Source of the DNA: a virus
IMG/VR virus record: IMGVR_UViG_3300035099_000181
Coordinates: 37,071 to 101,070 of that record
Length of the DNA: 64,000 nucleotides
Direction: 5' to 3' (one strand)
The notes beneath the pieces were generated by a model that was not told the origin of the DNA, did not search any database, and was given only the letters and a program-made list of their open reading frames with translations. Positions 1 through 64,000 of this stretch are shown here, piece after piece. The position numbers and the translations under genes are program-made. Numbering within the stretch: position 1 is the first letter of the stretch; each line of letters begins with the position of its first letter.

Positions 1-472
1 AGTGAGTTTGATTAGCAATTTAGTGTAAGCCTCTTAAGCGAGGAAACAGGATCGGATCAAGAGCGATATAAGGGCTAAACCGAGAGTCTCTTAAAAACGA
101 TTCTACGCTGTCTAAGAGGTGTTCCAAAGAGCCTCTCGAGGCTTACCCATCCTCCTTATATATATAGGACTGACCCGTAAAAAAGTTTCAGTCCGCCAAA
201 AATTTCTTTTCCAATCATTTCGGCTAGTTACGCGAAAATCAACGAAAATCCAAGAGAATCTATCAAAACGAGAGCCTTTCACACGGATCAAGGCTCTAAT
301 CTCCCCTAATCGGCTCCAATCCCACCGTACCGGATTTTACTTTTCCTAAAAAGGAGCGTATTTTTCTATTTAATGATGGTGAGGGTCTTTGAGATGGATG
401 GTGAGGGTTTTTGAGATGGCTTGACGGAGTTGGGGCGACAGAAAGCCCCGACGATCTTAAAGGAGGCAGGAG

Positions 473-607
473 ATGGACGATCTTTTAGAGAAAATCAGGG
501 AAGCGGCTGTCCGCGCTATTGCGGCGATGGACACGGCTTTATTAGAAGACGCGGTAGAGAACTGGGAGGTTGCTCTCCCAGAAATTGAGATGTTAATTTT
601 TTCTTGA
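473..607 (+). CDS. Small hypothetical protein (44 aa), copy 1
   Basis: AGGAGG/AGGAG RBS; MDDLLEKIREAAVRAIAAMDTALLEDAVENWEVALPEIEMLIFS; paralogue at 919. Confidence 0.6.
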   Translation: MDDLLEKIREAAVRAIAAMDTALLEDAVENWEVALPEIEMLIFS

Positions 608-918
608 CCAGCTTCCTCGACGGACTCTGTTCTGTCCGCCGAGGAGAGGATGACTGGGACTGACCCATGAAAAAAGTTTCAGTCCGCCAAAAATTTCTTT
701 TCCAATCATTTCGGCTAGTTACGCGAGAATCGACAAAAATCCAAGGGAATCTATCAAAACGAGAGCCTTTCACGTGAATCAAGGCTCTAATCTCTCCTAA
801 TCGGCTCTAATACCACCGTACCGGATTTTACTTTTCCTAAAAAGGGGCGTATTTTTCTATTTAATGATGGTGAGGGTTTTTGAGATCTTGACACTGATAA
901 TCTTAAAGGAGATAGGAG

Positions 919-1053
919 ATGGACATTTTAGAGAAAATCAGGGAAGCGGCTGTCCGCGCTATTGCGGCGATGGACGCCACGATAGTGGAGGATGCGGTAG
1001 AGAATTGGGAGGTTAACCTCCCAGAGATTGAATTTTTTCTTGTGACTGACTGA
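919..1053 (+). CDS. Small hypothetical protein (44 aa), copy 2
   Basis: AGGAG RBS; MDILEKIREAAVRAIAAMDATIVEDAVENWEVNLPEIEFFLVTD; reading frame conserved with copy 1. Confidence 0.6.
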   Translation: MDILEKIREAAVRAIAAMDATIVEDAVENWEVNLPEIEFFLVTD

Positions 1054-1113
1054 CCCGGCGACGGGGCATCGACCTTCTCGCCGATGCCCTGCAACGGGGC
1101 CAGTTTCAACCCG
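1048..1113. repeat. Intergenic hairpin element, copy 1 (second copy at 1887-1952)
   Basis: GACTGACCC.GCGACGGGGCATCG-[10 nt]-CGATGCCCTGCAACGGGGCCAGTTTCAACCCG is present twice. Confidence 0.9.
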
Positions 1114-1257
1114 AGGGAGTATTCCACCGAGGTGGCCAGGGCGCAACTCCCTGGCGGGCGGCTGGCCAAAGGGACGCTCTTACCCCGAGAGCATGTGAGG
1201 AGGGTGCGACTCCCTCCTGGGGGGAGCGTCCCAATTTAGAAAAGAAGGAGAGGGGAA

Positions 1258-1464
1258 ATGAACGACGACGCGAAGATCGGGCACATTCTTGTCCGTGATA
1301 TTTGCCGGAACGGCGGGCTTTTCCGCTGCCGCATTGTCAAAGTGACCGCCAAGACTCTGATCCTCGAGAACGACGTGAAAGTGCGTCGTTCCGATGGCTA
1401 CGAACTCGGGTCCCGCAGCAATCGCGGGTCCTGGGAGGGCGCTCGCTATTGGAGAGTGCCCTGA
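1258..1464 (+). CDS. Hypothetical protein
   Basis: Strong RBS (AGGAGAGGGG) before ATG; 68 aa. Confidence 0.6.
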   Translation: MNDDAKIGHILVRDICRNGGLFRCRIVKVTAKTLILENDVKVRRSDGYELGSRSNRGSWEGARYWRVP

Positions 1465-1535
1465 TTAGAGGGGATTGCATAAGGCCAGGCACGGGGCCTG
1501 GCCAGAAACGCCTGCAAGGGCAAGGGAGGGGAGCC

Positions 1536-1721
1536 ATGACGGCGGCGGACCTGAAGAAAGAAATCGCCCGGTTGGACGCGATAAACGCGCCCGACCGAGC
1601 ATACCGGTCGTTGTTCAGCTCAATGACGCGCCTCAGCCTGCGCCGCGGGCAAACATGGCGCGGGCGGGCCCTGGCCTGGTTGGCCAGGGAAACGGCCCTA
1701 CGGGGGCAAGGAGAGGAATGA
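1536..1721 (+). CDS. Hypothetical protein
   Basis: GGAGGGG RBS before ATG 1536; MTAADLKKEIARLD... Confidence 0.55.
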   Translation: MTAADLKKEIARLDAINAPDRAYRSLFSSMTRLSLRRGQTWRGRALAWLARETALRGQGEE

Positions 1722-1886
1722 ATGAAAATTTGTCAAAATTCTCAGGGCCAGGCCGAGGGCGGGTGTCGTGCGTTTTGCGACGCCTGCTGCAAGCCAGCAG
1801 ACGCGGCAGGCTGCGAGGCCTGCGCATGGACCGGTATCCAACAATACCGGTGCTCCGAGTGTGAACTCATTAGAGTTCAGCTCGGA

Positions 1887-1952
1887 GACTGACCCAGCGA
1901 CGGGGCATCGGCGAGAAGGTCGATGCCCTGCAACGGGGCCAGTTTCAACCCG
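1887..1952. repeat. Intergenic hairpin element, copy 2 (loop inverted relative to copy 1)
   Basis: Loop GCGAGAAGGT (1911-1920) is the reverse complement of ACCTTCTCGC (1072-1081). Confidence 0.9.
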
Positions 1953-2024
1953 GAAGAGTGTCACTCCCTCCTGGGGGGAGCGTCCCAAAAATTCTAACGC
2001 CCCTACGGGGACAAGGAGGAAAGA

Positions 2025-2372
2025 ATGAGAATTCGAGTTTGGAGAACAAGTGAGTGTTTTGGCGAGGTGTGTCCTCAGTGCGGGGGCCCGCTGCCGGAGA
2101 CAGAAGTTTGGACCGCCAGAACAGCGACTTTTTTTTGCTGCGCTGCCTGCGCGCTCGCAGGCACAGGTTATGCAGATCTCTCCGCCGCGATTGAGGCGCT
2201 TGACGCTCGCGGGGAGGAGATAGAGGCCCTCCTGGCGATTTTGAGCCAGGAGGGGTTCGGCGGTCGAGAGGACATCGCGACGACGGACACCGCCTGCCAG
2301 CTCCTCGCAGAGGAGCGGCTGGTGTGGCTACGGGACACGCGAATCGCCGACGAGCGATCCGCCGGACGGTAA
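2025..2372 (+). CDS. Hypothetical protein with Cys-rich (Zn-ribbon-like) N-terminus
   Basis: AGGAGG RBS; CPQCGG...FCCAAC. Confidence 0.6.
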   Translation: MRIRVWRTSECFGEVCPQCGGPLPETEVWTARTATFFCCAACALAGTGYADLSAAIEALDARGEEIEALLAILSQEGFGGREDIATTDTACQLLAEERLVWLRDTRIADERSAGR

Positions 2373-2378
2373 ATTTGA

Positions 2379-2414
2379 GGCTGCCTGGGGAATTTTCCCT
2401 GGGTGGCCTTTTTT
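2379..2414 (+). terminator. Intrinsic terminator-like hairpin
   Basis: GGCTGCCTGGGGAA/TTCCCTGGGTGGCC stem followed by a T6 tract just after the stop at 2372. Confidence 0.65.
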
Positions 2415-2440
2415 ATTTCAATGCCTGAGGGAGGAGTGAG

Positions 2441-3148
2441 ATGGATCGGGAAGAACTTGAGAGAATAGTAAGAGAGGCGCGACAAATCGGGCATACGCCC
2501 GATCTAAATGGCGCCGACCTGTGCGGCATCAACCTGCGCGGCATCGACTTGAGCGATGCTAACTTAAACGGCGCCGATTTCTACGGCGCCAATTTAAATG
2601 GCACTGATTTAACCAACGCCGACCTGTGCGGCGCCGACCTCAATGGAGTCGATTTGCGGGAAGCCGACCTGGTAGGTGCCAGGTTGGTCGATGCCGATTT
2701 GCGGGAGGCCAATTTGATAGGCGCCGACTTAAGCGCCGCTGATTTGCACTGGGGCAAATTAAGCGGCAGCTGTCTGCGCGAGGCCGATTTCCACGGCGCC
2801 TGTTTAAATGGCGCCGATTTGAGCGGCGCTAACTTGATGGGCGCCAATTTAACAGATGCCAATTTAACAGATGCCAATTTAACAGGCGCCGACTTGAGCG
2901 GCGCCATAACGGATCAGCATATCTGGTCCGTAGACGGGATTGGCTCCGCCAGGCGGCGGACAACGTATTGGCTTGAGGCAGACCGTATATACTGCGGCTG
3001 CCAAACTTATACTCTGGCCGAATTCAGGGCCAGAGTTGGTCAGGAATACCCTGACCTATCAAGTATTTATCGTCGTCAGTACGAGGCGGCCGTGGCGTAT
3101 TTCGAGACGCTGGCCACAATCGCGAGGGGAACGTCCCAAAAATTCTAA
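2441..3148 (+). CDS. Pentapeptide-repeat protein
   Basis: Many A(D/N)Lxx repeats (ADLNG, ANLTD, ADLSG) plus a short C-terminal domain. Confidence 0.92.
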   Translation: MDREELERIVREARQIGHTPDLNGADLCGINLRGIDLSDANLNGADFYGANLNGTDLTNADLCGADLNGVDLREADLVGARLVDADLREANLIGADLSAADLHWGKLSGSCLREADFHGACLNGADLSGANLMGANLTDANLTDANLTGADLSGAITDQHIWSVDGIGSARRRTTYWLEADRIYCGCQTYTLAEFRARVGQEYPDLSSIYRRQYEAAVAYFETLATIARGTSQKF

Positions 3149-3179
3149 CGCCCCTACTGGGGCAGGGGAGGAGCAGAAA

Positions 3180-3500
3180 ATGAAGATTAAAATTCAAACC
3201 AGGAAAGAGATATCATCTTCCGGCGTGGAAGGACGCCGAATCATGGGGGTGTCGGCACTCAGGAGGAAAGAGTTGCCGACACTTTATCTCAACCAGAAAC
3301 CCTCGGCGTACCTCTGGGAGGACCCGGGGTACCTTCAGGTCGACAGGGACTGGATTTGTGTAGATGATTTCTTGGAAGAAGCCCGCTTCCAAGAAATCGT
3401 AGAATTTCTTCGCGCTTGCGGCGAGCGGCTGCACCAGATCAATCGTGAGCTGAAAGCAAAGCGAGCGGTCTGGACCGGGGATGAAACATTTGTGATCTGA
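3180..3500 (+). CDS. Hypothetical protein
   Basis: GGAGGAG RBS before ATG 3180; MKIKIQTRKE... Confidence 0.6.
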   Translation: MKIKIQTRKEISSSGVEGRRIMGVSALRRKELPTLYLNQKPSAYLWEDPGYLQVDRDWICVDDFLEEARFQEIVEFLRACGERLHQINRELKAKRAVWTGDETFVI

Positions 3501-3635
3501 TGCCCGATGGGCAGAAGGAAAGGAGGTGAGACAATGAGCAAAAAGCCCGCGAAGGGCAATTCTTGAATTCACCGTAGGGCAGGACCGAGAATCCTGCCAC
3601 TCGGCGAACCCAAGAAAAAAGGAAGATCAATCGTT

Positions 3636-6218
3636 ATGAAGCTAATAAAGAAGGGGGACAAGTTTGTTGCCGTGTCCACCTACGCTGAAAAAGACATCCC
3701 AAAAGGGGCGGGGTTCCGCTGGGATCCCGCTAATAGATTTTGGTGGACGAGCGACCTGGCCAAGGCTAACAGCCTAGCCCAGTTCGCCGACGACAATGTG
3801 AGAGCCGAGCTGGAGGCTGCCAAGCGGGAGCGCAAGGCTTCCATTGAAGCATCCAGAGCGAAGGATGCTGGCATCCAAATTCCCGCACCAGATGGTCTCG
3901 CGTATTTACCATTCCAGAAGGCCGGAGTCGCGTATGCTATCGAACACCAAACGACTCTCATGGCCGACGAGATGGGGCTTGGAAAGACCATCCAGGCTAT
4001 CGGAGTCATAAATTCCCTGCCTGAGATCAGATCCGTCCTGGTCATCTGCCCTGCCTCCCTAAAAATCAATTGGAAAAGGGAGTTGGACAAATGGCTCATT
4101 AGACAGCTTTGCGTCGAGATCGCCAACATCGGGAGCTTCCCGTCTTCAGATATCGTGGTGATTAACTACGATATTTTGGCCAAGCACGCCTCAGCAATTC
4201 ACGCCCGGAAGTGGGATCTTCTTGTAATAGATGAGGCTCATTATTGTTTTCCGGAAAATACAAAAGTTAGTACGTCAGAAGGCGAGATTTCTATATCTCA
4301 AATAGTCAACAATAGGATAGACGTGTTAGTTAAGTCTTATAATTTATCTAATAGTGCAATAGAATGGAAACGAATAACGCACTTTCACAAGCACCCTCAA
4401 TATGGGGAACTTGTGAAAATTGTTCACGAGAAAGGAGAATTGATTTGCACAAAAGATCATCAGCTTTGGACTGGGGCTCAATATGAGGAAGCCTCGAAGA
4501 GTTGTGGAAAGAATTTGCAAATATTGCAAGAAACCTTTTCTCCAAATACCTACAGAGTATTCAATACGGACTGCTCCCATAAAATCACTGATCCCAAATC
4601 TTCCGTCATGCCACAAGATAGATCTTGCAATCCCAGAACGAAAGTTAGCAATAGAAATAGACGGGCGATTGCATTCAGTTGCCCGAATGGAGAAATTGGA
4701 TCAAAAGAAGACGGAAGTCTTAAAAGTTCTCGGGTGGTCCGTGTTGAGGTTCTCAAACGAGGAGGTTCTGAACAATCTGAAATTAGTGGTGGAGAAAATT
4801 ATGTTTACTGCTTAAGCATCCAAGATAACGAAAACTTTTTTGCGGATGGGGTATTAGTATCCAACTGCAAAAATCCCAAGGCCCAAAGAACGCAAAATAT
4901 CTTGGGCAAGTGGGATCGGGACCCAGCCAAGGCCATTCCAGCTATCCAAGCCAAACGGAAGCTGTTCCTGTCCGGGACATTCATCACAAATGGCCGTCCT
5001 ATCGAGCTTTGGCCCGTCATCCGCTCGATCCAGGCAGACGGGCTGAAGATGTCATGGGAGCAATACGTTACACGGTATTGCAATGCCCGCCGGAATCGCT
5101 ACGGATGGGATGTAAGCGGAGCGAGCAATCTAGAGGAATTGCAGGAGAAGCTCCGAGCCTCCGTAATGGTCAGACGCTTGAAAAAAGATGTCCTGACTGA
5201 ACTTCCACCCAAGCGGCGGCAAGTGATAGAGCTGCCAGTTAACGGCGTGACTTCAGTTATTCTGGAGCAAAAGGCTTGGGCCGCGCAGGAGGGCAACCTT
5301 CTGAGACTCAAAGCCGCTGTCGAGCTGGCGAAGGCGTCAGAAGACGAGGGCGAGTATGAAGCGGCCGTCAAAGCACTCCGGGGAGGCACAGGAGCTGCGT
5401 TTACGGAGATGTCCGTCCTGCGTCACAAGACGGCACTCGCGAAAGTTCCCATGGTCATCGAGCACATCCAGGAAGCCCTTGAGGCATCCGGCAAAGTGGT
5501 CCTGTTTTGCCATCACAAAGATGTCGCGGCCAAGGTCGCGGCGGAGTTCGACGGGACTTGCGTGACAGTGACCGGTGACGACAAGATCGCCGAGCGGCAG
5601 GCCTGCGTCGACAAGTTCCAAGCGGACCCCAAGGTCCAGCTATTTGTTGGGACGATAGGCGCGGCTGGCCTAGGCATAACTCTGACGGCCTCTGCCCATG
5701 TTGTATTTGCAGAATTGGACTGGGTGCCCGGCAACGTGACCCAGGCCGAGGACAGGCTTCACAGGATCGGGCAAGCAGGGAGCATCTTGGTACAGCACCT
5801 AGTTCTGGAGGGCAGTCTTGACGCGACAATGGCCAAGACCCTGATTGCTAAGCAAGACAATATCGACCGGGCATTGGACAGAGAGTTTGCGGAGCAAGAG
5901 AAGTCCGAGCCTGTGCTGCCTATCGCCACCTCCGATCTTCCCTCGCGCAAGACCGTGGAGCGGGAGGCGAAGGACATGTCCGAGAAGCAGATCAGCGCTA
6001 TTCACAAAGCACTCGGTTTGCTGGCTGGGCGGTGCGACGGGGCGAGGAAGAAGGACGAGATGGGATTTGACCGGCTTGACACACTGATAGGGCGCAATCT
6101 GGCCTACGCCGACAAGTTGACAGCGAAGCAGGCCGCGCTCGGGAGGCGAATCCTACTCAAGTATCACAAACAGCTTCCTGAGGAGGTAGCAACTGCTTGC
6201 AAAAATCCAACAATATGA
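3636..6218 (+). CDS. SNF2/HARP-like SF2 helicase containing an intein
   Basis: ADEMGLGKT (motif I), VICPASL, DEAH (motif II), LSGT, GLGITLT, QAEDRLHRIGQ (motif VI). Confidence 0.92.
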   Translation: MKLIKKGDKFVAVSTYAEKDIPKGAGFRWDPANRFWWTSDLAKANSLAQFADDNVRAELEAAKRERKASIEASRAKDAGIQIPAPDGLAYLPFQKAGVAYAIEHQTTLMADEMGLGKTIQAIGVINSLPEIRSVLVICPASLKINWKRELDKWLIRQLCVEIANIGSFPSSDIVVINYDILAKHASAIHARKWDLLVIDEAHYCFPENTKVSTSEGEISISQIVNNRIDVLVKSYNLSNSAIEWKRITHFHKHPQYGELVKIVHEKGELICTKDHQLWTGAQYEEASKSCGKNLQILQETFSPNTYRVFNTDCSHKITDPKSSVMPQDRSCNPRTKVSNRNRRAIAFSCPNGEIGSKEDGSLKSSRVVRVEVLKRGGSEQSEISGGENYVYCLSIQDNENFFADGVLVSNCKNPKAQRTQNILGKWDRDPAKAIPAIQAKRKLFLSGTFITNGRPIELWPVIRSIQADGLKMSWEQYVTRYCNARRNRYGWDVSGASNLEELQEKLRASVMVRRLKKDVLTELPPKRRQVIELPVNGVTSVILEQKAWAAQEGNLLRLKAAVELAKASEDEGEYEAAVKALRGGTGAAFTEMSVLRHKTALAKVPMVIEHIQEALEASGKVVLFCHHKDVAAKVAAEFDGTCVTVTGDDKIAERQACVDKFQADPKVQLFVGTIGAAGLGITLTASAHVVFAELDWVPGNVTQAEDRLHRIGQAGSILVQHLVLEGSLDATMAKTLIAKQDNIDRALDREFAEQEKSEPVLPIATSDLPSRKTVEREAKDMSEKQISAIHKALGLLAGRCDGARKKDEMGFDRLDTLIGRNLAYADKLTAKQAALGRRILLKYHKQLPEEVATACKNPTI
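4245..4865 (+). mobile_element. Intein (207 aa) inserted just after the DEAH Walker B motif
   Basis: Starts CFPENTKV (block A), CTKDHQLW (block B TxxH), VYCLSIQDNENFFADGVLVSN/C (blocks F/G, +1 Cys); removal restores DEAHY-CKNPKAQRT; AT-richer than its flanks. Confidence 0.9.
4483..4815 (+). CDS. Vsr/DUF559-like PD-(D/E)xK endonuclease overprinted in the +1 frame inside the intein
   Basis: KIDLAIPERKLAIEIDGRLH...DQKKTEVLKVLGWSVLRFSNEEV matches the DUF559/Vsr pattern (D-x8-EIDG-x2-H; D..K...L...GW.VLRF). Confidence 0.75.
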   Translation: MRKPRRVVERICKYCKKPFLQIPTEYSIRTAPIKSLIPNLPSCHKIDLAIPERKLAIEIDGRLHSVARMEKLDQKKTEVLKVLGWSVLRFSNEEVLNNLKLVVEKIMFTA

Positions 6219-6288
6219 ATGTTGGGCAAGGAGTTTATATCGTTCATCTGACCCTCACGAATGTATAAAAGTATGGGGAAAATTAACT

Positions 6289-6903
6289 ATGAATACTTTG
6301 TTTCAAGAAAAACCGCAAGTAGTAAAATCTATACAAAATAGTGATAGAGATGTTTTGGCAGCAATAAGACAATTATATCTAAACAACAAAAACTTTGATT
6401 TAGACCCTTGTTATTCTGTTGGCAAGTTTTATGAGGATTTAGAAAGACCATTCCATAAATTAGATAAAATCCCGCAAGATGATGAAGTTATTCAAAATGA
6501 TATTATGAATGGGCTACCATATTCGGCAAATACAATGGAAAGTATTGTATTTGACCCACCTTTTATGTTTAGACCACACGGGCAAGCAAAAAATAACATA
6601 ATGGCCAAGAGATTTATGATGTTTGATAGTTGGGCGGAACTTGAAAGTATGTACAAAAAATCTCTTGAGCAATTTTATATTGTTCTAAAAAAGGGTGGAA
6701 TAGTTGCATTCAAATGCCAAGATTATACTGATAGCAGGACTACGCTTACTCATTGTTTTGTTCATAATTGGGCATTAGAACGGGGATTTAGAGTAGAGGA
6801 TTTGTTTATTGTGGCTTTTAAGGGTGGCAGAATTTGGAATAGCAAGCTCACACAAAAACACGCAAGAAAATACCATTCTTACTGGTTAGTGTTGAAAAAA
6901 TAA
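6289..6903 (+). CDS. Putative amino-(N6-adenine/N4-cytosine) DNA methyltransferase
   Basis: LDPCYSVG (motif I-like) and IVFDPPF (DPPY-like catalytic motif); visibly AT-rich. Confidence 0.7.
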   Translation: MNTLFQEKPQVVKSIQNSDRDVLAAIRQLYLNNKNFDLDPCYSVGKFYEDLERPFHKLDKIPQDDEVIQNDIMNGLPYSANTMESIVFDPPFMFRPHGQAKNNIMAKRFMMFDSWAELESMYKKSLEQFYIVLKKGGIVAFKCQDYTDSRTTLTHCFVHNWALERGFRVEDLFIVAFKGGRIWNSKLTQKHARKYHSYWLVLKK

Positions 6904-6972
6904 AGGCAATTAATTCATTATCTCGCAGTTCCAGTGCAATCACAGGCATGACTGGCCGAAAGGAGAAGGGAA

Positions 6973-7278
6973 ATGAAAGCGAAGATCTACGTTTGTGGCA
7001 AGACGTCGGCGACTCTCACGACGGAGTCGCCAAGTTCCCATTACGGAATCCCAGTCCTGCGCCTAGAAGGGTCTAAGGTTTTGGACCCTCTTCCTGATCT
7101 TGGCCCTGCAGACAGGATGCCTTCTGGCCTGACCGCCGCCGACCTGGTGGTAGCCTGCGCGATGGGAGAGTTGTATGCGGGGTTCGGGGGCAGGATCGTC
7201 CCGATGTCTCGCAGAACTAAAGCAGCGGCGAGGGCCTTCCTGGCGCAGTGGCCGAAGGGCCCTCAGTTCGGAGGTTAG
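6973..7278 (+). CDS. Hypothetical protein
   Basis: AGGAG RBS; 101 aa. Confidence 0.6.
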   Translation: MKAKIYVCGKTSATLTTESPSSHYGIPVLRLEGSKVLDPLPDLGPADRMPSGLTAADLVVACAMGELYAGFGGRIVPMSRRTKAAARAFLAQWPKGPQFGG

Positions 7279-7498
7279 TCTTTTGGATAGGGGCAGAGCT
7301 GAGAGAACTCCAAGAAGGTCCAGGGCATTCGAGGGATAGACGAAGACCTGCGAGTGAATCGTGGACTTTGGCACCTCATGTCCGAAATGGCCAAACTGAA
7401 GGGCGCAATTGCATAATGCCTTACGGTAGGGCAGGAAACCAAGGAAGTCCTGCCCGTCCTCGAAGTCATTGGCAAGAAGATCAAAGAAAGAAGATAAC

Positions 7499-7708
7499 AT
7501 GACATACGAAAAGTCATTGATAGACCTGTCCGACAAGGGCAGGAAAGAAGGCAAGAAGCTGAGGTATGAGGTAGGCGTCTTCTGGGCGCAGAACCAAGAC
7601 GAGCCAGAGATAGTGGCGAAGTTTAGGTGCTACGGTGACGCCTTCGCGTTCGCGACAAAATTACAAGTGGCGCCTGTCTACAAATACCAGGTCGTCATAA
7701 GGAGCTAA
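7499..7708 (+). CDS. Hypothetical protein
   Basis: ORF MTYEKSLIDL..., 69 aa, in the co-oriented early-gene run. Confidence 0.5.
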   Translation: MTYEKSLIDLSDKGRKEGKKLRYEVGVFWAQNQDEPEIVAKFRCYGDAFAFATKLQVAPVYKYQVVIRS

Positions 7709-7858
7709 GATGTCCACAATCTGGTGATAAGATTAAGGAGGAAAGAGATGAAAAACGTAGAGATAGAATTGAAAGGAGACAAAACACAAGTGCTAGGAAT
7801 GTGATCTCTGCCGGTAGTGATTTCGCTATCTCTAATTGAGAGCTAAAAGGAGGAGAGC

Positions 7859-8035
7859 ATGAAAAACGTTGAGGCACAGGTAAAGGGAGACAAGTTGGTC
7901 ATCACGGTGGACTTGAAGATCGACCTGGGGCCGTCCAAATCGGGCAAGACCCAGATGATCGCCACAAGCGAGGGCAACATCCGAATTCCAGGCCGCGACG
8001 AGTTCGTAGGCCTGAACGTCTACCGACAGAAGTAG
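7859..8035 (+). CDS. Small hypothetical protein (58 aa; below the ORF-track cutoff)
   Basis: AGGAGGAG RBS; MKNVEAQVKGDKLVITVDLKIDLGPSKSGKTQMIATSEGNIRIPGRDEFVGLNVYRQK. Confidence 0.7.
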   Translation: MKNVEAQVKGDKLVITVDLKIDLGPSKSGKTQMIATSEGNIRIPGRDEFVGLNVYRQK

Positions 8036-8106
8036 GGCTGAGGATGAGGGTAGGGCCTGGGGAGTCCTGCCCGATTCTTGAACCCTACAACAGGAAAGGA
8101 GGAGAC

Positions 8107-8334
8107 ATGAAGGGAAAGGAAGAGTTTGGAATAAAGCAGTTTGTGGCCGTAGTGCAAGCCTCTTCCGGCAGCAAATTCATGGTTTTTACGACAGGGAGCC
8201 CGAAGCACTACATGTTCTCTGTGCTCGACAACAATGGATGCCAAGGAGACCTGATGTGGAGCGTGGCAAAGGCGGACTTGCGGGATGATATACGCAGAAT
8301 GCTGGCGCATGGATACGGGAACTGCGTCCTGTGA
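8107..8334 (+). CDS. Hypothetical protein
   Basis: AGGAGGAG RBS before ATG 8107. Confidence 0.55.
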   Translation: MKGKEEFGIKQFVAVVQASSGSKFMVFTTGSPKHYMFSVLDNNGCQGDLMWSVAKADLRDDIRRMLAHGYGNCVL

Positions 8335-8504
8335 AAGGAGGAGGCATGAAGAAGAGCGACGGGCTGACCTAAAGAAGCGCCTGAAAAAGAACGGATGCGA
8401 AAGATGTATTTACATTTACGGAAGGCCATTGCGGAACTTCTAAAGCCGCACAACGTCAAGCGGCAAAGGAGCAAGTTCTTCTAGCTTTTGAGAAGGAGGA
8501 AGAG

Positions 8505-9506
8505 ATGGAAAAAATTATCAGACGAGAGTTCAACGCTAAGTGCACATCAATTGTGCTACACGCCGGAGAGTATATTCGGGGACGTGTAGCGCACTCCTCA
8601 AGGACAGGATTGTCGGGCATAATAGAGCACAAAGTTCGCCCGACTGACCTGCTTGTATCAGGCTTTCGATCAGACTCCCTGCCCTGTGATTTACCTGAGA
8701 CATTCTTCGTTTTCAAAGGACATGGGAGCAATCCCACTGATCCTATTTTATTCCATAGAGAAGCGGAAAACATTTATTCCGCAACCTTGTTGGACATTCA
8801 ATCTGAATGCCCAGCACCAGAAAAACCCGTGCCTGCACCATGGTGGGCACAGGTAGCAGATGTTTTTGTGCCGGAGTGTGCATATCAGTTAGACGTAGCC
8901 TGGGCACTCTGGCGTGCTCAAACTCCTCCGTGTGGTGGTCCTTGTAGGCACGGCGTCATAGTTGACGCCATCAAGGTGTTTTCGGAGCTGGACGCGAATG
9001 ATGCGCATGTTCGGCTGCCGTTCTTCCTATCTTCAGAATCCTCAGATTGGGCACTTGCGCCGCCTAAAGAGGGGGCGACAAAGGATCTAGGACTCATCAT
9101 TTCACGGTACGGACACTTTGCACGAATCTCTTGTTGGTCCCTGGTAGCAAAAAACTTTTATGCTCGCCTTGCAACCGGGGAGCGAGCGGAAGATTTGTAT
9201 AGCTCCGTGGTCTCTTACCAGGGCATTTTACTGGATAAGAACTACGGAACGCCTTTTGTCATTGGGTGCAAAAAGTTCACACCCAAGGAGGAAGGCATTT
9301 GGTTCGAGTGCGGCGGCAAAATGATGTGTGCTCCGTGGGGCGAGTGGATCGTCCTACCTGAGAGACTCGTCAACGAGGCGATTCCGTATTATCGGAGAAT
9401 TAACGAGGGAGGTTTTACCGTCCCTCCCTTAAGCCTTCGCATAGAAGAGCGCGAAAGGAGGGGAGAAGCTAGCGAATGGTACGGACTCGCTACGCTGAAT
9501 GCATAA
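8505..9506 (+). CDS. Hypothetical protein (333 aa)
   Basis: Long ORF with AGGAGG RBS; no motif recognised. Confidence 0.6.
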   Translation: MEKIIRREFNAKCTSIVLHAGEYIRGRVAHSSRTGLSGIIEHKVRPTDLLVSGFRSDSLPCDLPETFFVFKGHGSNPTDPILFHREAENIYSATLLDIQSECPAPEKPVPAPWWAQVADVFVPECAYQLDVAWALWRAQTPPCGGPCRHGVIVDAIKVFSELDANDAHVRLPFFLSSESSDWALAPPKEGATKDLGLIISRYGHFARISCWSLVAKNFYARLATGERAEDLYSSVVSYQGILLDKNYGTPFVIGCKKFTPKEEGIWFECGGKMMCAPWGEWIVLPERLVNEAIPYYRRINEGGFTVPPLSLRIEERERRGEASEWYGLATLNA

Positions 9507-9558
9507 CATTTCATCGCCTGCCCTAGCAATAGGGCAGGCATAAGGGAGAGAATATCGC

Positions 9559-9876
9559 ATGAACATAGTAAATTGGGAAAGACATTTTGAGGCCAGTTTC
9601 CGGGTTTGGAACGAGAAGAATTGGCTATCTCTGGATCAGGTCCAGATCGCCTACAGGGGAGTGTCACCAGAGATGGCCTGCATCAGGAAGGACAGCTATG
9701 AGAAGTTATCCTTTGACGCAAAAGAGGCCGCCCAATTTGTCCTGTCACAGGATATCCTAACCCCACGCCGGGGGAAGCCGTCGCGGTGTGGCTACAGACA
9801 GGCATTGGCTCGTAGACTAAACGGGTCATGGCCAAGAGTCGCGGAAGAGCTGAAAACCTGGTGCCGGGGACTATGA
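9559..9876 (+). CDS. Hypothetical protein
   Basis: GGGAG RBS; stop overlaps the primase ATG (ATGA). Confidence 0.6.
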   Translation: MNIVNWERHFEASFRVWNEKNWLSLDQVQIAYRGVSPEMACIRKDSYEKLSFDAKEAAQFVLSQDILTPRRGKPSRCGYRQALARRLNGSWPRVAEELKTWCRGL

Positions 9877-10778
9877 ACATTCTTGGCATCTTGAACGACT
9901 ACCGCGTGCCATTCGATTTGCGCAAGGACTGGGCCAACATGCCTTGTCCATCCTGCCAGGATCACGCGGCACACCTTGGAATAAACGTTGTGACGGGGCA
10001 GGCAAACTGCTGGCGATGTGGAGGCAAGTCCCTGATCCCAACTCTCGCCAAGATCTTGCGGGTTGACCGGGCCAGAATCATCAAGATCCTCGGACCCTAT
10101 AGGGAGGGTAGGGCCCGGAAGAGATCGTTGGTTTTAGAGACGAAAAAGGGGGTCTACAGGGCCTTCCTGCCCCAAGGCTGCCGACCTCTGAGGGAAGTTC
10201 CAGGAGCTGTCCGGTATCTCGAGGGTAGGGGGTTTAAGATCAGCGAGCTAGAGTCCACCTGGGGCGTATTGGCCACAGGCCCAGGATCCATCACCAGAAA
10301 AGGAGACAAAGTCCTAGACCTGAGCTATCGCATCGTTGCTCCAGTCACGCTCGGCGGCAAGATCATCTCGTACCAATGCCGGGACTGGACAGGGAAGGCT
10401 CGGCAGAAGTACCTGAACTGTCTGCCCGAATTGGAATCCATTCCACTAAAAAGCACACTATATGGCCTTGATCAGGCAGAGGGAATGGACTCAGCAACGC
10501 TCGTGGAGGGCGTGACAGATGCCTGGGCAATAGGCCCAGGCGCGGTGGCCTGCTTCGGAATAAAGCATAGGCCGGAGCAAATCCGGGAGCTGGCGTGGAG
10601 ATTCCAGCGGATTGACGTGATGTTCGATGCGGAGGCAGGACCAGCCAAGATCCAGGCGAGGAAGATAGAGGCGGAACTGAGGCAGCTCGGAGCCGAAGTG
10701 AACATTGTCCGGCTCCCGAAAGGCAAAGACCCTGCCGATATAGGCAGGGAAAGATTAAGGAAGGAGAAAGATTTATGA
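9873..10778 (+). CDS. DnaG-type (Zn-finger + Toprim) DNA primase
   Basis: CPSC...H...CWRCG Zn-binding domain; VEGVTD, MFDAE and KDPAD Toprim motifs. Confidence 0.85.
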   Translation: MNILGILNDYRVPFDLRKDWANMPCPSCQDHAAHLGINVVTGQANCWRCGGKSLIPTLAKILRVDRARIIKILGPYREGRARKRSLVLETKKGVYRAFLPQGCRPLREVPGAVRYLEGRGFKISELESTWGVLATGPGSITRKGDKVLDLSYRIVAPVTLGGKIISYQCRDWTGKARQKYLNCLPELESIPLKSTLYGLDQAEGMDSATLVEGVTDAWAIGPGAVACFGIKHRPEQIRELAWRFQRIDVMFDAEAGPAKIQARKIEAELRQLGAEVNIVRLPKGKDPADIGRERLRKEKDL

Positions 10779-11329
10779 ATTCTCAAGAAGCAGCGAAGAA
10801 GATGTTGGAAGTCGCAGGACTTCTAGGCATGATGGATACGAAGCGCTACGGGGACCCTGAGAAATGGTTCCGTGCGCTCCTAACAGGCCCTGAATACTCC
10901 ATTTTCGTGCAGGAAAGTGACGGCAAGTTCATATTCAGCTCAGAATATCCCAAGGATTTAAAAGGAATAGGCCAATCTTGGGGCGATGACCGGATTCAGA
11001 TTTCGGTCAGCACCGAACGACCTGCCGAGGCGATAGCCAAAGAGGTGCGGAGACGGTTCTTGCCCAAGTTCCTTGAGCGCCTCGCCGTCGTGAAAGAACG
11101 AGTGCGCAAGAGCGACGAGGGACATCAACTACAGGAGGAGACATATGAACGCCTCCTTGACATAGCAGGACTCTACTCGCAGAGAAACGACCACTTCGAG
11201 ATCTATTTCAAGGATCTTTCCCTGTCCGTGGAGCAGGGAGGGATGGTATATATTAACCGTGGGACTACATCTTCTGCCGTCGCCGAGAAGCTGGTCAAGT
11301 TGCTTGCTGAGGACGAGGAAAGCAGATGA
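10775..11329 (+). CDS. Hypothetical protein
   Basis: 184-aa ORF coupled to the primase (ATGA). Confidence 0.65.
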   Translation: MNSQEAAKKMLEVAGLLGMMDTKRYGDPEKWFRALLTGPEYSIFVQESDGKFIFSSEYPKDLKGIGQSWGDDRIQISVSTERPAEAIAKEVRRRFLPKFLERLAVVKERVRKSDEGHQLQEETYERLLDIAGLYSQRNDHFEIYFKDLSLSVEQGGMVYINRGTTSSAVAEKLVKLLAEDEESR

Positions 11330-11449
11330 TCAAGGCCACAGGCACGGTAGACAGTTACCAGGTAGATGGCCTTCCTACCGGGCAAAGCAAAGCTGAAGAC
11401 ATAGGCAGAGCGAAGGTTCTGCCCGATTCTTGTCCTACAAAAATAATCC

Positions 11450-11476
11450 TTGACTTTTCCGATTTTCTGTTATAAT
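11450..11476 (+). promoter_or_regulatory. Sigma70-like promoter upstream of the replication initiator
   Basis: TTGACT (11450), 15-nt spacer, TATAAT (11471) with extended TGn; the spacer is shorter than canonical. Confidence 0.5.
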
Positions 11477-11732
11477 AAGATAGACAGTCGGAAGGGACTG
11501 GGGGAAAGGCCAATCCCCGTAGGGTTCCGGATGACATTCCTTCTTGATGTAGAAGCGGGCGTCAGCAAGCGGAGTCGTGCCCGCAAGCGTGCTCGGTGCC
11601 TCTATCACCTGGCGACGCCCGCTTCTACATTTCCAAAACGCCAATAGAGGAGGTGCACTTTGCACGATACCAAGTTTCCCAAACTCGCAAGATGCAGCAT
11701 CTTCAATAACTGTTCCCGAAAGGAGAAGAGCC

Positions 11733-13055
11733 ATGAAGCAAGAGAGATCTAACCAAGACCAGCCCCAAAGAAGACTTCCCAAGAATCTACCCGATATTGT
11801 CAACTGCTCAATGGGCAAGCATTTCACCCAGGTCCCAAATGACCTCATCAGAGACGAGAGTATATCCATAAAAGCAAGAGGAATTCTGGTGCTCATACTA
11901 AGCAACAGAGAAGGATGGACTACATACCAGAGCCAGATGCAGAAAATCTGTCGTCTCGGACCCCTTGCTTTAAGATCCGGAATGAAGGAACTTGAGAAGG
12001 CGGGATACCTTGCCCGAATGGTCTACCGAGACAAACAAACAAAAGAAATACTTGGGTCCTTCTTAGCATGCGCAGATACGCCTTTCCAATTCCAGATCGG
12101 GGAGTGCCAAGAAGACTTGATGAGCCAAGGATTTGTTATTGGATTGCACCCGAAGAGCCAAGCCAGGCTTGGTTGTGACCTAAAGATTGGTTACCAATCT
12201 TTAGGTAACCAATCTATTGGTGATCAGCCCCTAAGAATACTAACTAATAAGAATATTAATATAGAAAGAAGACTCTCTCTTAAAGAGAGAGACTCTTTCG
12301 AGTCTCATGGAAAATCTCTTCCAGAACAACCTTCTCAATCTTTTCCAAATTTGGAAGAGCCTTCCGGGATTGATTCATCCCCTCCGCTTCGAGAGGCGAA
12401 GCCTCTCTCGCTCCGTGATCAAGAAATCCCTCCTCAGAATGAGGACTCTTTCCCTCTCCGAGACTCTTCCACTTCTGGCACTCAACCCGAGGCTTCTAAG
12501 GAGGTTCCTCAGGAAGAGTCGCCAAAGGCGAAAGATCCTGTCAAGGTAGCTGGCAAGCATCTCATGGCGAACGGGGGTCAGGGATTTTACGCCTTGCTCA
12601 AGATGATCCTGGACAGGCCTATCAAGCAAGAGTTCTGGAAGCATGCCGTCCCGCTCGGAAAAATGGTGATCAACGATAAAATATCTGAGGATAGAATATT
12701 TGGCGTTATTGCCTGGCTGTTCGAGCATCATGGCCAAGAGTTCGTACCGACCGTGTTTAGCGGGTCGGATCTTCGGAATAAGTTCGCTCGGATAGAGCAT
12801 CAGATGAAATCTCAGGTCAAAAGGAACCTTCCCCACTCTAAGGATGCCAAGGTAACGTATGAGGAGAAAATGAGTTATGTCAAGGATGAAGTCTTGTATG
12901 AGAACGGAAGAACATATGGGCCCGAAGATTATCCAGACGGAAAAATCGCCAGAGATGGATTCGGAAGGGCTATCAGACCTGATTTACTTTGCGGGGAAAG
13001 CCTTCGTCCGACAGGCCGGGGAGTCAATAATGGCCAGGTCCGGAATACCAGTTAG
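11733..13055 (+). CDS. Phage replication initiator (replisome organiser, lambda O-like architecture)
   Basis: FTQVPNDLIRDESISIKARGILVLILS...ELEKAGY wHTH N-terminus; internal iterons with AT-rich tract; followed by a DnaC-like gene. Confidence 0.75.
   Translation: MKQERSNQDQPQRRLPKNLPDIVNCSMGKHFTQVPNDLIRDESISIKARGILVLILSNREGWTTYQSQMQKICRLGPLALRSGMKELEKAGYLARMVYRDKQTKEILGSFLACADTPFQFQIGECQEDLMSQGFVIGLHPKSQARLGCDLKIGYQSLGNQSIGDQPLRILTNKNINIERRLSLKERDSFESHGKSLPEQPSQSFPNLEEPSGIDSSPPLREAKPLSLRDQEIPPQNEDSFPLRDSSTSGTQPEASKEVPQEESPKAKDPVKVAGKHLMANGGQGFYALLKMILDRPIKQEFWKHAVPLGKMVINDKISEDRIFGVIAWLFEHHGQEFVPTVFSGSDLRNKFARIEHQMKSQVKRNLPHSKDAKVTYEEKMSYVKDEVLYENGRTYGPEDYPDGKIARDGFGRAIRPDLLCGESLRPTGRGVNNGQVRNTS
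12166..12262. other. Putative replication origin within the initiator gene
   Basis: 13-bp perfect inverted repeat ACCTAAAGATTGG-TTA-CCAATCTTTAGGT, 15-bp periodic GGT(T/A)ACCAATCT repeats, then AT-rich CTAAGAATACTAACTAATAAGAATATTAAT. Confidence 0.6.
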
Positions 13056-13548
13056 ATACAGGGATGCGACATTATCTGACTTTCCAGGTTTTAGTTATGT
13101 TCCTGGTCAATCGTATTACTTGTGTGGGGCTCCTGGAGCAGGCAAGACACATTTGATGTGTGCTCTAGTTCGGGAATTGGCACCCTGGAAGAGATGTTTA
13201 CGCATTCCGATGATAGAGATGCTAAACAACGTCAGAGATTCATATGATCAGAAGTCTCCTGAGCGGGATGATTACGACGATGATGATCCTTCTGGAAATA
13301 TTGTTAACAGAATGTGCAATATGCACATTCTTGCTTTAGATGATATCGGACGGGAGAAGTCTACTGAATGGACTCAGGAGATGTTTTATCTGATTGTAAA
13401 TCGACGTTATGAGGATATGGCCATTACACATTTCGCTAGTAACTTCTCTCTTGGTGAGCTGGCGGATGTGGTTGATGCCAGGATTGCGCGAAGGATTGGA
13501 GAGATGTGCCGTGTGGTCAATCTGAACAAGAGAGTTTCTGATGGCTGA
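12877..13548 (+). CDS. DnaC/IstB-like AAA+ helicase loader (true start may be downstream, e.g. 12955 or 13030)
   Basis: SGIPVRY, GAPGAGKT, LALDDIG, IVNRRYE, ASN, RIARRIGEMC. Confidence 0.88.
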   Translation: MSRMKSCMRTEEHMGPKIIQTEKSPEMDSEGLSDLIYFAGKAFVRQAGESIMARSGIPVRYRDATLSDFPGFSYVPGQSYYLCGAPGAGKTHLMCALVRELAPWKRCLRIPMIEMLNNVRDSYDQKSPERDDYDDDDPSGNIVNRMCNMHILALDDIGREKSTEWTQEMFYLIVNRRYEDMAITHFASNFSLGELADVVDARIARRIGEMCRVVNLNKRVSDG

Positions 13549-15070
13549 TCCCGATATTGTTAGAACATTGATGGCGGCCACGGTCATGGATACTAAGTTT
13601 TTGAAAGGATTGCGTAAGGTCTGGCGCGATGACCTATCCGGAGACACATGGGGATGGTTGGGAAACGAGTGCTTTAGGCATCTCAAGGAGCATGGGAAGG
13701 CCCCAGGCAGGGACATACAGCTTGCATGGGCCACTATTCCAGACCCGGTCCTCAAGCGGGACATGGAACGGTTCCTGGCAAAGCTGTCCAATGAATGGGA
13801 TGATTGGGAAGCCAACAATGCATACAGTGTGGAAGCCTTGCTGAAGGAGGCCGAGAAGTACTTCGCCCAGCAGCTTTATCTGATCAAGGCTGCCGAGCTG
13901 GAGGCTGCTGCTGAGGCAGGGGACATTGAGGCTGCCGACGAGATAGTTAGTGAGATGAAGCCGCCGAAGTTGTCTATGGCTGTGTCCATTGTGCTGTCCG
14001 AGAATCCCAACATCATAAGGGAAGCTTTTGAGCATAAGGTACAATCTCTCGTTGGCCTTGGTGGGGCGTTTCAAGAGCTTGTCGGGGAGCAAGTTGTTAA
14101 GGACTCATTCGTGGCTTTTCTTGGCAAAGAGAAGGTGGGTAAGTCTTGGATTTTGCAAGCCCTCGCCTTCAGCGCCGCGAAGGCCAGGCAGAATGTCATG
14201 TACTGCCAATGTGGAGATCTGAGCCAGCGGCAGCAAGTATCCCGTTTTTCCATACAGCTTTCTGGGAGGTCTAACAGGTCTAAATATAACAGGACACAGC
14301 TTTTGCCTGTCCCTGACTGCTTCCTCAACCAGACAAACGAATGCAATAGGGAAGAGCGTTTGTGTTCTGTATCCGTTGTAGATGACTTGACTTTCAAGCC
14401 GTATCCAAAGTTGGCCGCGTTTGATTCCAAAAAAGGCTATATCCCGTGCTTCAGGGACTGACCGGATTATAGGTTCTCTTCCTGGTTCGAGGAGGAAAAG
14501 CAGTGCCTGGATTTGGGATGGGAAGAGGCTCAGGAAATTTGGAGAAGGTTTGATTTGGCGATAGGCAACAGGCTTCGTTTGTTCTGGGGAGCGACGAGGA
14601 CGGTGACGGCGCGGGACGTGGATGCCGAACTGGATAGGCTGAAGGACAGCATGGGGTGGATGCCGGGCATTATCGTCATTGACTATGCGGACATACTCGC
14701 TCCTGAGTCTGGATCTGGCAGAGACTTCAGGCACCAGGAAAACGCGCGATGGGAGGCACTCAGGAGGCTGTCGCAGGATTGGGAATGCTGCGTCGTGACG
14801 GCCACACAGTCAACGCGGGAGACTTACCGAAAGCGCCTGATATCGGAAGGTGATGCGAGCGAAGACAAGCGGAAGGCTGCTCATGTCACGGCGATGTTCG
14901 GCCTGAACAAGGATGCTCATGACAGGAGGAGAGGGTGGATGCGGATCAATCCAGTATTCGTTAGGGATGATGACTACGATCCTTTTGATCAGGTTGCGGT
15001 CCTTCAGTTACTGCAGCGCGGAATGCCGAATTTGGGGAGCTGGTGGTGGATGAAAAAATCAGAGGAATGA
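13541..15070 (+). CDS. DnaB-like replicative helicase with one in-frame TGA (14459-14461); candidate selenocysteine/readthrough, 509 aa if read through
   Basis: ORFs 13541-14461 (Walker A GKEKVGKS) and 14513-15070 (Walker B IVIDYAD, VVTATQ) share a frame and are separated only by TGA in ...GYIPCFRD*PDYRFSSWF... Confidence 0.8.
14474..14499 (+). promoter_or_regulatory. Candidate bacterial SECIS hairpin downstream of the in-frame UGA
   Basis: UCUUCCU/AGGAGGA stem (7 bp incl. one GU, extendable) with apical loop GGUUCG starting 22 nt after the UGA. Confidence 0.5.
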
Positions 15071-15093
15071 AAAATAGGAATCGAGGTTATAAT
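15071..15093 (+). promoter_or_regulatory. Putative phage promoter AAAATAGGAA-N7-TATAAT
   Basis: Same arrangement at 21244-21266; intergenic, precedes an operon. Confidence 0.5.
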
Positions 15094-15136
15094 AGTGGTA
15101 GATGAGATTGGGCAACTTAACAAGGAGGATGGAGAG

Positions 15137-15328
15137 ATGAAAGAGACAAAGAGACTTGAGGACATGACCTTGGGGCGGATCACAGCAGAATATAACAAGG
15201 TCGCAGGAGAGCTGAACCTTGAGGCAAAACGATTCAAGGACAAGGCGAGCGCATTGAAGAGGTTGTCAGGCCTGCTGCTTTCTGACGAGTACTTGGAGCT
15301 TCATCCAGAGGGGAATCCGGATGTGTAG
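15137..15328 (+). CDS. Hypothetical protein
   Basis: GGAG RBS; MKETKRLEDMTL... Confidence 0.5.
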   Translation: MKETKRLEDMTLGRITAEYNKVAGELNLEAKRFKDKASALKRLSGLLLSDEYLELHPEGNPDV

Positions 15329-15500
15329 GCAGAAGGGCTTCGAGGGGATGTATACCAAGATTGAATTTAATTAACAGTTATAGCGATAAGGTTTGGTTTG
15401 ACTCTAATTTCATTTGAAGAAGTTAAGATGGCTCCATGCGTAAGGACTCTTTGTGTAGATTTTGATGGAGTCTTGGTCAAGTACGAAAAGCGGAGTATAG

Positions 15501-18500
15501 ATGAACTTTTGTCATCTTCATGTTCATGATCAGTATTCACAGCTTGATGGATACGGTTCAGCAGAGCAGTATGCTGATGAAGCATCTCGTTTAGAATTCA
15601 CCCATCTTGCTCTGACTAATCATGGAAATGTCGATGGGCTGATTAAATTTCAGAAAGCTTGCTTAGGTAAGGATATAGTGCCTATTTTGGGAAGCGAGTT
15701 ATATGTGGTGCCTGATATTTCTATTAAGGAGCCAAAGGAAAAACGCTATCATATTACTGTTCTGGTGAAGAACAATGAAGGCTTTTCTAATCTTCTGCGA
15801 ATGCTCACTAAGGCCAACTTGGAAGGTTTTTATAAGCGCCCTCGTGTTAGTCCGGACATGCTTTTGAAATATTGTGGTGGCCTGATTTTTATGACCGCTT
15901 GCACATCTTCTATAGTCTATATGTCAAAGGGTAGGGAGCTGGTTAATGAGCTTGGAGATGCTACTGGGGGAAATATCTATCTTGAAATAATGCCTCACGA
16001 TTATTCTGATCAAAAGAAGTTGAATAGATTGCTGCTGGTTATGTCCAAGAAGGATGGATTGCCTTTAGTGGCCACTAACGATTGTCATTATCCTTTGTCT
16101 AAGCATACAAAAGTTCAGGAAGTTCTTCTGGCTATTCAGCGTAAGGCGAAATGGATGGATAAAGATAGATGGCGATTCGAGATAGATGGTCTTTATCTTA
16201 GGACCGAGAAGGAAATGGAAGAGGCATTTCTGAGGCAGGGTATAATTCCACAGAGATTGTTTGCGGAGGCTTTGGTTAGAACTTCAGAAATAGCAAGTAA
16301 ATGTGGTGGATATAAAATAGAAAAACGCTCTGTCATTCTGCCTAAAGTCTCGGGATACGAGGATAGGGATGAGACAGAACTGATGTGGGAAATAGTTAAT
16401 AGAGGCCTTAAGGAGCGCCTCCTTGTTCCGGGAACAATAAGCAGGGATCAGTTGCCTGCTTATCGTTCTCGGATTAAGGAAGAGATGGATCTTATCTGCG
16501 AACTTGGCTTTCAAGGATATTTTCTAATAGTTTGGGAGCTGATAGATTGGTGCAAAAAGAATGATATTATGACTGGACCTGGCCGAGGGTCTTCCGGAGG
16601 CTCTCTTGTGGCATATCTTATGCGAATAACTGACGTAGATCCTATAAAGTATGGTCTTGTGTTCGCAAGATTTATCTCTCCTGCCAGGATAGATTTGCCA
16701 GATATAGATATGGACTTTGAGGACATAAAGCGAGATAGGATAAGGAAACACCTTGAAGATAATTATGGTAAGTTCAATGTGTCTGGACTTTCTACCTTTG
16801 CGAAAATGAAGGGTCGCGGAGCTATACGGGATGTAGCAAGAGTTTTTGATGTTCCTATTTTGGATACAGACAAATGCGCTAAGGCAATAGTTGTAAGATC
16901 TGGCGGAGATTTTAGATCCTCCTATACGATAGAAGATGCCTGCAAGACCTTCGGCGATGCAATAGATTTCAATAAAAAATATCCAGAAGTTGTAAGTATA
17001 GCACAGGATTTGGAGGGGACACTAAGGGCTAGTGGGCAGCACGCAGCAGCTATTTGCATCTCTTCCGAGGATCTGAGAGAGGGCCTTTGGTGTCATCTTT
17101 GCAATAGGAAAGGAGTGGTTGTCGCTAATTGGGAAAAGTCAGATGCCGAATATATAGGGCTGATGAAATTGGATATTCTGGGTCTTACGGCTTTGACTAT
17201 ACTTAATTACACTAAGAAACTTCTTAAGGAGAGGCGGGGGGTCTCTATAGTGTTTGATGATATACCTCTGGATGACGAGAAGGTTCTTAGCGAGATAGCT
17301 GCTGGCAATAATGTTGGTGCTTTTCAGATCGGTTCTTCGGGTCTGATGAAACTGTGTAGGGAAATGAAGGTGAAGGAATTTAACGACATAGTCCTTGCAT
17401 CAGCCTTATTCAGACCTGGGACATTGCGCTCGGGAATGGTAGAGGAATTTATACAGAGAAGGACAGGGGCAGCCCCTGTGAAGTATATTCATCCATTGCT
17501 TGAGCCTTTAACTAAAGAGACACTGGGAATTATTCTGTATCAAGAACAGGTCATGTGGCTTATGTACGAGCTTGGTGGGTTGGGGTGGAAGACATGTGAC
17601 ACTGTTCGGAAGGTTATCAGTAAGTCACAAGGTGATGAATTGTTTGGAAGGTTCAAGCAGCTATTTATAGATGGCTGCCAAGAACGGAAGACTCTTTCAG
17701 AGAAAGAGGCAGATAAGGTTTGGGATCAGTTGAGCAGCTTTGGAAGTTATTCATTCAACAAGAGTCATGCTGTAGAATATTCTCTTATAACCTTTTGGAT
17801 GATGTGGCTTAAGGCGCATTATCCAAAAGAGTACTTATGTGCAAGTCTGACATTTACAGGAGCAAATGATAAGGCTAGCTATATAGATGAAGCCAGAAGG
17901 CTGGGGCTATCAATAGAACTTCCGCGTGTTGGTATTTCCAAAGCAACTGAGTGGATTTCCTCTATTGCTGATGATGGGAAAATATTTGCCCCATTTTCAG
18001 AGATTAAAGGCATAGGAGAGGCTTCCGCTAGGCAACTGGAAAAAGCCAAATTGGGTTTTAAGAAGGGCTTTTTTAGAAGTAGAGAATTTCAGTTTGGTGA
18101 AGGCCGTAGGCCAAACAGCATGATTATGTCTGTTCTGGAAGAGATTGGTGCCTTGGGTAACAAGGAGCTTACTGATTCAGAACTGGAGAAAGCAAACAAA
18201 TATTTTGATTTTGATCTATCAAAAGATAAGATGGGTAAATACTCCAAATTATTTCAGAGGCTGAAAGAAAGCATGATTCTTAGCTGTGTGAAAGACATAG
18301 ACTATCAAAAGCCAAGCACAGATGAGCATTATTATTTTGGGCAAATGACCGAGGTGAAATTTGGATATAGGCAGGCAGTCTTAAAGGCACAAAAGAGCGG
18401 AATGGGCGATATTTCTGGCACAGATAATCTTGGCGGGGTGTATGGCAATTTCAAGGACGAAACAGATTTTACTATGCTGATTTTTGGAGGAGAGCTTTAT

Positions 18501-19259
18501 CAAAGAAAAAAGGCAGATGTAGAGCATTGTGCTGGTGATTGGATTTTAGCTAAAGCTAATCATCCTAAACGGAAGACTGCAATATTGGCTAACGATGCTT
18601 GGATAGGAAAAGAACTTTTATCCTGTGATTTGGAAGGTTGTAACATTGAACTTATTTCTAATAGTCATCCTTGTGTCTTACCAAATATAGATAAATGTTC
18701 ATTGTGCTCTTTAAGATCAGAATGCAAAAGACCTGTTCCAGCCTCTCCCGGTAAATATAATGTCATGCTGATAGGCGAAGCGCCAGGAAAAGAGGAGGAT
18801 CTTAAAGGGATAGGATTTATAGGCAAGGCAGGGAGCGAAGTGCTGTGGCCTGAGCTGGCTAAGTACCGTCTTGATAGAGAGATGTTTCATATCACCAATA
18901 TTGTAAAGTGCTGGCCAAGTAATACAAAAACTCCTTCTAAAAAGCACATATTTGAGTGCTCTTCTATTATCAAGGAAGAGATATCCTCCGTTAGGCCAGT
19001 TCTCGCCTTGGCCTTCGGGAATACTAATGTTAAGTTCTTCAAAGGTTTGGATAGTGGGATTATTGGCCTTAACGCCACGACGGAATGGTCTAATGAATAT
19101 GGAATGTGGATATGCTGGTGCATTCATCCGGCTGCCGTTCTTTATCAGCAGCCTAACTTAGATCTGTTTTCTGCTGGAATAGAGAATTTTGTTAAGAAGC
19201 TGAGTTATATTGCTGGAGATAAGTTGTCCTTTCCTTTTACAAGAAAGAGAGAAGAATGA
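15501..19259 (+). CDS. dnaE: DNA polymerase III alpha subunit fused to a C-terminal family-4 uracil-DNA glycosylase domain
   Basis: PHP HLHVHDQYS, GPGRGSSGGSLVAY, PDIDMD, KLDILGL, YSFNKSHAVEY; C-terminal CSLC...GEAPG...TNIVKC...C...HPA (UDG4). Confidence 0.93.
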   Translation: MNFCHLHVHDQYSQLDGYGSAEQYADEASRLEFTHLALTNHGNVDGLIKFQKACLGKDIVPILGSELYVVPDISIKEPKEKRYHITVLVKNNEGFSNLLRMLTKANLEGFYKRPRVSPDMLLKYCGGLIFMTACTSSIVYMSKGRELVNELGDATGGNIYLEIMPHDYSDQKKLNRLLLVMSKKDGLPLVATNDCHYPLSKHTKVQEVLLAIQRKAKWMDKDRWRFEIDGLYLRTEKEMEEAFLRQGIIPQRLFAEALVRTSEIASKCGGYKIEKRSVILPKVSGYEDRDETELMWEIVNRGLKERLLVPGTISRDQLPAYRSRIKEEMDLICELGFQGYFLIVWELIDWCKKNDIMTGPGRGSSGGSLVAYLMRITDVDPIKYGLVFARFISPARIDLPDIDMDFEDIKRDRIRKHLEDNYGKFNVSGLSTFAKMKGRGAIRDVARVFDVPILDTDKCAKAIVVRSGGDFRSSYTIEDACKTFGDAIDFNKKYPEVVSIAQDLEGTLRASGQHAAAICISSEDLREGLWCHLCNRKGVVVANWEKSDAEYIGLMKLDILGLTALTILNYTKKLLKERRGVSIVFDDIPLDDEKVLSEIAAGNNVGAFQIGSSGLMKLCREMKVKEFNDIVLASALFRPGTLRSGMVEEFIQRRTGAAPVKYIHPLLEPLTKETLGIILYQEQVMWLMYELGGLGWKTCDTVRKVISKSQGDELFGRFKQLFIDGCQERKTLSEKEADKVWDQLSSFGSYSFNKSHAVEYSLITFWMMWLKAHYPKEYLCASLTFTGANDKASYIDEARRLGLSIELPRVGISKATEWISSIADDGKIFAPFSEIKGIGEASARQLEKAKLGFKKGFFRSREFQFGEGRRPNSMIMSVLEEIGALGNKELTDSELEKANKYFDFDLSKDKMGKYSKLFQRLKESMILSCVKDIDYQKPSTDEHYYFGQMTEVKFGYRQAVLKAQKSGMGDISGTDNLGGVYGNFKDETDFTMLIFGGELYQRKKADVEHCAGDWILAKANHPKRKTAILANDAWIGKELLSCDLEGCNIELISNSHPCVLPNIDKCSLCSLRSECKRPVPASPGKYNVMLIGEAPGKEEDLKGIGFIGKAGSEVLWPELAKYRLDREMFHITNIVKCWPSNTKTPSKKHIFECSSIIKEEISSVRPVLALAFGNTNVKFFKGLDSGIIGLNATTEWSNEYGMWICWCIHPAAVLYQQPNLDLFSAGIENFVKKLSYIAGDKLSFPFTRKREE

Positions 19260-20284
19260 AAGTATCTGAGTTTAAGAGGGCGTTGGAGCTGGTTAAGCCG
19301 GGACTCGCGAGCAGTGATAAGCTGATGGAGCAGGGGACTTCTGTGATCTTCGTTGGGGGCAGGGTCCAGACGTTCAACGACGAGGTTTCCATATCCGCGC
19401 CATTGGCCACGGATGTCGAAGGTGCGGTGCTGGCATCCCCTATTTATGCATTCCTGTCTAAGCTGCCGGCGGATTCCGAGTTGGAAGTGGAGCAGGGTGA
19501 AAGCGAACTCAAGTTGTTATGCGGCAGGCAGAGAGCGGGCGTGCTGATGGAAAAAGATATAAAGCTGCCCCTGGATGAGGAGCTTTCGGAACCTGGATCT
19601 TGGCAGCCAATTCCAGGTGATTTCTTGTCGTCCTTGCGGTCTGTCCTGTTCTCATCGGCAAGATCTGGGACGAATCCTATATTGGCCTGCGTCAACATTG
19701 GCGATGGTTTCATTGAAACGTGCGATGAATACAGGATGACGCGGTGCTCCCTCATTGATTCCCCGCTTCCCGAAGATATGTCATCTGGTAGCACGATCAA
19801 GATTGTGGCACGGCACTTGGGAAAGTTGGAGTCATATGAACCTGAGAGGATGGGCTATTCTGGGAACTGGGCGCATTTCGATTGCAAGGATGGTATCAGG
19901 TATTGTGTCCGAATAGTGGACGGGGATTACCCCGACCTTGGCGGATTTCTTGAACTTGATGGAGTCGAGATAGAGTTCCCGAAGGAGCTGGATGAAGCAT
20001 TGGACTGGGCTTCCGTAGTTGCTGATGATGCCGTCCAATTTGCGCAGGAGGTTAAAGTTGAGCTGAGTCGCGGGAAGCTGATCATTCGCGGGGAAGGGCC
20101 TGACGGATGGGCCGAGGATACTCTGTGCATGAGGTACACTGGTGAGCCTGTCACATTTTCTGCGCATCCATTATTCCTCAAGGAGATGGTCAAGATAGCT
20201 CGGAAGGTGATCCTTGGAAGGGAAGCTATTAAAATAGAGACCGATGGAATGCAGCATGTCGTGGCCCTTGGCAGCAGCGAATAG
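19256..20284 (+). CDS. Divergent DNA sliding clamp (beta subunit-like)
   Basis: 342 aa between dnaE and the clamp loader; NPILACV, ETCDEYRM, RIVDGDYPD resemble beta-clamp motifs. Confidence 0.7.
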   Translation: MKVSEFKRALELVKPGLASSDKLMEQGTSVIFVGGRVQTFNDEVSISAPLATDVEGAVLASPIYAFLSKLPADSELEVEQGESELKLLCGRQRAGVLMEKDIKLPLDEELSEPGSWQPIPGDFLSSLRSVLFSSARSGTNPILACVNIGDGFIETCDEYRMTRCSLIDSPLPEDMSSGSTIKIVARHLGKLESYEPERMGYSGNWAHFDCKDGIRYCVRIVDGDYPDLGGFLELDGVEIEFPKELDEALDWASVVADDAVQFAQEVKVELSRGKLIIRGEGPDGWAEDTLCMRYTGEPVTFSAHPLFLKEMVKIARKVILGREAIKIETDGMQHVVALGSSE

Positions 20285-20296
20285 AGGGAGAAAGCA

Positions 20297-21241
20297 ATGC
20301 CATTACACACGGATCATAGACCCATGAAGCTGTCCGATATGATGGGCAATCAATCTGTAATGAGTTCTCTGAAAGCTCATTTGAAAAAAGATAGCCCAAA
20401 CAGGTCCTTGCTAGTTACGGGGCCTTCGGGATGTGGCAAGACTTCAATTGCATATTGCCTGGCGAACGAACTTGGAGCGTATGATAAGAAGCATCCTGAC
20501 TGGAACTTCAAGATGCTTAATGCCTCAGACTTTCGGGGCATAGACACCATCCGTCAAATTCGGGAGGACTCTGCAAGGAGACCTTTGAATAAATCCCCTG
20601 CTAGGATTTGGGATCTTGAGGAATCTCACCGGCTCACGTCCGATGCGCAGGAAGCTATTCTTAAGCTACTGGAGGATCCGCCGAAGGACTGTTGGTTCGT
20701 GTTGACCACCACTGAGCCCGGCAAACTCAAGATGACATTGCGTAGAAGATGCACAGAATTCGAGATGTCACCGCTTTCCGACCGGGAACTGGCCGTACTT
20801 TTGTCTAAGGTAATGAAGGAGGAAGGCAAGTTTGTTCCGAGGGATATCGTTGCGCAGATTTGCCGTGATTCCATGGGATCGCCTGGCATGGCCTTGAACA
20901 TATTGGATAAGGTCATCGACTTGCCGGAGGCTGATATGGCTAAGGCGGCGAAGCGGCTGGCGGAACGCTCGTCCAATGTGATAACGCTGTGCCGAGCCAT
21001 GCTGGCGCTGAAGGGCGGTGGCGGTAAGAGCGCGTGGAAGGAACTGGCTGGGATACTGAAGGAACTTGAGGAGGACGACGAGGAGACAATACGCAGGCAG
21101 GTTTTGGCTTATTTCCGCAAGGTACTTCTTGACGGCGACGAGGGTGCTTACTTGGTGATGTGCGAGTTTGAGCAGCCTTATTACAATAGTGGGAAGGCAG
21201 GCTTGGCGCTGTCGGTGTACCGGGCGCTCTGTCTGGAATAA
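20297..21241 (+). CDS. Clamp loader AAA+ subunit (DnaX gamma/tau- or RFC-like)
   Basis: HRPMKLSDMMGNQ, GPSGCGKT, NASDFRGIDTIR, AQEAILKLLEDPP, TLRRRC. Confidence 0.88.
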   Translation: MPLHTDHRPMKLSDMMGNQSVMSSLKAHLKKDSPNRSLLVTGPSGCGKTSIAYCLANELGAYDKKHPDWNFKMLNASDFRGIDTIRQIREDSARRPLNKSPARIWDLEESHRLTSDAQEAILKLLEDPPKDCWFVLTTTEPGKLKMTLRRRCTEFEMSPLSDRELAVLLSKVMKEEGKFVPRDIVAQICRDSMGSPGMALNILDKVIDLPEADMAKAAKRLAERSSNVITLCRAMLALKGGGGKSAWKELAGILKELEEDDEETIRRQVLAYFRKVLLDGDEGAYLVMCEFEQPYYNSGKAGLALSVYRALCLE

Positions 21242-21243
21242 AA

Positions 21244-21266
21244 AAAATAGGAATCCGTGCTATAAT
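21244..21266 (+). promoter_or_regulatory. Putative phage promoter AAAATAGGAA-N7-TATAAT with extended TG
   Basis: AAAATAGGAATCCGTGCTATAAT in a 40-bp intergenic gap. Confidence 0.55.
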
Positions 21267-21280
21267 AAATATGAAAGGGA

Positions 21281-21877
21281 ATGACGAGTGTGTTTGATAA
21301 GGTAGTGAATCAACTAAAGCAAGATGGAGGAAGCGTGGCAGAACTTGATTACAGCAAGGATGTTTCGATTGATCCGGACCGTCTTGATCTCGAATGGTTG
21401 CATCAGGCTGATCTGACGCTCAAGTACGGGGAGGAGGTCGCGGAGGCCCAGAGCCGTGTGGACTGGGAAAAGGAGTCGGCGGATGTGGAAGAGGCCAATG
21501 CCTCGGTCAGGGTGCGGGATTTTTATCTTTCAGAAGGGCTGAAGTTGCCGACTGTGGATCAGCTTAGGGCTGAGATCTTGCTCGATGGGCAATTCAAGGG
21601 GAGGCGCGAGGAATTGCTCCGTGCGAAGCACAGTCTTGGGTTGGTCAAGGCCGCATACGAGGCGATTTTGATGCGCAAGCCTGCGTTGGAGAATCTTGTC
21701 AGGTTGCTTATCCAGGGCTACATCGCGGGACCGAAGGAGCCTTACGATCTATCTGACGGGATAGGCATGAAGCAGGCTTCCATAGAGTCAGGAAAGGAGA
21801 AGGCGAGGCAGGTGGCGAGGGAGGCAGGTATGGTAGCGCGACGGGCCCTAAAAAAGGAAGGCGGAGAGGTGAGATGA
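21281..21877 (+). CDS. Coiled-coil protein, possibly a UvsY-like recombination mediator
   Basis: Helical composition and position upstream of the SSB and RecA genes; motif support is weak. Confidence 0.45.
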   Translation: MTSVFDKVVNQLKQDGGSVAELDYSKDVSIDPDRLDLEWLHQADLTLKYGEEVAEAQSRVDWEKESADVEEANASVRVRDFYLSEGLKLPTVDQLRAEILLDGQFKGRREELLRAKHSLGLVKAAYEAILMRKPALENLVRLLIQGYIAGPKEPYDLSDGIGMKQASIESGKEKARQVAREAGMVARRALKKEGGEVR

Positions 21878-22107
21878 AGATTGGCATAAGCATGGGCAGA
21901 ACTATCAATACGGGGAATTATGAGAGTGCCCGTATCGACGTGACAATGGAGCAGGACATAGATGACGACATTCAGTTACGCGAATCGGCTTGGTCGGACT
22001 TGAGAACGGAATGCAAAAACAGGCTGGCAGATGAAGTTAAAAGGATAGACAGCAATCCAAAATGGCCAATGGAGGAAAAAGATGGCAACACCAGCAAGAG
22101 GAAGTAG
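21874..22107 (+). CDS. Small phage-type hypothetical protein
   Basis: GRTINTGNYESARIDV motif; coupled start. Confidence 0.65.
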   Translation: MKIGISMGRTINTGNYESARIDVTMEQDIDDDIQLRESAWSDLRTECKNRLADEVKRIDSNPKWPMEEKDGNTSKRK

Positions 22108-23299
22108 ACAAGACCCTGTGGCGGAACGCAGGGCGGCGGCGTCGGCAAGAGCAAGGAAGAGGGCTGCTGAGAAGCAGTCTGAGCGGAGGGGCAGGTCTTG
22201 TGTTTCCTATAGTGGGAAATTCTTCGAGAAGAAGGCTGGGGTGAATACACTAATTACTGTCTTGCCTTACGTTGTTAAGGAAAGGCATCACCCGGACAAG
22301 ATAGAGCCGGGAGAGCTTTGGTACAAGCGCCCATACCTGAAGCATGGGTGGATAGGGATGGACAAGGATAACGGGCTGGATTTTGTGTGTCCAAAATCGT
22401 TCGGGAAGGCATCTTCGTGCATCATATGTGACGATGTATCAGCGATGCGCAAAGATTATGAGAGGAACAAGGACTCGATAAAGGCCTTGCGGGCGACCGA
22501 CCGGGAAATCTATCTTTTTTATCTTCATGATGCTGGGGAGGTTCGCCTTTACGAAGACTCCTACGGCGCATTTGGTGACGTTTTGGATGCTCGCTTGCGC
22601 AACCCTCGGCAGGGAGACATCTGGGCGGCTTTCTACCTCCCCAGGGGGGACGGATTTGTTCTGGATGTGAATTGGGAGGAGAAGGATATCGGTCAGAAGA
22701 ACCCATGGGTTAAGGCTGTAAGTATGGATTTCTTGGAATGCAAGGAATACCCGGTGCCGGATAAAGTATGGGATATGCAATTTGAGCTGAGTCAGTTTTT
22801 GGTGAAGTCGTCGGACAAGGACATCGAGAAGGCATATCTGGGAAGCGCCGAGGGCGAGGACCAGCCAGAGGAGGAGACCGAGCCGGATCTAGAATCAGAA
22901 TCGCAGAAAACGTCTTCTGCTGGCTGGATTGGCAGAACAACGGAAGCCAAAAAGGAGACCGAGGAAGCTGGCCCCGAGCTGATCGAGGACAAGGATGAGC
23001 TTTTGGCCTATGCCAAGGACAGGGGGCTGAAGGATGAGGGCGGGAAGCTGATCTATCGCTATTATGCGCGTAAGGATGTTAGTGAGATCAAGACTGCCGT
23101 GCTGAAGGCAGAGGGCAAAGTCATGGGCGGGAAGGGCAAAGCCAGAAAAACCCCCTCTGGTGAATGTCCGTTCAAGCACAAGTTCGGCTTTGACTTTGGG
23201 GAATCGGAGGATTGCTTCGGCGATGGTGGCTGTCCGGAGGATGTCTATAGTGCTTGCATGAAGGCATATGACGGGATCAAGGGAAGGGAGGATGTTTAG
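22082..23299 (+). CDS. Putative phage single-stranded DNA-binding protein (gp32-like)
   Basis: H...CPKSFG...CIICD Zn motif, acidic linker, directly upstream of RecA. Confidence 0.6.
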   Translation: MATPARGSRQDPVAERRAAASARARKRAAEKQSERRGRSCVSYSGKFFEKKAGVNTLITVLPYVVKERHHPDKIEPGELWYKRPYLKHGWIGMDKDNGLDFVCPKSFGKASSCIICDDVSAMRKDYERNKDSIKALRATDREIYLFYLHDAGEVRLYEDSYGAFGDVLDARLRNPRQGDIWAAFYLPRGDGFVLDVNWEEKDIGQKNPWVKAVSMDFLECKEYPVPDKVWDMQFELSQFLVKSSDKDIEKAYLGSAEGEDQPEEETEPDLESESQKTSSAGWIGRTTEAKKETEEAGPELIEDKDELLAYAKDRGLKDEGGKLIYRYYARKDVSEIKTAVLKAEGKVMGGKGKARKTPSGECPFKHKFGFDFGESEDCFGDGGCPEDVYSACMKAYDGIKGREDV

Positions 23300-24400
23300 A
23301 TGAAAAGGGGGCGTACATCTAACGAACTGGCGGAGCAGGTCCAGGAGCGCCACGAGTCTGGGGAAGGCTTAGTCAGTATGAGGGAGACTCCTCCCCGATT
23401 GTATCTGAACACAGGGTGCACGCTCCTAAACTTGGCATTGACAGATAGGGCGGACGGGGGCTGGCCTTGCGGGAGGATAGTCAATCCGATAGGGGATAGT
23501 GACACATGCAAGACCGTCCTTGGCCTGACCGCATTGGCGGAGGCTTGCAGGGACAGCAGGTTTGATTCCCATTCATTGGAATACAACGATGTCGAGGCTT
23601 CCCTTTCATTCGATTTGGAGAGGATGTTCGGGAAGTCTTTCTGTGACAGGGTTTGCATACGTTCGCCTCTGGCAGAAGAGGACAAAAGCAAGGCTCCAGA
23701 AACTGTTCAGGAGCTGCATTATCAGCTTCTGGATTATTTGGATGGGGAAGCGCCTTTCGTGACTGTTGTTGACTCGTTGGATGGCTTGTCTTCAAAGGAG
23801 GAGCTGGAGAAAACGGAAGAGGAGCGCGAGGCCTGGAAGAAAAGCAAGGATACGACCGGAACTATGGCTATGTCCAAGCAGAAGTATTTCAAGCGTATGC
23901 TTCGGGAGCTGAAGGGAAAGGTAGCGAAGACTGATTCCCTTATCATGGTTGTGAGTCAGACAATAGACAATGTTGGCGCGGTGTTTGGGCCGAAGAAATC
24001 AAGAGCAGGAGGTAATGCGCTGAAGTTTTTCTCTTCGCATGAGTTGTGGCTCTCCGTTATGGAAAGTGAGAAGGCGAAGGGCCGGGTCATAGGGCGGAAG
24101 ATACGGTGCAAGGTCAGTAAAAATCAGATAACTGGCAAGAAGCGGGAGATTGCTTTCTGGGCGTTTGACAACTTTGGGATAGACGATATTCGGACTAGCA
24201 TCGAGTTCTTGCTGGCCGAGAAGGTATGGGCGAGGGTTGGCGGATGGATAAATGCTGGGGAGTTTGGCAAGTTGCAGGTAGGTGAACTGGTCAGGAAGAT
24301 AGAGGAGGGTCTTGTCGGGAAGCTGAATGAGGTTGTTCAGGGTACATGGGATGACATTGAGGCGAGCCTGGAGTTGGGCAGGAAGCCGAGGTATGAATGA
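23300..24400 (+). CDS. recA: RecA/UvsX-like recombinase
   Basis: NTGCTLLNLAL...GGWPCGRIV, GDSDTCKT, DVE, VVDSL, VSQ, AGGNALKFFSS, KVSKN. Confidence 0.88.
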   Translation: MKRGRTSNELAEQVQERHESGEGLVSMRETPPRLYLNTGCTLLNLALTDRADGGWPCGRIVNPIGDSDTCKTVLGLTALAEACRDSRFDSHSLEYNDVEASLSFDLERMFGKSFCDRVCIRSPLAEEDKSKAPETVQELHYQLLDYLDGEAPFVTVVDSLDGLSSKEELEKTEEEREAWKKSKDTTGTMAMSKQKYFKRMLRELKGKVAKTDSLIMVVSQTIDNVGAVFGPKKSRAGGNALKFFSSHELWLSVMESEKAKGRVIGRKIRCKVSKNQITGKKREIAFWAFDNFGIDDIRTSIEFLLAEKVWARVGGWINAGEFGKLQVGELVRKIEEGLVGKLNEVVQGTWDDIEASLELGRKPRYE

Positions 24401-24416
24401 TTTGGTAGGAGGGATT

Positions 24417-24965
24417 ATGTCAAGAAAGAAGATGCACGAGGAGCCGAAAAGGGTTTACGCATGGAGGGACGGTAGTGGGAAGCGGTTTGGGAAGTTTGAT
24501 GCCCAACCTGCGGGCGAGGAAGTGGAGAAGCTTCAGAAGTTACATGGGCATGAACTTGAGCCTGCGGACGTTGTGGAGGCGGCAGCAGATGAGAAGAATG
24601 TTCTGCATGACTTATTCGAGTGGGACAATCTGAAGGCCGGACACGAATGGAGGCTGCAGCAGGCGCGTTTCCTTTTGCAGTCCCTCAAGGTGACGATCAC
24701 TCATTATGATGGGAAGACGATCACGTTGGATCGGGCGACGGCGGTGCTTCCCGCCAAGAATGGTTCAGGCGGGAAAAAATATGTCATGATGGAACGGGCG
24801 ATGCGGGATGCGGACAGCAGGAACTATCTGCTCCGGGTGGCGTTGCTTGAGGCCATCGCGTTCAGGAACAAGTACAAGGAGCTGTCGGAACTGACGAAGA
24901 TCTTTGTCGAGATTGACCTGGCATACAAGGAGCATGCCGGGGAACTGAAGCAGTGCGTCATGTGA
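24417..24965 (+). CDS. Hypothetical protein associated with the pentamer-repeat/RAMP locus
   Basis: GGAGGG RBS; LEPADVVEAAADEKNVLHDLFEWDNLKAGHEWRLQQARFLL; ends 4 nt before array 1. Confidence 0.75.
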   Translation: MSRKKMHEEPKRVYAWRDGSGKRFGKFDAQPAGEEVEKLQKLHGHELEPADVVEAAADEKNVLHDLFEWDNLKAGHEWRLQQARFLLQSLKVTITHYDGKTITLDRATAVLPAKNGSGGKKYVMMERAMRDADSRNYLLRVALLEAIAFRNKYKELSELTKIFVEIDLAYKEHAGELKQCVM

Positions 24966-24969
24966 TTCT

Positions 24970-25637
24970 GGCATGGCAGAGCGGAGTAGGGATAGGTTGA
25001 GTAAAGCAAAGCAAGGCAGGCGGAGCGAAGCAGAGCATAGCAAAGCCAAACAAAGCAAGGCAGGCGAAGCGGAGCACAGCGGAGCAAAGCAGAGCCGAGC
25101 AAAGCAAAGCAAGGCAGGCTAAGCGAAGCAGAGCCCAGCACAGCCCAGCAAAGCCCAGCAGAGCCTAGCAAAGCAAGGCAGGCGGAGCATAGCCTAGCTT
25201 AGCCGAGCAGAGCCAAGCACAGCTAAATAAAGCAATGCAGGCAGAGCTTAGCTTAGCGTAGCCCAGCCAAGCACAGCCAAGCAAAGCAAGGCAGGCTAAG
25301 CTTAGCATAGCTTAGCAAAGCTAAGCAAAGCAAGGCAGGCCAAGCGGAGCCGAGCACAGCATAGCTTAGCAAAGCCAAGCAAAGCAAGGCAGGCCAAGCG
25401 GAGCCGAGCACAGCAGAGCTGAGCTGAGCCAAGCAAAGCAAGGCAGGCAAAGCATAGCGCAGCGCAGCTTAGCAGAGCGTAGCGAAACAAAGCAAAGCAG
25501 GCCAAGCGTAGCATAGCAAAGCAAAGCGTAGCTGAGCCAAGCTGAGCGAAGCAAAGCAAGGCAGGCTAAGCAAAGCGTAGCTCAGCCAAGCGTAGCCTAG
25601 CAAAGCTCAGCTAAGCAAAGCAAGCAAAGCAAGGCAG
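24970..25637 (+). repeat. Array 1 of AGC-NN pentamer units (12 units incl. a degenerate first one); candidate guide ncRNA array
   Basis: Units GGC-NN-(AGC-NN)n-AGC-AA-AGC-AA-GGCA; constant trinucleotide alternates with a variable dinucleotide. Confidence 0.9.
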
Positions 25638-25703
25638 AAGGCGATTGGCAGTCGCCTATCGCCAATGGGTTTCATTTAACAGGAATCAAGAAGGAGAAAT
25701 GTC

Positions 25704-26423
25704 ATGGCAAGGAAGGCAGTGTCAGAAGCTAACGTGGCAATTACTATTAGTTCCCCCAAGTTTGACATCTTCAAATGTTCGATAATTGGGAGTTCTCCAT
25801 TCGTGTCGAATAAGTTTTCCGAGAAGGCACGGATTATGATGGAGGAGGCCCAGATGCAGGGGCAGGCAGCCAAGACGACGAGGAAGAGGGAACCGAAGGA
25901 TTTCGAGTCTCTTTACCTCGGGTCTATGCATCTTGCGGATTCCGGTGATTGGTATGGCATTCCGTGCTCGGCCTTTAGGAGCGCCATGATCAAGGCATGT
26001 AGCATTGTTGGTGTGCATATGACAAAGGCTAAGATGTGCGTCTTTGTTGAGCCTGATGGGTTTAGCAGGGAAGGAACGGCGTTGGTCAGGATAACGAAGG
26101 GGGAACCTAAGATGTTCAAGGCGGCGGTAATATTGGCGTCTGGAGTTCCCGATATTTCCGCGCGTGGAATGTGGATGCCTGGATGGGAAGCGGAGCTGCG
26201 GATACGGTACGACTCGGATATCTTCTCTCCGGAGACCGTGGCTAACCTTCTGATGAGGGCTGGATTGCAGGTGGGAGTTGGTGCCGGTCGCCATGCTTCC
26301 GAAAGGTCGTCCGGGCAAGGGTGGGGGGAGTTCATGTTGAAGACGGATTCTCAGGATATGGGCAGGGAAGAGGGACTTGAGGCAAACCCTGTTCCAAAAA
26401 GGAGATTGAGACAGGCAGCATAG
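25704..26423 (+). CDS. Stand-alone RAMP/Cas7-like protein
   Basis: AAGGAG RBS; IIGSSPF (first RRM strand), YGIPCSAFRSAMIKAC (IPxSxxKGxxR-like), C-terminal Gly-rich loop AGLQVGVGAGR...GQGWGEF. Confidence 0.7.
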   Translation: MARKAVSEANVAITISSPKFDIFKCSIIGSSPFVSNKFSEKARIMMEEAQMQGQAAKTTRKREPKDFESLYLGSMHLADSGDWYGIPCSAFRSAMIKACSIVGVHMTKAKMCVFVEPDGFSREGTALVRITKGEPKMFKAAVILASGVPDISARGMWMPGWEAELRIRYDSDIFSPETVANLLMRAGLQVGVGAGRHASERSSGQGWGEFMLKTDSQDMGREEGLEANPVPKRRLRQAA

Positions 26424-26453
26424 GGACGCGGCGATGGCATATTCGTTTTGATT

Positions 26454-27013
26454 AAGGCAGGGTTGGCTGAGCACAGTCCGGCTCAGCTAATCCGAACAAA
26501 GCAAAGCAGGCCAAGCCCAGCATAGCCCAGCAAAGCTAAGCCGAGCTAAGCTGAGCCCAGCAAAGCAAGGCAGGCGAAGCAGAGCATAGCATAGCCAAGC
26601 AAAGCAAAGCAAAGCCCAGCTAAACAAAGCAAGGCAGGCGAAGCATAGCGTAGCAAAGCAAAGCAAAGCCCAGCTAAACAAAGCAAGGCAGGCGAAGCGT
26701 AGCTCAGCAAAGCATAGTGCAGCACAGCGGAGCCAAGCATAGTAAAGCAAAGCAAGGCAGGCTAAGCTAAGCATAGCACAGCAGAGCGTAGCAAGGAAAA
26801 GCAAGGCAGGCGTAGCTGAGCCCAGCGGAGCATAGCGGAGCAAAGCGGAGCAGAGCAAGGCAGGCGGAGCAGAGCGGAGCAAAGCGCAGCAGAGCAAAGC
26901 CCAGCATAGCGGAGCAGAGCTAAACAAAGCAAGGCAGGCGAAGCGTAGCTCAGCAAAGCATAGTGCAGCACAGCGGAGCCAAGCATAGTAAAGCAAAGCA
27001 AGGCAGGCGAAGT
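26454..27013 (+). repeat. Array 2 of AGC-NN pentamer units (9 units incl. a degenerate first one); candidate guide ncRNA array
   Basis: Same grammar and AAGCAAGGCAGGC handle as array 1; the unit starting at 26691 is repeated exactly at 26937. Confidence 0.9.
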
Positions 27014-27026
27014 CGGGAGCAAAGAG

Positions 27027-27345
27027 ATCAAGACATATTCTTACATTCTTATAGATAGTCATTGTATCGGTTATGCCTCGGCTTTTACCACCGGTAGCTT
27101 GACTCATGCTAGAGAGAATATTGGTGTCTTGTTTGGGTTCTTGAAGCAGATTCTGAATGTGGCAGAAAGGTTTGAGACTAATCGCTTCATGTTCTGTTGG
27201 GATTCAGGCAAGTCCTTACGGAAGAAGGTCTTTGCTGACTACAAGCGCAGGAAACTTATGGCCGATGAAGAGAAGGAAAAGTTCAGCTCTATCCATCGCC
27301 AGTTTCACATGATCCGCGTTTATTGAGGCATTTAAGTTGCTATGA
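27027..27345 (+). pseudogene. Truncated 5'-3' exonuclease / flap endonuclease (PolI N-terminal-like)
   Basis: YILIDSHCIGY...GVLFGFLKQIL...MFCWDSGKSLRKKVFADYKRR; no ATG start, stops after ~100 codons; possible C-terminal remnant AFIEAFKLL* in another frame overlapping the next ATG. Confidence 0.7.
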
Positions 27346-27887
27346 GCAATGGTGCTAAAAAGGGTCCCCCGTTCGAGAGGGAACTATGCAAGCTGTTCTC
27401 GCAATGGTGGGATGGTCGGGATGATGTGTTTTGGCGGACTTCCGGTTCAGGTGCCCGCGCGACTTCCCGCAGCAGGAAAGGCAAGAAGACAAAGTATGAA
27501 TATGGGGACATGACATTCACGGACCCCGTAGGGAAGCCTCTTGTAGATCTGATCTTGTGGGAGTTCAAGCGGGGCTATTCCAAGAGTATCGACATGCTGG
27601 CCTTGCTTGATGGAAGAAGTTCTTTGCTCGGTAAGTGGATAGCCAAGGCAGAGGAGGACAGAAGGGAATCGGACAGGAAATATGTCTGTCTCGTGCTTCA
27701 AAGGGATCGCAAGGAGAAGGTTCTGGCTATCCATTCGGCGCTTTTGGGCTGGTTGGAAGGGCAAATAGGCGAGTTCAAGGGACAGTCGATCAGGGTCTCG
27801 TCATTTCCGCTGGAGTTCATTCTGCTGAAGGACTTTTTAACCTGGTGTAACAGGCAGGCAGTGGAGGAGATATGGAATTCACTATAG
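27342..27887 (+). CDS. PD-(D/E)xK nuclease, Holliday junction resolvase-like
   Basis: KGPPFERELCK, RTSGSG, GD, WEFKRG. Confidence 0.7.
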   Translation: MSNGAKKGPPFERELCKLFSQWWDGRDDVFWRTSGSGARATSRSRKGKKTKYEYGDMTFTDPVGKPLVDLILWEFKRGYSKSIDMLALLDGRSSLLGKWIAKAEEDRRESDRKYVCLVLQRDRKEKVLAIHSALLGWLEGQIGEFKGQSIRVSSFPLEFILLKDFLTWCNRQAVEEIWNSL

Positions 27888-29056
27888 ATAGAAAAGTGCT
27901 ATTGGATTCATTGGGAAAGGCCGCGGAAGTGATCAAGTCCGGTTCAAGATTGTTAGCTGTCTTGAATGGGGTGCTCATCACTCCTGACATCGGGGGCAAG
28001 GTTACTGTGGTGGCCACGAATCTGGATGTGTCATTCAGAGGGACGTGTCCTGCGCAGGTAGCTTCTGAAGGTCCTATAGTCCTTCTCTGTGACAGGCTCA
28101 TGAAGATCCTGCGGGGAATGAAAAGCAAGCAAGTCTCGTTTGGTATGGATGAAGGTTTTGTTTTCATCTCGGATTCGGGAAGCCGAGCCAGTTTGTTTCC
28201 GTTTTCTGCTGACGAGTTTCCTGCCGTTCCCTTTCCTGAGGACAAGGCTTATTTGGGAATTGCAGTTGACAGGTTTTCCTTGGCGAGAATGCTGGATGTT
28301 GTGTCTTTGCCTAACAAGGCCGCTTTGGACGAGAAGCGTCCTTATGCGCTTGGTGTGCTAGCAGATCCTGACTTTGTCGCTGGAAAGCTGGTGATGGTAT
28401 CGACTGACGGGTTTGTGCTTTCTGTTGCCTCCTGTCGCGCGAAGGTCAGTCAGCTTAGGGAAAGGGAGTTAGGGCTGGAGAAGAGTAAAGTGATTTTTCC
28501 AAAAAAGGCATTTCCTATCTTTTTTTCGATGCTTGGCAAGAATGAAAGAAGGAAAGGGCCCCTATCTCAGGAAAGCGTATCCATTCTGATTTCGGAGAAG
28601 AAGCTCTTCCTGTCCGTTGGCAGTGGGATGATTGTGGCGGATCTTCTTGATGGGGATTATCCGGATTATTTAGCACTGCTTTTTAACGGAGAGAAGATCT
28701 CTTTCCAGAATAGGGACATGCTCAACGGGATAGAGTCTGTCTTGCCTATGACTAGCGAGGGATGCAGGGCGGTGAGATTCGGATATGAAAAGGGAAAGAT
28801 CTCTCTCGAGGTGACCAATCCAGAATTGGGCAAGCTGGAGTCTATGGTGAAGGCGGATGTGTCGAAGGTCCTGATCGGAGAGAAGTCTTTCTTCGATCCT
28901 AACTATATTATCAGGGGTCTGAAGGCCCTAGAGAAGAGGGAGACCATATCAGTCAAGGTGTTGGATAAGGATAAGAAACACGCATGGAGGTTCGACGAGG
29001 AAGGTGATGTTGATTTCACTTACTTGGTGATGCCGATGAGATATTCAGAGGAATGA
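27872..29056 (+). CDS. dnaN: DNA polymerase III beta sliding clamp
   Basis: MEFTIDRKVL, ATNLDV, DEFP, VSTDG, LLDGDYPDY, YLVMPMR. Confidence 0.85.
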   Translation: MEFTIDRKVLLDSLGKAAEVIKSGSRLLAVLNGVLITPDIGGKVTVVATNLDVSFRGTCPAQVASEGPIVLLCDRLMKILRGMKSKQVSFGMDEGFVFISDSGSRASLFPFSADEFPAVPFPEDKAYLGIAVDRFSLARMLDVVSLPNKAALDEKRPYALGVLADPDFVAGKLVMVSTDGFVLSVASCRAKVSQLRERELGLEKSKVIFPKKAFPIFFSMLGKNERRKGPLSQESVSILISEKKLFLSVGSGMIVADLLDGDYPDYLALLFNGEKISFQNRDMLNGIESVLPMTSEGCRAVRFGYEKGKISLEVTNPELGKLESMVKADVSKVLIGEKSFFDPNYIIRGLKALEKRETISVKVLDKDKKHAWRFDEEGDVDFTYLVMPMRYSEE

Positions 29057-29484
29057 GACGGAATTGTGATAAGGAGGGCAGAATGAGGGCACATTTTCAG
29101 TATACGAAGGACGAGCAAGGCAGGCCTATCATAACGATATGCCATATTATGGACGATGACGGCATTCTTTTTGTCGGTAGGGCAGTGTGCAGCAAGAAGG
29201 ACGCGATGTCCAAGGTCAGGGGGCGGGAGATATCTCTTGGCCGCGCCATGAAGGCTCGCAGGAGATTCCGCGATACAGGTATCTTCTTCCCGGAGATGAT
29301 CACGAGTAAGGCATTACAGAAGCTGGCCAAGAAAGGCATAGCGGATCGCAGACTGGCGAAGTACGAGGTTAGAGAGGTGGTTTCTCCCGATGTTGGAATC
29401 TCTTTTTCTCGCGGGAAGAATGCCATCAAGGGCAATATGATTCAAGTGAGTGCAGAAGACGGATGCGGTACGGCATATGATTGA
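29053..29484 (+). CDS. Phage-type hypothetical protein
   Basis: GRAVCSKKD...GREISLGRA; coupled at both ends. Confidence 0.6.
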   Translation: MRRNCDKEGRMRAHFQYTKDEQGRPIITICHIMDDDGILFVGRAVCSKKDAMSKVRGREISLGRAMKARRRFRDTGIFFPEMITSKALQKLAKKGIADRRLAKYEVREVVSPDVGISFSRGKNAIKGNMIQVSAEDGCGTAYD

Positions 29485-30550
29485 ATCAGTCCATATTCAA
29501 AACATCCAATCTCATCTTGACACAGAGTTGGTGTTCTCGCCGGGCGTCAATGTCATAGCGGGGTCTAGCCGAGATGGGAAGTCAGTCATTATGCGTGGGT
29601 TCCGGTGGTGTCTGGAGGGAAAGCCGCAAGGGGATTCTTTGAGGACGTGGCCCTCGTTGGCCTCTCTAAAAGAGCCCATGTCCTTCCTCATACGGTTCTC
29701 GGCAGGTTATGTCGAGCGCAGGCGTGAAGGTTCGGTGAATTCTTACATAATTGATGACGAAGTATTCGAGGCATTCAAGGCTGAGGTTCCAGAAGAGGTG
29801 CGGTCCGTCACTGGGATGGGAATGATCAACTTTCAGGGGCAGCACGATAGGTTCTTCTTGCTTCAAGACTCGCCAGGTGAAGTCGCTCGGAAACTGAATG
29901 AGATAGTTGGACTTTCTGTCATTGATGAGGCCATTAAAAAGGTAAACCAGCTTAGTGCTTCGGCAAAGACGGACTTGGCTTTTCTGGAAAAGGAACAGAG
30001 CAGGATAGAAGGCCGACTTTCCGGACTTTTCTATGTTCCTCTTGCTGCGGAGCTTGTCAGCCTTATTGACAGCGCACTTTGTAAGCACGAGGAGCTTTCG
30101 AGGAATCAGGAGGGTATTCTCTCTATTTTGGGAAGTATGTCTGATGCGGAACGGGATATAGCGGAATGTAGAAGGCTGACGGATCTGCATAAAGAAATTT
30201 CTGAACTTGATGGATTGCTTGATGAGGAAAATAAGGTTCGTCTTGAGATAGACAATTTGGCGACTATTGCTGACGATGTGTTCTTATCCGAGATACGGAT
30301 TGCGGAAGCGGAGTCTATGGCTTCTCTTGGTGAGGATGTGGACGGATTATCGGCTATGCTTGATGAGGATTGCAAGGTAGTTGATAGCATAGATTCATAC
30401 GGATGGATCATCGGCGAGATTGAGAAAGTGGATAGGGAAGCGCAAAAGGCTGGAAGGGAGTTAAAAAGTGCTCAGGACTCTTATTCTAAGAGGATTGCTT
30501 CTCTGAAAATCTGTCCCTTTTGTGGGCAGAAGATGCCGGAGGCAGTATGA
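29477..30550 (+). CDS. SbcC/Rad50-like ATPase, N-terminal half
   Basis: IESVHIQNIQSH, GVNVIAGSSRDGKS (Walker A), Q-loop region NFQGQHD, coiled coil, terminal CPFCGQ zinc hook. Confidence 0.85.
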   Translation: MIESVHIQNIQSHLDTELVFSPGVNVIAGSSRDGKSVIMRGFRWCLEGKPQGDSLRTWPSLASLKEPMSFLIRFSAGYVERRREGSVNSYIIDDEVFEAFKAEVPEEVRSVTGMGMINFQGQHDRFFLLQDSPGEVARKLNEIVGLSVIDEAIKKVNQLSASAKTDLAFLEKEQSRIEGRLSGLFYVPLAAELVSLIDSALCKHEELSRNQEGILSILGSMSDAERDIAECRRLTDLHKEISELDGLLDEENKVRLEIDNLATIADDVFLSEIRIAEAESMASLGEDVDGLSAMLDEDCKVVDSIDSYGWIIGEIEKVDREAQKAGRELKSAQDSYSKRIASLKICPFCGQKMPEAV

Positions 30551-31464
30551 AGGTTCTCTGTACCGGGGATTGGCACATAACAGATAAGAGGCCAAGGTGC
30601 AGGACTGACGATTATTATGCGTCTGTTAGACGGAAGCTGAACTGGATATTCGAGATGGCGGTAAAGGAGAAATGTGATTTCATTCTTCAGCCGGGGGATT
30701 TCTTTGACTCGCATAGGGCGAGTGACTTTCTGAAGCAGGATTTTATGAGCCTACTGATTGGGCGCGACTTAGAGATCTTTACAGTATATGGGCAACATGA
30801 TCTTCGATTCCATGGAGCAGACAGAAGGAATACTCCTTTGAAGGTGCTTGAGGCTGCTGGGAAAGTGGAAGAAATACTTGGCTCATCAGAAATGCGATTT
30901 TTTGGAGTTCTAGTGCAAGGTTGTTCTTGGGGGGAGGATGTTCCAGAAATTAAGGAAGACAAATATAATATTCTTGTCATCCATCGCATGTTCGTTAAGG
31001 ACAAGAAGTCATGGTCAGGGCAGGAGGACGTAACTTTTGCTGGGCCTTTTATGAAGCAGCATAGGTTCGACTGTGTGGTGGCAGGGGACAATCACCAGAC
31101 GATTATTTGGAACTTTGGGACCAAGGACAAGCCAAAATATTTCATAAATTGTGGCTCTCTCATGCGCTCCACAATAGCGCAGGCGGATCACGAACCTATA
31201 GTAGTTATTTTGGACACAGAGAAGAGGACGATTGATGTGAGGAGAGTTCCTGTAGAGCCAGCAGAAAAAGTCATGAACCTTGCTATAATAGAGAAAGAAA
31301 GAGAACAGAACCTGGGACTTGAACTGTTCATGTCAACGCTGATGAGTAGCGAGCAAGGGGGGGTGGAAGGACTTGACTTCATGAAGGCACTTTCCGAGAG
31401 GGCTAAGGGGATCGACGAAGATACAAGCAGAATCTTGGAGGAGGTATTCGATGGAGCTGTCTAA
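30547..31464 (+). CDS. SbcD/Mre11-like metallophosphoesterase nuclease
   Basis: GDWH, PGDFFD, YGQHD, GDNH, NCGSLMR. Confidence 0.88.
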   Translation: MKVLCTGDWHITDKRPRCRTDDYYASVRRKLNWIFEMAVKEKCDFILQPGDFFDSHRASDFLKQDFMSLLIGRDLEIFTVYGQHDLRFHGADRRNTPLKVLEAAGKVEEILGSSEMRFFGVLVQGCSWGEDVPEIKEDKYNILVIHRMFVKDKKSWSGQEDVTFAGPFMKQHRFDCVVAGDNHQTIIWNFGTKDKPKYFINCGSLMRSTIAQADHEPIVVILDTEKRTIDVRRVPVEPAEKVMNLAIIEKEREQNLGLELFMSTLMSSEQGGVEGLDFMKALSERAKGIDEDTSRILEEVFDGAV

Positions 31465-31699
31465 GATAGCACGAGAAGTCGAGGAAATGAAGGCCGCCAT
31501 AAGCAAGGCCCAGAGTCGGAAGGACCAGGCAGAAGGCCAACTTGCCACGTACATGAAGCAACTCAAGGACAAGTTTGGTTGTGCTGATGTAGTATCGGCA
31601 AAGAGGAAATTGGCTATTCTTGAGAGGCAGAGGGACAAGATCTTGAAAGATATAGGCGCTAAGTATGCGAGCCTAAAGGAAGCGATGAATGGAAATTGA
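31451..31699 (+). CDS. Small coiled-coil protein
   Basis: 82 aa, helical, GGAGGAGG RBS, overlaps neighbours. Confidence 0.65.
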   Translation: MELSKIAREVEEMKAAISKAQSRKDQAEGQLATYMKQLKDKFGCADVVSAKRKLAILERQRDKILKDIGAKYASLKEAMNGN

Positions 31700-32309
31700 T
31701 TTTCAAGAATACCAGGCCATATCCAAGAAAGTCAATGAAGGGCAAATCGAGATCGATCTTTTGTCCAAGGAGCTTGAGTCTGTTAAGGACAGGATAGGGA
31801 AAATAGAGAGAAGGATATCCGCTGTGGCGAAGGCCAGGGCGTTGATCCAAGAGACGGCGAGGGACGTGCAGAAGAATCTTGAGGCCTATACCTCCTCCAT
31901 AGTGTCTCTTGCATTATCTGCAGTGTTCCCTCGTCCTCCTGAATTCGTTGTGAGGATGGTCACGCGGCGGAATCAGACCGAGTGCGACCTATTCTTCCAG
32001 AGCAAGGGAAATCTATGTGATCCGGTGGATGGCGACGGCGGAGGGGCACTGGACGTGGCATCGTTTGCCTTGCGTGTATGCTTATGGTCCATGAAGAGGA
32101 CAAGGCCTACACTGTTGCTGGATGAGCCATTCAAGTTCGTCAGCCCGGATTATCAGGGAAAGGTTAGCGAGATGGTCAAGATGCTGTCTGAGAAGCTGGG
32201 TTTGCAGATCATCATGGTTAGTCATGCGGAGGACATAAACTATGCGGCTGATAGGTACTTCTGGTGTGAGATGAAAGGCGAGATATCAAGAGTGGAGGTG
32301 AGGGAATGA
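31689..32309 (+). CDS. SbcC/Rad50-like ATPase, C-terminal half
   Basis: Coiled coil, signature-like DGGGALDVASFALR, Walker B LLLDEPF, H-loop IIMVSH. Confidence 0.85.
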   Translation: MEIDFQEYQAISKKVNEGQIEIDLLSKELESVKDRIGKIERRISAVAKARALIQETARDVQKNLEAYTSSIVSLALSAVFPRPPEFVVRMVTRRNQTECDLFFQSKGNLCDPVDGDGGGALDVASFALRVCLWSMKRTRPTLLLDEPFKFVSPDYQGKVSEMVKMLSEKLGLQIIMVSHAEDINYAADRYFWCEMKGEISRVEVRE

Positions 32310-32578
32310 ATCGTTCTGATTTTGCGGAGTTGGTGAGGTCCAATTTGGAATTTGATGTCCCCATGAAATACGTTAAGGAGGTTATTGAGGCGGTATGGAA
32401 TTCCATCGGTCAGGAACTGTCAAAGGAAGAAAAACTTCTTTTGCCGATAGGCACGTTTGAGGCAGTTCGGACAAAGTTGAGAAAGGGCATTAATCCGAAG
32501 ACAGGGCAGGAGATTGACATACTTCCCAGGACAAGGATCAAGTTTAGGGCGAGCAAGGCCTTGAAGGGCTCTGTATGA
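32306..32578 (+). CDS. HU/IHF-family DNA-binding protein
   Basis: IGTFE...RKGINPKTGQEIDI...KFRASKALK. Confidence 0.92.
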   Translation: MNRSDFAELVRSNLEFDVPMKYVKEVIEAVWNSIGQELSKEEKLLLPIGTFEAVRTKLRKGINPKTGQEIDILPRTRIKFRASKALKGSV

Positions 32579-32913
32579 TGGAACTTGCGATCTGGCTTAT
32601 TTTTGCTCACTTGTACGGGGATGTGATTTTAAGAACCCCATTTATAGCAAAGTATAAGGGCAAGAGCCTTTTGGTGGCGGCCTTCCATTGCTTCATGTGG
32701 GCGGGATGTGTGTCCGTTCCGCTCAGGGTTTATGGTAAGTTCACAGTTACTCTGTTTCTGTTTCTGTTCATAGGCCATATGTTCGTTGACTTTGCTAAGG
32801 CTCTCGTGGAGCCATGCGGAACGTGGGAAGATGAGGGCAGGGTAAAGATAACGAAGTACGGGGTGATTGACCAGGCCCTTCATTTTGTGCAGTTGGGGGT
32901 GGTGTGGTTATGA
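32575..32913 (+). CDS. Membrane protein (DUF3307-like)
   Basis: AHLYGD, H, HMFVD, DQALH pattern; hydrophobic. Confidence 0.7.
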   Translation: MMELAIWLIFAHLYGDVILRTPFIAKYKGKSLLVAAFHCFMWAGCVSVPLRVYGKFTVTLFLFLFIGHMFVDFAKALVEPCGTWEDEGRVKITKYGVIDQALHFVQLGVVWL

Positions 32914-34391
32914 AATTCAAGGTTCTTCTGATCTATCCGAATACGATGATGGCCACTCTACTTCCGTTATCTATTTCTTCGCTTTCTGCATATCTGAAGC
33001 AGAACGATATTGATGTGGAGCTTTTTGACACCACATTCTACCGTACGGAGGGGATGAACTTCGAGAAGAAGAAAGAGTGGCTTCTCCAGGTAAAGCCGTT
33101 CGACATGCAAATTCCATTTAAAGGAGATTTTGAGGAGGCCAAGAACGATCTGCGGAAGATGGCGAATGACTATAGGCCAAACCTTATTGGCATCTCGCTT
33201 GTCGAGGACACTATTCCGCAGGGTCTTTCTTTGCTTGAGGCGATAAGGGATTATGAATGCCCTGTGGTCGCCGGGGGTGTGGGCGCTACATTTAATTGGC
33301 ACAGGCTTATCCGGGAGCAGGATGTTGATTTCGTATGCGTGGGGGAAGGGGAGAAGATTCTTGAAATGTTGTGCCGTACGCCAAAGGAAGATTGGTGGAG
33401 GCTTGCTGGTATAGCAGATGAAGGGTATTTGAGAGCTGAATCTGACCGCATTTTTGTCAGGCCGATTGATCTTGATTCTCTCCCTACTCCTGACTTTTCT
33501 ATTTTCGAGGAGAATAGGCTAAAACGGGCGATGCATGGGATTATTAAGACTATGCTGCACGTCGAGATAGACCGTGGCTGCCCGTTTTCATGCACGTATT
33601 GCAATGCGCCCGCGATAAGCAGTTTCTATAGGAAACATGGGTATGAGTATTACCGGGCCAAGAGTGTTGGAAAAGTGCTGACCGAGATGAAGGAGCTGAA
33701 AGAGAGATACAAGCCAGACTATGTGGACTTTAACTCGGAGTCCTTCTTGGCGAGGCCGAAGATTGCCTTGCTTAAGCTGCTGCATGAATACAGCAATGAG
33801 ATAGACCTGCCATTTTGGTGTCAGTCTCGTTTGCATCTTGTGGATGCGGATAAGATTCTCGCCTTGAAGATGGCAGGATGTTCGGACATGCAGTTTGGGA
33901 TAGAGCACGGCAATGAAAAATTCAGAGAGAAATACCTGAACAGGAAGGAGACGAATGAACAAATGCTTACTGCCTTGGATTTGGTAGAGAAGTATAACAT
34001 TCCTTACACGGTTAATAATATCGTGGGCTGGCCGGACGAGACGCGGGATCTGGTCTGGGATACGATTAGGTTCAATAGGCAGGTCCATCCTAAAACAATG
34101 AACTGCTATATGATGACTCCATACCGGGGCACTGGAATGTATGACTACTGTGTTCGTGAAGGTCTTATGGAGCCTGACGCAGAGTCCATGCAGCTTTTGG
34201 GCGGGAAGGTTATCAGATACAGGCATATGGCGCGGGAGGAGTTTCTTGGTTTGCAGCGGTGCTTTAGTCTGTACGCCAGGCTTCCCGAGTCTTGGTATCC
34301 GATGATCGAAAGGGCAGAGAGGCTGGATGAGCATGGGAATAGGGTGTTTGCTGAGCTTAGAGAGATTTACATCAGGCAATTCTATTCTTAG
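32910..34391 (+). CDS. B12-binding radical SAM protein
   Basis: N-terminal cobalamin-binding-like region (LSAYLK, VAGG, GEGE), RGCPFSCTYC. Confidence 0.88.
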   Translation: MKFKVLLIYPNTMMATLLPLSISSLSAYLKQNDIDVELFDTTFYRTEGMNFEKKKEWLLQVKPFDMQIPFKGDFEEAKNDLRKMANDYRPNLIGISLVEDTIPQGLSLLEAIRDYECPVVAGGVGATFNWHRLIREQDVDFVCVGEGEKILEMLCRTPKEDWWRLAGIADEGYLRAESDRIFVRPIDLDSLPTPDFSIFEENRLKRAMHGIIKTMLHVEIDRGCPFSCTYCNAPAISSFYRKHGYEYYRAKSVGKVLTEMKELKERYKPDYVDFNSESFLARPKIALLKLLHEYSNEIDLPFWCQSRLHLVDADKILALKMAGCSDMQFGIEHGNEKFREKYLNRKETNEQMLTALDLVEKYNIPYTVNNIVGWPDETRDLVWDTIRFNRQVHPKTMNCYMMTPYRGTGMYDYCVREGLMEPDAESMQLLGGKVIRYRHMAREEFLGLQRCFSLYARLPESWYPMIERAERLDEHGNRVFAELREIYIRQFYS

Positions 34392-34401
34392 GAGTGAGGC
34401 G

Positions 34402-34581
34402 ATGCTCAGGAAAAACTGCATAGTGATCGGTGTTGATGCGGGATATCCTGTCGATTGGGAAGCATAGTTGAAGGATATTGTAGATCTTCCTGAGGACTAT
34501 CTCGAATGGCTATGCAGGCAGCAATGGTTCGAGGACAACTTTTCTGATTATTTCGTTGAAGCCAAGAGGATACTAAAATGA
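34402..34581 (+). pseudogene. Small disrupted ORF (GKH...DLPEDYLEWL motif)
   Basis: In-frame TAG at 34465 when read from ATG 34402; alternatively a 1-nt frameshift between IGKHS and KDIVDLPEDYLEWL. Confidence 0.45.
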
Positions 34582-35567
34582 AGGCAAATGCGAATATCCA
34601 TAAGTTGTACGGGGAAGACATTGCGGAATCTTTGGAAGATTCTGCCTATGCGGAGTATCGCAGGCAATGGCAGGAATGCCCAGAGAAGTTTATTGTTTCT
34701 GAGGCTCCTCTATTCTTGGACATCGAGGCTTGCACTTTTTGCAATCTTCGTTGTCAGCATTGCATACAGACTATTGGCCTTCAGGAATTTCAGATTAGCA
34801 ACCTAATGGATTGGGATCTTTACGAGAGGGCTATAGACGAAGCTTCTGACATTGGTGTCTATGGGTGTAAGTACCATGCCATAGGCCGTGGAGAGCCTTT
34901 GCTTCATCCTGACATAGCCAGGATGGTCGCCTATGCAAAGAAGAAAGGCCTGATCGACGTTTACTTGAACACGAATGGAATGGTGTTGACCCAGAATCTT
35001 AGCAAGAGGCTGCTGGATGCCGGGCTTGACAGAATCAGCTTCTCAGTTAATGGACACTATCCAGAGATTTACGAGAGACATCAGGTGGGTGGAAACTTCA
35101 GCAAGTTGTTTCATAACATAGACAGGTTTCTTTGCGAGAGGGATGAAGGTGGATATAGGACGAAGGTTAGGGTGCAGACCGTAGTCTTGCCTGGGATTGA
35201 TCTGGACGCTTACGCGAACTTTTGGAGCTTGCTGGCGGACGAGGTTGACTATATTGACTACAAGGAGATGTCACGGAGGAAGATGGGAATTGTTGATTCT
35301 TGGTCTTGTCCTCAGCTTTGGCAGCGCATGTCGGTACTATGGGACGGGACTTTGCTTCCATGTAACCATGATGACAGGCTATATGCTGCGCTTGGAAGGT
35401 TTCCTGATGTAGGCATTGACAAGGCATGGCGCAGCATGAAGTTCCTTCGCAGGATGCACCAGGAAGGCAATGCGCACTTGATAGCGGCGTGTGACGGATG
35501 CTTTCTGCGTACGGCTTCTATAGGGGAAGGGGGTGATACGAATGGGCGGAGTAGCAGGCGGGCGTAA
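34578..35567 (+). CDS. Radical SAM protein with SPASM/twitch domain
   Basis: CNLRCQHC, GEPLLH, NTNG; C-terminal CPQLW...DG...PC...CDGC. Confidence 0.88.
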   Translation: MKANANIHKLYGEDIAESLEDSAYAEYRRQWQECPEKFIVSEAPLFLDIEACTFCNLRCQHCIQTIGLQEFQISNLMDWDLYERAIDEASDIGVYGCKYHAIGRGEPLLHPDIARMVAYAKKKGLIDVYLNTNGMVLTQNLSKRLLDAGLDRISFSVNGHYPEIYERHQVGGNFSKLFHNIDRFLCERDEGGYRTKVRVQTVVLPGIDLDAYANFWSLLADEVDYIDYKEMSRRKMGIVDSWSCPQLWQRMSVLWDGTLLPCNHDDRLYAALGRFPDVGIDKAWRSMKFLRRMHQEGNAHLIAACDGCFLRTASIGEGGDTNGRSSRRA

Positions 35568-35628
35568 GAAAAAGAAAAAGGAAGAGAAGAAGAAGAAAAA
35601 GGCGTCCGAGGCCAAGAAACAGAAGTAG
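35542..35628 (+). CDS. Lys-rich micropeptide (28 aa)
   Basis: GGGGGTGA RBS-like element; MGGVAGGRKKKKKEEKKKKKASEAKKQK. Confidence 0.4.
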   Translation: MGGVAGGRKKKKKEEKKKKKASEAKKQK

Positions 35629-35690
35629 AATAGCATGGGCGAGACAAAAGGGCTAGGGCATTCGGTCCTGGCCCGCAACAAGGAGGAGAC

Positions 35691-36434
35691 ATGATCCCTG
35701 CGGTGGTTATTGGAAGGGGCGGGAGCAAGGGCTTTCCTATGAAGAATGAGTATTTGCTCGATGGCAGACCTATGTTGGTATATCCGCTGCTTGCTGCGAT
35801 GCAGGCAGGGTATCCTGCATTTTTAAGCACAGAGGACAGCAGACTGGCATCCATCGCCAAGAGTTGCCTTATGTTTCAGGAACCTGGAGTAGAAATCATT
35901 TGGCGTCCTCCTGAGCTGGCGACGGACGAGGCCCTGGGCGAGGATGTCTTCGTCCATGCCTATCGGGAGATCAAACGAAGGTATTCCAAGGAGACTGTTG
36001 AGGCTGTGATTCTTATGTTTGCTAATGCTCCTTGCATCACTCCTGAGATGATCAAGGACATGGTTTCGATCTTGCTAGATCATAGGTTGGCGGATTCTAT
36101 TTGCACAGTCAGCAAGTACAACATGTTTTCTCCATACCGAGCAAGGAAGATAGAAAGCGGCTGGCTTCGTCCGTTTTCGGATACTCTTATTTGGGAGGAA
36201 GGCGTGACTTGTGATAGGGACAGCGGAACGGATTGTTGGATATACGATTGCTCCTGTGCTGTGGTTGAGCCGTATTGCCTCGAATTGCCATTTCAGGGAA
36301 AGCCCCCACAGCGATGGCTTGGCCGGAATATCTTGCCATATAGGCAGAAGTTACCTGCACTGGATGTAGATTACGAATGGCAGATTCCGCAAGTGGAGGT
36401 CTGGCTTGAATACCAGAAAAGGAAGATTCAATGA
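35691..36434 (+). CDS. Acylneuraminate cytidylyltransferase family protein
   Basis: GRGGSKGFPMKN, RPPELATD, DVDYEW. Confidence 0.85.
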   Translation: MIPAVVIGRGGSKGFPMKNEYLLDGRPMLVYPLLAAMQAGYPAFLSTEDSRLASIAKSCLMFQEPGVEIIWRPPELATDEALGEDVFVHAYREIKRRYSKETVEAVILMFANAPCITPEMIKDMVSILLDHRLADSICTVSKYNMFSPYRARKIESGWLRPFSDTLIWEEGVTCDRDSGTDCWIYDCSCAVVEPYCLELPFQGKPPQRWLGRNILPYRQKLPALDVDYEWQIPQVEVWLEYQKRKIQ

Positions 36435-37213
36435 TTACAGTTGCTGTCCTCGAAAGATTCAGAACAATAGCCCTGGCGCACTTGCCAGGGGAAGTCAAAA
36501 TAGTTGATTGTGCAAGCCACGCTGATGCTGTCATCCTTGATGCTAGACTGTTCAGGGTTTCAGACTTTCCTTCTATTAAAGCCATATCGCGCGTGGGAGT
36601 AGGGATAGACAATGTTGATTTTTCTGGAATAAGCGAGAATAACAAGCCTGCATTGTTCACGACTCCGTGTCTTGAACTTACCAATGCGGTTGCCGAGTTT
36701 ACGGTCAGGCAGATCCTGATTCTTATCAGACGCGCGTCTATCCCCGCCAGAAATCTGTCAGAGCTTTCTGTGGGGGTTATTGGATTTGGAAGGATAGGAC
36801 GGAGAGTCTGTGATTTACTATACGGATTCAAATGCAAAAAGTTCATATATGATGAGGATTTTGGCTCCATCTTAAGAGGAGAAGTTCTTGGTGCGGATAT
36901 TGTTACTATTCATGTTTCTGGTTCTCCTCTAATTGTAGGGAAAGAGGAGATTGGACAAATGAAGGATGGCTCCTTTCTTGTGAATATGGCGCGGGCAGGT
37001 TGCGTTGACGAGGGTTCAGTATGGGAGGCATTAAGGTCTGGCAGGCTGGCTGGGTTTGCTACGGATGTCAATCCTGATTTTCTTGTGAAGGGGGTGGAAA
37101 ATAAGGTCTTGAAGACGCCTCATATTGCTTCTGATACGCTTGAGGCTAGGACCGCAATGGAAAAAATGGCAGTGAACAATATACTTCGGTTTTTTGGATT
37201 GGAGGAGATATGA
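36431..37213 (+). CDS. D-isomer-specific 2-hydroxyacid dehydrogenase (SerA-like)
   Basis: SRVGVGIDNVD, GFGRIG, VNMARAG, TPHIA. Confidence 0.88.
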   Translation: MITVAVLERFRTIALAHLPGEVKIVDCASHADAVILDARLFRVSDFPSIKAISRVGVGIDNVDFSGISENNKPALFTTPCLELTNAVAEFTVRQILILIRRASIPARNLSELSVGVIGFGRIGRRVCDLLYGFKCKKFIYDEDFGSILRGEVLGADIVTIHVSGSPLIVGKEEIGQMKDGSFLVNMARAGCVDEGSVWEALRSGRLAGFATDVNPDFLVKGVENKVLKTPHIASDTLEARTAMEKMAVNNILRFFGLEEI

Positions 37214-38106
37214 AGGCGCTTGTCTTTGGCAGCGAGGGATTCATAGGCAAGCATTTGTGCAAGGAGCTGAAAGAACGCGGATGGGAAGTTGAAGGTTTTG
37301 ATTGGAATGCTATTGCTAGACGGGATCAGGATATTAGAGATTCTGGAGTCGTATTGGAGTGCGTAAACCGTATTCATCCTGATGTAGCGTTTCATTTTGC
37401 TGCCATTTCAGATTTACAGGAGTGTCTTAGCGATCCTATTTCTGCAGAGGAGGTTAATGTAGGGGGGACGTTAAATGCGCTTGATGCTATAAGATCTATT
37501 TCTGCGAATTTGAGCAGATTTTCTCCTACCTTTGTTTACGCCTCTTCGGTCTATGCCCATAACGAGGATTCTGGGCCATACGGGATAACCAAGGCGGCGA
37601 GCGAAGCCTTCATCCGATTCTATGCCAAGAAATATGGAATTCGCTATATAATACTTCGATACGGCACAGTCTATGGTCCAGGCGCTCCCGAAAACAACTC
37701 TATTCGCAAACTTGTCAGGAAGGCCTTGGACGAGAATGAATTATATTGCTATGGCAATGGCAGTGAAATCAGGGAATACATCCATGTCAAGGACGTGGCT
37801 CGGTGCACTGTCGAGGTTGTAGAAAAAGGCTTTGTCAATGAGACATTTGTTATATCGGGCATTACGCCAATCAAGGCAGAAGATATGGCCGGACTGATAG
37901 GTGAGACATTAGGTAAAAGAGGACTTGAGCTTACCGCTGGACTTGTATACGGCTTGCAGCATCCAGAAGGGCATTATGTTAGGACTCCATATCGGTATCA
38001 GCCTCACATAGCCAAGAAGTACATCCCGGATAGCATGTATGACTTGGCCGCTGGAATTCTTGAGGTCATTGAGGAAGAGGAGAGTGCTGAAAAGGAATTA
38101 TTATGA
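37210..38106 (+). CDS. NAD-dependent epimerase/dehydratase
   Basis: GSEGFIG, YASS, YGITK, REYIHVKD. Confidence 0.88.
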   Translation: MKALVFGSEGFIGKHLCKELKERGWEVEGFDWNAIARRDQDIRDSGVVLECVNRIHPDVAFHFAAISDLQECLSDPISAEEVNVGGTLNALDAIRSISANLSRFSPTFVYASSVYAHNEDSGPYGITKAASEAFIRFYAKKYGIRYIILRYGTVYGPGAPENNSIRKLVRKALDENELYCYGNGSEIREYIHVKDVARCTVEVVEKGFVNETFVISGITPIKAEDMAGLIGETLGKRGLELTAGLVYGLQHPEGHYVRTPYRYQPHIAKKYIPDSMYDLAAGILEVIEEEESAEKELL

Positions 38107-38296
38107 TTCCTCTCTTTGTGAGGAAATTGAATCGATCTGTCCAAGATGCGGGGCAAGGCATTTGGCAAATTTTCCTTACGGCTGGACTGGGAACGGAAGC
38201 CCGAGGAAGTTTTGCCAAGCATGTCTGAGATTGCCAAGTTTGACTTGGGGAGAAGATGAATACTCTATTAGTGATAGTATATTGAAGATAAGATAA
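38039..38296 (+). CDS. Small Zn-ribbon protein (start uncertain)
   Basis: CPRCG...FCQAC. Confidence 0.45.
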   Translation: MTWPLEFLRSLRKRRVLKRNYYDSSLCEEIESICPRCGARHLANFPYGWTGNGSPRKFCQACLRLPSLTWGEDEYSISDSILKIR

Positions 38297-39516
38297 TGCC
38301 AAGCCGAGAAGAGTATATACAGCGCGCCGTTGATCTTTCATCAAAGGCCAAAAAGTCGGGCCTTTTCGGAGATATATGGTGGTATTCCTTGATTCATGAG
38401 AAGAATGTCTACCGTTCGATGTCTTATCACGACTACTGCAAGGGCATATCTAGCATTCCTGTTTCCGAAGTAAGGACAGTTCTTGGCGGAATTGCAAAGC
38501 TAGTCAGGATGGTGGCAAGATGGATAGTTTACGCGAGGCCAGGCAAGGTCAAGGTGTGGCCTGTTTATGATATAGGCAGAATCATAGTTGGCTATGATCC
38601 GGTTAAGGTCTTTGCCGCCGATGGCGGATATTCTTTTATCCATCCGAGAAGAAGAGATTGGGGAAGATGTCAACTTTCTAAGAAGATGGAATATGTTGAT
38701 TCTCTGCTTTTTGGATTGGCAGACCTGCGGTGGATCATTCTCGCATACTTCGAGAACTTGTTTCTTTTTAGGAAGAGATTGATTTGGTTTGTCAGCAATA
38801 CAGGTTCATATTGGTATTGTCTGTTTCTTGATGACTTCAGGCGATCATTTCTTGGGGACATCCTTGTTGAGGGCCTTTTCTATGAGAGGATCTTCGCTAA
38901 CCTATTTTGGTTCTTTCCTGTCTTGGATGCTGTCATTTACACTTATGAGGGACTTGCGTGGGAGAAGGCCTTGTGCATACAGGCAAGGAATATGGGAGTT
39001 ACCACGATAGGGGCAAAGTTTGGAAAGGTGTCGGGTAACGTTCTTGAATTTTACTACACGGAGGAGGAGAAAAGGATCATGCCATATCCTAATACACTCA
39101 GGGAAGTGATTTGGCCGAAGCCGAATGTCAAGGTGAATGCCTTGGCCGAAAGGATTCTTATTGTGCTTTCGACTCTCCCTGCTATCAATTATGAGATGCT
39201 TGGCTTTCTAAAGAGAGCAAAGATTCCTGATCTCTTGATGGTGAAGAACCATCCTGACGATAATACGGATTACTTCAGGTCATATCGGGATATGAATGCG
39301 ATATTCCTGAATCAGGGGCGCGCGCTGGACCTCGTGTGGATGGCCAAGGCCATTGTTGCATTTGACTCATCTGTGATAACTGATCTTGTGGGGATCGGCA
39401 TTCCGATATTTGTGCCTACACTTCCGGCATTCGCCGACCTGAATCCGGAGCCGGAATCCGTGATCTATGTGAGAACGCCGGAAGAGTTGAGGAAGGGGAT
39501 TGAGAAGCTTGGATAA
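38296..39516 (+). CDS. Hypothetical surface-carbohydrate biosynthesis/transferase-like protein
   Basis: 406 aa; YTYEGLAWEKAL, KNHP, DSSV...GIP resemble GT-B-like capsule proteins. Confidence 0.45.
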   Translation: MPSREEYIQRAVDLSSKAKKSGLFGDIWWYSLIHEKNVYRSMSYHDYCKGISSIPVSEVRTVLGGIAKLVRMVARWIVYARPGKVKVWPVYDIGRIIVGYDPVKVFAADGGYSFIHPRRRDWGRCQLSKKMEYVDSLLFGLADLRWIILAYFENLFLFRKRLIWFVSNTGSYWYCLFLDDFRRSFLGDILVEGLFYERIFANLFWFFPVLDAVIYTYEGLAWEKALCIQARNMGVTTIGAKFGKVSGNVLEFYYTEEEKRIMPYPNTLREVIWPKPNVKVNALAERILIVLSTLPAINYEMLGFLKRAKIPDLLMVKNHPDDNTDYFRSYRDMNAIFLNQGRALDLVWMAKAIVAFDSSVITDLVGIGIPIFVPTLPAFADLNPEPESVIYVRTPEELRKGIEKLG

Positions 39517-39693
39517 GAAGCTAAGTAGCATTGCTGGAAAAGCAGTGGAATTGCCTGTCTTGAGATGCTCTAACGAGGAATATGAGATGCCATCTGCTCT
39601 ATTTGTTGTCTTGGATGTGGGACCGAATAAAGGCGCCATATATCTTTCTCAAGTGCGCTGCTCATTCTGTCCGTGCTGTGGTAAGGAGACGAG

Positions 39694-40035
39694 ATGATTC
39701 CTCATGGATTCAAGCCTTGGGTAGGATTCGACCTGGACGGGACTCTTGCCATGTATGAGTATTGGCAAGGCCCGGATCATATAGGCTCCCCTGTTCCTGA
39801 GATGGTCCGTGTTCTTATGGGGGAGATAGAGCAGGGAGAAAGGGAAGGGTACGAGGTCAGGATTTTCACCGCACGGGCTTGTGTTCCTTCTGATATTAGG
39901 CACGTTAAGAAGTGGCTTGCTGACAACAGGTTGCCTGACCTTGAGGTGACTTGCGTCAAGGATCACGGGATGAGGCGGCTGTATGACGATAGGGTCATCA
40001 AGGTGGAAAAGAATACGGGTAGGATATTGGCATAA
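39694..40035 (+). CDS. Small HAD-superfamily phosphatase
   Basis: GFDLDGTL, FTAR, K, YDD. Confidence 0.8.
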   Translation: MIPHGFKPWVGFDLDGTLAMYEYWQGPDHIGSPVPEMVRVLMGEIEQGEREGYEVRIFTARACVPSDIRHVKKWLADNRLPDLEVTCVKDHGMRRLYDDRVIKVEKNTGRILA

Positions 40036-40264
40036 GGAGATTAAGAATCTTTACTCAGGGCGTTGGCTACCGAAGCAGAGAGGGAAAACAAGAGTGGCTG
40101 TGCGGCACGCGGAAGATCGGGAAAGCCCAGGTTGCCCCTATTGTCTGGCAGGCGCTTGGGCAACCTGAAGCAGGCGAAACAGCAAGAGCTGTTTTAATGG
40201 CCGAAGAAAGGCAGCCTTCCATCCCTGCTGTAGTTTAGGCAGGTTTGGTAAACCAGGCAAGACT

Positions 40265-40648
40265 ATGAGCCATTGCATATCTCATATGATCGGAATGCGC
40301 ACTGGTGGGGTATTCTCGGATGAGACTGATATGGGCGACCTTAAGGCCAGGGTTTCTAAGATTGTTGCTGAAATGGAGGAAGGAGATTTCCCTACTTGCT
40401 TGGACGTGGAACTAGTGAACATGTCACAGGAGTTGATTGGCAGCAAAGAAAGTTGTGTAATTATTGCCGAGGCTTTAGGGGCGAGCGAGTTCTGCAAAAG
40501 GCTGTCCTTGGAATTTGGCACAGAAATTATGCTTATGTCTTGGGACGAGGAGGTTGATGAAGTTCAGTGCCAGATTTTCTTAGATGGAAAATCTTTGTGC
40601 AGAGTTCCAGAGAATCCTATTAAAAGAATCTTGAGGCGAACGGCATGA
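40265..40648 (+). CDS. Hypothetical protein
   Basis: 127 aa, coupled to the next gene. Confidence 0.55.
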   Translation: MSHCISHMIGMRTGGVFSDETDMGDLKARVSKIVAEMEEGDFPTCLDVELVNMSQELIGSKESCVIIAEALGASEFCKRLSLEFGTEIMLMSWDEEVDEVQCQIFLDGKSLCRVPENPIKRILRRTA

Positions 40649-41085
40649 AAAAGTTTCTTTTCGTTGAAGATGCAATGGTACCAGCTCGCTCCATGTTCTT
40701 CAGTATAGGGGATTCGCCCATTATGGATAAGGCGGAGCAGGAAGTCCGGGCATGGTATGCGCAGTTTGATGCCATTTTTGCCTTGTCTCCTGCTGCATGT
40801 CATGGATTTGATAGGGTGGGAATAGCTTATTTGACGATGGAGGATATATCATATCCGGAGCGCATAGATTGGGATGTCTTCTTGAATACTGCTGGGCAGG
40901 GATTCTCTGTGGAGTTCCTGGTCAATGCCTTCGAGATGAACGAGACGGAGGTTATGTGGACCAGATTCTTTGATAAGCTGGTGTCAAACTTTGGGGTCTT
41001 TCGTGCGACCTATTTGGGGAAGGGATTTCCCATTTTCAAGAAGGTTTTGAATCGTAGGATGAAGTCTCTCTGGGGGAAGCAGTGA
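40645..41085 (+). CDS. Hypothetical protein
   Basis: 146 aa in the operon. Confidence 0.55.
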   Translation: MKKFLFVEDAMVPARSMFFSIGDSPIMDKAEQEVRAWYAQFDAIFALSPAACHGFDRVGIAYLTMEDISYPERIDWDVFLNTAGQGFSVEFLVNAFEMNETEVMWTRFFDKLVSNFGVFRATYLGKGFPIFKKVLNRRMKSLWGKQ

Positions 41086-41095
41086 AGGAGTTCAT

Positions 41096-42184
41096 ATGGA
41101 GGCAGTGAAGGAGTTCATACGTAACAGTCTTGAGTTTCTATTCGAGAAAGCCCAGATCGGCAGGAGCCAGTTCTCTGTCGTGTTCCCTCATTTCAATAGG
41201 ACTCTATTCCCTGTCTACAGATCCGTGATTCGGAACGGAGGCAAGGTCCTGTTCCTTCCTGCCTTCAGGCAAGTTAATTTCGATTGGAGATGCTTTGATT
41301 TACAAGAGGAAGAACAAAAACTGCGAGCTATATGCGACAATTACTTGGGATTCTTCAAGGTATCGGGGGGCAATTTCTATGTCGTGGACCGTCAGCCGAG
41401 GCATAGCTTGTCCTGCCTGGCGGCTCTTAGAGCTGCGAAAGAGTCTGGGCTGGTCACGATCTACCTGGACCATGGCAGCACTGGAATCTACCAGGATTGG
41501 CTCATATGGGACAAACTGCTCAATTTCGATTACTCCTACTTCGATGACTTCGACATGCGAAGATATGCCCTTGCCTTGGTTCGGGGGATGGGAGAAAATA
41601 GAAGACCTGTGGCTGATATCAAAGAGTGGATCAGGCCAAGGCCTCGAAAGAGAAAAGAAAGCAAGAAACGGATCATTCTATTCGCCCCAGCGTTCTATTG
41701 CAATGACAGATGGGTGCGCCTGTATCCGGACACGTTGCGGTTTAGGCACAGGAAGGCCTTGCTTCCTATCTTTCAAAGATTATCGAAGGAGGCCAATATA
41801 CAGGTCATCTGGAAGGCATTCCCGAAAGGCGATGATGCCTACGACCCGATTGGAGAGGTCATTCGTGAGGAGTTTCCTGGTATAAAGTACAGAATTCATG
41901 GGTTTGACAGGCTACTGTCGCGGTGCTCTTGGTTCGTGACGGACTGCATTTCTACCGGGATTTATGATGCAGTCCAGCTTGGGATCCCGTCGCTATGTGT
42001 CTGCTACAGGAAGGCAGAGCCGGTCAGGGAAGAGGTGGCAGAAAGATTTGGCAATTCAATTTTTAGATTCGACGCTATAATGGAAGTTGAAGATGTGCTC
42101 AGGGGGTTCATTGAAAACGATTCTTGGCCTGTCCCTGTAATAGAACACAGGTCGGACCCTTTTCCGTGGGAGGAGTGGAAATGA
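41096..42184 (+). CDS. Hypothetical protein, possibly a GT-B-like transferase
   Basis: YLDHG, IWKAFP, VTDCISTGIYDAVQLGIP. Confidence 0.5.
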   Translation: MEAVKEFIRNSLEFLFEKAQIGRSQFSVVFPHFNRTLFPVYRSVIRNGGKVLFLPAFRQVNFDWRCFDLQEEEQKLRAICDNYLGFFKVSGGNFYVVDRQPRHSLSCLAALRAAKESGLVTIYLDHGSTGIYQDWLIWDKLLNFDYSYFDDFDMRRYALALVRGMGENRRPVADIKEWIRPRPRKRKESKKRIILFAPAFYCNDRWVRLYPDTLRFRHRKALLPIFQRLSKEANIQVIWKAFPKGDDAYDPIGEVIREEFPGIKYRIHGFDRLLSRCSWFVTDCISTGIYDAVQLGIPSLCVCYRKAEPVREEVAERFGNSIFRFDAIMEVEDVLRGFIENDSWPVPVIEHRSDPFPWEEWK

Positions 42185-42413
42185 GATGGAAGTACGTTAT
42201 GTATGGAGATTATAGAATATGGACTGGATTCGCATGGTTTCCTATTCGGATATATCCGCAAAGAGAAGGCAGGTGGCTTGAGAAGGTTTGTGTTCTTCAG
42301 GTATTCAAATACGATAAAGGAGATACGCTGGACAAGGGTAATTGGCTAAGTGTCCGTTTTTTGGATACTCCGCAGGACATTGAAGAGGCAAGGAAGTTAT
42401 GTGTGGAGAAGTT

Positions 42414-44150
42414 ATGTGTGGAATAGCCGGTTGTTTTGGTCCAGCAATGAATGATATTACAAGTCCTCAAGTCAGACACTGCCTTGATCTTATGGACTCT
42501 CGGGGCCCTGACGCCAAAGGGATGTACCAAAAGGGCAATTGCCTCCTTCTGCATTCTCGTCTCAAGATTTTGGACTTAAGTGATTCCGCGAACCAGCCAA
42601 TGGTTTTTCCTGATGGTAAAGCGTTCGTATTCTGCGGGGAACTCTATAACCACAATGGTTTGAGGGGTTCTCTTGGTGGGGAGTGGAACACCAAAAGTGA
42701 TACAGAAGTATTCTTGAAAGCCTTGTGTGATTTATCTTATGGAGAATCTCTAAGCACATGCGACGGCATGTGGGCCTTCGCGTTATATGATCCTTCCAAG
42801 GAGATTTTAGTTCTTTCCAGAGATAGATTTGGGGAGAAGCCACTTTATGTCTATCAAGAAAATGAAACGGTGTATTTCGGGTCTGAACCGAAGTATGTCT
42901 TTGCTCTTCTTGGCAGGAGATTGCCAATAGACGACAGTTTGCTTAAGGACTATCTGCTGCTCGGATACAAGGTACTTTTCAGCAAGAGAGTAAGATCTTT
43001 CTTCAAAAGGCTGGTTCGGATCGCTCCTGGAACTTATGAGATCTATAGGCCTAATGTTCCTGCGAGAATGAAGGAATATCATAATTTTGAGCAGCGGAAT
43101 GGCAATCTTCTTGAGAATCCAACGGAAACTTTGCATGATTTTCTTTGTACAAGCCTTGGGTCAAGGTTTGAGGCTGATGTGCCTCTTGCGTTCTGCCTGA
43201 GTGGGGGGGTCGATTCTAATGTCCTGGTGTCGCTCGCTAAGAAGATTTATGGTCGGGATATTACGGCATTCACGATTGTCATGGATGATGCTCGCTATAA
43301 TGAAGAGGAGCTTGCGGCTCTGTCTGCGAGAGAGCTTGGCATAGAGCATGTCATCGTTCGGCTTGGAATGGGGACTTTCCTTTCGGACCTTCGGAAGATG
43401 ATTCAATATCATGAGTCACCCATTTCTACGATCAGCTACTATGTCCATTGGTTTCTGGTCAAGATGATGGCAGAGATGGGGTTCAAGGTTGCTGTCTCGG
43501 GTACGGGTGGGGATGAACTGTTCGGGGGATACTATGACCACTGGCTTTACAGGATGGCTGACTTGTATAGAGATAGGGGGGATGGTTCTTTTCTGGAAAC
43601 GCTGAAGAGTTGGAAGCAGCATGTCTTGCGGATGGTTAGGAACCCTGAATTCAGGGATTGGAAGAAGTTCATTGGAAACGTTGGAGGGGCAACTCTCAGG
43701 AGCAGGATGCGGGATGAGATAGTCAAGGAGATTATCCCGGTCATACTGCACGAGGATGATCTAAACTGTGCAATGTTTGGAATGGAGAACAGATCCCCCT
43801 TTTTGTCTGATGTTTTGTATGAGCTTTCGAGTGGAATTCCTGATTCTGGACTGTTTGACTTGAGAGAAGGGTTTGGGAAGGCGGTGCTGAGGAAGGCGAT
43901 GGCTGGAATAGTTCCGCAGGCGGTCTTGGATAGTAAAAGGAAGATTGGGTTCAATGCTCCTATTGAGGCTTTATTTGACAGGAAGAGCTTGGGCAATAGG
44001 GCGTGGCTGTTGTCTGATTCCGAAATATGGGAATGGGTTGATAGAAGGGTGGTCAAGGGCTTACTGGATAAATCTGAGTTGGACAATGAGGAGAGCAAGA
44101 TGCTATTTCGCTTGATCAGCGCGAAGATGTTTATGGAGGAATTTAGGTAA
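42414..44150 (+). CDS. asnB: Asparagine synthase (glutamine-hydrolysing)-family amidotransferase
   Basis: MCGIAG (Ntn Cys), RGPD, HSRLKILDL, SDTEV, RDRFGEKPLY, LSGGVDS, SGTGGDELFGGY, ENRSPFL. Confidence 0.92.
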   Translation: MCGIAGCFGPAMNDITSPQVRHCLDLMDSRGPDAKGMYQKGNCLLLHSRLKILDLSDSANQPMVFPDGKAFVFCGELYNHNGLRGSLGGEWNTKSDTEVFLKALCDLSYGESLSTCDGMWAFALYDPSKEILVLSRDRFGEKPLYVYQENETVYFGSEPKYVFALLGRRLPIDDSLLKDYLLLGYKVLFSKRVRSFFKRLVRIAPGTYEIYRPNVPARMKEYHNFEQRNGNLLENPTETLHDFLCTSLGSRFEADVPLAFCLSGGVDSNVLVSLAKKIYGRDITAFTIVMDDARYNEEELAALSARELGIEHVIVRLGMGTFLSDLRKMIQYHESPISTISYYVHWFLVKMMAEMGFKVAVSGTGGDELFGGYYDHWLYRMADLYRDRGDGSFLETLKSWKQHVLRMVRNPEFRDWKKFIGNVGGATLRSRMRDEIVKEIIPVILHEDDLNCAMFGMENRSPFLSDVLYELSSGIPDSGLFDLREGFGKAVLRKAMAGIVPQAVLDSKRKIGFNAPIEALFDRKSLGNRAWLLSDSEIWEWVDRRVVKGLLDKSELDNEESKMLFRLISAKMFMEEFR

Positions 44151-44221
44151 GTCAAGACAAATAGGAAAGAAGCATTTATGAGTATTCTGTTGCCAAAAGA
44201 TCATTTTGTGGAGACTGATAA

Positions 44222-45028
44222 ATGAGTTTTCTTTCAGCCCTTCCTGTCAGCCATTTGATTACAGAAGAGAATTGGAAGGACGTGCCTGGGATTGACATTC
44301 TCCAGTTCCGGGGCAGGCATTCTGATGGGTTTGTGTCCTGGCCTCATGTTGATTCTTCATCCATCTATCACAGCTCTTACGACGGAGCTATTCAGGGGGT
44401 AGATAGGGAAGAGCTTGAGAAGATAAGGGACAATGGGCATGTGACTCTATTTTCTTTGAATCTGGGATCAGCGGTCGAGAAAGTCCTGGTTAAGAACGGG
44501 GAATTCGTTGCTGATGGCAAGATCCTCTACCCGAGCGAGATCAGGGAGAGGGTAAGGCGGGCGGTTTCTGTCATCCGCGAGTACTACCAAGGGCTTATTG
44601 CCTTAGAGAATGGGCAGTATGTGCCGAATAATTCTTGCTATTACTTTGTCGCCGTCCCTGAGCTTATTAAGAAGATCATCGAGGAAAATAACCTATACTT
44701 TTGCCTGGATATTGCTCATGCCATGATTGCGGCGAACAATATGAAGGAGGACAAGGCAGCCTATATCTGCAGGCTGCCGATAGAGCGATGTCTTGAGATT
44801 CATATCAGCACTCCAGCAAGCTATTCGTGGAAGCTGGTAGACGTGCATGGATATCCTGACAGCAGGGTGAAGTTCTACCTGGAATGGGTCTTGAGGATGC
44901 TGAAGGGAAAGATGAACCCTTATGTGGTAGTGGAGTATTACAGGGACTTCGAGGGGATCAGAAAGGCATATAGGGAATTGCAAGAGCTGAAGGGGAATAT
45001 GAATGATCAATTAGGACATCATCAATAA
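44222..45028 (+). CDS. DUF692/xylose-isomerase-like TIM-barrel metalloenzyme
   Basis: IALEN, FCLDIAHA, EIHIS, DVH, VVVEY metal-ligand pattern. Confidence 0.6.
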   Translation: MSFLSALPVSHLITEENWKDVPGIDILQFRGRHSDGFVSWPHVDSSSIYHSSYDGAIQGVDREELEKIRDNGHVTLFSLNLGSAVEKVLVKNGEFVADGKILYPSEIRERVRRAVSVIREYYQGLIALENGQYVPNNSCYYFVAVPELIKKIIEENNLYFCLDIAHAMIAANNMKEDKAAYICRLPIERCLEIHISTPASYSWKLVDVHGYPDSRVKFYLEWVLRMLKGKMNPYVVVEYYRDFEGIRKAYRELQELKGNMNDQLGHHQ

Positions 45029-45041
45029 ACTGAGAGGGAGC

Positions 45042-46160
45042 ATGAACGAGATAAAGTATCCATTTGCAAGGCCGAATATCCTGCCTGGCGAGGACTTGGA
45101 AGAGGTTAGGCAGTTCTTGGAGACTGCCACAAGGCTGAGTGATGGTGAGGAATGCAAGCGATTCGAGAATGAGTTTAGACAATTCATCGGTGGAGGCTTT
45201 TGTCTGTCTACAAGTTCCTGCGCGGCGGCGCTGCATATGGCACTTTTGTCGCTTGGCATAGGGCCTGGCGATGAAGTCATAGTCCCGGCGATGACGCATG
45301 TCGCTACTGTACATGCCGTGGAGTTGGTTGGGGCGAGGCCAGTGTTCGTGGATTGTAGGTTGGATGATGGTGGTATTGGGTATGTTGGCAAGGCTTGTAG
45401 TCAGCGAACTAAGGCACTTATGCTTACTCATGTTTATGGTCTATGCAGAACATTTCGGGCCATACGGGATTTTTGCTTGGATAAGGATCTTTATTTGATA
45501 GAGGATTGTGCTCTGTCTCTTGGTGCTAAGCATGATGACTATGGCAAGACTCATGCGGGCCTGCTTGGGGATATTGGCTGCTTCAGTTTTTACCCGACCA
45601 AGCACCTGACTATAGGTGAGGGTGGGATGTTTGTGACGAGAGATAGAGGGATCTATGATAGGGCCAGGAGAATACGATCCTTCGGCAAGCAAGGCGGTAA
45701 CTTCGATTACGACATTCTGCATCTTGGCTCCAACTTGCGAATGTCGGAACTGCATGCCTTGATAGGCCGCTTGCAACTTAGGCATCTTCCTGGACTGCTG
45801 GAGAAGAGGAAGCGGAATTATGAGAGTCTTAGACGTCTGCTGATAGGAAGTAGATTCATGTCTGTTTTGGATAACTCATCTGCCAGGAACTATTACTGTT
45901 TTGGGATCTTGTTCCCAAATGAAGCGAAAAGGGCCGAAGCCAAGATAGAACTTCAGAAGGTCGGGATAGAGCCGAGTGTGTACTATCCGCATCCTGTGCC
46001 GCGCTTGTCATATTACCAGCAGAGGTATGGATACAACCTGAAGGCCTTTCCCAATGCCTTGAGGGTGGCTGATTGCTCGCTTGCGTTGCCAATAGGCCCT
46101 CATCTTGGAGAGAACTATGCGGAGAATGCCGCGCGGGTCTTGCAAAGGGTGGTTGAATGA
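45042..46160 (+). CDS. DegT/DnrJ/EryC1/StrS sugar aminotransferase
   Basis: SSCAAALHMAL, GDEVIVP, IEDCA, SFYPTKHLTIGEGG. Confidence 0.92.
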   Translation: MNEIKYPFARPNILPGEDLEEVRQFLETATRLSDGEECKRFENEFRQFIGGGFCLSTSSCAAALHMALLSLGIGPGDEVIVPAMTHVATVHAVELVGARPVFVDCRLDDGGIGYVGKACSQRTKALMLTHVYGLCRTFRAIRDFCLDKDLYLIEDCALSLGAKHDDYGKTHAGLLGDIGCFSFYPTKHLTIGEGGMFVTRDRGIYDRARRIRSFGKQGGNFDYDILHLGSNLRMSELHALIGRLQLRHLPGLLEKRKRNYESLRRLLIGSRFMSVLDNSSARNYYCFGILFPNEAKRAEAKIELQKVGIEPSVYYPHPVPRLSYYQQRYGYNLKAFPNALRVADCSLALPIGPHLGENYAENAARVLQRVVE

Positions 46161-47158
46161 GGAAAGCCTTGCTTGTAGGTGGCGCTGGATTTATTGGGCA
46201 TCATCTTGCCTTATATCTGAAAGAAGAAGGCAGGTACGAGCCTATCGTCGTGGACAGTCTTGGCGTGAATAACATCTACCAACGCATAGCCTCTGGCAAT
46301 TATGGCGATAGGTATATGAAGTTCCTTGAAAACAGACTTGATTTGCTGAAAAGTGCGGGAATACCTTTGGAGGTCATAGATGCTCGTGATTATCATGCTT
46401 TATCTGCTACGATAGGCAAGCACAGGCCGGATGTCGTCGTACATCTCGCTGCTGTGGCACATGCTGGAAAGGCCTATAAGGGGCCGTTCGCTACGTTTGA
46501 TCATTCTCTTCGCACGTTGGAGAACGCCCTCGATGCCTGCCTAGACAGGGTGGAGCACTTTGTGTACTTTTCGTCGTCAATGGTTTACGGAAACTTCAGG
46601 ACGGAACGGGTATATGAGGATTCCCTTCTTGATCCCATAGATGTGTACGGATCATTAAAGGCTGCAGGGGAGCTGATGGTTATGGCTTATGGTAGGTGCT
46701 ATGGCTTTCCGAATGTTACTGTCATACGGCCTTCCGCGCTGTATGGGCCTCGGTGTATAAGCAAGCGCGTGGTCCAGATCTTCTTGGAGGCTGCCATGGA
46801 TGGCAATGATTTGCTAATCCAGGGTGATGGGGAGGAAAGGCTTGACTTTACATACATTGATGACCTCGTGGAGGGCGTGGCGCTCGTGTTGAATAATGAT
46901 ATTGCTCATCAGCAGGTGTTCAATATGACATACGGGGAATCCCGAAGTCTTAATCAGCTTGCGGACCTCGTGTGCAGAATCTATGGCGTGGGGCATCTCC
47001 ATGTTGAAAGGCCTAACTTGATGCCGTTTCGAGGCACGTTGGATATAGGTAAGGCGAAGACCATGCTGGGCTATTCTCCTGAATGGCCATTGGAAGAGGG
47101 CATTGTTGAATATTCGCTCTGGTATCGGGAAGAAAGGGAAAACCGTGCTATAATATGA
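46157..47158 (+). CDS. NAD-dependent epimerase/dehydratase
   Basis: GGAGFIG, FSSSMVYG, YGSLK, DFTYIDD. Confidence 0.9.
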   Translation: MRKALLVGGAGFIGHHLALYLKEEGRYEPIVVDSLGVNNIYQRIASGNYGDRYMKFLENRLDLLKSAGIPLEVIDARDYHALSATIGKHRPDVVVHLAAVAHAGKAYKGPFATFDHSLRTLENALDACLDRVEHFVYFSSSMVYGNFRTERVYEDSLLDPIDVYGSLKAAGELMVMAYGRCYGFPNVTVIRPSALYGPRCISKRVVQIFLEAAMDGNDLLIQGDGEERLDFTYIDDLVEGVALVLNNDIAHQQVFNMTYGESRSLNQLADLVCRIYGVGHLHVERPNLMPFRGTLDIGKAKTMLGYSPEWPLEEGIVEYSLWYREERENRAII

Positions 47159-47394
47159 GTAGAGGAAGATAGGCACGAAAGAATATCAGTATTCACATAC
47201 GAATCTATTTGTTATTTTTACGTACGCTTGTAATCAGGCTTGTGAATTCAATCCTTTGATCAAGTTTGCTGTTAGCATGTACTCGGATGCGGTGTATTGT
47301 TACGAGAAGTACTACTGTGATAAATTGGTTTTTATTACGGGCCTTATGGAAGACATGAGTGGTCAAGGTGAAGAAGCCGAAAGAGGAGAAGTAA

Positions 47395-48264
47395 ATGAGA
47401 GTTCTATTCGGGGGCAGGAAGGAAAGGGGGAGGCTTTGCCTGGAAGGACTCAAGGCAAGCGAATATGAGGTCATTGGCGTGTTGCAAGATAGAAGAGACA
47501 AGCATTCTTGGCTTTTGGGCGCGCCAGAAGAAGAAAAGGCAGTTTGGTACAAGGAAGATTCTGTAGCAGTCTTGAAGCCTGACATTTGTGTCCTTGCCGG
47601 ATGGTCTTTTATTATGAAGAAAGACTTCCTTGACCTGTTCCCGAAAGGAGTTCTTAACTTGCATGCGGGCAAATTGCCAGAATATCGTGGATGTTCTCCA
47701 TTGAATTGGGCCTTGCTTAATGGCGAGGAAGAGATAGGCCTGAGCATTGTTCTTCTTGATGAGGGAATTGATACAGGAAGGGTCGTTGCTCGCGATACGT
47801 TTTCTGCTGCCGGCAAGGATATTGTTAGTGTTACGCAAATTGCGGATAGTCTGTTTCCTGATCTTATGATGACAGCTTTGGGCAGGAGAGGCCGAGGAGA
47901 GTTTGGCGAAGAACAGAAGGAAAGAGATGCTTGTTACTATCCGCGTAGGTTTCCGAGAGACAGTCTTATTAGATGGAATATGCTGGCCTGGAATGTCGTC
48001 AGCAAGATAAGGGCCTTGGCCCATCCTGATTACTATGCGTTCTCTTTCCTGAACGGGCATAAGATCAGTCTGAAAAAGGCGTTGATTCCAGTTCCTCCAT
48101 ATTATTTTGGGGAATCAGCCAGGATTTACAAGATAGAAAAAGACAGATTTCTCATTGGTACTCAGGGATATTGTATCTGGATTACGGATTGGGAACCACA
48201 TGTTCCTATGAAACTTTATGAAGAATTGAAGGATTTTGCATATGATCATTCTTGGAATACATGA
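47395..48264 (+). CDS. Formyltransferase (Fmt/ArnA-like)
   Basis: LNLHAGKLPEYRGCSPLNW, LDEGIDTG. Confidence 0.88.
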   Translation: MRVLFGGRKERGRLCLEGLKASEYEVIGVLQDRRDKHSWLLGAPEEEKAVWYKEDSVAVLKPDICVLAGWSFIMKKDFLDLFPKGVLNLHAGKLPEYRGCSPLNWALLNGEEEIGLSIVLLDEGIDTGRVVARDTFSAAGKDIVSVTQIADSLFPDLMMTALGRRGRGEFGEEQKERDACYYPRRFPRDSLIRWNMLAWNVVSKIRALAHPDYYAFSFLNGHKISLKKALIPVPPYYFGESARIYKIEKDRFLIGTQGYCIWITDWEPHVPMKLYEELKDFAYDHSWNT

Positions 48265-50095
48265 CGCCCATGACGCTTCAGCCTCGCTGATGGTTGATGG
48301 CAAGATTGTGGCAGCAGCACAGGAAGAGAGGTTCACTGGACTGAAAGGCGATTACGGCTATCCAGAGAATGCTATTAATTTCTGCCTGAAGTCCGCTGGA
48401 ATAGAAGGTAGAGACATTGACACGGTGGCCTTGGCCTCGCATGGCTGGAACCCAATTTTGACCTACATCAAGCGCAACGCTAACTTTCAGGTAGATGACT
48501 GGATCATTGAGCAGGAGAAGTATTGGAGACCTAAGCTGTTCGGGAAGTTCCCTGACAAAAAGCCCGATTATTGGGAGCTGTTTGGCAAACGCAAGGATTT
48601 TGTGAAGGACAGGCATTATAACTTGCGCAGGCTGTGTAAGGGCTACATGGATCAAGGCGAGATGGAGAAGGTCAACAAGGCTAGGAAAAGCGTTATAGCC
48701 AAGAAATTAGGCATTCCTGATGACAAGATCCAGAACGCTACTCATGAGAAATGCCACAAGGCCTATGCCTTTTTTGGAGCATATGGGACTACAGGCCAGA
48801 CCGCATTGGTTCTGACTTCTGAGGGCATAGGGGACTACTCTAATGGGACAGTCTCCATTATGTCGGATCTTGCTTGCGACGAGAAGGCGAGGACGAGGGA
48901 TAACCATATTGGGCATATCTATAAGTACATCACGCTGCTCTTGGGGATGAGGCCAGACAGGGATGAGTATAAGACGATGGGGCTTGCACCTTATGCCTGC
49001 GAGCGAGAACTGAACAGAAGTTTCGAGATGTTCAAGGACGTCCTGAAGCTGGATGATTTGAATATTGTCTATGGGGAGAAGCCGAAGGATCTATACTTCC
49101 ATTTCCGAGAGGTGCTGCAAGGGCATAGATTCGACGGCATAGCGGGGGCTGTGCAGAGGTTCGCGGAAGTCCTGCTCTGCGAGTGGATCAAGAGGTGCGT
49201 AGAGAGATTCGATATACATAAGGTCTGCTTTTCTGGTGGCGTTGCCCAGAACGTCAAGGCGTGCAAGGCGATGTCCGAGGTGGAAGGGGTTGAGGATTTC
49301 CGCGTTATGCCCGCCTCCGGGGACGCCTCATTGTCGTTGGGCGCGTGCTATCATGCTGGGTGGCAGAGGGGATTGGATCTTCAGCCATTGACTGATGTTT
49401 ATCTTGGGCCTGATGTGCCAGAGGAGGATATAGAGAAGTCTTTCCGAGAATATGCCGATGAGAAATATTCAATTTCTAGGATAGCGGAATGCGATCTTCC
49501 GAAGATTGTTGCCTCTTGCCTGTCTCGTTACTTCATAGTAGCGCGGTGCTCCGGCAGGATGGAGTTTGGGCATAGAGCACTTGGCAACAGGTCGATACTG
49601 GCTCATCCGCGAGATATTAGGATAATCAGGAGGATCAACGAGGTCATAAAACGCAGAGATTATTGGATGCCTTTTGCACCAACCATCCTTGCGGATAATG
49701 AGAAGTACTACATCAAGAATCCGAAAAAGCTTGACGGGTCGTTTATGACGATGGCTTTTGACACTACCGCTACGGCGCAGAATTCCTTGATGGCAGCCAT
49801 TCATCCGGCGGATTATACTGTCAGGCCCCAAGTCCTTGGGCATGGGCAGAATCCAGAATATGAAAGGATCATAAGTGACTTCAGGAATGCTATTGGCATT
49901 TCAGCTATTCTTAATACTTCATTCAATCTGCATGGGGAGCCAATAGTCCTTGGGCCAAAAGAAGCGATGCGAACATTCAAGAACAGCAGCCTGGACGTTC
50001 TTGTCATGAACAACTGGATTGTGAAGAAGGAGCAGAAAGATGCCCATAACGCACGAGATTCGCAGCAAGGATTGGAAGACAGTTCGCGAGGTTAA
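48242..50095 (+). CDS. O-carbamoyltransferase (NodU/CmcH family)
   Basis: HDASA...EERF, EYKTMGLAPY, SGGVAQN, GRMEFGHRALGNRSI, PFAP, LNTSFNLHGEPIV. Confidence 0.92.
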   Translation: MIILGIHDAHDASASLMVDGKIVAAAQEERFTGLKGDYGYPENAINFCLKSAGIEGRDIDTVALASHGWNPILTYIKRNANFQVDDWIIEQEKYWRPKLFGKFPDKKPDYWELFGKRKDFVKDRHYNLRRLCKGYMDQGEMEKVNKARKSVIAKKLGIPDDKIQNATHEKCHKAYAFFGAYGTTGQTALVLTSEGIGDYSNGTVSIMSDLACDEKARTRDNHIGHIYKYITLLLGMRPDRDEYKTMGLAPYACERELNRSFEMFKDVLKLDDLNIVYGEKPKDLYFHFREVLQGHRFDGIAGAVQRFAEVLLCEWIKRCVERFDIHKVCFSGGVAQNVKACKAMSEVEGVEDFRVMPASGDASLSLGACYHAGWQRGLDLQPLTDVYLGPDVPEEDIEKSFREYADEKYSISRIAECDLPKIVASCLSRYFIVARCSGRMEFGHRALGNRSILAHPRDIRIIRRINEVIKRRDYWMPFAPTILADNEKYYIKNPKKLDGSFMTMAFDTTATAQNSLMAAIHPADYTVRPQVLGHGQNPEYERIISDFRNAIGISAILNTSFNLHGEPIVLGPKEAMRTFKNSSLDVLVMNNWIVKKEQKDAHNARDSQQGLEDSSRG

Positions 50096-50294
50096 CTTGA
50101 CGCCAAGGCGGGCCATACGCTTGAACTGTCTTGAGTGCGTAGGACATTCTTATAAGGAGGCGGCGGAGTGTGTATCCCACTTGTGCCCTCTGTGGCCTTT
50201 CCGTCCTGGGCAGAGGATCGCCGTCCCTAAAAAGGGGCATTTCAATGCTCAGAAACAGTTCCAGAAGAAAAGTCAAGGGCAAGGTACAGGTTAA
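50040..50294 (+). CDS. Small Cys-rich phage-type protein
   Basis: TPRRAIRLNCLECVG...CVSHLCPLWPFR; AAGGAG RBS. Confidence 0.65.
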   Translation: MPITHEIRSKDWKTVREVNLTPRRAIRLNCLECVGHSYKEAAECVSHLCPLWPFRPGQRIAVPKKGHFNAQKQFQKKSQGQGTG

Positions 50295-50354
50295 CGCCTT
50301 GCATCGGAAATTTTGCTCTAAAGCCCATCCTACAAGCCCTTATAGGAGGAGAAA

Positions 50355-51737
50355 ATGAAAGGGGACAGACCTTCCAAGCTGCTTCTGCTCTACGTGAACC
50401 TTCCGAACGAGCCGTTCCCCGCGCTCGGCCCTGCTTTGCTGTCGTCTTACGCGAAGCGGGCAGGCGCGGATGTCAGGCTATTCGATACTATGTTCTATGA
50501 TATTGGCCTTGACGATGAGGTCGATAGGCAGAGAAGTGGACAGGTGGAGTCCGGAAGTAATATTTCTCTCAAGTCCTGGCATTCTCTCATAAGGGACTTC
50601 GAGGACTTGCTGAATGATTTTTGTCCTGATGTCGTGGGAGTCAGTTGTTGCGAGAATACCTTCAGGGCGAGCGCCACGATCCTTGATTCTGCCAACAAGT
50701 CAGTCGGGATACCGCACCTCATAGTCTATGGAGGGCCATTCGCTACTTTTGCTCCTGAGTTCATCCGGTCTCATTTCCGTTTTTCATCTGTTGGCATGGA
50801 ACCTTGTGTGTGTATCGGTGAAGGCGAGATCTTCATCGAGGGCCTGATGGGGACTTGCTTATTCCTAGAGGGGAAACAGGGCTTTCGGAATCTGATGGCG
50901 GGGCAGTCCTTTTGCTCTTCCTTGGTGGACCTTGATCATCTTGCGCTGCCTGATTTCCGTATCTATTCGGATGAGGCTATGAATAGGCCTATGGCGGGCA
51001 AGATGTATAAGATGCTTCCGATTGAGTTCTCACGGGGATGTCCTTATGCTTGTTCGTATTGCTCAGCTCCGTCCTATGCCCAAAAAATGAAAGGATGGTT
51101 CAGACAGGGGCATATGCCGCGTGCCTTGCGCGATGTGGCAGTGGGAATTGATTATCTTTTAGCAGAATATCTCTATTTTATATCAGAGTCGTTTCTTGCT
51201 CTTTCAGAAGATAACCTCGGTAGTTTTTGCGAGACTCACGAGACAGAGAATGGGAGTCTTCCCTTTTGGTTCAATACCCGACCTGAGACTGTTACTGAGG
51301 GGAAAATACGACTTGTTAAGGGCGCGGGTTGTCATCGCATATCCATGGGCATTGAGCATGGAAATGAGGAGTTCAGGAAGAAAATCCTGAACCGTCGCTA
51401 TACTAATGCAGAAGCAATCAAGGCAGCGAGAATCATAAGGGACGCGGGAATCCAGCTTTCTGTCAATAGCATGATAGGCTTCCCAGACGAGACAGAGGCT
51501 CTGATTATGGATACGGTAGAGCTGAATAGGCATATAGAGGCTGATAGCCATACGGTTTCTGTATTCCAGCCGTACAGGGGAACGGTGCTCAGGGACTACT
51601 GCATCGAGAAGGGCTACTATTCCAAGGATGCAATATGCGATGGCAAGTTCAGCGAGTCCCAGCTTTCCATGTCACAGTTCTCTAAGGAGAGGATCACAGA
51701 GTGGTACTTCAAGTTTAATGAGGAGATTCGGAAATGA
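50355..51737 (+). CDS. B12-binding radical SAM protein (paralogue of 32910)
   Basis: YGGPFAT, GEGE, RGCPYACSYC, GIEHGNEEFR. Confidence 0.88.
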   Translation: MKGDRPSKLLLLYVNLPNEPFPALGPALLSSYAKRAGADVRLFDTMFYDIGLDDEVDRQRSGQVESGSNISLKSWHSLIRDFEDLLNDFCPDVVGVSCCENTFRASATILDSANKSVGIPHLIVYGGPFATFAPEFIRSHFRFSSVGMEPCVCIGEGEIFIEGLMGTCLFLEGKQGFRNLMAGQSFCSSLVDLDHLALPDFRIYSDEAMNRPMAGKMYKMLPIEFSRGCPYACSYCSAPSYAQKMKGWFRQGHMPRALRDVAVGIDYLLAEYLYFISESFLALSEDNLGSFCETHETENGSLPFWFNTRPETVTEGKIRLVKGAGCHRISMGIEHGNEEFRKKILNRRYTNAEAIKAARIIRDAGIQLSVNSMIGFPDETEALIMDTVELNRHIEADSHTVSVFQPYRGTVLRDYCIEKGYYSKDAICDGKFSESQLSMSQFSKERITEWYFKFNEEIRK

Positions 51738-52738
51738 GTGAAATGGAAAAGACAGTGATGACTTTGTTTGGCAATATCTTCTCGGGGTATTCCAAGGAAG
51801 GTATCGAAAGGACGATGGCTCCTATCTATACACGACTTGCCCTGAATAATATTCCTCTGTCTATTTTCAAGGATAAGATTTGCCTTGACGCGGGGTGCGG
51901 CAGTGGCAGGGCGTCAGCGATGATGGCCTTGGCTGGGGCGAAGAAGGTCATTTCTGTTGACTTGAGTTCGATCAATGTCGAGTCTGCGAGAAGGACGGCA
52001 GAGATGTTTGGTGTCTCGGACAGGATGGAAGTCCAACAGGGCAATGTTCTCAACTTGTGCTTCCCTTCCGATTATTTCGATGTCGTGTGGAGCAATGGCG
52101 TAGCCCACCATACGGATAACCCTTGGAAATGCATAGCTGAGGTTTGCCGCGTGCTGAAGGTGGGCGGATGGATGTGGCTTTATGTCTATGGCGACAAGGG
52201 GTTCTTCTGGTGGCTTGTTGACTGTTTGAAGTATTGGATAGCTGATATCAGCACGGACGAGGCTCTCAGATATTTTCCGCTTTGGAAGAGGCCAGAGGGC
52301 ACAGACTTCATGGACCTTATGTTCGCACCACAAGCCTTCAGGTTCAACTTCCCCGAGCTGTCTAATGGGCTGCCTTCTGGGTGCATTGCTCAGGAACTGA
52401 TGAAGGGGATGCTCTATGATTCTACTATGAGGGCTTTTCTTTTTAGGCAAGACTATAGCTATTTTGACGGTGCGGAGATAAGATGCAGGATTGACAAGAT
52501 GTGGCAAGGGGAGATGAGCTGCCATCTCACAGATAACGTGAAGTCGTCTTTTTTGGTAGACGAAAGGACGAGATGTGTCATGGAAGCTTTGCAGCATGTT
52601 GAGCTGGTGGCACAGAACAAGTATTACGGGAGACTCCTTATTGTCAAGAACATAGTCAAGGAGCTCCGCAGGAGGATGGCCTTGCTGGAGCCATTTGATT
52701 TTCAAGCGTTCGCTGATTTCATAAGGAATGAAGAATGA
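51734..52738 (+). CDS. Class I SAM-dependent methyltransferase
   Basis: LDAGCGSG, FDVVWSNGVAHH, RVLKVGG. Confidence 0.88.
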   Translation: MSEMEKTVMTLFGNIFSGYSKEGIERTMAPIYTRLALNNIPLSIFKDKICLDAGCGSGRASAMMALAGAKKVISVDLSSINVESARRTAEMFGVSDRMEVQQGNVLNLCFPSDYFDVVWSNGVAHHTDNPWKCIAEVCRVLKVGGWMWLYVYGDKGFFWWLVDCLKYWIADISTDEALRYFPLWKRPEGTDFMDLMFAPQAFRFNFPELSNGLPSGCIAQELMKGMLYDSTMRAFLFRQDYSYFDGAEIRCRIDKMWQGEMSCHLTDNVKSSFLVDERTRCVMEALQHVELVAQNKYYGRLLIVKNIVKELRRRMALLEPFDFQAFADFIRNEE

Positions 52739-53433
52739 GTGTCCTTATTCTTGTCCCAGTGAAAGAGGACAGCGCGCGACTGCCAAGAAAGAACCTGCTC
52801 CCGTTATGCAGTAAACCCTTGTTTTGGCACAGCCTGGGTACAGCAATGAAGGCATCCAAACGGATACGGGATTCCGAGGTCATGGTCGTCACGGAAAGCA
52901 AAGCTGTCATGGAAAGTCTTCACTTGTTCTCGGAAGATCTCACGCTCATGGACCAGGTCTTGCTGATGGAGAGGCCTTATTTCCTGTCCCAGGACCCGTA
53001 CCAGCTCAAGGATGTCGTGCTGTATGTGCTGAGCCAATCCGACTCCGGAAAATACACGGACTTGATTCTTGTCCAGTCTGTTTGTCCGTTGCTTGAGGCG
53101 GACGACATCGTGAATGCTCATACTATTTACAGGATGACAGGGAAGTCTGTCCGGTCAATTGTTAGAGGAAGCAGGAACTATTGGTACATGGCTAACGAGC
53201 AGATGGGGCTGATTCCTGTCAATTTTGTCAAGCAGGCTATTTCTTCAGCCATGACACTGTATGCGAGTGCTGGGGCCTTCATTATTGCTTCTGTCGGGCA
53301 GTTCCTTGAGGAAAAGACTTTCTTTCTGGAAGGGCAGGTAGGATATGTCTTGCCAGAAGAGAGGGCTGTTGACATTGACACACAACTTGATTTCGACTGT
53401 GCGGAATTCCTAATGAGGAGGAAGGCGCATTGA
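52735..53433 (+). CDS. Acylneuraminate cytidylyltransferase family protein (second)
   Basis: PVKEDSARLPRKN, LVQSVCPL, VDIDTQLD. Confidence 0.85.
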   Translation: MSVLILVPVKEDSARLPRKNLLPLCSKPLFWHSLGTAMKASKRIRDSEVMVVTESKAVMESLHLFSEDLTLMDQVLLMERPYFLSQDPYQLKDVVLYVLSQSDSGKYTDLILVQSVCPLLEADDIVNAHTIYRMTGKSVRSIVRGSRNYWYMANEQMGLIPVNFVKQAISSAMTLYASAGAFIIASVGQFLEEKTFFLEGQVGYVLPEERAVDIDTQLDFDCAEFLMRRKAH

Positions 53434-54650
53434 ACAGGGTCTTGCAGGAGATATGCGATGTGTTCTGGCGAAGGAAGTTCGTCAAATATGACTTCTTTTG
53501 CGGGACGAATACTGTCGGGGAATGCTTTAGTTTGCTCTATCAGATTCTCTCTAGAAGAGAGTCATTGAATAGACTTACTGTAAGAGGGAATGCCTTTCGG
53601 AAGTATAGGTTTTTGGCATCTGATCTAATGCAGTGCTGCTATGTTTGGCCGTTCGCCTCTGGCAGGCATGCTTTATATGCGATCCTGAAGGCGATGGGCA
53701 TAGACCAGGGCGACGAGGTGATAGTTCAGGCGTTCACCTGTGTGGCTGTTCCAAATGCAGTTAGGTTTGCAGGAGCTGAGCCTGTTTATGTGGACATCTC
53801 CCCTAATTTCCGAAATACCTTTGGGATGGATCTGACCAATTTGGAATATCTTCTGACGGATAGGACCAAGGCAGTCATTGTTCAGCATACGTTTGGGGTC
53901 CCAGGTCGCATTAGGGAAGTCATGGAGATATGCAAACTGAGAGGAATCAAAGTTATCGAGGACTGCTCGCATTCTGTGGGTATAAGGCTTGATGGCAAGC
54001 CCTTGGGGAGCTTTGGGGACGCGGGGTTCTGGTCATCGGACCATACCAAGATGATTTCGACTTCTACAGGAGGAATGGCTTTCACAAATGATAGGGGGAT
54101 TGCTGAGGAGCTTTCCCTTATGGACAAGCCTTTACTTCCTAACTGGCGCGTGTGGCAGATTGTTCTGACATTCCTGGTGGAGGTTCTCTTGACACATCCG
54201 AGGGTCTACTGGTTTGGGGATCCCATCAGGAGATTGCTGGACAAGATGCGGATTCTCTATTTTTTTCGGGATGAGAATGATGAAGTAAGGCCTAAGCACT
54301 ATCCGTCAACTTTGTCCAATGCTCAGGCTTATATTGGCGTCAAGCAGTTGGAGAAGCTGGAGGAGAATTTGAAGCACAGAGAGGATCTGGCAAAGCAAAA
54401 AAAATATTGGCCTGAAGGAATCTTGAGGGAAGTGCGGGAAGTGAGAAATCCAGAATATTTCATCGCTAAGCATAGGAAATATGTCAGGGTGGGCAGATGG
54501 TTTGATTCTCCCGTGTTTGGCTGCAATGACTTAGCCAGGGTTGGGTATGTCTCGGGATCATGTCCTATAGCCGAATCTATCTGCAAAAGAATAATCAACT
54601 TTCCCAATCATCCAAGAATAAAGGAACAAGTATGGCTAAGTTCAACCTGA
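53430..54650 (+). CDS. DegT-family aminotransferase (second)
   Basis: SGRHALY, GDEVIVQAFTC, QHTFG, IEDCSH, SSDHTK...GG. Confidence 0.85.
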   Translation: MNRVLQEICDVFWRRKFVKYDFFCGTNTVGECFSLLYQILSRRESLNRLTVRGNAFRKYRFLASDLMQCCYVWPFASGRHALYAILKAMGIDQGDEVIVQAFTCVAVPNAVRFAGAEPVYVDISPNFRNTFGMDLTNLEYLLTDRTKAVIVQHTFGVPGRIREVMEICKLRGIKVIEDCSHSVGIRLDGKPLGSFGDAGFWSSDHTKMISTSTGGMAFTNDRGIAEELSLMDKPLLPNWRVWQIVLTFLVEVLLTHPRVYWFGDPIRRLLDKMRILYFFRDENDEVRPKHYPSTLSNAQAYIGVKQLEKLEENLKHREDLAKQKKYWPEGILREVREVRNPEYFIAKHRKYVRVGRWFDSPVFGCNDLARVGYVSGSCPIAESICKRIINFPNHPRIKEQVWLSST

Positions 54651-54856
54651 ATCTACATGCGGAAGGGAATGACCTTTCCGAGGCTATTGAGGACCTGAAT
54701 AATCTCGTGGTTTTTCTGTCTGCCTTCAAGGATGAGGTCGAGAGCTACATGGAAGAGCATGGCAATTCCCTGTTTGAGAAGGAGATATGGGACAAAATAT
54801 CTGCCGATGTGTGCCGCAAGTCCGGGACTACGATAGATATGACGACTATCCAATAA
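54632..54856 (+). CDS. Hypothetical protein
   Basis: AAGGA RBS; 74 aa acidic. Confidence 0.5.
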   Translation: MAKFNLNLHAEGNDLSEAIEDLNNLVVFLSAFKDEVESYMEEHGNSLFEKEIWDKISADVCRKSGTTIDMTTIQ

Positions 54857-54875
54857 CAAAAGGTGAAAGAGGACG

Positions 54876-55535
54876 ATGGCTGACTATAGAAGATGCATTC
54901 CTGCTGTCCTGGACTCATTTGAGGGTGATTGGAGTTGTGATCCGGATGATCCAGGAGGCGAGACTTACAGGGGCATAGCACGAAAGTATCATCCGTCATT
55001 CCAAGGATGGAAGATCATTGGTGTGTGCAAAAACAGGCTTTTTTCTGGCTCTTTTCCTTCTTCCAGGGATCAGACTATCCTTTTGAATAGGGAACTTCGT
55101 AAGGATAATGATCTGCAAGAGCTGGTGGTTATGTATCTCAAGACCCAGTTTTGGGACAGGTTTTGTGGTGATGAGATTCCTTCTGACTACGTGGCGGAGG
55201 AGATGTTTGATGTCGCAATCAACATAGCTGGCGGAGTTCACAAGGCCGGGCTTTTTCTTCAGCAGGCGTTGAATCTCCTGAACAGGCAAATGACGTTATG
55301 GGAGGATATAGCGGAGGATGGGATTGTCGGGGACAAAGCTCTTTCTTGCCTTAAGGTGTGCCTTGCCAAGAAGGAGGACGAATACTACTTGATCGAGATA
55401 TTTAATCATTACCAGGCGGCGCATTACCTTCAGATTGCGAATCAGAATCCGAAGGCCGAGAAGTGGATACGCGGGCTTATTGACAGATGCAGCAGAAGGA
55501 AACTGTCAAGATATGATAGGGAGCCTTGGCCGTAA
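54876..55535 (+). CDS. Glycoside hydrolase family 108 lysozyme (putative endolysin)
   Basis: FEGDWSCDPDDPGGETYRGI; LQQALN...DGIVG peptidoglycan-binding-like segment. Confidence 0.85.
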   Translation: MADYRRCIPAVLDSFEGDWSCDPDDPGGETYRGIARKYHPSFQGWKIIGVCKNRLFSGSFPSSRDQTILLNRELRKDNDLQELVVMYLKTQFWDRFCGDEIPSDYVAEEMFDVAINIAGGVHKAGLFLQQALNLLNRQMTLWEDIAEDGIVGDKALSCLKVCLAKKEDEYYLIEIFNHYQAAHYLQIANQNPKAEKWIRGLIDRCSRRKLSRYDREPWP

Positions 55536-55584
55536 TATGCAGATAGCGATTGAATCAGCAAATAGAGAGGCGGGAGGAATAGGG

Positions 55585-56046
55585 ATGACATTTGACGAGC
55601 TGAGAGACAAGATCCTGGCATTGCTTAAGGATGAGCTGCTGCCGTTGATGGAGAAGAAGAGTCGGGACTATGGCGGGGAAGATTGTCTTTCCAACATGCA
55701 GGACTTTGGCTGGATTGGTGCGATGGTCCGAGTAGGCGACAAGTATAACAGGATTAAGAACTTTCTCAGGGCGGGGGAGTTTGTGGTAAAGGAGGAGGAT
55801 ATTGACGTCACTTTACAGGACTTGGCGAACTATGTCTTGCTGGCCTTGGTGTTAAGGAGAAGGGAAGATTGTCTTGAAGAGGTTCATCTTGAGCCTTTCC
55901 TTGTTGGACACACTGGATTCAAGCCTCTTAGGCCTGAGAAAATACTTGGAAACAGGACATCAGATCCTTTGCCACGAACAATGAGACAGTCAAGGACGTC
56001 AGATCCTTTGCCCGAAGATCCTATTGTTACGTGCAAGAATATTTGA
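55585..56046 (+). CDS. DUF1599 / nucleotide-modification-associated domain protein
   Basis: KKSRDYG...VRVGDKYNRI...TLQDLANY. Confidence 0.7.
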   Translation: MTFDELRDKILALLKDELLPLMEKKSRDYGGEDCLSNMQDFGWIGAMVRVGDKYNRIKNFLRAGEFVVKEEDIDVTLQDLANYVLLALVLRRREDCLEEVHLEPFLVGHTGFKPLRPEKILGNRTSDPLPRTMRQSRTSDPLPEDPIVTCKNI

Positions 56047-56055
56047 GGAAGATAT

Positions 56056-56982
56056 ATGAATCCTAAAGTCATGGTTGCTGTTGTAAGCTACAATCACGAG
56101 TCCTTTATTGAGGATTTCATGCTGTCACTCAGACACCAGATCTATATGCAATGGGGCCTGATCTTCACAGATAACAAGTCCACTGATATGAGCCTTGAAA
56201 TTGCTAAGGACGAGATAAAAAGGCTGCCGCGAAGTAATAATATTATAGAAATATTGACTTGCGATGCTTCTCCATACCAGAAGCAAGGAATCTACAGTAG
56301 CTTGCCTCTTCCGCTTGGCATGATACGGCTTTTCCAGCTTCTTGCCACTCCTGATGAGTACAAGTACTTCTGCATAGTGGATGCAGATGATTGGTGGGCA
56401 CTCGATAAGTTGAAGAAGCAGGTTGATCTGTTTGAGAGCGATCCTGATCTCGGTGTCGTATTCTCGGATTGCTACTACGCGAGCCGGGCGGGCAAGGTCA
56501 GGCAGGCTGGGGACTATCCGGCATGGTTCGAGCTGAATGATAAGGAAGCCGTATCTTGGGATACATTTCACAGACGCTATCCTCCATTGATGAAAGATCC
56601 GTTTATCTCGCTCCTGACGCGGTACAACTTCGTGCCTTGTCCTTCGCTCATGTTCCGGACGGATAGGCTGAAGGAAGTTGTGCAGAGAAGGAACTTTTTC
56701 TATGCCGCCGCCGAGGATTATGATTGGATTTTAAGGATTACTGCGAAGTACAAGTGCGCTTATGTCCCGGAACCTTTGGCTTATCATCGGGTTCACGAGA
56801 GACAGAAGACGCGGATGGACAAGGTTGAATGCACCTGGGAAGAAATTGATGTTGTGCGAAAGGCTACAAATTTGCGTAGGCTGACTCGGGGCCAAAGGCA
56901 GGCAGCATATTGGCATTTGGTGTGGCTGTTCCTGAAGTTAATTTACAGGACTTGGGAGGCGAGGAATGCGAGAATTAGTTGA
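56056..56982 (+). CDS. Glycosyltransferase family 2
   Basis: SYNHE, DNKSTD, DADDWW...KLKKQV, EDYDW. Confidence 0.88.
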   Translation: MNPKVMVAVVSYNHESFIEDFMLSLRHQIYMQWGLIFTDNKSTDMSLEIAKDEIKRLPRSNNIIEILTCDASPYQKQGIYSSLPLPLGMIRLFQLLATPDEYKYFCIVDADDWWALDKLKKQVDLFESDPDLGVVFSDCYYASRAGKVRQAGDYPAWFELNDKEAVSWDTFHRRYPPLMKDPFISLLTRYNFVPCPSLMFRTDRLKEVVQRRNFFYAAAEDYDWILRITAKYKCAYVPEPLAYHRVHERQKTRMDKVECTWEEIDVVRKATNLRRLTRGQRQAAYWHLVWLFLKLIYRTWEARNARIS

Positions 56983-57020
56983 GGCGTTGGTGACTTACGG
57001 GGAGTTAAGAAGGAAGATTA

Positions 57021-58280
57021 ATGAGAGATTATAGCAGGTCACTTGAGCTATATAAACGGGCTAGAAATGTTATACCAGGTGGGGCACAGACCTTGAGCAA
57101 GATGTACGGGCGATTTGTGCAAGGGGCCGCTCCTGCGTTCTTATCAACGGGAGTGGGGGCCATAGTCGGGGACATTGATGATAATCAATATATTGACTGG
57201 GCTGCTTCGCTTGGGGCTGTGATTCTTGGGCATAGGCCGGCAAGGAACGAATGGAGCCTTGTTCCTTTACTTTCTCTTTCTCATCCTGTGGAAGTTAATT
57301 TGGCTGAGAAGTTGTGCGAGATCATTCCATGCGCGGAGATGGTCCGGTTCTTCAAGACAGGTTCGGAAGCGACTTCTGCGGCTGTCCGTCTTGCAAGAGC
57401 TGTGACGGGAAGGGAAAGTATAGTCTGTTGTGGCTACCACGGCTGGCATGATTGGTATGCTTCTATTCTTCCTGACCCAAAGTCAAAGGGGATTTTGCAT
57501 CAGCCTGTCATTACGACAGGTTATGGAGAGCTGTGGCATTTGGAGGAGCTATTTTCTCACTGGAAGCCTGCCTGCTTCATTCTTGAGCCTATGAGCCGCC
57601 AGTGCCCGGAAAAGGCTAATGCAGAATATCTTCAGGAAGTCCGCAGACTCTGCAATAGGCATGGCATCGTTTTGGTTTTTGACGAGATGATTATGGGATT
57701 CCGGTATGCAATGGCGGGAGGGCAAGAACTGTATGGCGTTGTCCCTGATCTGGCATGCTTCGGCAAGGCGATGTCTAATGGGTGGCCTCTATCCTGCCTT
57801 GTGGGAAGGCGAGAGATGATGCGTGAGCTTGAGTACATGCAGGTTTCGGGCACTTATTGTGGGGAGATACTTTCCATTGTTTCTGCTTTGGATACGATAG
57901 GTGAGCTGGAAAGAGAAGGCATCATTCTCAAGCTATGGGAGAAGGGGGAGAGGCTTAAAGGCCTTATTCTTTGGGTGTTTGGTGATGTGGGTGTGCCGGA
58001 GGAGTTCGCCAGGTTGAAAGGCTTTGGGCCTTGGAGCGCGTTTGTCTTTGGCGAGAAGCATTGGAAGCTACAATGGATGTTCCTTCAAGAAGTGTTCGAG
58101 CAGGGCATTTTCTATGGCAGGGACCATTTCATGATGGCGGCGCACGAGGACTGGATGATAGACAAGACGGTGGAAGTCTACCGGAGCGCATTCATCAAGG
58201 CCATGCGGTATTTTGGGGATGAGACTGGGATCGAGAAGGAGTTGAGGGGCAAGGTGGATAAGGACCTGCTGCCGAGATGA
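57021..58280 (+). CDS. Class III PLP aminotransferase (GSA-aminomutase-like, glycan-associated type)
   Basis: IPGGAQTLSK, TGSEAT, GYHGWHDW, FDEMIMGFR, FGKAMSNG. Confidence 0.9.
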   Translation: MRDYSRSLELYKRARNVIPGGAQTLSKMYGRFVQGAAPAFLSTGVGAIVGDIDDNQYIDWAASLGAVILGHRPARNEWSLVPLLSLSHPVEVNLAEKLCEIIPCAEMVRFFKTGSEATSAAVRLARAVTGRESIVCCGYHGWHDWYASILPDPKSKGILHQPVITTGYGELWHLEELFSHWKPACFILEPMSRQCPEKANAEYLQEVRRLCNRHGIVLVFDEMIMGFRYAMAGGQELYGVVPDLACFGKAMSNGWPLSCLVGRREMMRELEYMQVSGTYCGEILSIVSALDTIGELEREGIILKLWEKGERLKGLILWVFGDVGVPEEFARLKGFGPWSAFVFGEKHWKLQWMFLQEVFEQGIFYGRDHFMMAAHEDWMIDKTVEVYRSAFIKAMRYFGDETGIEKELRGKVDKDLLPR

Positions 58281-58751
58281 TCTGCATCGGAAGGCTTGCC
58301 CTTGAGATTTTTGAAAGAGTAGATAAGGAAAGAATAGAAACAGCGGAGCGGGAAGCATTTTGTGATATTCAGTGTCTGGGTGAAAATATAGGAAAGGAGT
58401 TATAATAAAGATATGGAAACGCTGTTTCAGGTAATTGCATGGCTGACCTGGGGATTTATGTGCTTCTACCTGGGCCATTGGGGCGGGGAGACCATCTATA
58501 GAGCCTTGCGGTGCAGGCGGCTGAGGCTAAGGAGATGGAGACAGGGCCGAGGCGATTTGCGTAAGAACATGGAGCTACAAAGATGAGAGCAAAACCTGGT
58601 GGAGCAGACAGATATGGATGGAAGCAGTTCGAGAAATGGTCCGACAAGAAAGGGGTAGGCGATGACCGTGAGGATTGGGACGTATGGTGGGAATGCTGGA
58701 TGGCAGCATCAATCGCGGCTATAGATCGAATTGAGACAGGGAAAGAATGAT

Positions 58752-59546
58752 ATGAATTCACACAAGATCGAGGTCATAGCCGAGATTGGAATATCTCATA
58801 ATGGTGATCTGGACATGGCTAAGAAGCTGATCCAGAAGGCTAAGGAGGCAGGCGCAGATGTGGCCAAGTTCCAGCTATATGATCCTAAGAAAAGGCCTGA
58901 CATAAATGCTCATCCTTGGAAAGACGTGCTTCTGCAATCAGTCGTGACGCGAAGATTCTTGCGCGAGCTGAAGGCCTCTTGTGATTATTGGCAGATAGAG
59001 TTTATGGCGTCGGTGTTCGATCTTGACCGTATTAATTGGTGCGAAGAGATAGGTATGAGTCGCTATAAGATAGCGAGTAAGAGCTTGTATGATGATAGAC
59101 TCACTTCCAAGATCATTTCTTTGGGGAAGCCCGTCATAGCCTCGCTTGGGATGTTCAATCTAGATAAAGGTTTGCCGGAAGTGTTCTTGAGGGGCTCTGT
59201 GTCTCTCCTTCATTGCGTGACGGTGTTTTCTAAGGCCGCTCCACTGGATGCCATAAGGCTTTTCGATGTCGCGGATCATTACGAGGGAGTACTATTTCCC
59301 TATTTTGGTAAGAGGCTTTCGAGGACGAAAGTAGTTGGCTTTTCTGACCATACGCCAGGAATCAATTTTTCAATCGCGGCCATGGCTCTTGGTGCAACGA
59401 TAATCGAGAAGCACTTCACTCTGGATAATGATCTGCCTGGACCGGATCATTTGTTTTCTCTTCTGCCTGGTGAATTGGCCGCTTTATGCGAGGCAAGGAA
59501 TGAGATGCAGATCCTGTGGAACAATGCTTTAAGGAAGGTGGTATGA
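58752..59546 (+). CDS. neuB: N-acetylneuraminate (nonulosonate) synthase family, lacking the C-terminal SAF domain
   Basis: IAEIGISHNGD, AKFQ, KIAS, LHC, GFSDHT, IEKHFTLD, GPDH. Confidence 0.88.
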   Translation: MNSHKIEVIAEIGISHNGDLDMAKKLIQKAKEAGADVAKFQLYDPKKRPDINAHPWKDVLLQSVVTRRFLRELKASCDYWQIEFMASVFDLDRINWCEEIGMSRYKIASKSLYDDRLTSKIISLGKPVIASLGMFNLDKGLPEVFLRGSVSLLHCVTVFSKAAPLDAIRLFDVADHYEGVLFPYFGKRLSRTKVVGFSDHTPGINFSIAAMALGATIIEKHFTLDNDLPGPDHLFSLLPGELAALCEARNEMQILWNNALRKVV

Positions 59547-59791
59547 AAACTCGTGAGCAGTGGCTGAAGGAGATTTCCGAATGCTTGCCTTGGTGCCGCA
59601 AGAAATTTCTGGAAAGGGATAAGGCATTACGGGACGAGGAACTTTGTGTAATTCTATACGAGAATGATGAGGCGGGGGATTGGCAATGGTCTCTTACGTT
59701 CGAGAACAGTGACTTTTGGATGGACTCTTTTGATACTAAAGAGGAGGCGAGAGGCTTCTGCGGGGAGATGGGATGGTCAATATGCGAATGA
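59543..59791 (+). CDS. Hypothetical protein
   Basis: Coupled ATGA start; 82 aa. Confidence 0.55.
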   Translation: MKTREQWLKEISECLPWCRKKFLERDKALRDEELCVILYENDEAGDWQWSLTFENSDFWMDSFDTKEEARGFCGEMGWSICE

Positions 59792-60702
59792 AGCTCTTGC
59801 TAAAGAAAATCAAGCCTCTCAAGAATGCCTACGACCAGGCAAGGAAGAGGGCTATCGAGAATGCTCTTTATGAGCAAGGCCTATGGCCTCTGTACGAGGA
59901 CTTGCGCGATTCCGGGATAGATATTACTTGCCAGTATACCTCAACGCTCGTCGATACACCGTATCTACAGGCCAAGGTCAGGGGTCTGCATGCCTTCCAG
60001 ATGCGCCTGATTTACGACTGTTTGTTCAATTATGAGATTTACTGTTTGTTCAATTTGTTCAATTATGACATTTTGGAGGGTGCTCGTTCCGCGAACTACC
60101 TGGACATAGGAGATTCGGCGGGTACACATTATCAGTATCTTAAGCTGAAGGAGACTGACGGCTGGCCTAAAGTTGACGGTTATGTCAGCGTCAATGTGGA
60201 TCAGGAAGCAATAAGACGGATTACAGCTATTATTGGCATTACGGCTGTAGAAGGTGATGCAGAAGATGATGATGTCCTCGATTATATTCCCTTTTCTGAG
60301 AAGGGTAGAATAATCCTTATGTTCGAGACCTTGGAGCATATTGAGAATCCGATTCGTTTGTTGAAATCCCTATCAAAAAGGTCAGATCTGAAGGCCTTTA
60401 TCTTGACTGTCCCCTATGTCAGAAGGAGTAGGGTGGTCCTGGATCCGAAGCTGGGGGATGAAAAGGAGGACATCCACGTGTTTGAGCTTTGCCCTGGTGA
60501 CTGGAAGCGGGTCTTTGCGCATTGTGGATGGGAGGTTATAGAGGAGGAGACGTATTGGCAGTACTTGCGGGGATCCTATAGACAGGGGATACAGAGAACT
60601 TTGTTGAGGGCGTTTCTCCGTCCCTTGCGAGCTGCGTATTGGCGTTATTTTGACTTTGAGGGATTTTGGGGTGTCGTGCTTATCCCTAAGAAAGGTGGAT
60701 AA
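59773..60702 (+). CDS. Methyltransferase-like protein
   Basis: YLDIGDSAG, FETLEHIENP, LTVP. Confidence 0.65.
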   Translation: MVNMRMKLLLKKIKPLKNAYDQARKRAIENALYEQGLWPLYEDLRDSGIDITCQYTSTLVDTPYLQAKVRGLHAFQMRLIYDCLFNYEIYCLFNLFNYDILEGARSANYLDIGDSAGTHYQYLKLKETDGWPKVDGYVSVNVDQEAIRRITAIIGITAVEGDAEDDDVLDYIPFSEKGRIILMFETLEHIENPIRLLKSLSKRSDLKAFILTVPYVRRSRVVLDPKLGDEKEDIHVFELCPGDWKRVFAHCGWEVIEEETYWQYLRGSYRQGIQRTLLRAFLRPLRAAYWRYFDFEGFWGVVLIPKKGG

Positions 60703-60739
60703 GCACTGGTTCAATCTGTCGGTGAATGGAAAGGAAGAA

Positions 60740-61156
60740 ATGAAGAAGCTATTCTGTGTTTTTTGCTTGCTTCTGGCTCTGCCCGCTTGCCTTGTTGACG
60801 ACGGGGGCAGTGAACCTTTGAGGTCAACCTTTCAAGATGGCGTGAATACATTTGCTGAGCACTACCGTAACGTATCCGGTACCGAGAGTGCCCAACTCGT
60901 TAAGTTCTCTTTTATCGTCACGGTGGTCATAGACAATTCTGGCCCGAATGGGCAGACCCAGTTCGTTTCCCAGGAGAACTGGCCGAAAGGAGATGACATT
61001 CAGGCGGGATTCATCGTCAATTTTCATGGGAAGGAAACGAGCAACGGCATGGGCATTTGGATAAATCCCCTGATTGCCGGATTTGAAATGGAAAATTGTA
61101 TGAAGTGGAGCAATTCGTATGTCGCCGATCCGGAACTGTGGAGATCATTGCCGTGA
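60740..61156 (+). CDS. Putative lipoprotein
   Basis: MKKLFCVFCLLLALPAC lipobox-like signal. Confidence 0.6.
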   Translation: MKKLFCVFCLLLALPACLVDDGGSEPLRSTFQDGVNTFAEHYRNVSGTESAQLVKFSFIVTVVIDNSGPNGQTQFVSQENWPKGDDIQAGFIVNFHGKETSNGMGIWINPLIAGFEMENCMKWSNSYVADPELWRSLP

Positions 61157-61818
61157 CGAAAAAAGAACGAAAACAGGCTATGAAAGCTATAGCCAGACAG
61201 GAAAGACAGGTGGAAGACAAACAGAAACTGACTAGAACTGAAAAGGCCTCCGATGACCAGTCGAAAGAGCCTGTCAGGAGGCCTAAGCTATCAAGATCAT
61301 TTGATAAACGCTTTGCCGAGTCTCGCGTGGGCAGGCATCCCAATGCCGAGAAAGAACTGACCGATGAACAGAAACTATTCTCTCAACTTCGCGCGAGAGG
61401 CCTTGATCCCGATGTGGCGGGCAAGGCCTTGGGCTGGTCCCAGTATAAGATAGAGACCTATGGTCAGCATCCCTTGATGGATGCCGAGATAGCGAAGTGG
61501 CAGGAGGTCTTCGCGGGCGATACCTCTGGCAGCTTCAAGGAACTAATGCTGGACCTGGCAAGTACGGCAGCCTTAGAGCTGAAACGCCGCGCTATCTCAT
61601 CTCCAAGCGATAAGAAGCCCTACCACGAACTGTCCGAGGAAAGCCTAATGCAAATCCTGGACAAGGCCTTGCTCATAGCCGACCTCGTAGCGCCAAAGAA
61701 GCCCGCAGAAAAGACTAAAGTCATAGAAAAGCGCAGGTTCACGGACCTATTCGGAGACGGCAAACATATTCAGATAGAACAGACAGTGGAAAGAGAAGTA
61801 GAGGAAGAAGGGCAATGA
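61153..61818 (+). CDS. HTH protein, possibly terminase small subunit
   Basis: LTDEQKLF...GLDPDVAGKALGWS...HPLMDAEI resembles a TerS N-terminal HTH. Confidence 0.5.
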   Translation: MTKKERKQAMKAIARQERQVEDKQKLTRTEKASDDQSKEPVRRPKLSRSFDKRFAESRVGRHPNAEKELTDEQKLFSQLRARGLDPDVAGKALGWSQYKIETYGQHPLMDAEIAKWQEVFAGDTSGSFKELMLDLASTAALELKRRAISSPSDKKPYHELSEESLMQILDKALLIADLVAPKKPAEKTKVIEKRRFTDLFGDGKHIQIEQTVEREVEEEGQ

Positions 61819-62049
61819 CAGCGGCCTGAACACGAAATGGATAGATGGGAAAAGGCAAGTCAGTAAGGAATCAACCTGGCTAGGACAAGACGTAAAGAGG
61901 AGCCAGAGAACGGCAAAAGTAGAACCAAATACAGAACTTGGCTCTATAATAAAAGAGAAGAAGGGCCTAACCGAGAAAGTAGATTCAATCCTATTCAACA
62001 TGAAAAGAGGATAGATTCAGTATAGGGAATGATATCGCGATAAACTCAG

Positions 62050-62240
62050 ATCCTGATAGCATATATAGAAGAGCTATCCCCCTACCGCTATGCATAAGCT
62101 TTATAGGACTGAACGGATTCTGATAGCATATATACATGGAAGAGCTATCCCCTAAGACTAAACAGACCTTAATAGCGTATATACATGGAAGAGCTATCCC
62201 CCCTACTACTGTGCATAAGCCTTATAAGACTAAACAGAAT
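62050..62240. repeat. Three imperfect repeats containing ATAGC.TATATA...GAAGAGCTATCCCC
   Basis: Core GAAGAGCTATCCCC occurs three times. Confidence 0.8.
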
Positions 62241-62441
62241 GGAAAATCTAGGAAATACAGGAGGAGAGAGCGGGAGGGTTTTTCGCCTCCCTCAGCCTTT
62301 TTGCCTCTCCCTATAGCAGCTATCGGAAAAACCTATAGGTCTAAAAACCCTGTAAATACAGGCTCTTAGGCCTTTTTGGAGGCTATCGTACCGAGGCTTT
62401 CAAGTCTGCGCGGTGAGCAGGAGATGGAAGCGTGGCAAGAG

Positions 62442-62990
62442 AAGTAGGCTACGAAAAACGTATTGTACTATATTTTTCCGTCTGTACTATGTTTTTCCGT
62501 ACGGCAGTGAAAAAAGTAGGCTACGAAAAACGTATTGTACTATGTTTTTCCGTACGGCGGTGAAAAAGTAGGCTACGAAAAACGTACTGTACTTTATCAG
62601 TTACGGGAAAGGAATAACAAGCTCGGAGGGTTTATGGAGGATAGGATGAAGGTGCTTGAGGAGAAGGCTGCCTTGTTGTCGGGCTCCGCGTTCAAGGTCT
62701 TGTTTCTCCTGTGCGTCGGGGCAGAGGGCAAGGCTGAATGCGTGCTGACGTATGCTCAGTTGGCTGAGAAAACCGGTCTGAAAGCTTCCCACATGCGGGA
62801 TCACGTACTGGAGCTGGAGGATAAGGGCCTGACGGAGGCGACTTACATAGCAAGAAAGGGCAGGGGAGGCGGGGGAGTTCAGCACACCTTTCGCTTGCTC
62901 ATCTGAAAGTAGGCTACGAAAAACGTATTGTACTATGTTTTTCCGTACGGCGGTGAAAAAGTAGGCTACGAAAAACGTACTGTACTATGT
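62442..62990. repeat. Five copies of AAGTAGGCTACGAAAAACGTA(T/C)TGTACT, three upstream and two downstream of a wHTH gene
   Basis: Copies near 62442, 62514, 62566, 62907, 62959; a ~78-bp block is repeated on both sides of the gene. Confidence 0.9.
62634..62906 (+). CDS. Small winged-HTH DNA-binding protein
   Basis: GGAGGG RBS; SAFKVLFLL...TYAQLAEKTGLKASHMRDHVLELEDKGL. Confidence 0.75.
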   Translation: MEDRMKVLEEKAALLSGSAFKVLFLLCVGAEGKAECVLTYAQLAEKTGLKASHMRDHVLELEDKGLTEATYIARKGRGGGGVQHTFRLLI

Positions 62991-63049
62991 GAAGCAACAT
63001 TCATAGCTAAACGAGATGGCAAAGGGGGCACAGCTCATGTTTTCCGGGT

Positions 63050-63199
63050 CTTGTTCTAGGAAAAGGCGTAACTTGTTCTAGGAAAAGGCGTAACTTGATA
63101 CGGGAAAAGCCAGAACTTGATACGGGAAAAGCCAGAACTTGATACGGGAAAAGCCAGAACTTGATACGGGAAAAGCCAGAACTTGTTCCAGGAAAAGGC
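63050..63199. repeat. 22-bp tandem repeat, ~7 copies in two variants
   Basis: CTTGTTCTAGGAAAAGGCGTAA x2, CTTGATACGGGAAAAGCCAGAA x4, then a partial copy. Confidence 0.92.
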
Positions 63200-63385
63200 T
63201 GTCAGTTAGATTTTCGGGACTCTCCCCCATCCCCGCAACACATATAGAAAAGTCACTGTACCTAGATAAGTTATTGATAACGTTAAGAAAAGACTAGCCA
63301 TGAAAAGGAGGAGAGAGACTACCACAATGATGAATGAGACAGCGAGGATCTCGGGGATGATGCAGATGGATGACGAGGTATTCAG

Positions 63386-63461
63386 GGCTTGGTTGTGACC
63401 TAAACATCGGTTACCAATCTTTAGGTAATCAGCTTCTAAGAATACTAACTAATAAGAATAT
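63386..63461. repeat. Second, non-coding copy of the initiator-gene origin element
   Basis: Matches 12166-12256 with a 15-bp deletion and a few substitutions. Confidence 0.88.
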
Positions 63462-63512
63462 CAATGAAGGACTGGCAGAGTTATCTCCGCAGACGTTCAA
63501 GTTGACGGTAAA

Positions 63513-63695
63513 AAAAACCAGGATGCAGCAAGGAAAACCAGGATGCAGCAGGAAAACCAGGATGCAGCAGGAAAGCCAGGATGCAGCAAGGGAGCGGGTT
63601 GGCAAAAGCGGGACCGGGATGGCAGGAAAACCAGGATGCAGCAGGAAAGCCAGGATGCAGCAAGGGAGCGGGTTGGCAAAAGCGGGACCGGGATG
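63513..63695. repeat. Composite tandem repeats
   Basis: AAA(A/G)CCAGGATGCAGCA x6 and GGGAGCGGGTTGGCAAAAGCGGGACCGGGATG x2. Confidence 0.88.
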
Positions 63696-63771
63696 TCAAG
63701 CCGGAGGGGGCGGGCATTTTCAAAGCGCAGGGCATTTTCTAGGAAGATGGGGCGGCAGCCTCCTCATACGT

Positions 63772-64000
63772 TATCGGAATTCCTTTCTCAAATCCGATTT
63801 TCGGAAAAATTTGATGCTAGAATTCCTTTTGGTTCCCTCATACACTATCGGAATTCCTTTTGGTTTTCTCGTATGCTATCGGAATTCCTTTCCGAGTACG
63901 GCTTTCTGGGAAAAATTTGCTATCGGAATTCCTTTCCGAGTACGGCTTTCTGGGAAAAATTTGCTATCGGAATTCCTTTCCGAGTACGGCTTTCTGGGAA
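63772..64000. repeat. GGAATTCC-containing repeats ending in a 44-bp tandem array that runs off the window
   Basis: GCTATCGGAATTCCTTTCCGAGTACGGCTTTCTGGGAAAAATTT at 63875, 63919 and 63963 (partial). Confidence 0.9.

Follow-up and report, generated by a model that had tools for sequence, protein, structure and literature searches.

A phage helicase intein whose homing endonuclease gene lies in the +1 frame and has very probably lost its DNA-binding module

Inteins whose endonuclease is encoded in an overlapping open reading frame have been described in cyanobacterial dnaX (Gorbalenya 1998, as cited; Phillips, DeSimone & Gogarten, bioRxiv 10.64898/2026.09.14.751524) and also in actinobacteriophages (bioRxiv 10.1101/2025.01.02.630785). 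Such out-of-frame inteins are thought to have arisen when a free-standing endonuclease gene invaded a mini-intein. Vsr-like endonucleases have otherwise been reported with split inteins only (bioRxiv 10.1101/2025.01.02.630785). In the fractured genes, the endonuclease consists of an N-terminal DNA-binding part and a C-terminal nuclease, and its 3′ end overlaps the downstream intein part by 6–69 bp (PMC2677866). The initial annotation of the locus described here had taken intein endonucleases to be normally in-frame domains, mostly LAGLIDADG or HNH; endonucleases outside the intein frame are, as these earlier cases show, not without precedent.

The present analysis concerns a stretch of 64,000 nucleotides from the virus record IMGVR_UViG_3300035099_000181, hereafter the window. 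It suggests that the element at 4245–4865 is, very probably, a class-1 intein of a clade seated at Walker-B/DExH motifs, whose homing endonuclease is a separate gene in the +1 frame, and that a deletion of about 465 bp took the DNA-binding module of that enzyme. The features on which the argument draws are the following.

3636–6218, plus strand: SNF2-family helicase gene, encoding an 860-aa precursor that includes the intein.
4245–4865, plus strand: class-1 intein of 207 aa, Cys1 to Asn207, followed by the +1 Cys (Pfam and TIGR matches, AF2).
4245–4529, plus strand: N-terminal splicing domain, intein residues 1–95, with block A and block B, the latter containing TKDH (AF2 pLDDT about 97 over residues 1–90).
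4483–4815, plus strand: 110-aa ORF in the +1 frame, what is left of a homing endonuclease, namely its native start, one half of a zinc knuckle and the Vsr/DUF559-like core (Pfam DUF559, AF2).
4516–4527, plus strand, +1 frame: CKYC, the first knuckle of the family zinc ribbon, its partner knuckle gone (alignment A1).
4530–4718, plus strand: host-frame linker, intein residues 96–158, the same DNA as the body of the +1 nuclease; predicted disordered.
4533–4540, plus strand: approximate junction of the internal deletion (alignments in both frames against L007, L017, L025 and others).
4618–4803, plus strand: match to the DUF559 profile, ORF residues 46–107, including D47, E58, D60, H64, D73 and K76.
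4719–4865, plus strand: C-terminal splicing region, blocks F and G, ending VLVSN (TIGR01443, AF2).
4719–4815, plus strand: segment in which both frames are confidently modelled and family-conserved (AF2, alignments A2 and A3).

The host gene and the intein are readily recognized. The 860-aa ORF matches the Pfam models SNF2-rel_dom (6e-30), Helicase_C (1e-11) and ResIII (3e-6), and excision of the intein in silico yields the junction DEAHY/CKNPKAQR (the slash marking the splice point), which fits helicase motif II. As had been claimed from the sequence at the outset, the 207-aa element stays open in the helicase frame and resembles a mini-intein with a featureless linker. It matches Pfam Intein_splicing (PF14890) at E 8.6e-11 and 42.3 bits (cut-off 35.8), as well as TIGR01445 intein_Nterm (1e-9) and TIGR01443 intein_Cterm (3e-5, residues 186–207), and its AF2 model finds the mini-inteins Ssp DnaE, Mtu RecA and Npu DnaE in the PDB with probability 1.0. 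The first intein residue (4245–4247) and the first C-extein residue (4866–4868) are both Cys; in an alignment of 75 related inteins (A3), Cys1, His72 of the block B motif TxxH (T69-K-D-H72) and Asn207 are invariant and T69 is at least 90% conserved. The penultimate residue is Ser rather than His, as had been noticed, but this is normal for the clade and probably no mark of a defective intein: a VLVSN ending is common to many members, including L007–L011, L017, L021 and L025, and the idea of a defect was set aside on that ground. Strands are modelled in the C-terminal splicing region at residues 159–170, 186–192, 197–200 and 203–206, whereas the linker has a pLDDT of 48–63 and no secondary structure in the model. 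The G+C content of the intein is 0.37–0.43, against 0.55–0.60 in the surrounding helicase. The element at 4245–4865 is thus a class-1 intein with a HINT fold at motif II (DEAHY/C) of a phage SNF2 helicase; it is close to a mini-intein in form and probably still splices.

Positions 4444–4812 of the same DNA are also open in the +1 frame, where an ATG stands at 4483 and a TAA closes the frame at 4813–4815; elsewhere in the intein this frame holds many stops. The product had been read as a Vsr/DUF559-like nuclease with its own start, and profile and structure searches bear this out. It matches Pfam DUF559 (PF04480) at E 3.9e-13 and 49.7 bits (cut-off 20.6), a match that spans just positions 46–105 of the 109 in the profile, and its AF2 model (pLDDT 90.5) is nearest in Foldseek to I-Bth0305I (3r3p; probability 1.0, TM 0.65/0.73), with further matches to PvuRts1I, 1cw0 (Vsr) and 3hrl. 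Searched against PDB sequences, the family profile finds 3hrl at 7e-14 and I-Bth0305I (3r3p) at 6e-4. The TIGR00632 vsr model scores below its cut-off on this product (13 bits vs 97.85), and for this reason the window nuclease is not considered a Vsr repair enzyme. The window keeps all six residues listed above, each of which is either invariant or conserved to at least 90% in 117 relatives; the single departure at a position conserved to at least 90% is H instead of Y at residue 44. This is the only copy of the nuclease family in the whole virus record.

Open frames of about 100 codons do arise by chance in alternative frames, and in permutations of synonymous codons that left the intein protein unchanged, the longest +1 run averaged 66 codons. 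The window, however, has 123 open codons in the +1 frame, and a run at least as long appeared in 0.4% of 20,000 trials (P = 0.004). With a Pfam E-value of 4e-13, 252 database relatives at E < 1e-10, a nuclease fold modelled with high confidence and purifying selection on the +1 frame in relatives, the notion that the frame is open by chance and its domain match spurious is effectively refuted, its remaining probability being close to nil.

HMMER returned 2,704 relatives, in which the nuclease is C-terminal, and IMG/VR gave 392 hits; 80 viral and 80 metagenome loci were fetched along with a genome set. Nesting within an intein was seen in 79 of the 80 viral and 59 of the 80 metagenome loci and in 12 loci of the genome set, about 150 in all, and in every one of these the nuclease is +1 to the host frame; the genome set also has 68 DUF559 matches of more distant kind, none of them nested in that frame. 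In every nested locus the intein directly follows a Walker-B/DExH motif of a P-loop NTPase, the hosts being helicases and clamp loaders, with element boundaries of the form DE(xx)/CF... to ...[HS]N/[CS]. Intein_splicing matches 73 of 75 related host-frame elements, and the related inteins are 265–500 aa long, compared with 207 aa in the window. Two further loci, L004 and L005, were discarded as chance CKYCKKP peptide matches inside a terminase-like gene.

Stop codons and substitution rates indicate which frame is selected. Across the overlap in 82 unique loci, the nuclease frame contains no stops, the host frame 21 in 21,928 codons and the third frame 1,702. In close pairs of relatives, host-frame dN/dS is 0.09–0.21 in the N-terminal part of the intein, whereas in the overlap it is 0.03–0.19 in the +1 frame and 1–5 in the host frame, the change of frame falling near intein codon 90. 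These ranges combine two sets of comparisons: one gave 0.11–0.21 for the host frame in the N-terminal part, and 0.08–0.19 (+1 frame) and 1.0–1.9 (host frame) in the overlap; the other gave 0.03–0.18 (+1 frame) and 1–5 (host frame) over the stretch that corresponds to the linker. The overlap in relatives is therefore under purifying selection in the +1 frame, with the host frame relaxed yet almost free of stops. Intein models match in the host frame and DUF559 in the +1 frame, and the +1 ORF is conserved in related inteins, so that the proposal of a dual-coded element is upheld; in a large family of phage inteins the two-frame layout is the rule. These rates refer to relatives, since the closest relative overall has 59% nuclease identity among the matches listed. 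The closest in the metagenome scan has 54% among the matches listed; no close relatives of the window intein were found in viral contigs, and the helicase gene had no blastn match among INPHARED phages.

Canonical inteins carry their endonuclease in frame, and the window belongs to a virus record assembled from a metagenome, so the offset might in principle reflect sequencing or assembly indels, or recent compensating frameshifts, in a truly in-frame domain. Against this, about 150 loci assembled independently show the same +1 offset, the nuclease begins and ends at codons of its own with the host frame open across the whole of its ORF, selection changes frame cleanly, and the host frame beyond the nuclease start, including the C-terminal strand, is modelled as a confident part of the HINT fold (AF2). 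An in-frame origin of the window arrangement is accordingly very improbable.

How the +1 frame would be translated can be judged from its start. The window ATG overlaps the host codons Y80/E81, as it does in L008 and L009, and in most loci the nuclease ATG lies at host residues ~77–90; the N-terminal peptide, of the type MSKxKRS..C.YC, is conserved among relatives. The Shine-Dalgarno sequence before the window ATG is weak (GGGG, 7 nt upstream), and a promoter scan found no sigma-70-like promoter within 3400–6400. An alternative is programmed +1 frameshifting, the product being a fusion of N-extein, N-intein and nuclease. One database protein, P0007, does run from extein (..ADE/CFPYGT..) through blocks A and B into the zinc ribbon and nuclease, and Shine-Dalgarno enrichment at the family's ATGs is modest (29% of nuclease starts vs 16% of other ATGs). 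P0007 may, however, be an indel or assembly error, and nearly every locus has an ATG at the expected place, with a +1 stop a few to ~30 codons ahead of it in most loci; moreover, a free-standing member, L028, has the same N-terminus, and an unsystematic inspection noticed no common slippery motif. Frameshifting is thus an improbable route, and separate initiation of the nuclease, as the arrangement of starts and stops suggests, is favoured.

Relatives of the window nuclease carry CxxC..(R)FCSxxC zinc-ribbon repeats, and comparison with them shows what the window copy is missing. It keeps solely ICKYCKKPF of the zinc-ribbon region, followed directly by the nuclease core; relative to L007, about 465 bp, a multiple of three, are gone, and with them some 155 codons that hold the second zinc-ribbon knuckle, the NPM (NPMxNP) helices and the GGNG motif. 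The GGN motif is present in 76 of 82 relatives, and alignment with relatives finds no DNA-binding module for a long target site in the window ORF. The window has the shortest nuclease frame, at 123 open codons, the next shortest having 181. The initial annotation had correctly taken CKYC for a lone half-motif, which alignment with full-length relatives identifies as the first zinc-ribbon knuckle, and had proposed that part of the N-terminus was deleted. The loss itself stands, but it is internal: the N-terminus, MRKPRR..CKYCKKPF, is the family's native start. A +2 ORF at 4364–4486, which contains CENC, was considered as a lost zinc knuckle reached by a frameshift and set aside, as the alignment places the family N-terminus at the 4483 ATG. 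To judge from these alignments, the window copy is a deletion derivative that has lost its DNA-binding half, and the 110-aa nuclease-only ORF has probably ceased to encode an efficient homing enzyme. The window copy would then have reached the decay phase of the homing cycle; at another locus, L170, the nuclease has decayed and the host frame is intact.

The truncated protein might nevertheless still work, either as a homodimer with enough specificity for homing or in a role co-opted by the phage. Its invariant catalytic and structural residues are all kept, its core scores 121.8 bits, inside the family range, and the native ATG and 123 stop-free codons remain in AT-rich DNA (39% G+C). That the core is barely degraded and the ORF still open points either to a recent deletion or to a remnant that still has a use. 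In addition, I-Bth0305I dimerises via its nuclease domains, which hold most of its target specificity (PMC3239194), and hence a nuclease-only protein need not be dead. On the other side, the whole N-terminal module is gone, GGN motif included, the protein is far shorter than intact members, the ribosome-binding signal is weak, and the viral and metagenome scans found no relatives with the same truncation and so no sign that the form persists. A working enzyme therefore has an appreciable chance of being correct but is rather doubtful, and a decaying homing endonuclease gene remains the preferred reading.

Collectively, these observations support a model in which a 621-bp class-1 intein would have invaded motif II (DEAHY/C) of the phage SNF2 helicase. 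The homing endonuclease of its clade is a separate +1 gene that occupies the middle and the C-terminal part of the intein, not an in-frame domain, and in the full enzyme zinc ribbons and helices precede a Vsr/DUF559-like nuclease that is related to I-Bth0305I. This gene begins at its own ATG just past splicing block B and stops 3–26 codons before the last Asn of the intein. Over the nuclease DNA the helicase frame is kept free of stops and otherwise changes freely, and its linker, predicted disordered, would leave with the spliced intein. Translation of the nuclease may start internally on the helicase mRNA, and the enzyme would cut intein-less alleles, repair of which would copy the whole element in. 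In the window copy, a deletion of about 465 bp would have taken the DNA-binding module, with both frames remaining open; preservation of the host frame follows from its length being a multiple of three bases.

At 4719–4815 the same bases carry family-conserved segments of both genes. Read in the host frame, they give the C-terminal strand of the intein, SRVVRVEVLKRG, and the beginning of block F, and read in the +1 frame the conserved GWSVLRFSNEEV motif and the last helix; pLDDT is 97 for host residues 159–170 and 94–97 for ORF residues 80–110, and the consensus is RVxSVExLE in the inteins (A3) and LGWxVLRFxNxEV in the nucleases (A2). GWxVLRFxNxE, the best-conserved motif of the nuclease family, and RVxSVExLE, the first C-terminal beta-strand of the intein, thus share bases in two frames. 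It is conceivable, though unlikely, that intein and nuclease form an obligately fused, co-evolved unit rather than a mini-intein with a lodger, in which case losing or exchanging either gene would break the 3′ part of the other, and that the window remnant is either pinned by the intein or active as a small dimeric nuclease.

Gene callers give the helicase alone at such loci, and as a consequence these inteins are filed as mini-inteins or as having a "featureless" or decaying linker. The linker in this family is instead the shadow of a selected endonuclease gene, in a layout common to hundreds of phage loci. This bears on how often inteins are truly free of endonucleases, on how endonucleases enter inteins (here apparently by invasion of a free-standing gene, not by domain fusion) and on how much overprinting phage genomes tolerate. 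The window copy would offer a snapshot of decay in which the endonuclease has been trimmed and the splicing parts and both frames are intact. In practice, the layout is of use in annotating phage genomes and in mining compact nucleases and inteins.

The family resembles the published out-of-frame inteins in that the intein frame is open, the linker is unstructured and the endonuclease occupies another frame of the same DNA, with frame-dependent selection that leaves omega low for the endonuclease and high for the host reading. The published cases involve LAGLIDADG enzymes in +2 or antisense, Vsr-like enzymes in antisense and endonuclease VII-like enzymes in frame 3, hosted by dnaX, polymerase, capsid, terminase and thymidylate synthase genes; here, in contrast, the enzyme combines zinc ribbons with a DUF559/Vsr-like nuclease, lies on the same strand in +1, and recurs at hundreds of loci in helicases and clamp loaders at Walker-B/DExH. 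The fractured genes (Dassa et al. 2009, PMC2677866) likewise concern phage DNA-metabolism genes with a bipartite Vsr-like endonuclease inside an intein, but there host and intein are divided between two ORFs and splice in trans, whereas the present intein is contiguous, with the host frame running through the whole endonuclease gene. With I-Bth0305I and the EDxHD family (Taylor et al. 2011, PMC3239194; 3r3p), the present enzymes share an N-terminal DNA-binding region and a C-terminal Vsr-like nuclease; I-Bth0305I, however, belongs to a group I intron and carries NUMOD/HTH motifs, while this family resides in inteins, has zinc ribbons and is nearer in sequence to DUF559 (3hrl), and the window copy lacks the DNA-binding region altogether. 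The ShiLan-type insertion (Arsenault et al. 2025, PMC11855218) also keeps the host frame open over an out-of-frame endonuclease gene, but it is a phage methylase insert that stays in frame and does not splice, and it has an HNH enzyme and no splicing domains, whereas the window element is a true intein. Among the loci collected here, L003 may be nearer to the ShiLan type. Out-of-frame intein endonucleases are thus already published; what is new here is a Vsr/DUF559 enzyme of this kind that lies in +1 on the same strand.

The window makes up the right-hand 64 kb of an IMG/VR virus record that is 101 kb long and has direct terminal repeats. It carries an SNF2-type helicase gene with an intein, and the DNA of that intein also contains a nuclease ORF:

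3636-6218, + strand: SNF2-type helicase, 860 aa (Pfam SNF2-rel_dom 6e-30, Helicase_C 1e-11)
4245-4865, + strand: intein, 207 aa, between DEAHY and CKNPKAQR
4483-4815, + strand: nuclease ORF in the +1 frame, 110 aa, ATG at 4483, TAA at 4813-4815 (DUF559 match, E 3.9e-13)

The intein runs from an initial Cys to a terminal VLVSN, with TKDH as block B, and the next residue after it is Cys. HMM searches of both frames, a check proposed in the initial annotation, matched Pfam Intein_splicing at 8.6e-11, as well as the TIGR models for intein N and C termini, in the helicase (host) frame and DUF559 in the +1 frame. Within the intein the +1 frame is free of stops from 4444 to 4812 and has many stops elsewhere; when synonymous codons were permuted with the intein protein held constant, an equally long +1 open run arose in 0.4% of 20,000 trials. 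Given the profile matches, the open +1 frame with its own ATG and TAA, and the permutation result, the description of an intein with an overprinted +1 nuclease is correct in all its details. The G+C content of the intein is 0.37-0.43, versus 0.55-0.60 in the adjoining helicase, as expected if the intein is an acquired element. Upstream of the helicase lies a gene for a pentapeptide-repeat protein (235 aa, 2441-3148; Pfam Pentapeptide 2e-41). The 204-aa ORF directly after the helicase (6289-6903), which has an FDPPF motif, a G+C content of 0.30-0.37 versus 0.55-0.64 in its neighbors, and no Pfam family match at E <= 0.01, may be a methyltransferase-like gene gained by horizontal transfer.

HMMER searches of 1.8 billion representative proteins yielded 2,704 relatives of the nuclease, 252 of them below 1e-10, mostly of 180-340 aa and with the matching domain at the C terminus. 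When aligned, these proteins share a plan: a short MSKxKRS-type N terminus; between one and three zinc ribbons (CxxC...RFCSxxC); a helical region with NPMxNP; a nearly invariant GRTFLxRGGNGxLTxPQ motif; and a nuclease core comprising YKVD, LAIEVDGxxH, LDxRKTEVL, and LGWxVLRFxNxEV. A 117-member family profile matches 3hrl, a DUF559 structure (7e-14), and 3r3p, the homing endonuclease I-Bth0305I (6e-4). The AF2 model of the window's nuclease ORF is confident (pLDDT 90.5, pTM 0.81), and its best PDB match is I-Bth0305I (probability 1.0, TM 0.65/0.73); PvuRts1I, Vsr, and 3hrl come next.

Conservation of the +1 ORF in related inteins, on which the initial annotation had staked its reading, is borne out by the recurrence of the layout when the locus of each fetched relative was checked for another frame open across the nuclease match.

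Nested nuclease loci, counted per collection (one locus may count in more than one)
Viral contigs, first search: L001 and L002 nested
Viral contigs, best 80 of 392: 79 of 80 nested in a long host frame
Genome contigs: at least 12 nested, the closest relatives among the matches listed
Metagenome contigs: at least 59 nested, 59 of 80 among the matches listed

In every nested locus the nuclease is +1 to the enclosing frame, whose length ranges from 550 to over 2,750 codons; as a control, none of 68 more distant DUF559 matches (genome set, among the matches listed) was nested in a +1 frame. The host-frame stretch around the nuclease extends from DE|CF, DEAH|CF, or DExHx|CF to ...[HS]N|[CS] over 265-500 aa, and Pfam Intein_splicing is matched by 73 of the 75 stretches examined; boundaries were set by regular expression, four being adjusted by hand before the related inteins were aligned. 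The host genes encode helicases (ResIII/DEAD and SNF2), helicase-methylase fusions, a DnaX-like clamp loader, and giant proteins that contain SNF2, all of them P-loop NTPases with the insertion immediately behind the acidic residues of Walker B/motif II. Among loci L006-L106 there are at least three insertion registers at one helicase motif (DE|C, DEAH|C, DExHx|C) plus the Walker-B site of the DnaX-like clamp loader, and the C-terminal pair is Ser-Asn in place of His-Asn in ~40% and Gly-Asn in a few. A close homolog of the window's helicase (L003:2268-3260) has no intein at motif II (DEIHMAKSS); just upstream of its Walker-A DEMGLGKT motif it has an insert of ~200 codons, open throughout in the host frame, with no visible intein signature and with a 240-aa member of the nuclease family in another frame. 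Eight additional bases (TGACCGGC) interrupt the frame between DEMG and LGKT, and the locus may represent a nonsplicing insertion of the ShiLan kind, gene breakage, or misassembly.

The two overlapping coding frames, the conserved start and stop of the nuclease, and the selection on its frame are computational results. Across the family the start codon of the nuclease falls around intein residues 77-90, immediately behind block B (in the window it shares bases with host codons Y80/E81, the identical position to that in two relatives, L008 and L009), and the stop lies 3-26 codons upstream of the intein's last Asn. In the overlaps of 82 unique loci the nuclease frame has no stops, the host frame 21 in 21,928 codons, and the third frame 1,702 versus 1,324 expected from composition. 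The dN/dS comparison of both frames across homologous inteins, also proposed at the outset, used the Nei-Gojobori method on seven gap-free pairs of relatives (80-94% DNA identity). In the N-terminal part of the intein, host-frame dN/dS is 0.11-0.21 and that of the remaining two frames ~1. In the overlap the values, which are mutually dependent between overlapping frames and serve frame-to-frame comparison only, are 0.08-0.19 for the nuclease frame and 1.0-1.9 for the host frame, no better than the noncoding +2 frame. There the host frame is stop-free yet otherwise unconstrained. Sliding windows over three disjoint pairs place the switch of constraint between frames at about intein codon 90 and reveal low dN in both frames close to the C-terminal end.

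The AF2-predicted structure of the window's intein as read in the host frame, which matches PDB mini-inteins, agrees with this frame-dependent selection: pLDDT is ~97 for residues 1-95 and ~50, without secondary structure, for 96-158, while 159-170 is modeled as a confident strand and 186-207 is confident. The modeled folds are HINT for the intein and Vsr-like for the nuclease. Positions 4719-4815 therefore code twice over for family-conserved segments that are modeled with confidence: the intein strand SRVVRVEVLKRG in the host frame and the nuclease motif GWSVLRFSNEEV in the +1 frame.

We propose that the nuclease would be made by internal initiation on the helicase mRNA. A promoter scan around the helicase gene found none, and Shine-Dalgarno sequences are modestly enriched at family nuclease starts (29% versus 16% of comparison ATGs). 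Frameshifting, rather than a start of its own, is an unlikely route to the nuclease. The database protein P0007 (344 aa, predicted) speaks for it, as it runs in one frame from the extein (..ADE) through intein blocks A and B into the zinc-ribbon/nuclease and its usual stop. This protein could stem from a frameshift mutation, a split arrangement, or misassembly. Against frameshifting stand the conserved ATG and N terminus of the nuclease and, in most loci, stops that lie a few to ~30 codons upstream of the ATG. The nuclease would cleave intein-less alleles, and the precursor would splice despite its Ser-Asn end. As to origin, a 315-aa free-standing family nuclease just downstream of an SNF2 helicase gene (L028:559-4336), itself with another intein at the Walker-A site (DMG|CFSADT...ISGN|TGKS), fits an endonuclease gene having invaded a mini-intein.

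The window's copy appears to be cut down. Its closest full-size relative among the matches listed, L007, is inserted in the same register (DESHY|C ... VLVSN|CKNYKAAR), and the two inteins are 41% identical. The L007 intein has 362 aa and an open nuclease frame of 289 codons, versus 207 aa and 123 codons in the window. Two-frame alignment places a single gap of ~155 codons in the window's copy. The suggestion that part of the nuclease's N terminus had been deleted thus holds as to the loss and not as to its place: the gap is internal, and the +1 frame retains, as MRKPRRVVERICKYCKKPF, the native N terminus and first zinc knuckle of the family (compare MSKHKRSVARQCEYCGKPF in the database relative P0010). 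The core, which starts at L-QIPTEYSIRT, follows that knuckle directly, without the second knuckle, helices, or GGNG motif (GGN in 76 of 82 relatives) in between. The core is intact in alignments, retains every invariant residue, and scores 121.8 bits (rank 74 of 82) against a family HMM made without it. We read this as a multiple-of-three deletion that kept the helicase frame and reduced the homing enzyme; within the homing cycle it would mark a step toward a mini-intein. The truncated enzyme has probably lost efficient homing; this is the least secure of our four mechanistic proposals, since the dimerizing nuclease domains of I-Bth0305I provide most of its specificity (PMC3239194). A second kind of endonuclease decay, leading by a different path to the same outcome, is seen in a helicase intein of the family at L170:2046-4493: a stop divides its +1 nuclease frame into pieces of 125 aa and 77 aa, and its 815-aa host frame has stayed intact.

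Intein endonucleases encoded out of frame or antisense have had a precedent in Synechocystis dnaX since 1998 (Gorbalenya 1998, as cited). The cyanobacterial dnaX intein carries a LAGLIDADG gene in +2 and, like the family described here, displays frame-dependent selection (bioRxiv 10.64898/2026.09.14.751524). Actinobacteriophage inteins contain antisense LAGLIDADG, antisense Vsr-like, and frame-3 endonuclease VII-like genes; the same study holds Vsr-like endonucleases to be otherwise known with split inteins only, and predicts that inteins with out-of-frame or antisense endonucleases are undercounted (bioRxiv 10.1101/2025.01.02.630785). In the loci of Dassa et al. 2009, Vsr-like endonuclease genes lie between the halves of split inteins. 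The literature searched on DUF559 or Vsr with inteins and phage contained no account of contiguous Walker-B inteins that carry a Vsr/DUF559 gene on the same strand in +1. The out-of-frame intein endonuclease is thus already known, and we class its same-strand +1 Vsr/DUF559 form in a contiguous Walker-B intein as a new variant.

Follow-up and report, generated by a model that had tools for sequence, protein, structure and literature searches.

The DNA analyzed here, which we call the window, is a stretch of 64,000 nucleotides (bases 37071-101070) of a 101,070-bp IMG/VR virus record from an uncultured phage. It carries the phage's own two-domain replicative helicase gene of the DnaB/T4 gp41 type, at window positions 13541-15070, and this gene is cut by a single in-frame TGA at 14459-14461, in a column that is an invariant cysteine in the helicase family. 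We favor the reading in which the TGA is a nonsense allele of recent origin that may be leaky or tolerated, and give this reading about an even chance of being correct. Decoding of the UGA as selenocysteine (Sec), which was the original prediction, is a tentative second reading. The features of the locus, in window coordinates, are as follows.

12877..13548, + strand: DnaC/IstB-like AAA+ helicase-loader gene (Pfam IstB_IS21 1.3e-7, Bac_DnaA 8e-5)
13541..14458, + strand: first part of the helicase gene, with the helical N-terminal domain, Walker A and most of the cysteine-bearing insertion, assigned by collinear alignment with full-length homologues
14123-14146, + strand: Walker A motif GKEKVGKS, conserved, before the internal TGA
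14318..14320, + strand: TGC, invariant Cys260, first of the four-cysteine cluster (Cys in 92/92 and 81/81 rows)
14342..14344, + strand: TGC, invariant Cys268 (homologue alignment and both locus scans)
14447..14449, + strand: TGC, invariant Cys303 (homologue alignment and both locus scans)
14459..14461, + strand: in-frame TGA followed by C, position 307, the fourth invariant cysteine column
14462..15070, + strand: second part of the helicase gene, with the remaining RecA-like core, a conserved EDKRK..H block and the true stop, TGA 15068-15070
14477..14496, + strand: hairpin UCUUCCU-GGUUCG-AGGAGGA, 7 bp with one G-U pair, -8.5 kcal/mol, encoding S-S-W-F-E-E-E, with a Shine-Dalgarno-like 3' arm
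14513..14515, + strand: in-frame TTG, the IMG gene-call start of a 185-aa C-terminal ORF (P0175), 17 nt after AGGAGG
14555..14557, + strand: in-frame TTG, the Logan gene-call start (171 aa, P0121), with GGAG 10 nt upstream
14675-14692, + strand: Walker B motif VIDYAD, conserved, after the internal TGA

The open reading frame 13541..14461 encodes 306 amino acids and ends at the internal TGA, beyond which that frame has no further stop until the TGA at 15068-15070; the read-through product is 509 amino acids long. These coordinates agree with the earlier claim that the Walker A half and the Walker B half share one frame and are parted only by the TGA at 14459-14461. The second part of the gene scored 2e-4 with Pfam DnaB_C and 1.3e-18 with phrog_19, described as 'DnaB-like replicative helicase'. 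Expressed in bits, the DnaB_C match (PF03796) was 21.2 for the C-terminal half and 19.8 in a six-frame search, against a cut-off of 27. In the PDB, the family profile matched chains of T4 gp41 and DnaB. An AlphaFold (AF2) model made from 35 sequences had a mean pLDDT of 90.8, and a Foldseek search with this model returned full-length matches to T4 gp41 and bacterial DnaB with E-values of 3e-20 to 1e-16. A RecA-like core with Walker A and B motifs and a helical N-terminal domain, the combination that marks DnaB/gp41-type (SF4) helicases, is present. Alignment with homologues showed that every family-invariant residue encoded 3' of the TGA is kept in the phage gene.

The phage helicase has a two-domain architecture like that of T4 gp41 and bacterial DnaB (PDB 8GAO, 8DTP, 4ESV, and 2R6A). 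However, it is only ∼13-16% identical to these proteins, and it has between core strands a four-cysteine insertion of ∼50 residues, for which the solved structures have no sequence match.

The 101,070-bp record has a 120-bp direct terminal repeat, and nearly all of its genes are on the + strand. The TGA stop of the loader gene overlaps the start of the helicase gene (ATGGCTGA), which couples the two genes in translation. On the 3' side of the helicase gene lie genes for a DnaE polymerase with a fused UDG domain, for a clamp-loader-like ATPase, and for a RecA-like protein; these neighbors, together with the loader, indicate that the helicase is that of a phage-encoded replisome. A six-frame search of the whole record found no second DnaB-like gene, and no other interrupted gene was found in its 101 kb. 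On these grounds and because of the terminal repeats, the record looks like that of a replicating phage, which should need its helicase.

The neighboring polymerase is a DnaE-type DNA polymerase III alpha (15501-19259, + strand) with PHP, NTPase, and finger domains. Its C terminus is fused to a uracil-DNA glycosylase superfamily domain (residues 1085-1218, PF03167 4.5e-20), and its matches in cultured phages span residues 1-933 or fewer. Elsewhere in the window, a SNF2-family helicase gene (3636-6218, + strand) is split by an intein splicing domain (PF14890, residues 217-410). A sugar-modification cluster (32904-58280, + strand) encodes two B12-binding radical SAM enzymes, a SPASM radical SAM enzyme, an AsnB-type amidotransferase, two DegT aminotransferases, a carbamoyltransferase, and a class-III aminotransferase, a gene content that hints at an anaerobic host. 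The first 2000 nucleotides (1-2000) are apparently non-coding on both strands and repeat-rich, with near-identical peptide-like strings in several frames, and very stable hairpins (10-12 bp, loop GAGAAG, -19 to -22.5 kcal/mol) lie near 1108 (- strand) and 1890 (+ strand).

The family to which the helicase belongs is large and unstudied and comes from uncultured phages. Metagenomes contain over 200 full-length homologues of ∼505-515 amino acids, and an exhaustive protein search gave 1,382 representative clusters (E ≤ 1e-3); no full-length relative was found in cultured phages. The family insertion of ∼50 residues lies inside the ATPase core and contains four invariant cysteines, C260, C268, C303, and column 307. 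A Cys-rich insertion had been described at the outset, and the cysteines of its DC (C260), EC (C268), and PC (C303) motifs and the TGA column (307) are indeed invariant in the family, but that of its LC motif (C275) is not. The spacing of the last cysteine pair varies among homologues (C-x2-5-C), which is more like a metal-binding loop than a fixed redox motif. Judged from this sequence pattern, the four cysteines are likely to form a metal-binding cluster, probably a structural one.

The expectation that homologues would have cysteine at the TGA column was borne out. Cysteine is found there in 34/34 aligned homologues, in 90 of the 91 loci taken from genomes of IMG/VR and GTDB (TGT in 60, TGC in 30, and one gap), and in 80/80 loci of a second scan. 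The two scans overlap in part; counted together they give 171 related loci (91 + 80), with Cys in 170 and a gap in one. A stop at the TGA column or elsewhere inside the gene was seen in 0 of the 34 homologues and 0 of the 171 loci, the stops flagged in the locus scans being the genes' own ends. Libraries of 5.8 billion and 1.84 billion proteins contained no shortened N-terminal form. P0244 ends just past the fourth cysteine, so that it has no stop there, and its end is probably a cut at a contig end. The phage gene thus has an in-frame UGA aligned with the cysteine of its homologues, one of the marks of a selenoprotein gene.

A second such mark, a conserved or covarying UGA and hairpin, was not found among relatives that are at most ∼55% identical. 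The original prediction had called for a search for UGA plus hairpin in close relatives; 0/171 loci carry a UGA, a comparison that has little power because the nearest relative is only ∼55% identical to the phage helicase. A single-protein scan of JGI metagenome contigs gave no closer relative, and exact-pattern scans of metagenome and viral contigs, with N at the third base of the codon, gave no match; the scanned sets may omit the window's own record and near-identical ones. Two IMG/VR scans and one GTDB genome scan returned distant relatives only, all with Cys.

Within the helicase gene 202 single-base changes would make a stop, 11 of them at Cys codons and 4 at invariant cysteines. A random nonsense change would fall on an invariant cysteine ∼2% of the time, and the coincidence of TGA and Cys is unlikely to be due to chance.

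Both JGI/IMG and Logan assemblies yield exactly the same 306-aa shortened product, and a 23,430-bp Logan contig again carries the C-terminal ORF, identical except for the chosen TTG start. An assembler artefact is unlikely given the same stop in two assemblies, and the Logan agreement shows the TGA to be the majority sequence; the two assemblies may share reads, and their agreement does not amount to persistence across samples. Elsewhere in the genome TGA is a normal stop, as had been claimed, and in fact the commonest one, terminating 53 of the 103 long + strand ORFs. Genome-wide recoding of TGA was considered and rejected, since TGA is the commonest stop, the genome has no tRNAs, and other same-frame junctions part unrelated families. 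The helicase TGA has a following C, a context shared by 4 of the 58 other real TGA stops in a genome with 21% C; the real TGA stops of this genome avoid a following C. UGA-C is the weakest, leakiest termination context in E. coli.

The hairpin just 3' of the UGA was recovered with the sequence and loop spacing that had been proposed. It is the minimum-energy fold, with a stem 15 nt downstream of the UGA and a loop that begins 22 nt after the UGA and starts with GGU. The consensus for bacterial SECIS elements comprises a loop of 3-9 nt, a stem of 4-16 bp, and a free energy of -7.5 kcal/mol or lower (PMC13188914, Fig. 2 legend), along with a G in the first two loop positions, a common N1-G-[G|U]-N-N2-N pattern, and a UGA spacing of 16-37 nt (PMC13188914). 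Every item of this published consensus is satisfied by the hairpin, which has a 7-bp stem, a 6-nt loop, pairable N1 and N2, 22-nt spacing, and an energy of -8.5 kcal/mol. The SECIS resemblance noted at the outset therefore stands, with weak specificity.

We determined how often such hairpins occur with a scan that counts perfect stems only. At random positions of this genome 3.5% passed loose criteria and 0.45% passed with the strict loop pattern. Among homologues, examined at their own Cys codon, 4/90 passed the loose and 1/90 the strict criteria. For TGA stops of long ORFs the loose pass rate was 2/59, and the helicase TGA was the only one to pass strictly. The stability of the hairpin did not exceed that of dinucleotide shuffles (z -0.9 to -1.5). 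When the peptide PDYRFSSWFEEEK... was recoded with synonymous codons drawn from the codon usage of the genome, 12% (strict) to 17% (loose) of the draws had a compliant hairpin. UCY serine codons and the GAG glutamate codons that follow them are complementary by nature, and so the encoded peptide largely accounts for the hairpin. We rejected the idea that the hairpin had forced odd residues on the protein, because E319 and F316, which it encodes, are ordinary for the family and lie inside its normal variation. The hairpin is only mildly unusual, and on the shuffle z-scores and the synonymous resampling it is supportive of Sec but weakly so. An Rfam search of the sequence gave no match to SECIS or any other family. 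No other Sec candidate was found in the genome; the few remaining TGAs with hairpins either lie in wrong frames or belong to repeat-rich stretches that do not code for protein.

If the TGA is a nonsense allele, its simplest origin would be a single C-to-A change from TGC, the codon that encodes 8/10 of the other cysteines of the helicase gene. Most ribosomes would then terminate at the internal TGA and release the 306-aa fragment, and full-length helicase, if any, would come from low-level readthrough at the weak UGA-C. Helicase activity might instead be supplied by host DnaB loaded by the phage DnaC-like loader, a use of the host protein that is conceivable because the DnaC/IstB-like loader gene adjoins the helicase gene, or co-infecting wild-type genomes might help. 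The hairpin would arise for the most part because Ser codons rich in pyrimidines are followed by Glu codons rich in purines.

Several observations count for a nonsense allele. No relative has a stop, the hairpin is unexceptional against shuffles and resampling, and between 1 and 4 of 90 homologues with Cys also have such a hairpin. The phage has no Sec genes, there is no Rfam match, and the cysteine spacing is variable. Against it, an invariant cysteine is struck in only 4/202 mutational paths and the C-to-A change is a transversion. The strict hairpin, at 0.45% of random positions and as the sole pass among 59 TGA stops, also has to be set against this reading, as do the apparently replicating phage, the intact downstream residues, and the presence of the stop in a second assembly. 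A nonsense mutation or sequencing error had been named as the main alternative to Sec when the site was first described. A nonsense change from TGC or TGT to TGA stays at least as likely as Sec, whereas pure sequencing error is unlikely, the Logan assembly repeating the stop.

Under the Sec reading, host SelB and tRNA-Sec would decode the UGA by means of the in-ORF SECIS hairpin, and Sec would replace the fourth cysteine. We regard this as possible, though somewhat less likely than a nonsense allele. Pairing of Sec with Cys at an invariant Cys column is the usual sign by which a selenoprotein is recognized (strategy in PMC13188914), and this part of the proposal and the fit to the SECIS consensus have both held. 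The rarity of the strict pattern (0.45% of random positions, 1/90 homologues, and one pass among 59 TGA stops) and of UGA-C (4/58 other real stops) point the same way, as do the intactness of the rest of the gene, its status as the sole DnaB-like helicase of a terminally repeated genome, and the repetition of the stop in the Logan assembly. However, the case is a singleton. No relative found, the nearest being ∼55% identical, has a UGA, so that neither conservation nor covariation supports it, and the hairpin is thermodynamically unexceptional and largely explained by the encoded peptide. The site also looks like a structural metal site and not a redox center. Sec as a structural-metal ligand in a helicase has no precedent in the 2026 selenoproteome review or the BSepDB paper, neither of which mentions phages or helicases. 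The site may be pre-adapted for Sec, in that the S-S-W-x-E-E coding of the family readily forms such a hairpin; if TGC changed to TGA in a host able to insert Sec, the change could be rescued at once.

No tRNA, suppressor tRNA, tRNA-Sec, selB, or selD was found in the phage genome, and any Sec insertion would therefore rely on the host. Cultured-phage relatives, DnaE, MAG labels, and the protein atlas pointed to no host, which weighs against Sec. Relatives of the helicase occur in MAGs labelled Deferribacterales, Clostridia, Cloacimonadota, Bacteroidota, Dehalococcoidia, and others. These anaerobic-type labels and the B12-radical-SAM genes of the phage, which count in favor of Sec, suggest an anaerobic setting and nothing more. 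Sec use is common in anaerobic-type habitats.

The arrangement resembles bacterial genes with a SECIS inside the ORF, of which E. coli fdhF is the prototype. Alike are the in-frame UGA at a position where homologues have Cys and the small 3' hairpin with GGU at the start of its loop and a spacing within 16-37 nt. The stem lies 15 nt from the UGA in the phage gene and 11 nt from it in E. coli fdhF. Unlike the bacterial selenoprotein genes, the phage case comes without a second Sec-bearing member or covariation, and its candidate Sec is in a four-cysteine metal-type cluster of a helicase instead of a redox active site.

PMC8310308 reviews viral selenoproteins, which are glutathione peroxidases of poxviruses. 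In those of molluscum contagiosum and fowlpox viruses, UGA is read as Sec by host machinery, and the fowlpox SECIS is inside the coding region (PMC8310308). The phage helicase gene would share with them a virus-encoded gene in which host machinery reads UGA as Sec, but the poxvirus enzymes belong to eukaryotic viruses, use a eukaryote-type SECIS, and are classical redox selenoenzymes captured from the host.

Functional readthrough without Sec, by a near-cognate Trp or Cys tRNA, or a split gene restarting at a TTG, is unlikely. The weak UGA-C context, which real stops of the genome avoid, would suit readthrough, but tryptophan could not stand in for an invariant metal ligand. The Qbeta A1 readthrough protein is a product of leaky UGA termination in which part of the ribosomes continue. 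The phage UGA is likewise in a weak context; in Qbeta A1, however, readthrough adds an extension in which the inserted residue is indifferent, whereas the helicase codon is at an invariant ligand position of a catalytic domain. As for a restart, the downstream half had been said to have no well-spaced ATG or GTG start. It has no nearby in-frame ATG or GTG, as stated, but gene callers use the in-frame TTGs at 14513 and 14555, which are preceded by AGGAGG (14490-14495) and GGAG (14541-14544). The 17-nt spacing from Shine-Dalgarno sequence to TTG is poor, however, and the locus scans contain no split relative. Restarting at either TTG would remove the invariant W315 and a core β-strand, making a split helicase unlikely.

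Least probable of all, and very improbable, is a sequencing or assembly error in which an artefactual A stands in place of the C or T of a Cys codon: TGA is one base from TGC, but the exact 306-aa product is present in both JGI/IMG and Logan, the C-terminal ORF is found again on the 23,430-bp Logan contig, and no gene is broken elsewhere in the 101-kb record.

If the TGA is a nonsense allele, the finding is an ordinary one, a snapshot of a damaged or leaky gene in a large family of DnaB-like phage helicases with a Cys4 insert. If instead Sec is inserted, this would be the first helicase selenoprotein and a phage-encoded selenoprotein, of which there is none in the 2026 selenoproteome review, the BSepDB paper, or PMC8310308. 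Sec would then act, as it rarely does, as a ligand in an apparently structural metal site, the fourth in the Cys4 cluster, and the DNA replication of the phage would be tied to the selenium supply and Sec machinery of its host. The gene could thus show the birth of a selenoprotein, in which a Cys-to-UGA change is rescued by a hairpin that was already likely from the protein sequence.

Follow-up and report, generated by a model that had tools for sequence, protein, structure and literature searches.

A phage locus pairing a single-RRM RAMP protein with AGC-NN pentamer arrays is probably a staggered-array VIPR system

[quoted passage not shown] In the experimentally characterised type II system of Escherichia phage SUSP1 (PDB 36pp; bioRxiv 10.64898/2026.04.26.720927), the vipr gene belongs to a two-gene locus, has vap1 as its accessory gene and is flanked by same-strand arrays of GGT-NN repeats, which encode four guides (vrRNAs) of about 100 nt with a structured pseudoknot tail. 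The first constant base of the repeat, G1, is read by residues H17 and D177 of SUSP1 Vipr, and D177 hydrogen-bonds G1. The available text of bioRxiv 10.64898/2026.04.26.720920 widens the family to non-GGY repeats of the form YNNNG (Methods) and to staggered arrays (legend of fig. S18), and describes the loci as minimal and viral. In the staggered kind, as that text presents it, a lone Vipr RAMP and one accessory gene in a phage accompany head-to-tail guides without spacers, the end of one guide marking the start of the next, and each pentamer has three conserved and two variable bases. Non-canonical VIPR clusters, in which a Vipr-like fold sits beside non-GGY period-5 arrays, are described in section 2.3 of bioRxiv 10.64898/2026.10.21.760802; the accessible part of that text names GAC, CAC, WGT and TGH, not AGC, and describes no link between a protein residue and a repeat base.

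The locus studied here lies in a 64-kb stretch of DNA (hereafter the window) from the 101,070 bp genome of an uncultured phage, a virus record with terminal repeats. Its features span positions 24417-27013 of the window and all lie on the + strand, in the order accessory gene, array 1, 239-aa protein, array 2:

24417..24965, + strand: vap-like accessory gene, 182 aa (open reading frame; a homologue stands beside vipr in 56 of 83 related loci)
24975..25637, + strand: vrRNA array 1, NN-AGC pentamers in one degenerate leading, 10 clean and one terminal unit
25638..25668, + strand: hairpin immediately 3' of array 1 (RNA folding)
25704..26423, + strand: vipr gene, 239 aa, single-RRM RAMP (open reading frame, predicted fold, homology)
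26456..27008, + strand: vrRNA array 2, with the pentamer and punctuation rules of array 1, in one degenerate leading and eight clean units

A preliminary description of the window had proposed a compact cassette of two open reading frames and two arrays, and each of these was found in place. The cassette is surrounded by replication and recombination genes, namely a RecA/UvsX-like gene, a clamp, a clamp loader and a FEN fragment. That description had also reported that cas1, cas3, cas10 and CRISPR arrays were lacking. For Cas1 and for CRISPR-type repeat-spacer arrays other than the pentamer arrays, this holds across the whole 101-kb genome. The locus consists of vipr and one accessory gene in a viral genome with neither Cas1 nor a CRISPR array, and does not qualify as class 1 CRISPR-Cas. 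A scan for promoter and terminator consensus sequences gave nothing above shuffled expectation.

The 239-aa protein has the fold that had been claimed for it. Its AlphaFold2 (AF2) model is confident (pLDDT 90.7), a Foldseek search of the PDB with the product of 25704-26423 returned a best E value of 3e-6, with every match listed being a CRISPR effector complex, and the best solved-structure matches in a VIA comparison were Cmr4 (Z 11.8) and Csm3 (Z 11.7). The protein is a minimal single-RRM RAMP with a thumb and a glycine-rich loop. These class 1 Cas7 proteins share its RRM core, thumb and glycine-rich loop, and polymerise on a guide with periodic base flipping, as is predicted for the window protein. 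The class 1 systems differ from the window, which has no CRISPR array, Cas1, second RAMP or large subunit, and the periods differ as well: 6 nt with one base sequestered in Cas7, against 5 nt with, by prediction, three bases sequestered in the window.

The protein is also homologous in sequence to the characterised Vipr. When the family profile was compared with PDB sequences, the top match was 36pp_D, 'SUSP1 Vipr protein' (E 0.013), and direct alignment by hhalign gave E 3.7e-5 over just the C-terminal 54 columns. SUSP1 Vipr in turn matches Gordonia UmaThurman gp39 over its full length (E 2e-12), and the window protein matches Gordonia ODay gp19 (E 6e-24), so that the full-length link between the window protein and SUSP1 Vipr, as judged from sequence comparison, is transitive, through the Gordonia phage proteins. 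In the alignment, R154 corresponds to the thumb arginine R138 of SUSP1 and A194 to D177, and the G-loop motif GVGAGR...GWG is conserved.

The arrays are sharply confined. Pairs of AGC trinucleotides 5 nt apart, AGC(+5)AGC, number 165 in the 64-kb window, and 150 of them lie within the 1.25 kb of the arrays; a generic period-5 detector found no further array in the window or in the remaining 37 kb of the genome. Cutting the arrays at GCAGGC yielded 18 clean units, with lengths of 44, 49, 54, 59, 64, 69 or 74 nt, all 5n+4, which together with the terminal unit and the two degenerate leading units gives about 21. Clean units start at 25022-25503 in array 1, where the terminal unit occupies 25567-25636, and at 26512-26940 in array 2, in which the units at 26694-26762 and 26940-27008 are identical. 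The units close with AA-AGC-AA-GGC-A-GGC. Of the 176 pentamers that make up the unit bodies, 165 have AGC as their fixed trinucleotide and not one has GGC, which is confined to the punctuation; GGC-A-GGC ends 16 of the 18 clean units. This splitting bears out the earlier account of AGC-NN arrays built of roughly 21 units with a GGCA step, as well as its statement that all 16 dinucleotides are present at NN.

We observed little RNA structure in the units. Single units of array 1 showed no significant fold (z -2.0 to +0.7), and no tail was seen beyond AA-AGC-AA-GGC-A. The region 25630-25703, with the hairpin that follows array 1, folds at -20 kcal/mol (z -2.9). An Rfam search found no ribozyme or known RNA; one match, to IMES-2, scored 18.5 bits where the cut-off is 54.7 and left its stems mostly unpaired, and was dismissed.

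The 182-aa accessory protein matches phrog_15946, whose function is unknown, and no Pfam family; a word-index search found nothing but the protein itself. Its AF2 model (pLDDT 93.2) has a C-terminal helical hairpin, and fold comparison gave weak winged-helix-like matches with Z up to 6.7. Because these fall below the noise level quoted for the tool, we use the label 'winged-helix-like' as a lead only. The accessory profile showed no similarity to SUSP1 vap1 (E 0.17).

The association of gene and arrays extends across the family. Runs of period-5 repeats were present in 75 of the 83 related viral loci (fetched stretches), almost all with the constant trinucleotide on the strand of the gene, which answers the proposal of the preliminary description that homologues be checked for adjacent pentamer arrays. 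Cyanophage Cy-LDV1 and Gordonia phage ODay are among the loci with such arrays. Most related loci carry GGC-NN repeats, divided by GGCA into 5n+4 units as in the window, and the spacings between GGCA marks in these loci equal 4 modulo 5 in 290 of 381 cases on the gene strand, compared with 3 of 14 on the opposite strand. An AGC scaffold is shared with the relatives L073, L072, L067 and L065, and is not unique to this phage.

VIPR is not new as a system, and the window belongs to this known family. The earlier suggestion of a VIPR-type resemblance is now supported by the RAMP fold, the homology to SUSP1 Vipr, the arrays of the relatives and the published descriptions. Adjacent same-strand pentamers with a conserved trinucleotide and a hypervariable dinucleotide (GGY/NN, or the related NNNGG, YNNNG and NNNNG) are present, and in the register of bioRxiv 10.64898/2026.04.26.720920 NN-AGC reads as C-NN-AG, which fits YNNNG. 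The guide bodies do not follow a strict GGY motif, which does not exclude membership, since the VIPR papers accept non-GGY variants. With SUSP1 the locus shares a homologous protein that keeps the thumb arginine and the G-loop, same-strand arrays on both sides of the gene and a two-gene layout. It differs in its repeats (AGC-NN rather than GGT-NN), in its units (44-74 nt without a structured tail, against about 100 nt with a pseudoknot), in the number of guides (about 21 against four), in an accessory protein unrelated to vap1, and in the residue at the G1 contact (Ala rather than Asp). Because there is no vap1 match and no structured 3' tail, the locus is not type II.

Extrapolating from published work on SUSP1 and P. 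fulva, we propose that both arrays would be transcribed from the + strand along with the genes, and that the transcripts would give rise to unstructured guide RNAs, about 21 in number and 44-74 nt long, each bounded by the 4-nt step GGC-A|GGC. By analogy with SUSP1, Vipr protomers would polymerise on each guide, one per pentamer, to form a ribonucleoprotein that sequesters the constant AGC and leaves the variable NN exposed. The exposed dinucleotides would pair with double-stranded DNA, one base being skipped per dinucleotide, (NNx)n, and the filament could then keep a rival mobile element, or some other target, from being transcribed; the 182-aa winged-helix-like partner may assist. That the locus is a phage-encoded VIPR system of the staggered-array kind, working through such guides and filaments, is the reading we favour, with a probability of roughly 0.88. 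It is tempered by a direct link to SUSP1 of 54 columns, by the non-GGY motif, by the negative scan for promoter and terminator consensus sequences, by target searches (below) in which no natural target emerged, and by the staggered architecture itself, which the available text of bioRxiv 10.64898/2026.04.26.720920 presents without experimental validation by sRNA-seq.

The proposed skip rule was carried into target searches. Exact 1-nt-skip (NNx)n patterns of nine guides, with no mismatches allowed, were scanned in viral, metagenome and prokaryote collections. Viral contigs gave no match in five of seven scans, and the other two, with 18-base patterns, produced 2 matches and 1 match; two scans of metagenome contigs gave none; and of two scans of prokaryote genome contigs, one gave zero matches and the other 3, in unrelated taxa. 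No other guides converged on the matched sites and no skip fell at the wobble position of an open frame, and we took these matches to be chance. Searches at skips of 0-3 in the phage's own genome and in 630 kb of related loci found no targets beyond shuffled controls, with no self-target in the phage genome, and 136 guides from related loci showed no cross-targeting.

A rival reading is that the locus is a VIPR relative operating under another rule than SUSP1, its AGC scaffold and Ala-type G-loop going together with a different skip length, with RNA as the target or with a function other than repression. Departures from the solved system in the constant motif and at the G1 contact would agree with this, as would the accessory gene unrelated to vap1 and the lack of targets under the 1-nt skip rule. 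However, the protein retains the thumb arginine (R154, equivalent to R138) and the architecture of the G-loop, the 1-nt rule is reported in the available text of bioRxiv 10.64898/2026.04.26.720920 to give matches for types III and V as well, and skips of 0, 2 and 3 were equally empty in the phage genome and related loci. The negative result is itself weak because it covers exact patterns of nine guides, and we consider a different rule improbable.

Alternatively, the arrays could function as DNA, as iterons or other sites to which a replication or partition protein of the adjoining replication module binds, with the RAMP-like gene a mere neighbour, as their position among replication and recombination genes might suggest. 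But the pairing of gene and arrays recurs across dozens of unrelated phage contexts, almost always with one strand polarity, which DNA-binding sites do not need, and a hypervariable NN between three fixed bases is the opposite of an iteron, making this account very improbable. Least credible of all are slippage microsatellites or coding sequence for long Leu/Ala/Cys-rich - strand open reading frames: such frames do run through the arrays (for example 26487-27107, 206 aa), because GCT-NN seldom yields stop codons, but a 5-nt period with three fixed and two free bases and 4-nt breaks is incompatible with codon constraint, the full set of dinucleotides occurs at NN, and the layout is found again next to homologous genes where other bases are the constant ones.

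Returning to the staggered VIPR interpretation, we found that the identity of one G-loop residue is associated with the first constant base. The G1-contact position is Ala194 in the window protein, Asp (D177) in SUSP1 and Glu in most of the window's clade. In a tally that included 10 Ala-type loci, with 31 further Ala-type homologues standing outside it, 9 of the 10 had 25-89% A at constant position 1, whereas 52 of 54 Glu-type loci had at most 10%. A phylogenetically corrected test of this association was underpowered: the quick tree contained three changes of the residue, and its supported branches gave a single independent pair. With A194, the protein probably reads the first constant base less strictly or with an altered preference. 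A stronger version, that Glu/Asp-to-Ala at the G1 contact is a natural specificity switch from GGY to AGC that leaves this Vipr/vrRNA pair partly orthogonal to GGC-type systems, is a tentative idea that we think unlikely. Satellites and rival phages are reported to hijack VIPR through stand-alone vrRNAs (bioRxiv 10.64898/2026.10.15.759431), so that altering the scaffold could be a way of evading them. If the switch were real, engineers would also gain another programmable scaffold, orthogonal to the first.

The window offers a well-resolved example, with about 21 guides, of the least-tested VIPR architecture, in which GGCA punctuates staggered arrays. Within its clade it further gives a testable link of the first constant base to a single residue of the G-loop, an acidic residue going with G and alanine with A or R. 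Should this link hold, the VIPR scaffold code would be tunable by a single residue, which bears on the private guide systems of competing phages and on orthogonal programmable DNA binders.

The cassette of two ORFs and two pentamer arrays is a genuine VIPR (Viral Interference Programmable Repeat) locus of the staggered-array kind, with guides arranged head to tail on an AGC scaffold; it belongs to a family already known and recently published. Its ORFs and arrays have the order and places proposed in the preliminary description, with a hairpin after array 1:

24417-24965, + strand: accessory ORF, 182 aa, the first element in order
24975-25637, + strand: array 1, NN-AGC pentamers
25638-25668, + strand: hairpin (z -2.9)
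25704-26423, + strand: ORF of 239 aa (vipr)
26456-27008, + strand: array 2, NN-AGC pentamers

The 1.25 kb of the arrays hold 150 of the 165 AGC(+5)AGC pairs in the 64-kb window, and a generic period-5 detector found no other period-5 repeats in the rest of the window or of the 101-kb genome. Cutting at GCAGGC divided the arrays into about 21 units, or putative guides (18 clean, 1 terminal and 2 degenerate leading). All 18 clean units are 44-74 nt long and 5n+4 in length, as had been described, and the conserved handle was likewise recovered: GGC-A-GGC closes 16 of the 18, with AA AA as the final two NN. All 16 dinucleotides are present at NN across both arrays, whose base composition is rich in A (37-38%) and poor in T (6-7%). 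Of the 176 pentamers that make up the unit bodies, 165 have AGC as the constant trinucleotide and none has GGC. GGC is confined to unit boundaries, suggesting that those positions have a separate role, for example in processing or filament nucleation. Units 26694-26762 and 26940-27008 are identical, a single guide present twice, and units 25341-25394 and 25395-25448 agree in the first four NN but diverge after that; it seems that the arrays expand when units are duplicated and then edited. Single units had no significant fold (z -2.0 to +0.7). The hairpin at 25638-25668 is stable and lies directly 3' of the last array 1 unit and 5' of the vipr ribosome-binding site, where it may serve as terminator, attenuator or 3' cap. 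We rejected as genes the - strand ORFs inside both arrays (62-206 aa, Leu/Ala/Cys-rich, for example 26487-27107), which are a by-product, open because GCT-NN seldom yields stop codons.

The 239-aa protein had no Pfam match and matched only phrog_4652, of unknown function; we found 503 homologues, the closest at 56% identity. An AlphaFold model that drew on 120 of the 503 (pLDDT 90.7) supports the RAMP/Cas7-like fold first suggested for this protein. In a Foldseek search of the PDB, CRISPR effector complexes occupied every row among the matches listed (best E 3e-6), including type III Csm and Cmr, type VII and Cas7-11/Craspase. A structure search independent of Foldseek matched Cmr4 (6s6b_I; Z 11.8, 148 residues aligned, rmsd 3.5) and Csm3 (9g9a_D; Z 11.7, 150 residues, rmsd 4.1). 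The best matches in a viral structure library were uncharacterised phage proteins and one annotated RAMP.

Preprints describe VIPR as built from Vipr, a minimal RAMP encoded by phages, together with a single accessory gene (vap) and guide RNAs that consist of GGY/NN pentamers; every NN pairs with target DNA and the following target base is skipped. An alternative repeat, YNNNG, is named in the Methods of one of them (bioRxiv 10.64898/2026.04.26.720920). Read as C-NN-AG, the window repeat fits YNNNG. Another preprint gives 21 clusters of non-canonical VIPR repeats (bioRxiv 10.64898/2026.10.21.760802). The proposed resemblance to VIPR-type systems is supported. Searched against all PDB sequences, the family profile had as its top match 36pp_D, 'SUSP1 Vipr protein' (E 0.013), from an Escherichia phage, and hhalign against SUSP1 Vipr gave E 3.7e-5, limited to the strand-helix-G-loop region. 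Gordonia phage UmaThurman gp39 aligned with SUSP1 Vipr over its full length (E 2e-12), and Gordonia phage ODay gp19 matched the window protein at E 6e-24; in tblastn, ODay scored 1e-16 and UmaThurman 4e-11. The analyses show how the locus is built, the fold and homology of its protein, and the associations of gene with arrays and of residue with repeat base that are described below; by analogy with the SUSP1 and P. fulva work, the window locus would be transcribed and processed into guides that form an RNP, follow the pairing rule and direct repression.

We examined 83 relatives (3 database phages and 80 IMG/VR loci) for neighbouring pentamer arrays and found period-5 runs within the fetched stretch in 75, mostly directly beside the gene and with the constant trinucleotide nearly always on the gene's strand. 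That trinucleotide is GGC in most, AGC in L073, L072 and L067, an AGC/GGC mix in L065, GGT in L032, GTC in L025 and GTT in L034 and L036. GGCA punctuation is common to these variants; of 381 gaps between successive marks on the gene strand, 290 had a length of 4 mod 5, compared with 3 of 14 on the opposite strand, and units are mostly 39-69 nt. The GTC-NN and GTT-NN arrays (L025 4660-4960, L034 4660-4850, also L036) keep the punctuation, and their Vipr proteins have Ile/Lys in helix 1 in place of the family Phe-Arg (window F91-R92). Within this single lineage, residue and base may covary for position 2, in addition to the covariation described below for position 1.

A homologue of the 182-aa ORF adjoins vipr in 56 of 83 loci, usually downstream; it is upstream in the window, L021 and L032. 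Structure matches for its model (pLDDT 93.2) were no more than weak (Z up to 6.7) and of a winged-helix-like kind; a helical hairpin comes after this part. The SUSP1 locus, which is type II, agreed in sequence with its published layout: a gene of 195 aa, a vap1 of 146 aa and GGT-NN repeats. The window accessory ORF has no sequence relationship to vap1, so the window locus does not belong to type II.

Downstream of array 2, a 5'-3' exonuclease N-terminal fragment (27021-27326, +; PF02739 positions 2-94 of 164) is in a frame open out of the array, with no ATG/GTG/TTG ahead of the conserved N-terminus. It ends after 101 codons, followed by a PDDEXK_15 endonuclease gene (27342-27887, +), and represents a remnant or, alternatively, a gene that an insertion has split. 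Near the right genome end, at 62442-63200, a 40-nt element (AAGTAGGCTACGAAAAACGTATTGTACTAT...) occurs five times, ahead of seven tandem repeats of 22 nt (CTTGTTCTAGGAAAAGGC and a variant); these look like promoter or iteron repeats.

Whichever skip length was used, the guides had no self-match in the phage's own genome and none in related loci that exceeded shuffled controls. Nine guides were also searched as exact 1-nt-skip patterns, with no mismatch allowed, and gave zero or few matches, as many as expected by chance, with neither a second guide nearby nor a wobble register. The rivals targeted may simply be unsampled so far, since the nearest Vipr homologue is only 56% identical.

In the SUSP1 structure, H17 and D177 hydrogen-bond G1 of GGY, R138 and W178 hold G2, and D177A abolishes silencing (bioRxiv 10.64898/2026.04.26.720927). 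Alignments place R138 at the invariant R154 of the window protein, and D177 at Ala194, a position that is Glu in most of the clade and Ala in 32 of the best 120 of 503 homologues. For every distinct locus, we tallied which base its arrays carry at constant position 1. The A fractions of the 10 Ala-type loci were 0.00, 0.25, 0.33, 0.39, 0.47, 0.50, 0.82, 0.84, 0.88 and 0.89, the highest being the window; the 54 Glu-type loci had a median of 0.00, and only two of them, in which pentamers were few, exceeded 0.10. Without correction, the difference had Mann-Whitney p 3e-6 and Fisher p 2e-8. A quick, poorly resolved tree required three changes of the AGC label, and in it the window was not sister to the L067/L072/L073 clade. 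The link between Ala and A1 is suggestive rather than established, because of that poor resolution and because a paired sign test had too few independent contrasts. We infer that a carboxylate at the D177 position recognises G1 by its Watson-Crick face. Without the carboxylate, A would be permitted at this base position, and in some lineages its absence goes with near-complete replacement of G1 by A.

Follow-up and report, generated by a model that had tools for sequence, protein, structure and literature searches.

A probable phage VIPR locus with AGC-scaffold guide arrays, and the association of guide scaffold with Vipr residues

Gene organization of the locus

Of a virus record of 101,070 bases, the window analysed in this study is the final 64 kb. 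The record has direct repeats at its ends; despite the presence of these repeats, CheckV estimated the completeness of the phage genome at 75%. The locus lies on the plus strand and consists of vap (24417-24965; accessory gene, 182 aa), array 1 (24970-25637), vipr (25704-26423; 239 aa), and array 2 (26460-27013), in this order. It sits amid replication and recombination genes, downstream of a RecA-family gene and upstream of a partial exonuclease gene and a resolvase-like gene. Each array opens with a degenerate leader unit (24970-25019 in array 1 and 26460-26509 in array 2). Eleven staggered units follow in array 1 (25019-25637); array 2 continues with eight such units plus the beginning of a ninth (26509-27013). 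Array 1 is closed by a hairpin (25639-25657); the region 25610-25700 folded with a z-score of -2.9, and 1 of 200 shuffles folded equally well. A promoter scan stayed at chance level, and an Rfam search gave no match. Searches of IMG/VR with protein words and with the exact pattern of the junctions found no close relative of the phage.

The exonuclease fragment (27027-27326; PF02739, E 3e-9) covers 99 aa, the N-terminal half of a 5'-3' exonuclease. It has no ATG and probably starts at an ATC located 7 nt past the terminal GGGAG of array 2; its frame closes at a TGA, and another stop is found three codons further. Elsewhere in the window, 15501-19259 presumably encodes a DnaE-like polymerase, whose C-terminal part resembles, by eye, a uracil-DNA glycosylase domain, and several tandem repeats of 19-74 nt are present in 62464-64000, close to the genome end.

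Characterization of Vipr and Vap

The 239-aa product of vipr had 1991 relatives at E 0.001, with the best protein match at 54%, and neither Vipr nor Vap matched a Pfam family. The structure of Vipr was predicted with a pLDDT of 91.9, and the best fold matches of the model were Cmr/Csm3 RAMPs (Z 11.9, rmsd 3.2, 148 aligned). A profile match to Vipr of SUSP1 was obtained at E 1e-7 over 55 C-terminal columns. In Cyanophage Cy-LDV1 and Gordonia phage ODay, the Vipr relative adjoins GGY/NN arrays whose junction is the same, and the upstream gene has a homologue there as well. By its predicted model, residue alignment, and profile match, the protein is a small RAMP protein (RRM, thumb, and G-loop) akin to Vipr.

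Vap (phrog_15946) showed 36% identity with the products of the vipr-adjacent genes of Cy-LDV1 (E 3e-17) and ODay (E 2e-16). Relatives of vap were present at 44 of 61 loci with GG scaffolds and 7 of 13 subfamily loci with AG scaffolds, that is, 51 of the 74 loci tested among the matches listed. This family recurs beside vipr and matched no named Vap type, including agp038 of SUSP1. The locus contains a single RAMP gene and no CRISPR repeats. Cas1 (PF01867) was absent from the phage genome (estimated at 75% completeness, as given above), in line with the earlier note, which had argued against Cas1-type acquisition; the control of this search was positive in 7 of 14 genomes.

Structure of the arrays

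A regular unit consists of GGC NN, (AGC NN)n, two AA pentamers, and GGC AG. Since the last G of a unit is common to the next unit, unit lengths are 5n+4, and 18 of the 19 units conformed to this junction-to-junction length. The exception is the last unit of array 1, whose end is irregular: its tail contains one four-letter repeat (25620-25627), and it closes with the hairpin, not with a junction. All 19 NN strings that had been read from the sequence were reproduced by an independent parse. The inner scaffolds of regular units were AGY in 150 of 150 positions (AGC 146 and AGT 4), while NN entropy reached 3.8 of 4 bits. The first variable NN ends in A in 13 of 18 distinct units and the last variable NN in 15 of 18; therefore, these positions carry less information than had been counted. 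The NN content is guide-like, as the earlier note had stated. GGY and AGY scaffolds occur side by side in the two leader units, as had been described, and the leader of array 1 shows GGC, AGC, AGT, GGA, and GGT. There were no runs of at least five equal-scaffold pentamers elsewhere in the phage genome. No long structured 3' tail was found: the units lie head to tail, and two units folded no better than shuffles.

In other readings, the arrays would be a microsatellite, would have arisen in assembly, or would encode the Leu/Cys/Ala-rich minus-strand ORFs. Plain (AGCNN)n microsatellites are common, a Vipr match being found at 13 of 119 viral AGC-run loci among the matches listed, and ORFs as long as 206 aa run across the arrays on the minus strand. 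These explanations are opposed by the high NN entropy beside a fixed scaffold, the regular junctions, the placement around vipr, and the identical layout at 12 other staggered AG loci among the matches listed. Read depth also agreed with the repeat structure. In run X1, a possible source of the assembly, contigs break at an exact 91-nt repeat in array 2 and at an exact 47-nt repeat (26598-26644), and these contigs cannot prove unit order. However, the repeat pieces had approximately double depth (65.6 for the 91-nt repeat and 52.9 for the 47-nt repeat, compared with 29-39 for the other listed pieces), which speaks against an artefact of assembly. From run X2, nothing but short pieces of low depth was obtained. 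We conclude that these are real guide arrays and regard the artefact, microsatellite, and coding explanations as highly improbable. Separately, a different contig with an AGC/NN-like stretch was met in X1 at a loose end at 25365, and the sample may contain a second AG-type array.

Relationships among units

The identity of two units noted earlier was verified: copy 1 (26691-26760) and copy 2 (26937-27006) are the same sequence, copy 1 lying within the exact 91-nt repeat at 26672-26762, and the duplication agrees with read depth. The shared halves of two neighbour pairs were likewise recovered. Neighbours 25338 and 25392 (25338-25446) have the first four NN, CA GG CG AC, in common, and neighbours 26573 and 26637 (26573-26691) the last five, AA AA AA CC TA. 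Among the 18 distinct units, both exceeded chance in 3000 shuffles (P 0.005-0.015 for a prefix of at least 4; a suffix of at least 5 in 1 and 0 of 3000 shuffles). Both pairs could be aligned over their whole length as diverged copies, the former with 12 of 16 variable letters identical and the latter via two pentamer indels and one substitution, and a donor of the other half was absent. Therefore, both pairs look like tandem copies that diverged, not chimaeras. Copying accounts for 6 of the 19 units, and 13 have no relative in the locus.

We compared 429 units (1934 pairs) of 63 staggered loci among the matches listed, two of these loci being close relatives. There were 3 duplicates, 7 shared 5' ends (null 0.16), and 4 shared 3' ends (null 0.01), and 9 of these 14 related pairs were adjacent. 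No three-way mosaic unit was found in the 63 loci listed. In six pairs of relatives whose Vipr proteins are 71-97% identical, no run of at least five NN was common to both members; in one of these pairs, L180 and L196, a single diverged homologous unit was visible as a run of four NN. These results indicate that NN turn over far faster than the scaffold or the protein; the refuting observation named in the earlier note, NN varying no more than the scaffold across relatives, was not made.

A distant clade of SUSP1-related Vipr proteins (L027, L058, L076, L089, L031, and L059) has AG guides with structured tails of ~60 nt and arrays of 6-10 units with shared blocks. Vipr of L027 and L058 are 97% identical. 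By eye, one L076 unit matches an L058 unit in its middle and an L027 unit at its 3' end, rare scaffold variants included. Three phages of this clade with near-identical Vipr have one identical unit and some point-changed units in common, and blocks marked by rare scaffold variants recur in new contexts (both by eye, with no null). These recurring blocks suggest that block exchange exists in AG VIPR.

The earlier note had attributed new specificities to duplication and in-register recombination; as a rival explanation, these processes, followed by selection, would be the main source of guides. In favour of this, related units within a locus occur above chance, the L076 unit is mosaic-like, and the genome has no Cas1. 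On the other hand, only 14 of 1934 pairs were related, three-way mosaics and common NN runs between relatives were missing as described above, and most units of the window stand alone. The proposal is only partly supported, since the shared halves look like diverged copies and 13 of 19 units are unrelated: duplication is real here, while recombination in this locus finds no support in pairs that align throughout, with no donor and no mosaics. We consider duplication and recombination together a possible but somewhat doubtful main source of guides. The locus shows duplication and divergence at work, which explains a minority of its units. The accessible part of the preprint on competition (10.64898/2026.10.15.759431) gives no acquisition mechanism.

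Association between guide scaffold and Vipr residues

According to the accessible part of the structural study of SUSP1, G1 is read by H17 and D177, G2 is held by R138 and W178, R179 contributes to holding Y3, and the D177A change abolishes silencing (10.64898/2026.04.26.720927). The SUSP1 record carries these published residues at their numbers, except V175 for T175. The SUSP1 residues reading the scaffold align to N36, R154, A194, G195, and R196 of the window Vipr; N36, S152, and A194 correspond to H17, S136, and D177, respectively.

To relate scaffold to protein, loci were gathered by DNA pattern (pure AG or pure GG), with flanks for 80 loci per scan; mixed arrays are therefore under-sampled. 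In addition to the viral AGC-run loci mentioned above, a Vipr match was found, among the loci listed, at 76 of 125 with a GGY junction from viruses and at 17 of 117 with an AGC junction from metagenomes. With the window and two named phages added, 109 loci were obtained, and removal of 25 partial or duplicate proteins left 23 AG and 61 GG systems.

In these 84 systems, drawn from the matches listed and the added loci, position 194 was acidic in 0 of 23 AG and 58 of 61 GG systems, and position 152 (thumb) was Arg in 0 of 23 AG and 57 of 61 GG systems. Both the G-loop acid and the thumb arginine were missing from 23 of 23 AG systems and from 0 of 61 GG systems. Inside the subfamily, the acid at 194 was found in 0 of 14 AG and 21 of 24 GG systems, with the same counts for Arg152. 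R196 was invariant (84 of 84) and R154 was kept in 82 of 84. Asn occupied the H17 position in 16 of 23 AG systems and 10 of 61 GG systems. Chemically, guanine is well matched by a carboxylate and adenine by Asn. The Asn hints at a positive reading of adenine. Thus, scaffold and RAMP protein covary, as the earlier note had thought worth testing, and this association across Vipr systems is the main new result of this study. No report of such a link was found in the literature text searched, most subscription journals and bioRxiv supplements lying outside the search.

Two observations stand against this link. L180, L196, and L197 are GG systems with Ala194, indicating that acid loss alone does not force AG, and the thumb arginine is missing from SUSP1 Vipr too. 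The arrays of L180, L196, and L197 are GG with 4-20% AG pentamers, and these systems are possible intermediates of the scaffold switch.

Two further loci came to light in the scans. In L366 (2420-2560), from an Alphaproteobacteria MAG with no Vipr match, short AG units have the AAACAAAGCAAAGCAGGC end seen in some units of the window and possibly represent a solo guide. In L050 (2490-2845, minus strand numbering), near a distant Vipr, approximately 70 AGC/NN pentamers run unbroken with no visible unit boundaries. In a GTDB scan, none of 20 pattern matches had vipr within 2.5 kb, and the scan thus yielded neither a host nor a hold-out set.

Ancestry of the AG scaffold

In a tree built without the scaffold-linked columns, the AG label requires 7 changes, at least 3 of them on well-supported branches. 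A single AG clade was rejected in a 41-row tree including SUSP1 (p-AU 7.8e-10), in which the nearest rows of SUSP1 are AG systems. AG systems are thus not one clade, indicating that the scaffold switch happened at least twice. Within the subfamily (44 rows), a single AG origin was not rejected (p-AU 0.127), and independent contrasts on well-supported branches numbered only 3 (sign test, p 0.25).

GG outgroups surround the subfamily, and GGC at the unit start is kept in 138 of 140 AG units among the matches listed; therefore, GGY is the likely ancestor. The earlier note had also suggested that AGC may derive from GGY, and this part is supported by the tree and the junction GGC, but its evidence from the leader units is not general. 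Seven other AG leader units had 3 GGY and 31 AGY scaffolds, like inner units, so that degenerate leaders as a general relic of GGY are not supported.

Search for targets

No target was found in the phage's own genome with skips of 0-3, or among the 109 VIPR loci with arrays unmasked. Three seeded scans of IMG/VR gave 0, 70, and 24 matches: the duplicated guide had none with an 18-letter seed, and a relative's guide had 70, with a best extension of 7/12. The correlation of NN frequencies with those of codon positions 1-2 was strong for GG arrays (rho 0.74), weak for other AG arrays (0.45, p 0.08), and absent for the window (0.18). Since the window NN do not track codon positions and targets are unproven, a 1-nt skip for AG guides can only be presumed.

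The remaining 24 matches raised the possibility that guides 26863 and 25338 target the ATP-dependent DNA-ligase gene of a competing phage. On IMG/VR contig G002, with a skip of 1, unit 26863 matched 22/24 and unit 25338, which was not seeded, matched 15/16 in the same ligase gene; shuffles reached such a pair in 1 of 300 cases on the contig and 0 of 300 in the gene, and the own phage genome has no match to this ligase. However, the 22/24 match is the best of 24 seeded matches, expected by chance at ~0.1, and in both cases the guide reads wobble positions, which sets these matches apart from published targets. They drop to 20/24 and 12/16 in relatives with 91% identity. In a 93-kb relative no other guide reached E 0.1, while wrong-skip controls reached E 0.003, and no further guide fitted 120 ligase proteins better than shuffles. 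We regard the ligase as a possible but rather unlikely target.

Proposed function and significance

Taken together, the locus probably encodes a phage VIPR system that has staggered arrays and a switched scaffold. By analogy with published VIPR work, the arrays would share a transcript with vap and vipr, and cleavage at the shared-G junctions would release guides of ~45-75 nt; one Vipr would bind each pentamer, hiding the three fixed letters and presenting NN, and the filament would bind dsDNA while skipping every third base and silence genes of a competing element. The first fixed letter may have changed from G to A because the G1 pocket lost its acid (Ala194, equivalent to D177) and the thumb arginine; R154 and R196, which read the second G and the pyrimidine, were retained. 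Changes in the arrays would come from duplication of whole units, point mutations, and pentamer indels, and the majority of guides would have another origin.

We tentatively propose that these residues form a small protein-RNA code of VIPR, in which loss of the acid and the thumb arginine turns G1 to A, occurred independently at least twice, blocks cross-loading between AG and GG systems, and shields the phage from hijacking by decoy guides. A comparably likely alternative is that the Vipr pocket is simply relaxed, accepting A or G, that AGC spread by copying and drift, and that the systems are not orthogonal. The GGC retained at unit starts, the GGC at 50 of the 1020 inner scaffolds that AG arrays contain (among the matches listed), the mixed leader units of the window, and the Ala194 proteins beside GG arrays are in line with a relaxed pocket. 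The inner scaffolds of the window, none of which is GGY, and the frequent Asn at the H17 position, if it reads adenine, speak against it.

VIPR is a CRISPR-related RNA-guided DNA silencer described in 2026, for which the accessible part of the structural work names the GGY-reading residues. In the accessible text on guide changes, GGY to AGY was among those tested, and perturbation of GGY abolished silencing (10.64898/2026.04.26.720920). Natural AG systems combine the two changes, each tested on its own before, of D177 to Ala (protein) and of GGY to AGY (guide), and this pairing makes for a cheap and specific experiment and possibly for orthogonal tools. If the proposed code is true, the dead D177A mutant of SUSP1 should be rescued by AGY guides, and two VIPRs could be run side by side.

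Comparison with known systems

The closest likeness is to the staggered vrRNA VIPR (10.64898/2026.04.26.720920, legend of fig. S18), which likewise combines vipr with vap, pentamer guides, one-base overlap, phage location, and lack of Cas1. YNNNG is named among alternative repeats in the methods of that preprint, and CNNAG of the window fits this class. The window differs in having 19 units in two arrays and in its AGC scaffold, which is not named in the accessible text and supplement; a link between residues and scaffold is not reported in these parts either. Non-canonical arrays (GAC/NN, CAC/NN, WGT/NN, and TGH/NN) beside a Vipr fold appear in the accessible part of another preprint (10.64898/2026.10.21.760802). 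These also have a trinucleotide other than GGY; AGC is absent from the examples in its text, and its fig. S10 may list AGC.

Compared with the type II VIPR of SUSP1, the window Vipr has the RAMP fold, the G-loop, and equivalents of R138 and R179 in common. SUSP1 has GGY guides, a pseudoknot tail, H17, and D177, whereas the window has N36, A194, no long tail, and another vap family; the ~40-nt structured 3' tail on GGY guides that defines type II is not found in the window. With the Cas7/Csm3/Cmr backbone of class 1 CRISPR, the locus shares the RAMP fold but differs as one small gene with a gapped guide code and with neither CRISPR repeats nor Cas1. The features that the window has in common with VIPR systems are a RAMP protein, the lack of an adaptation module, an adjoining vap, flanking pentamer arrays of a variant, non-GGY kind, and the one-nt overlap between units.
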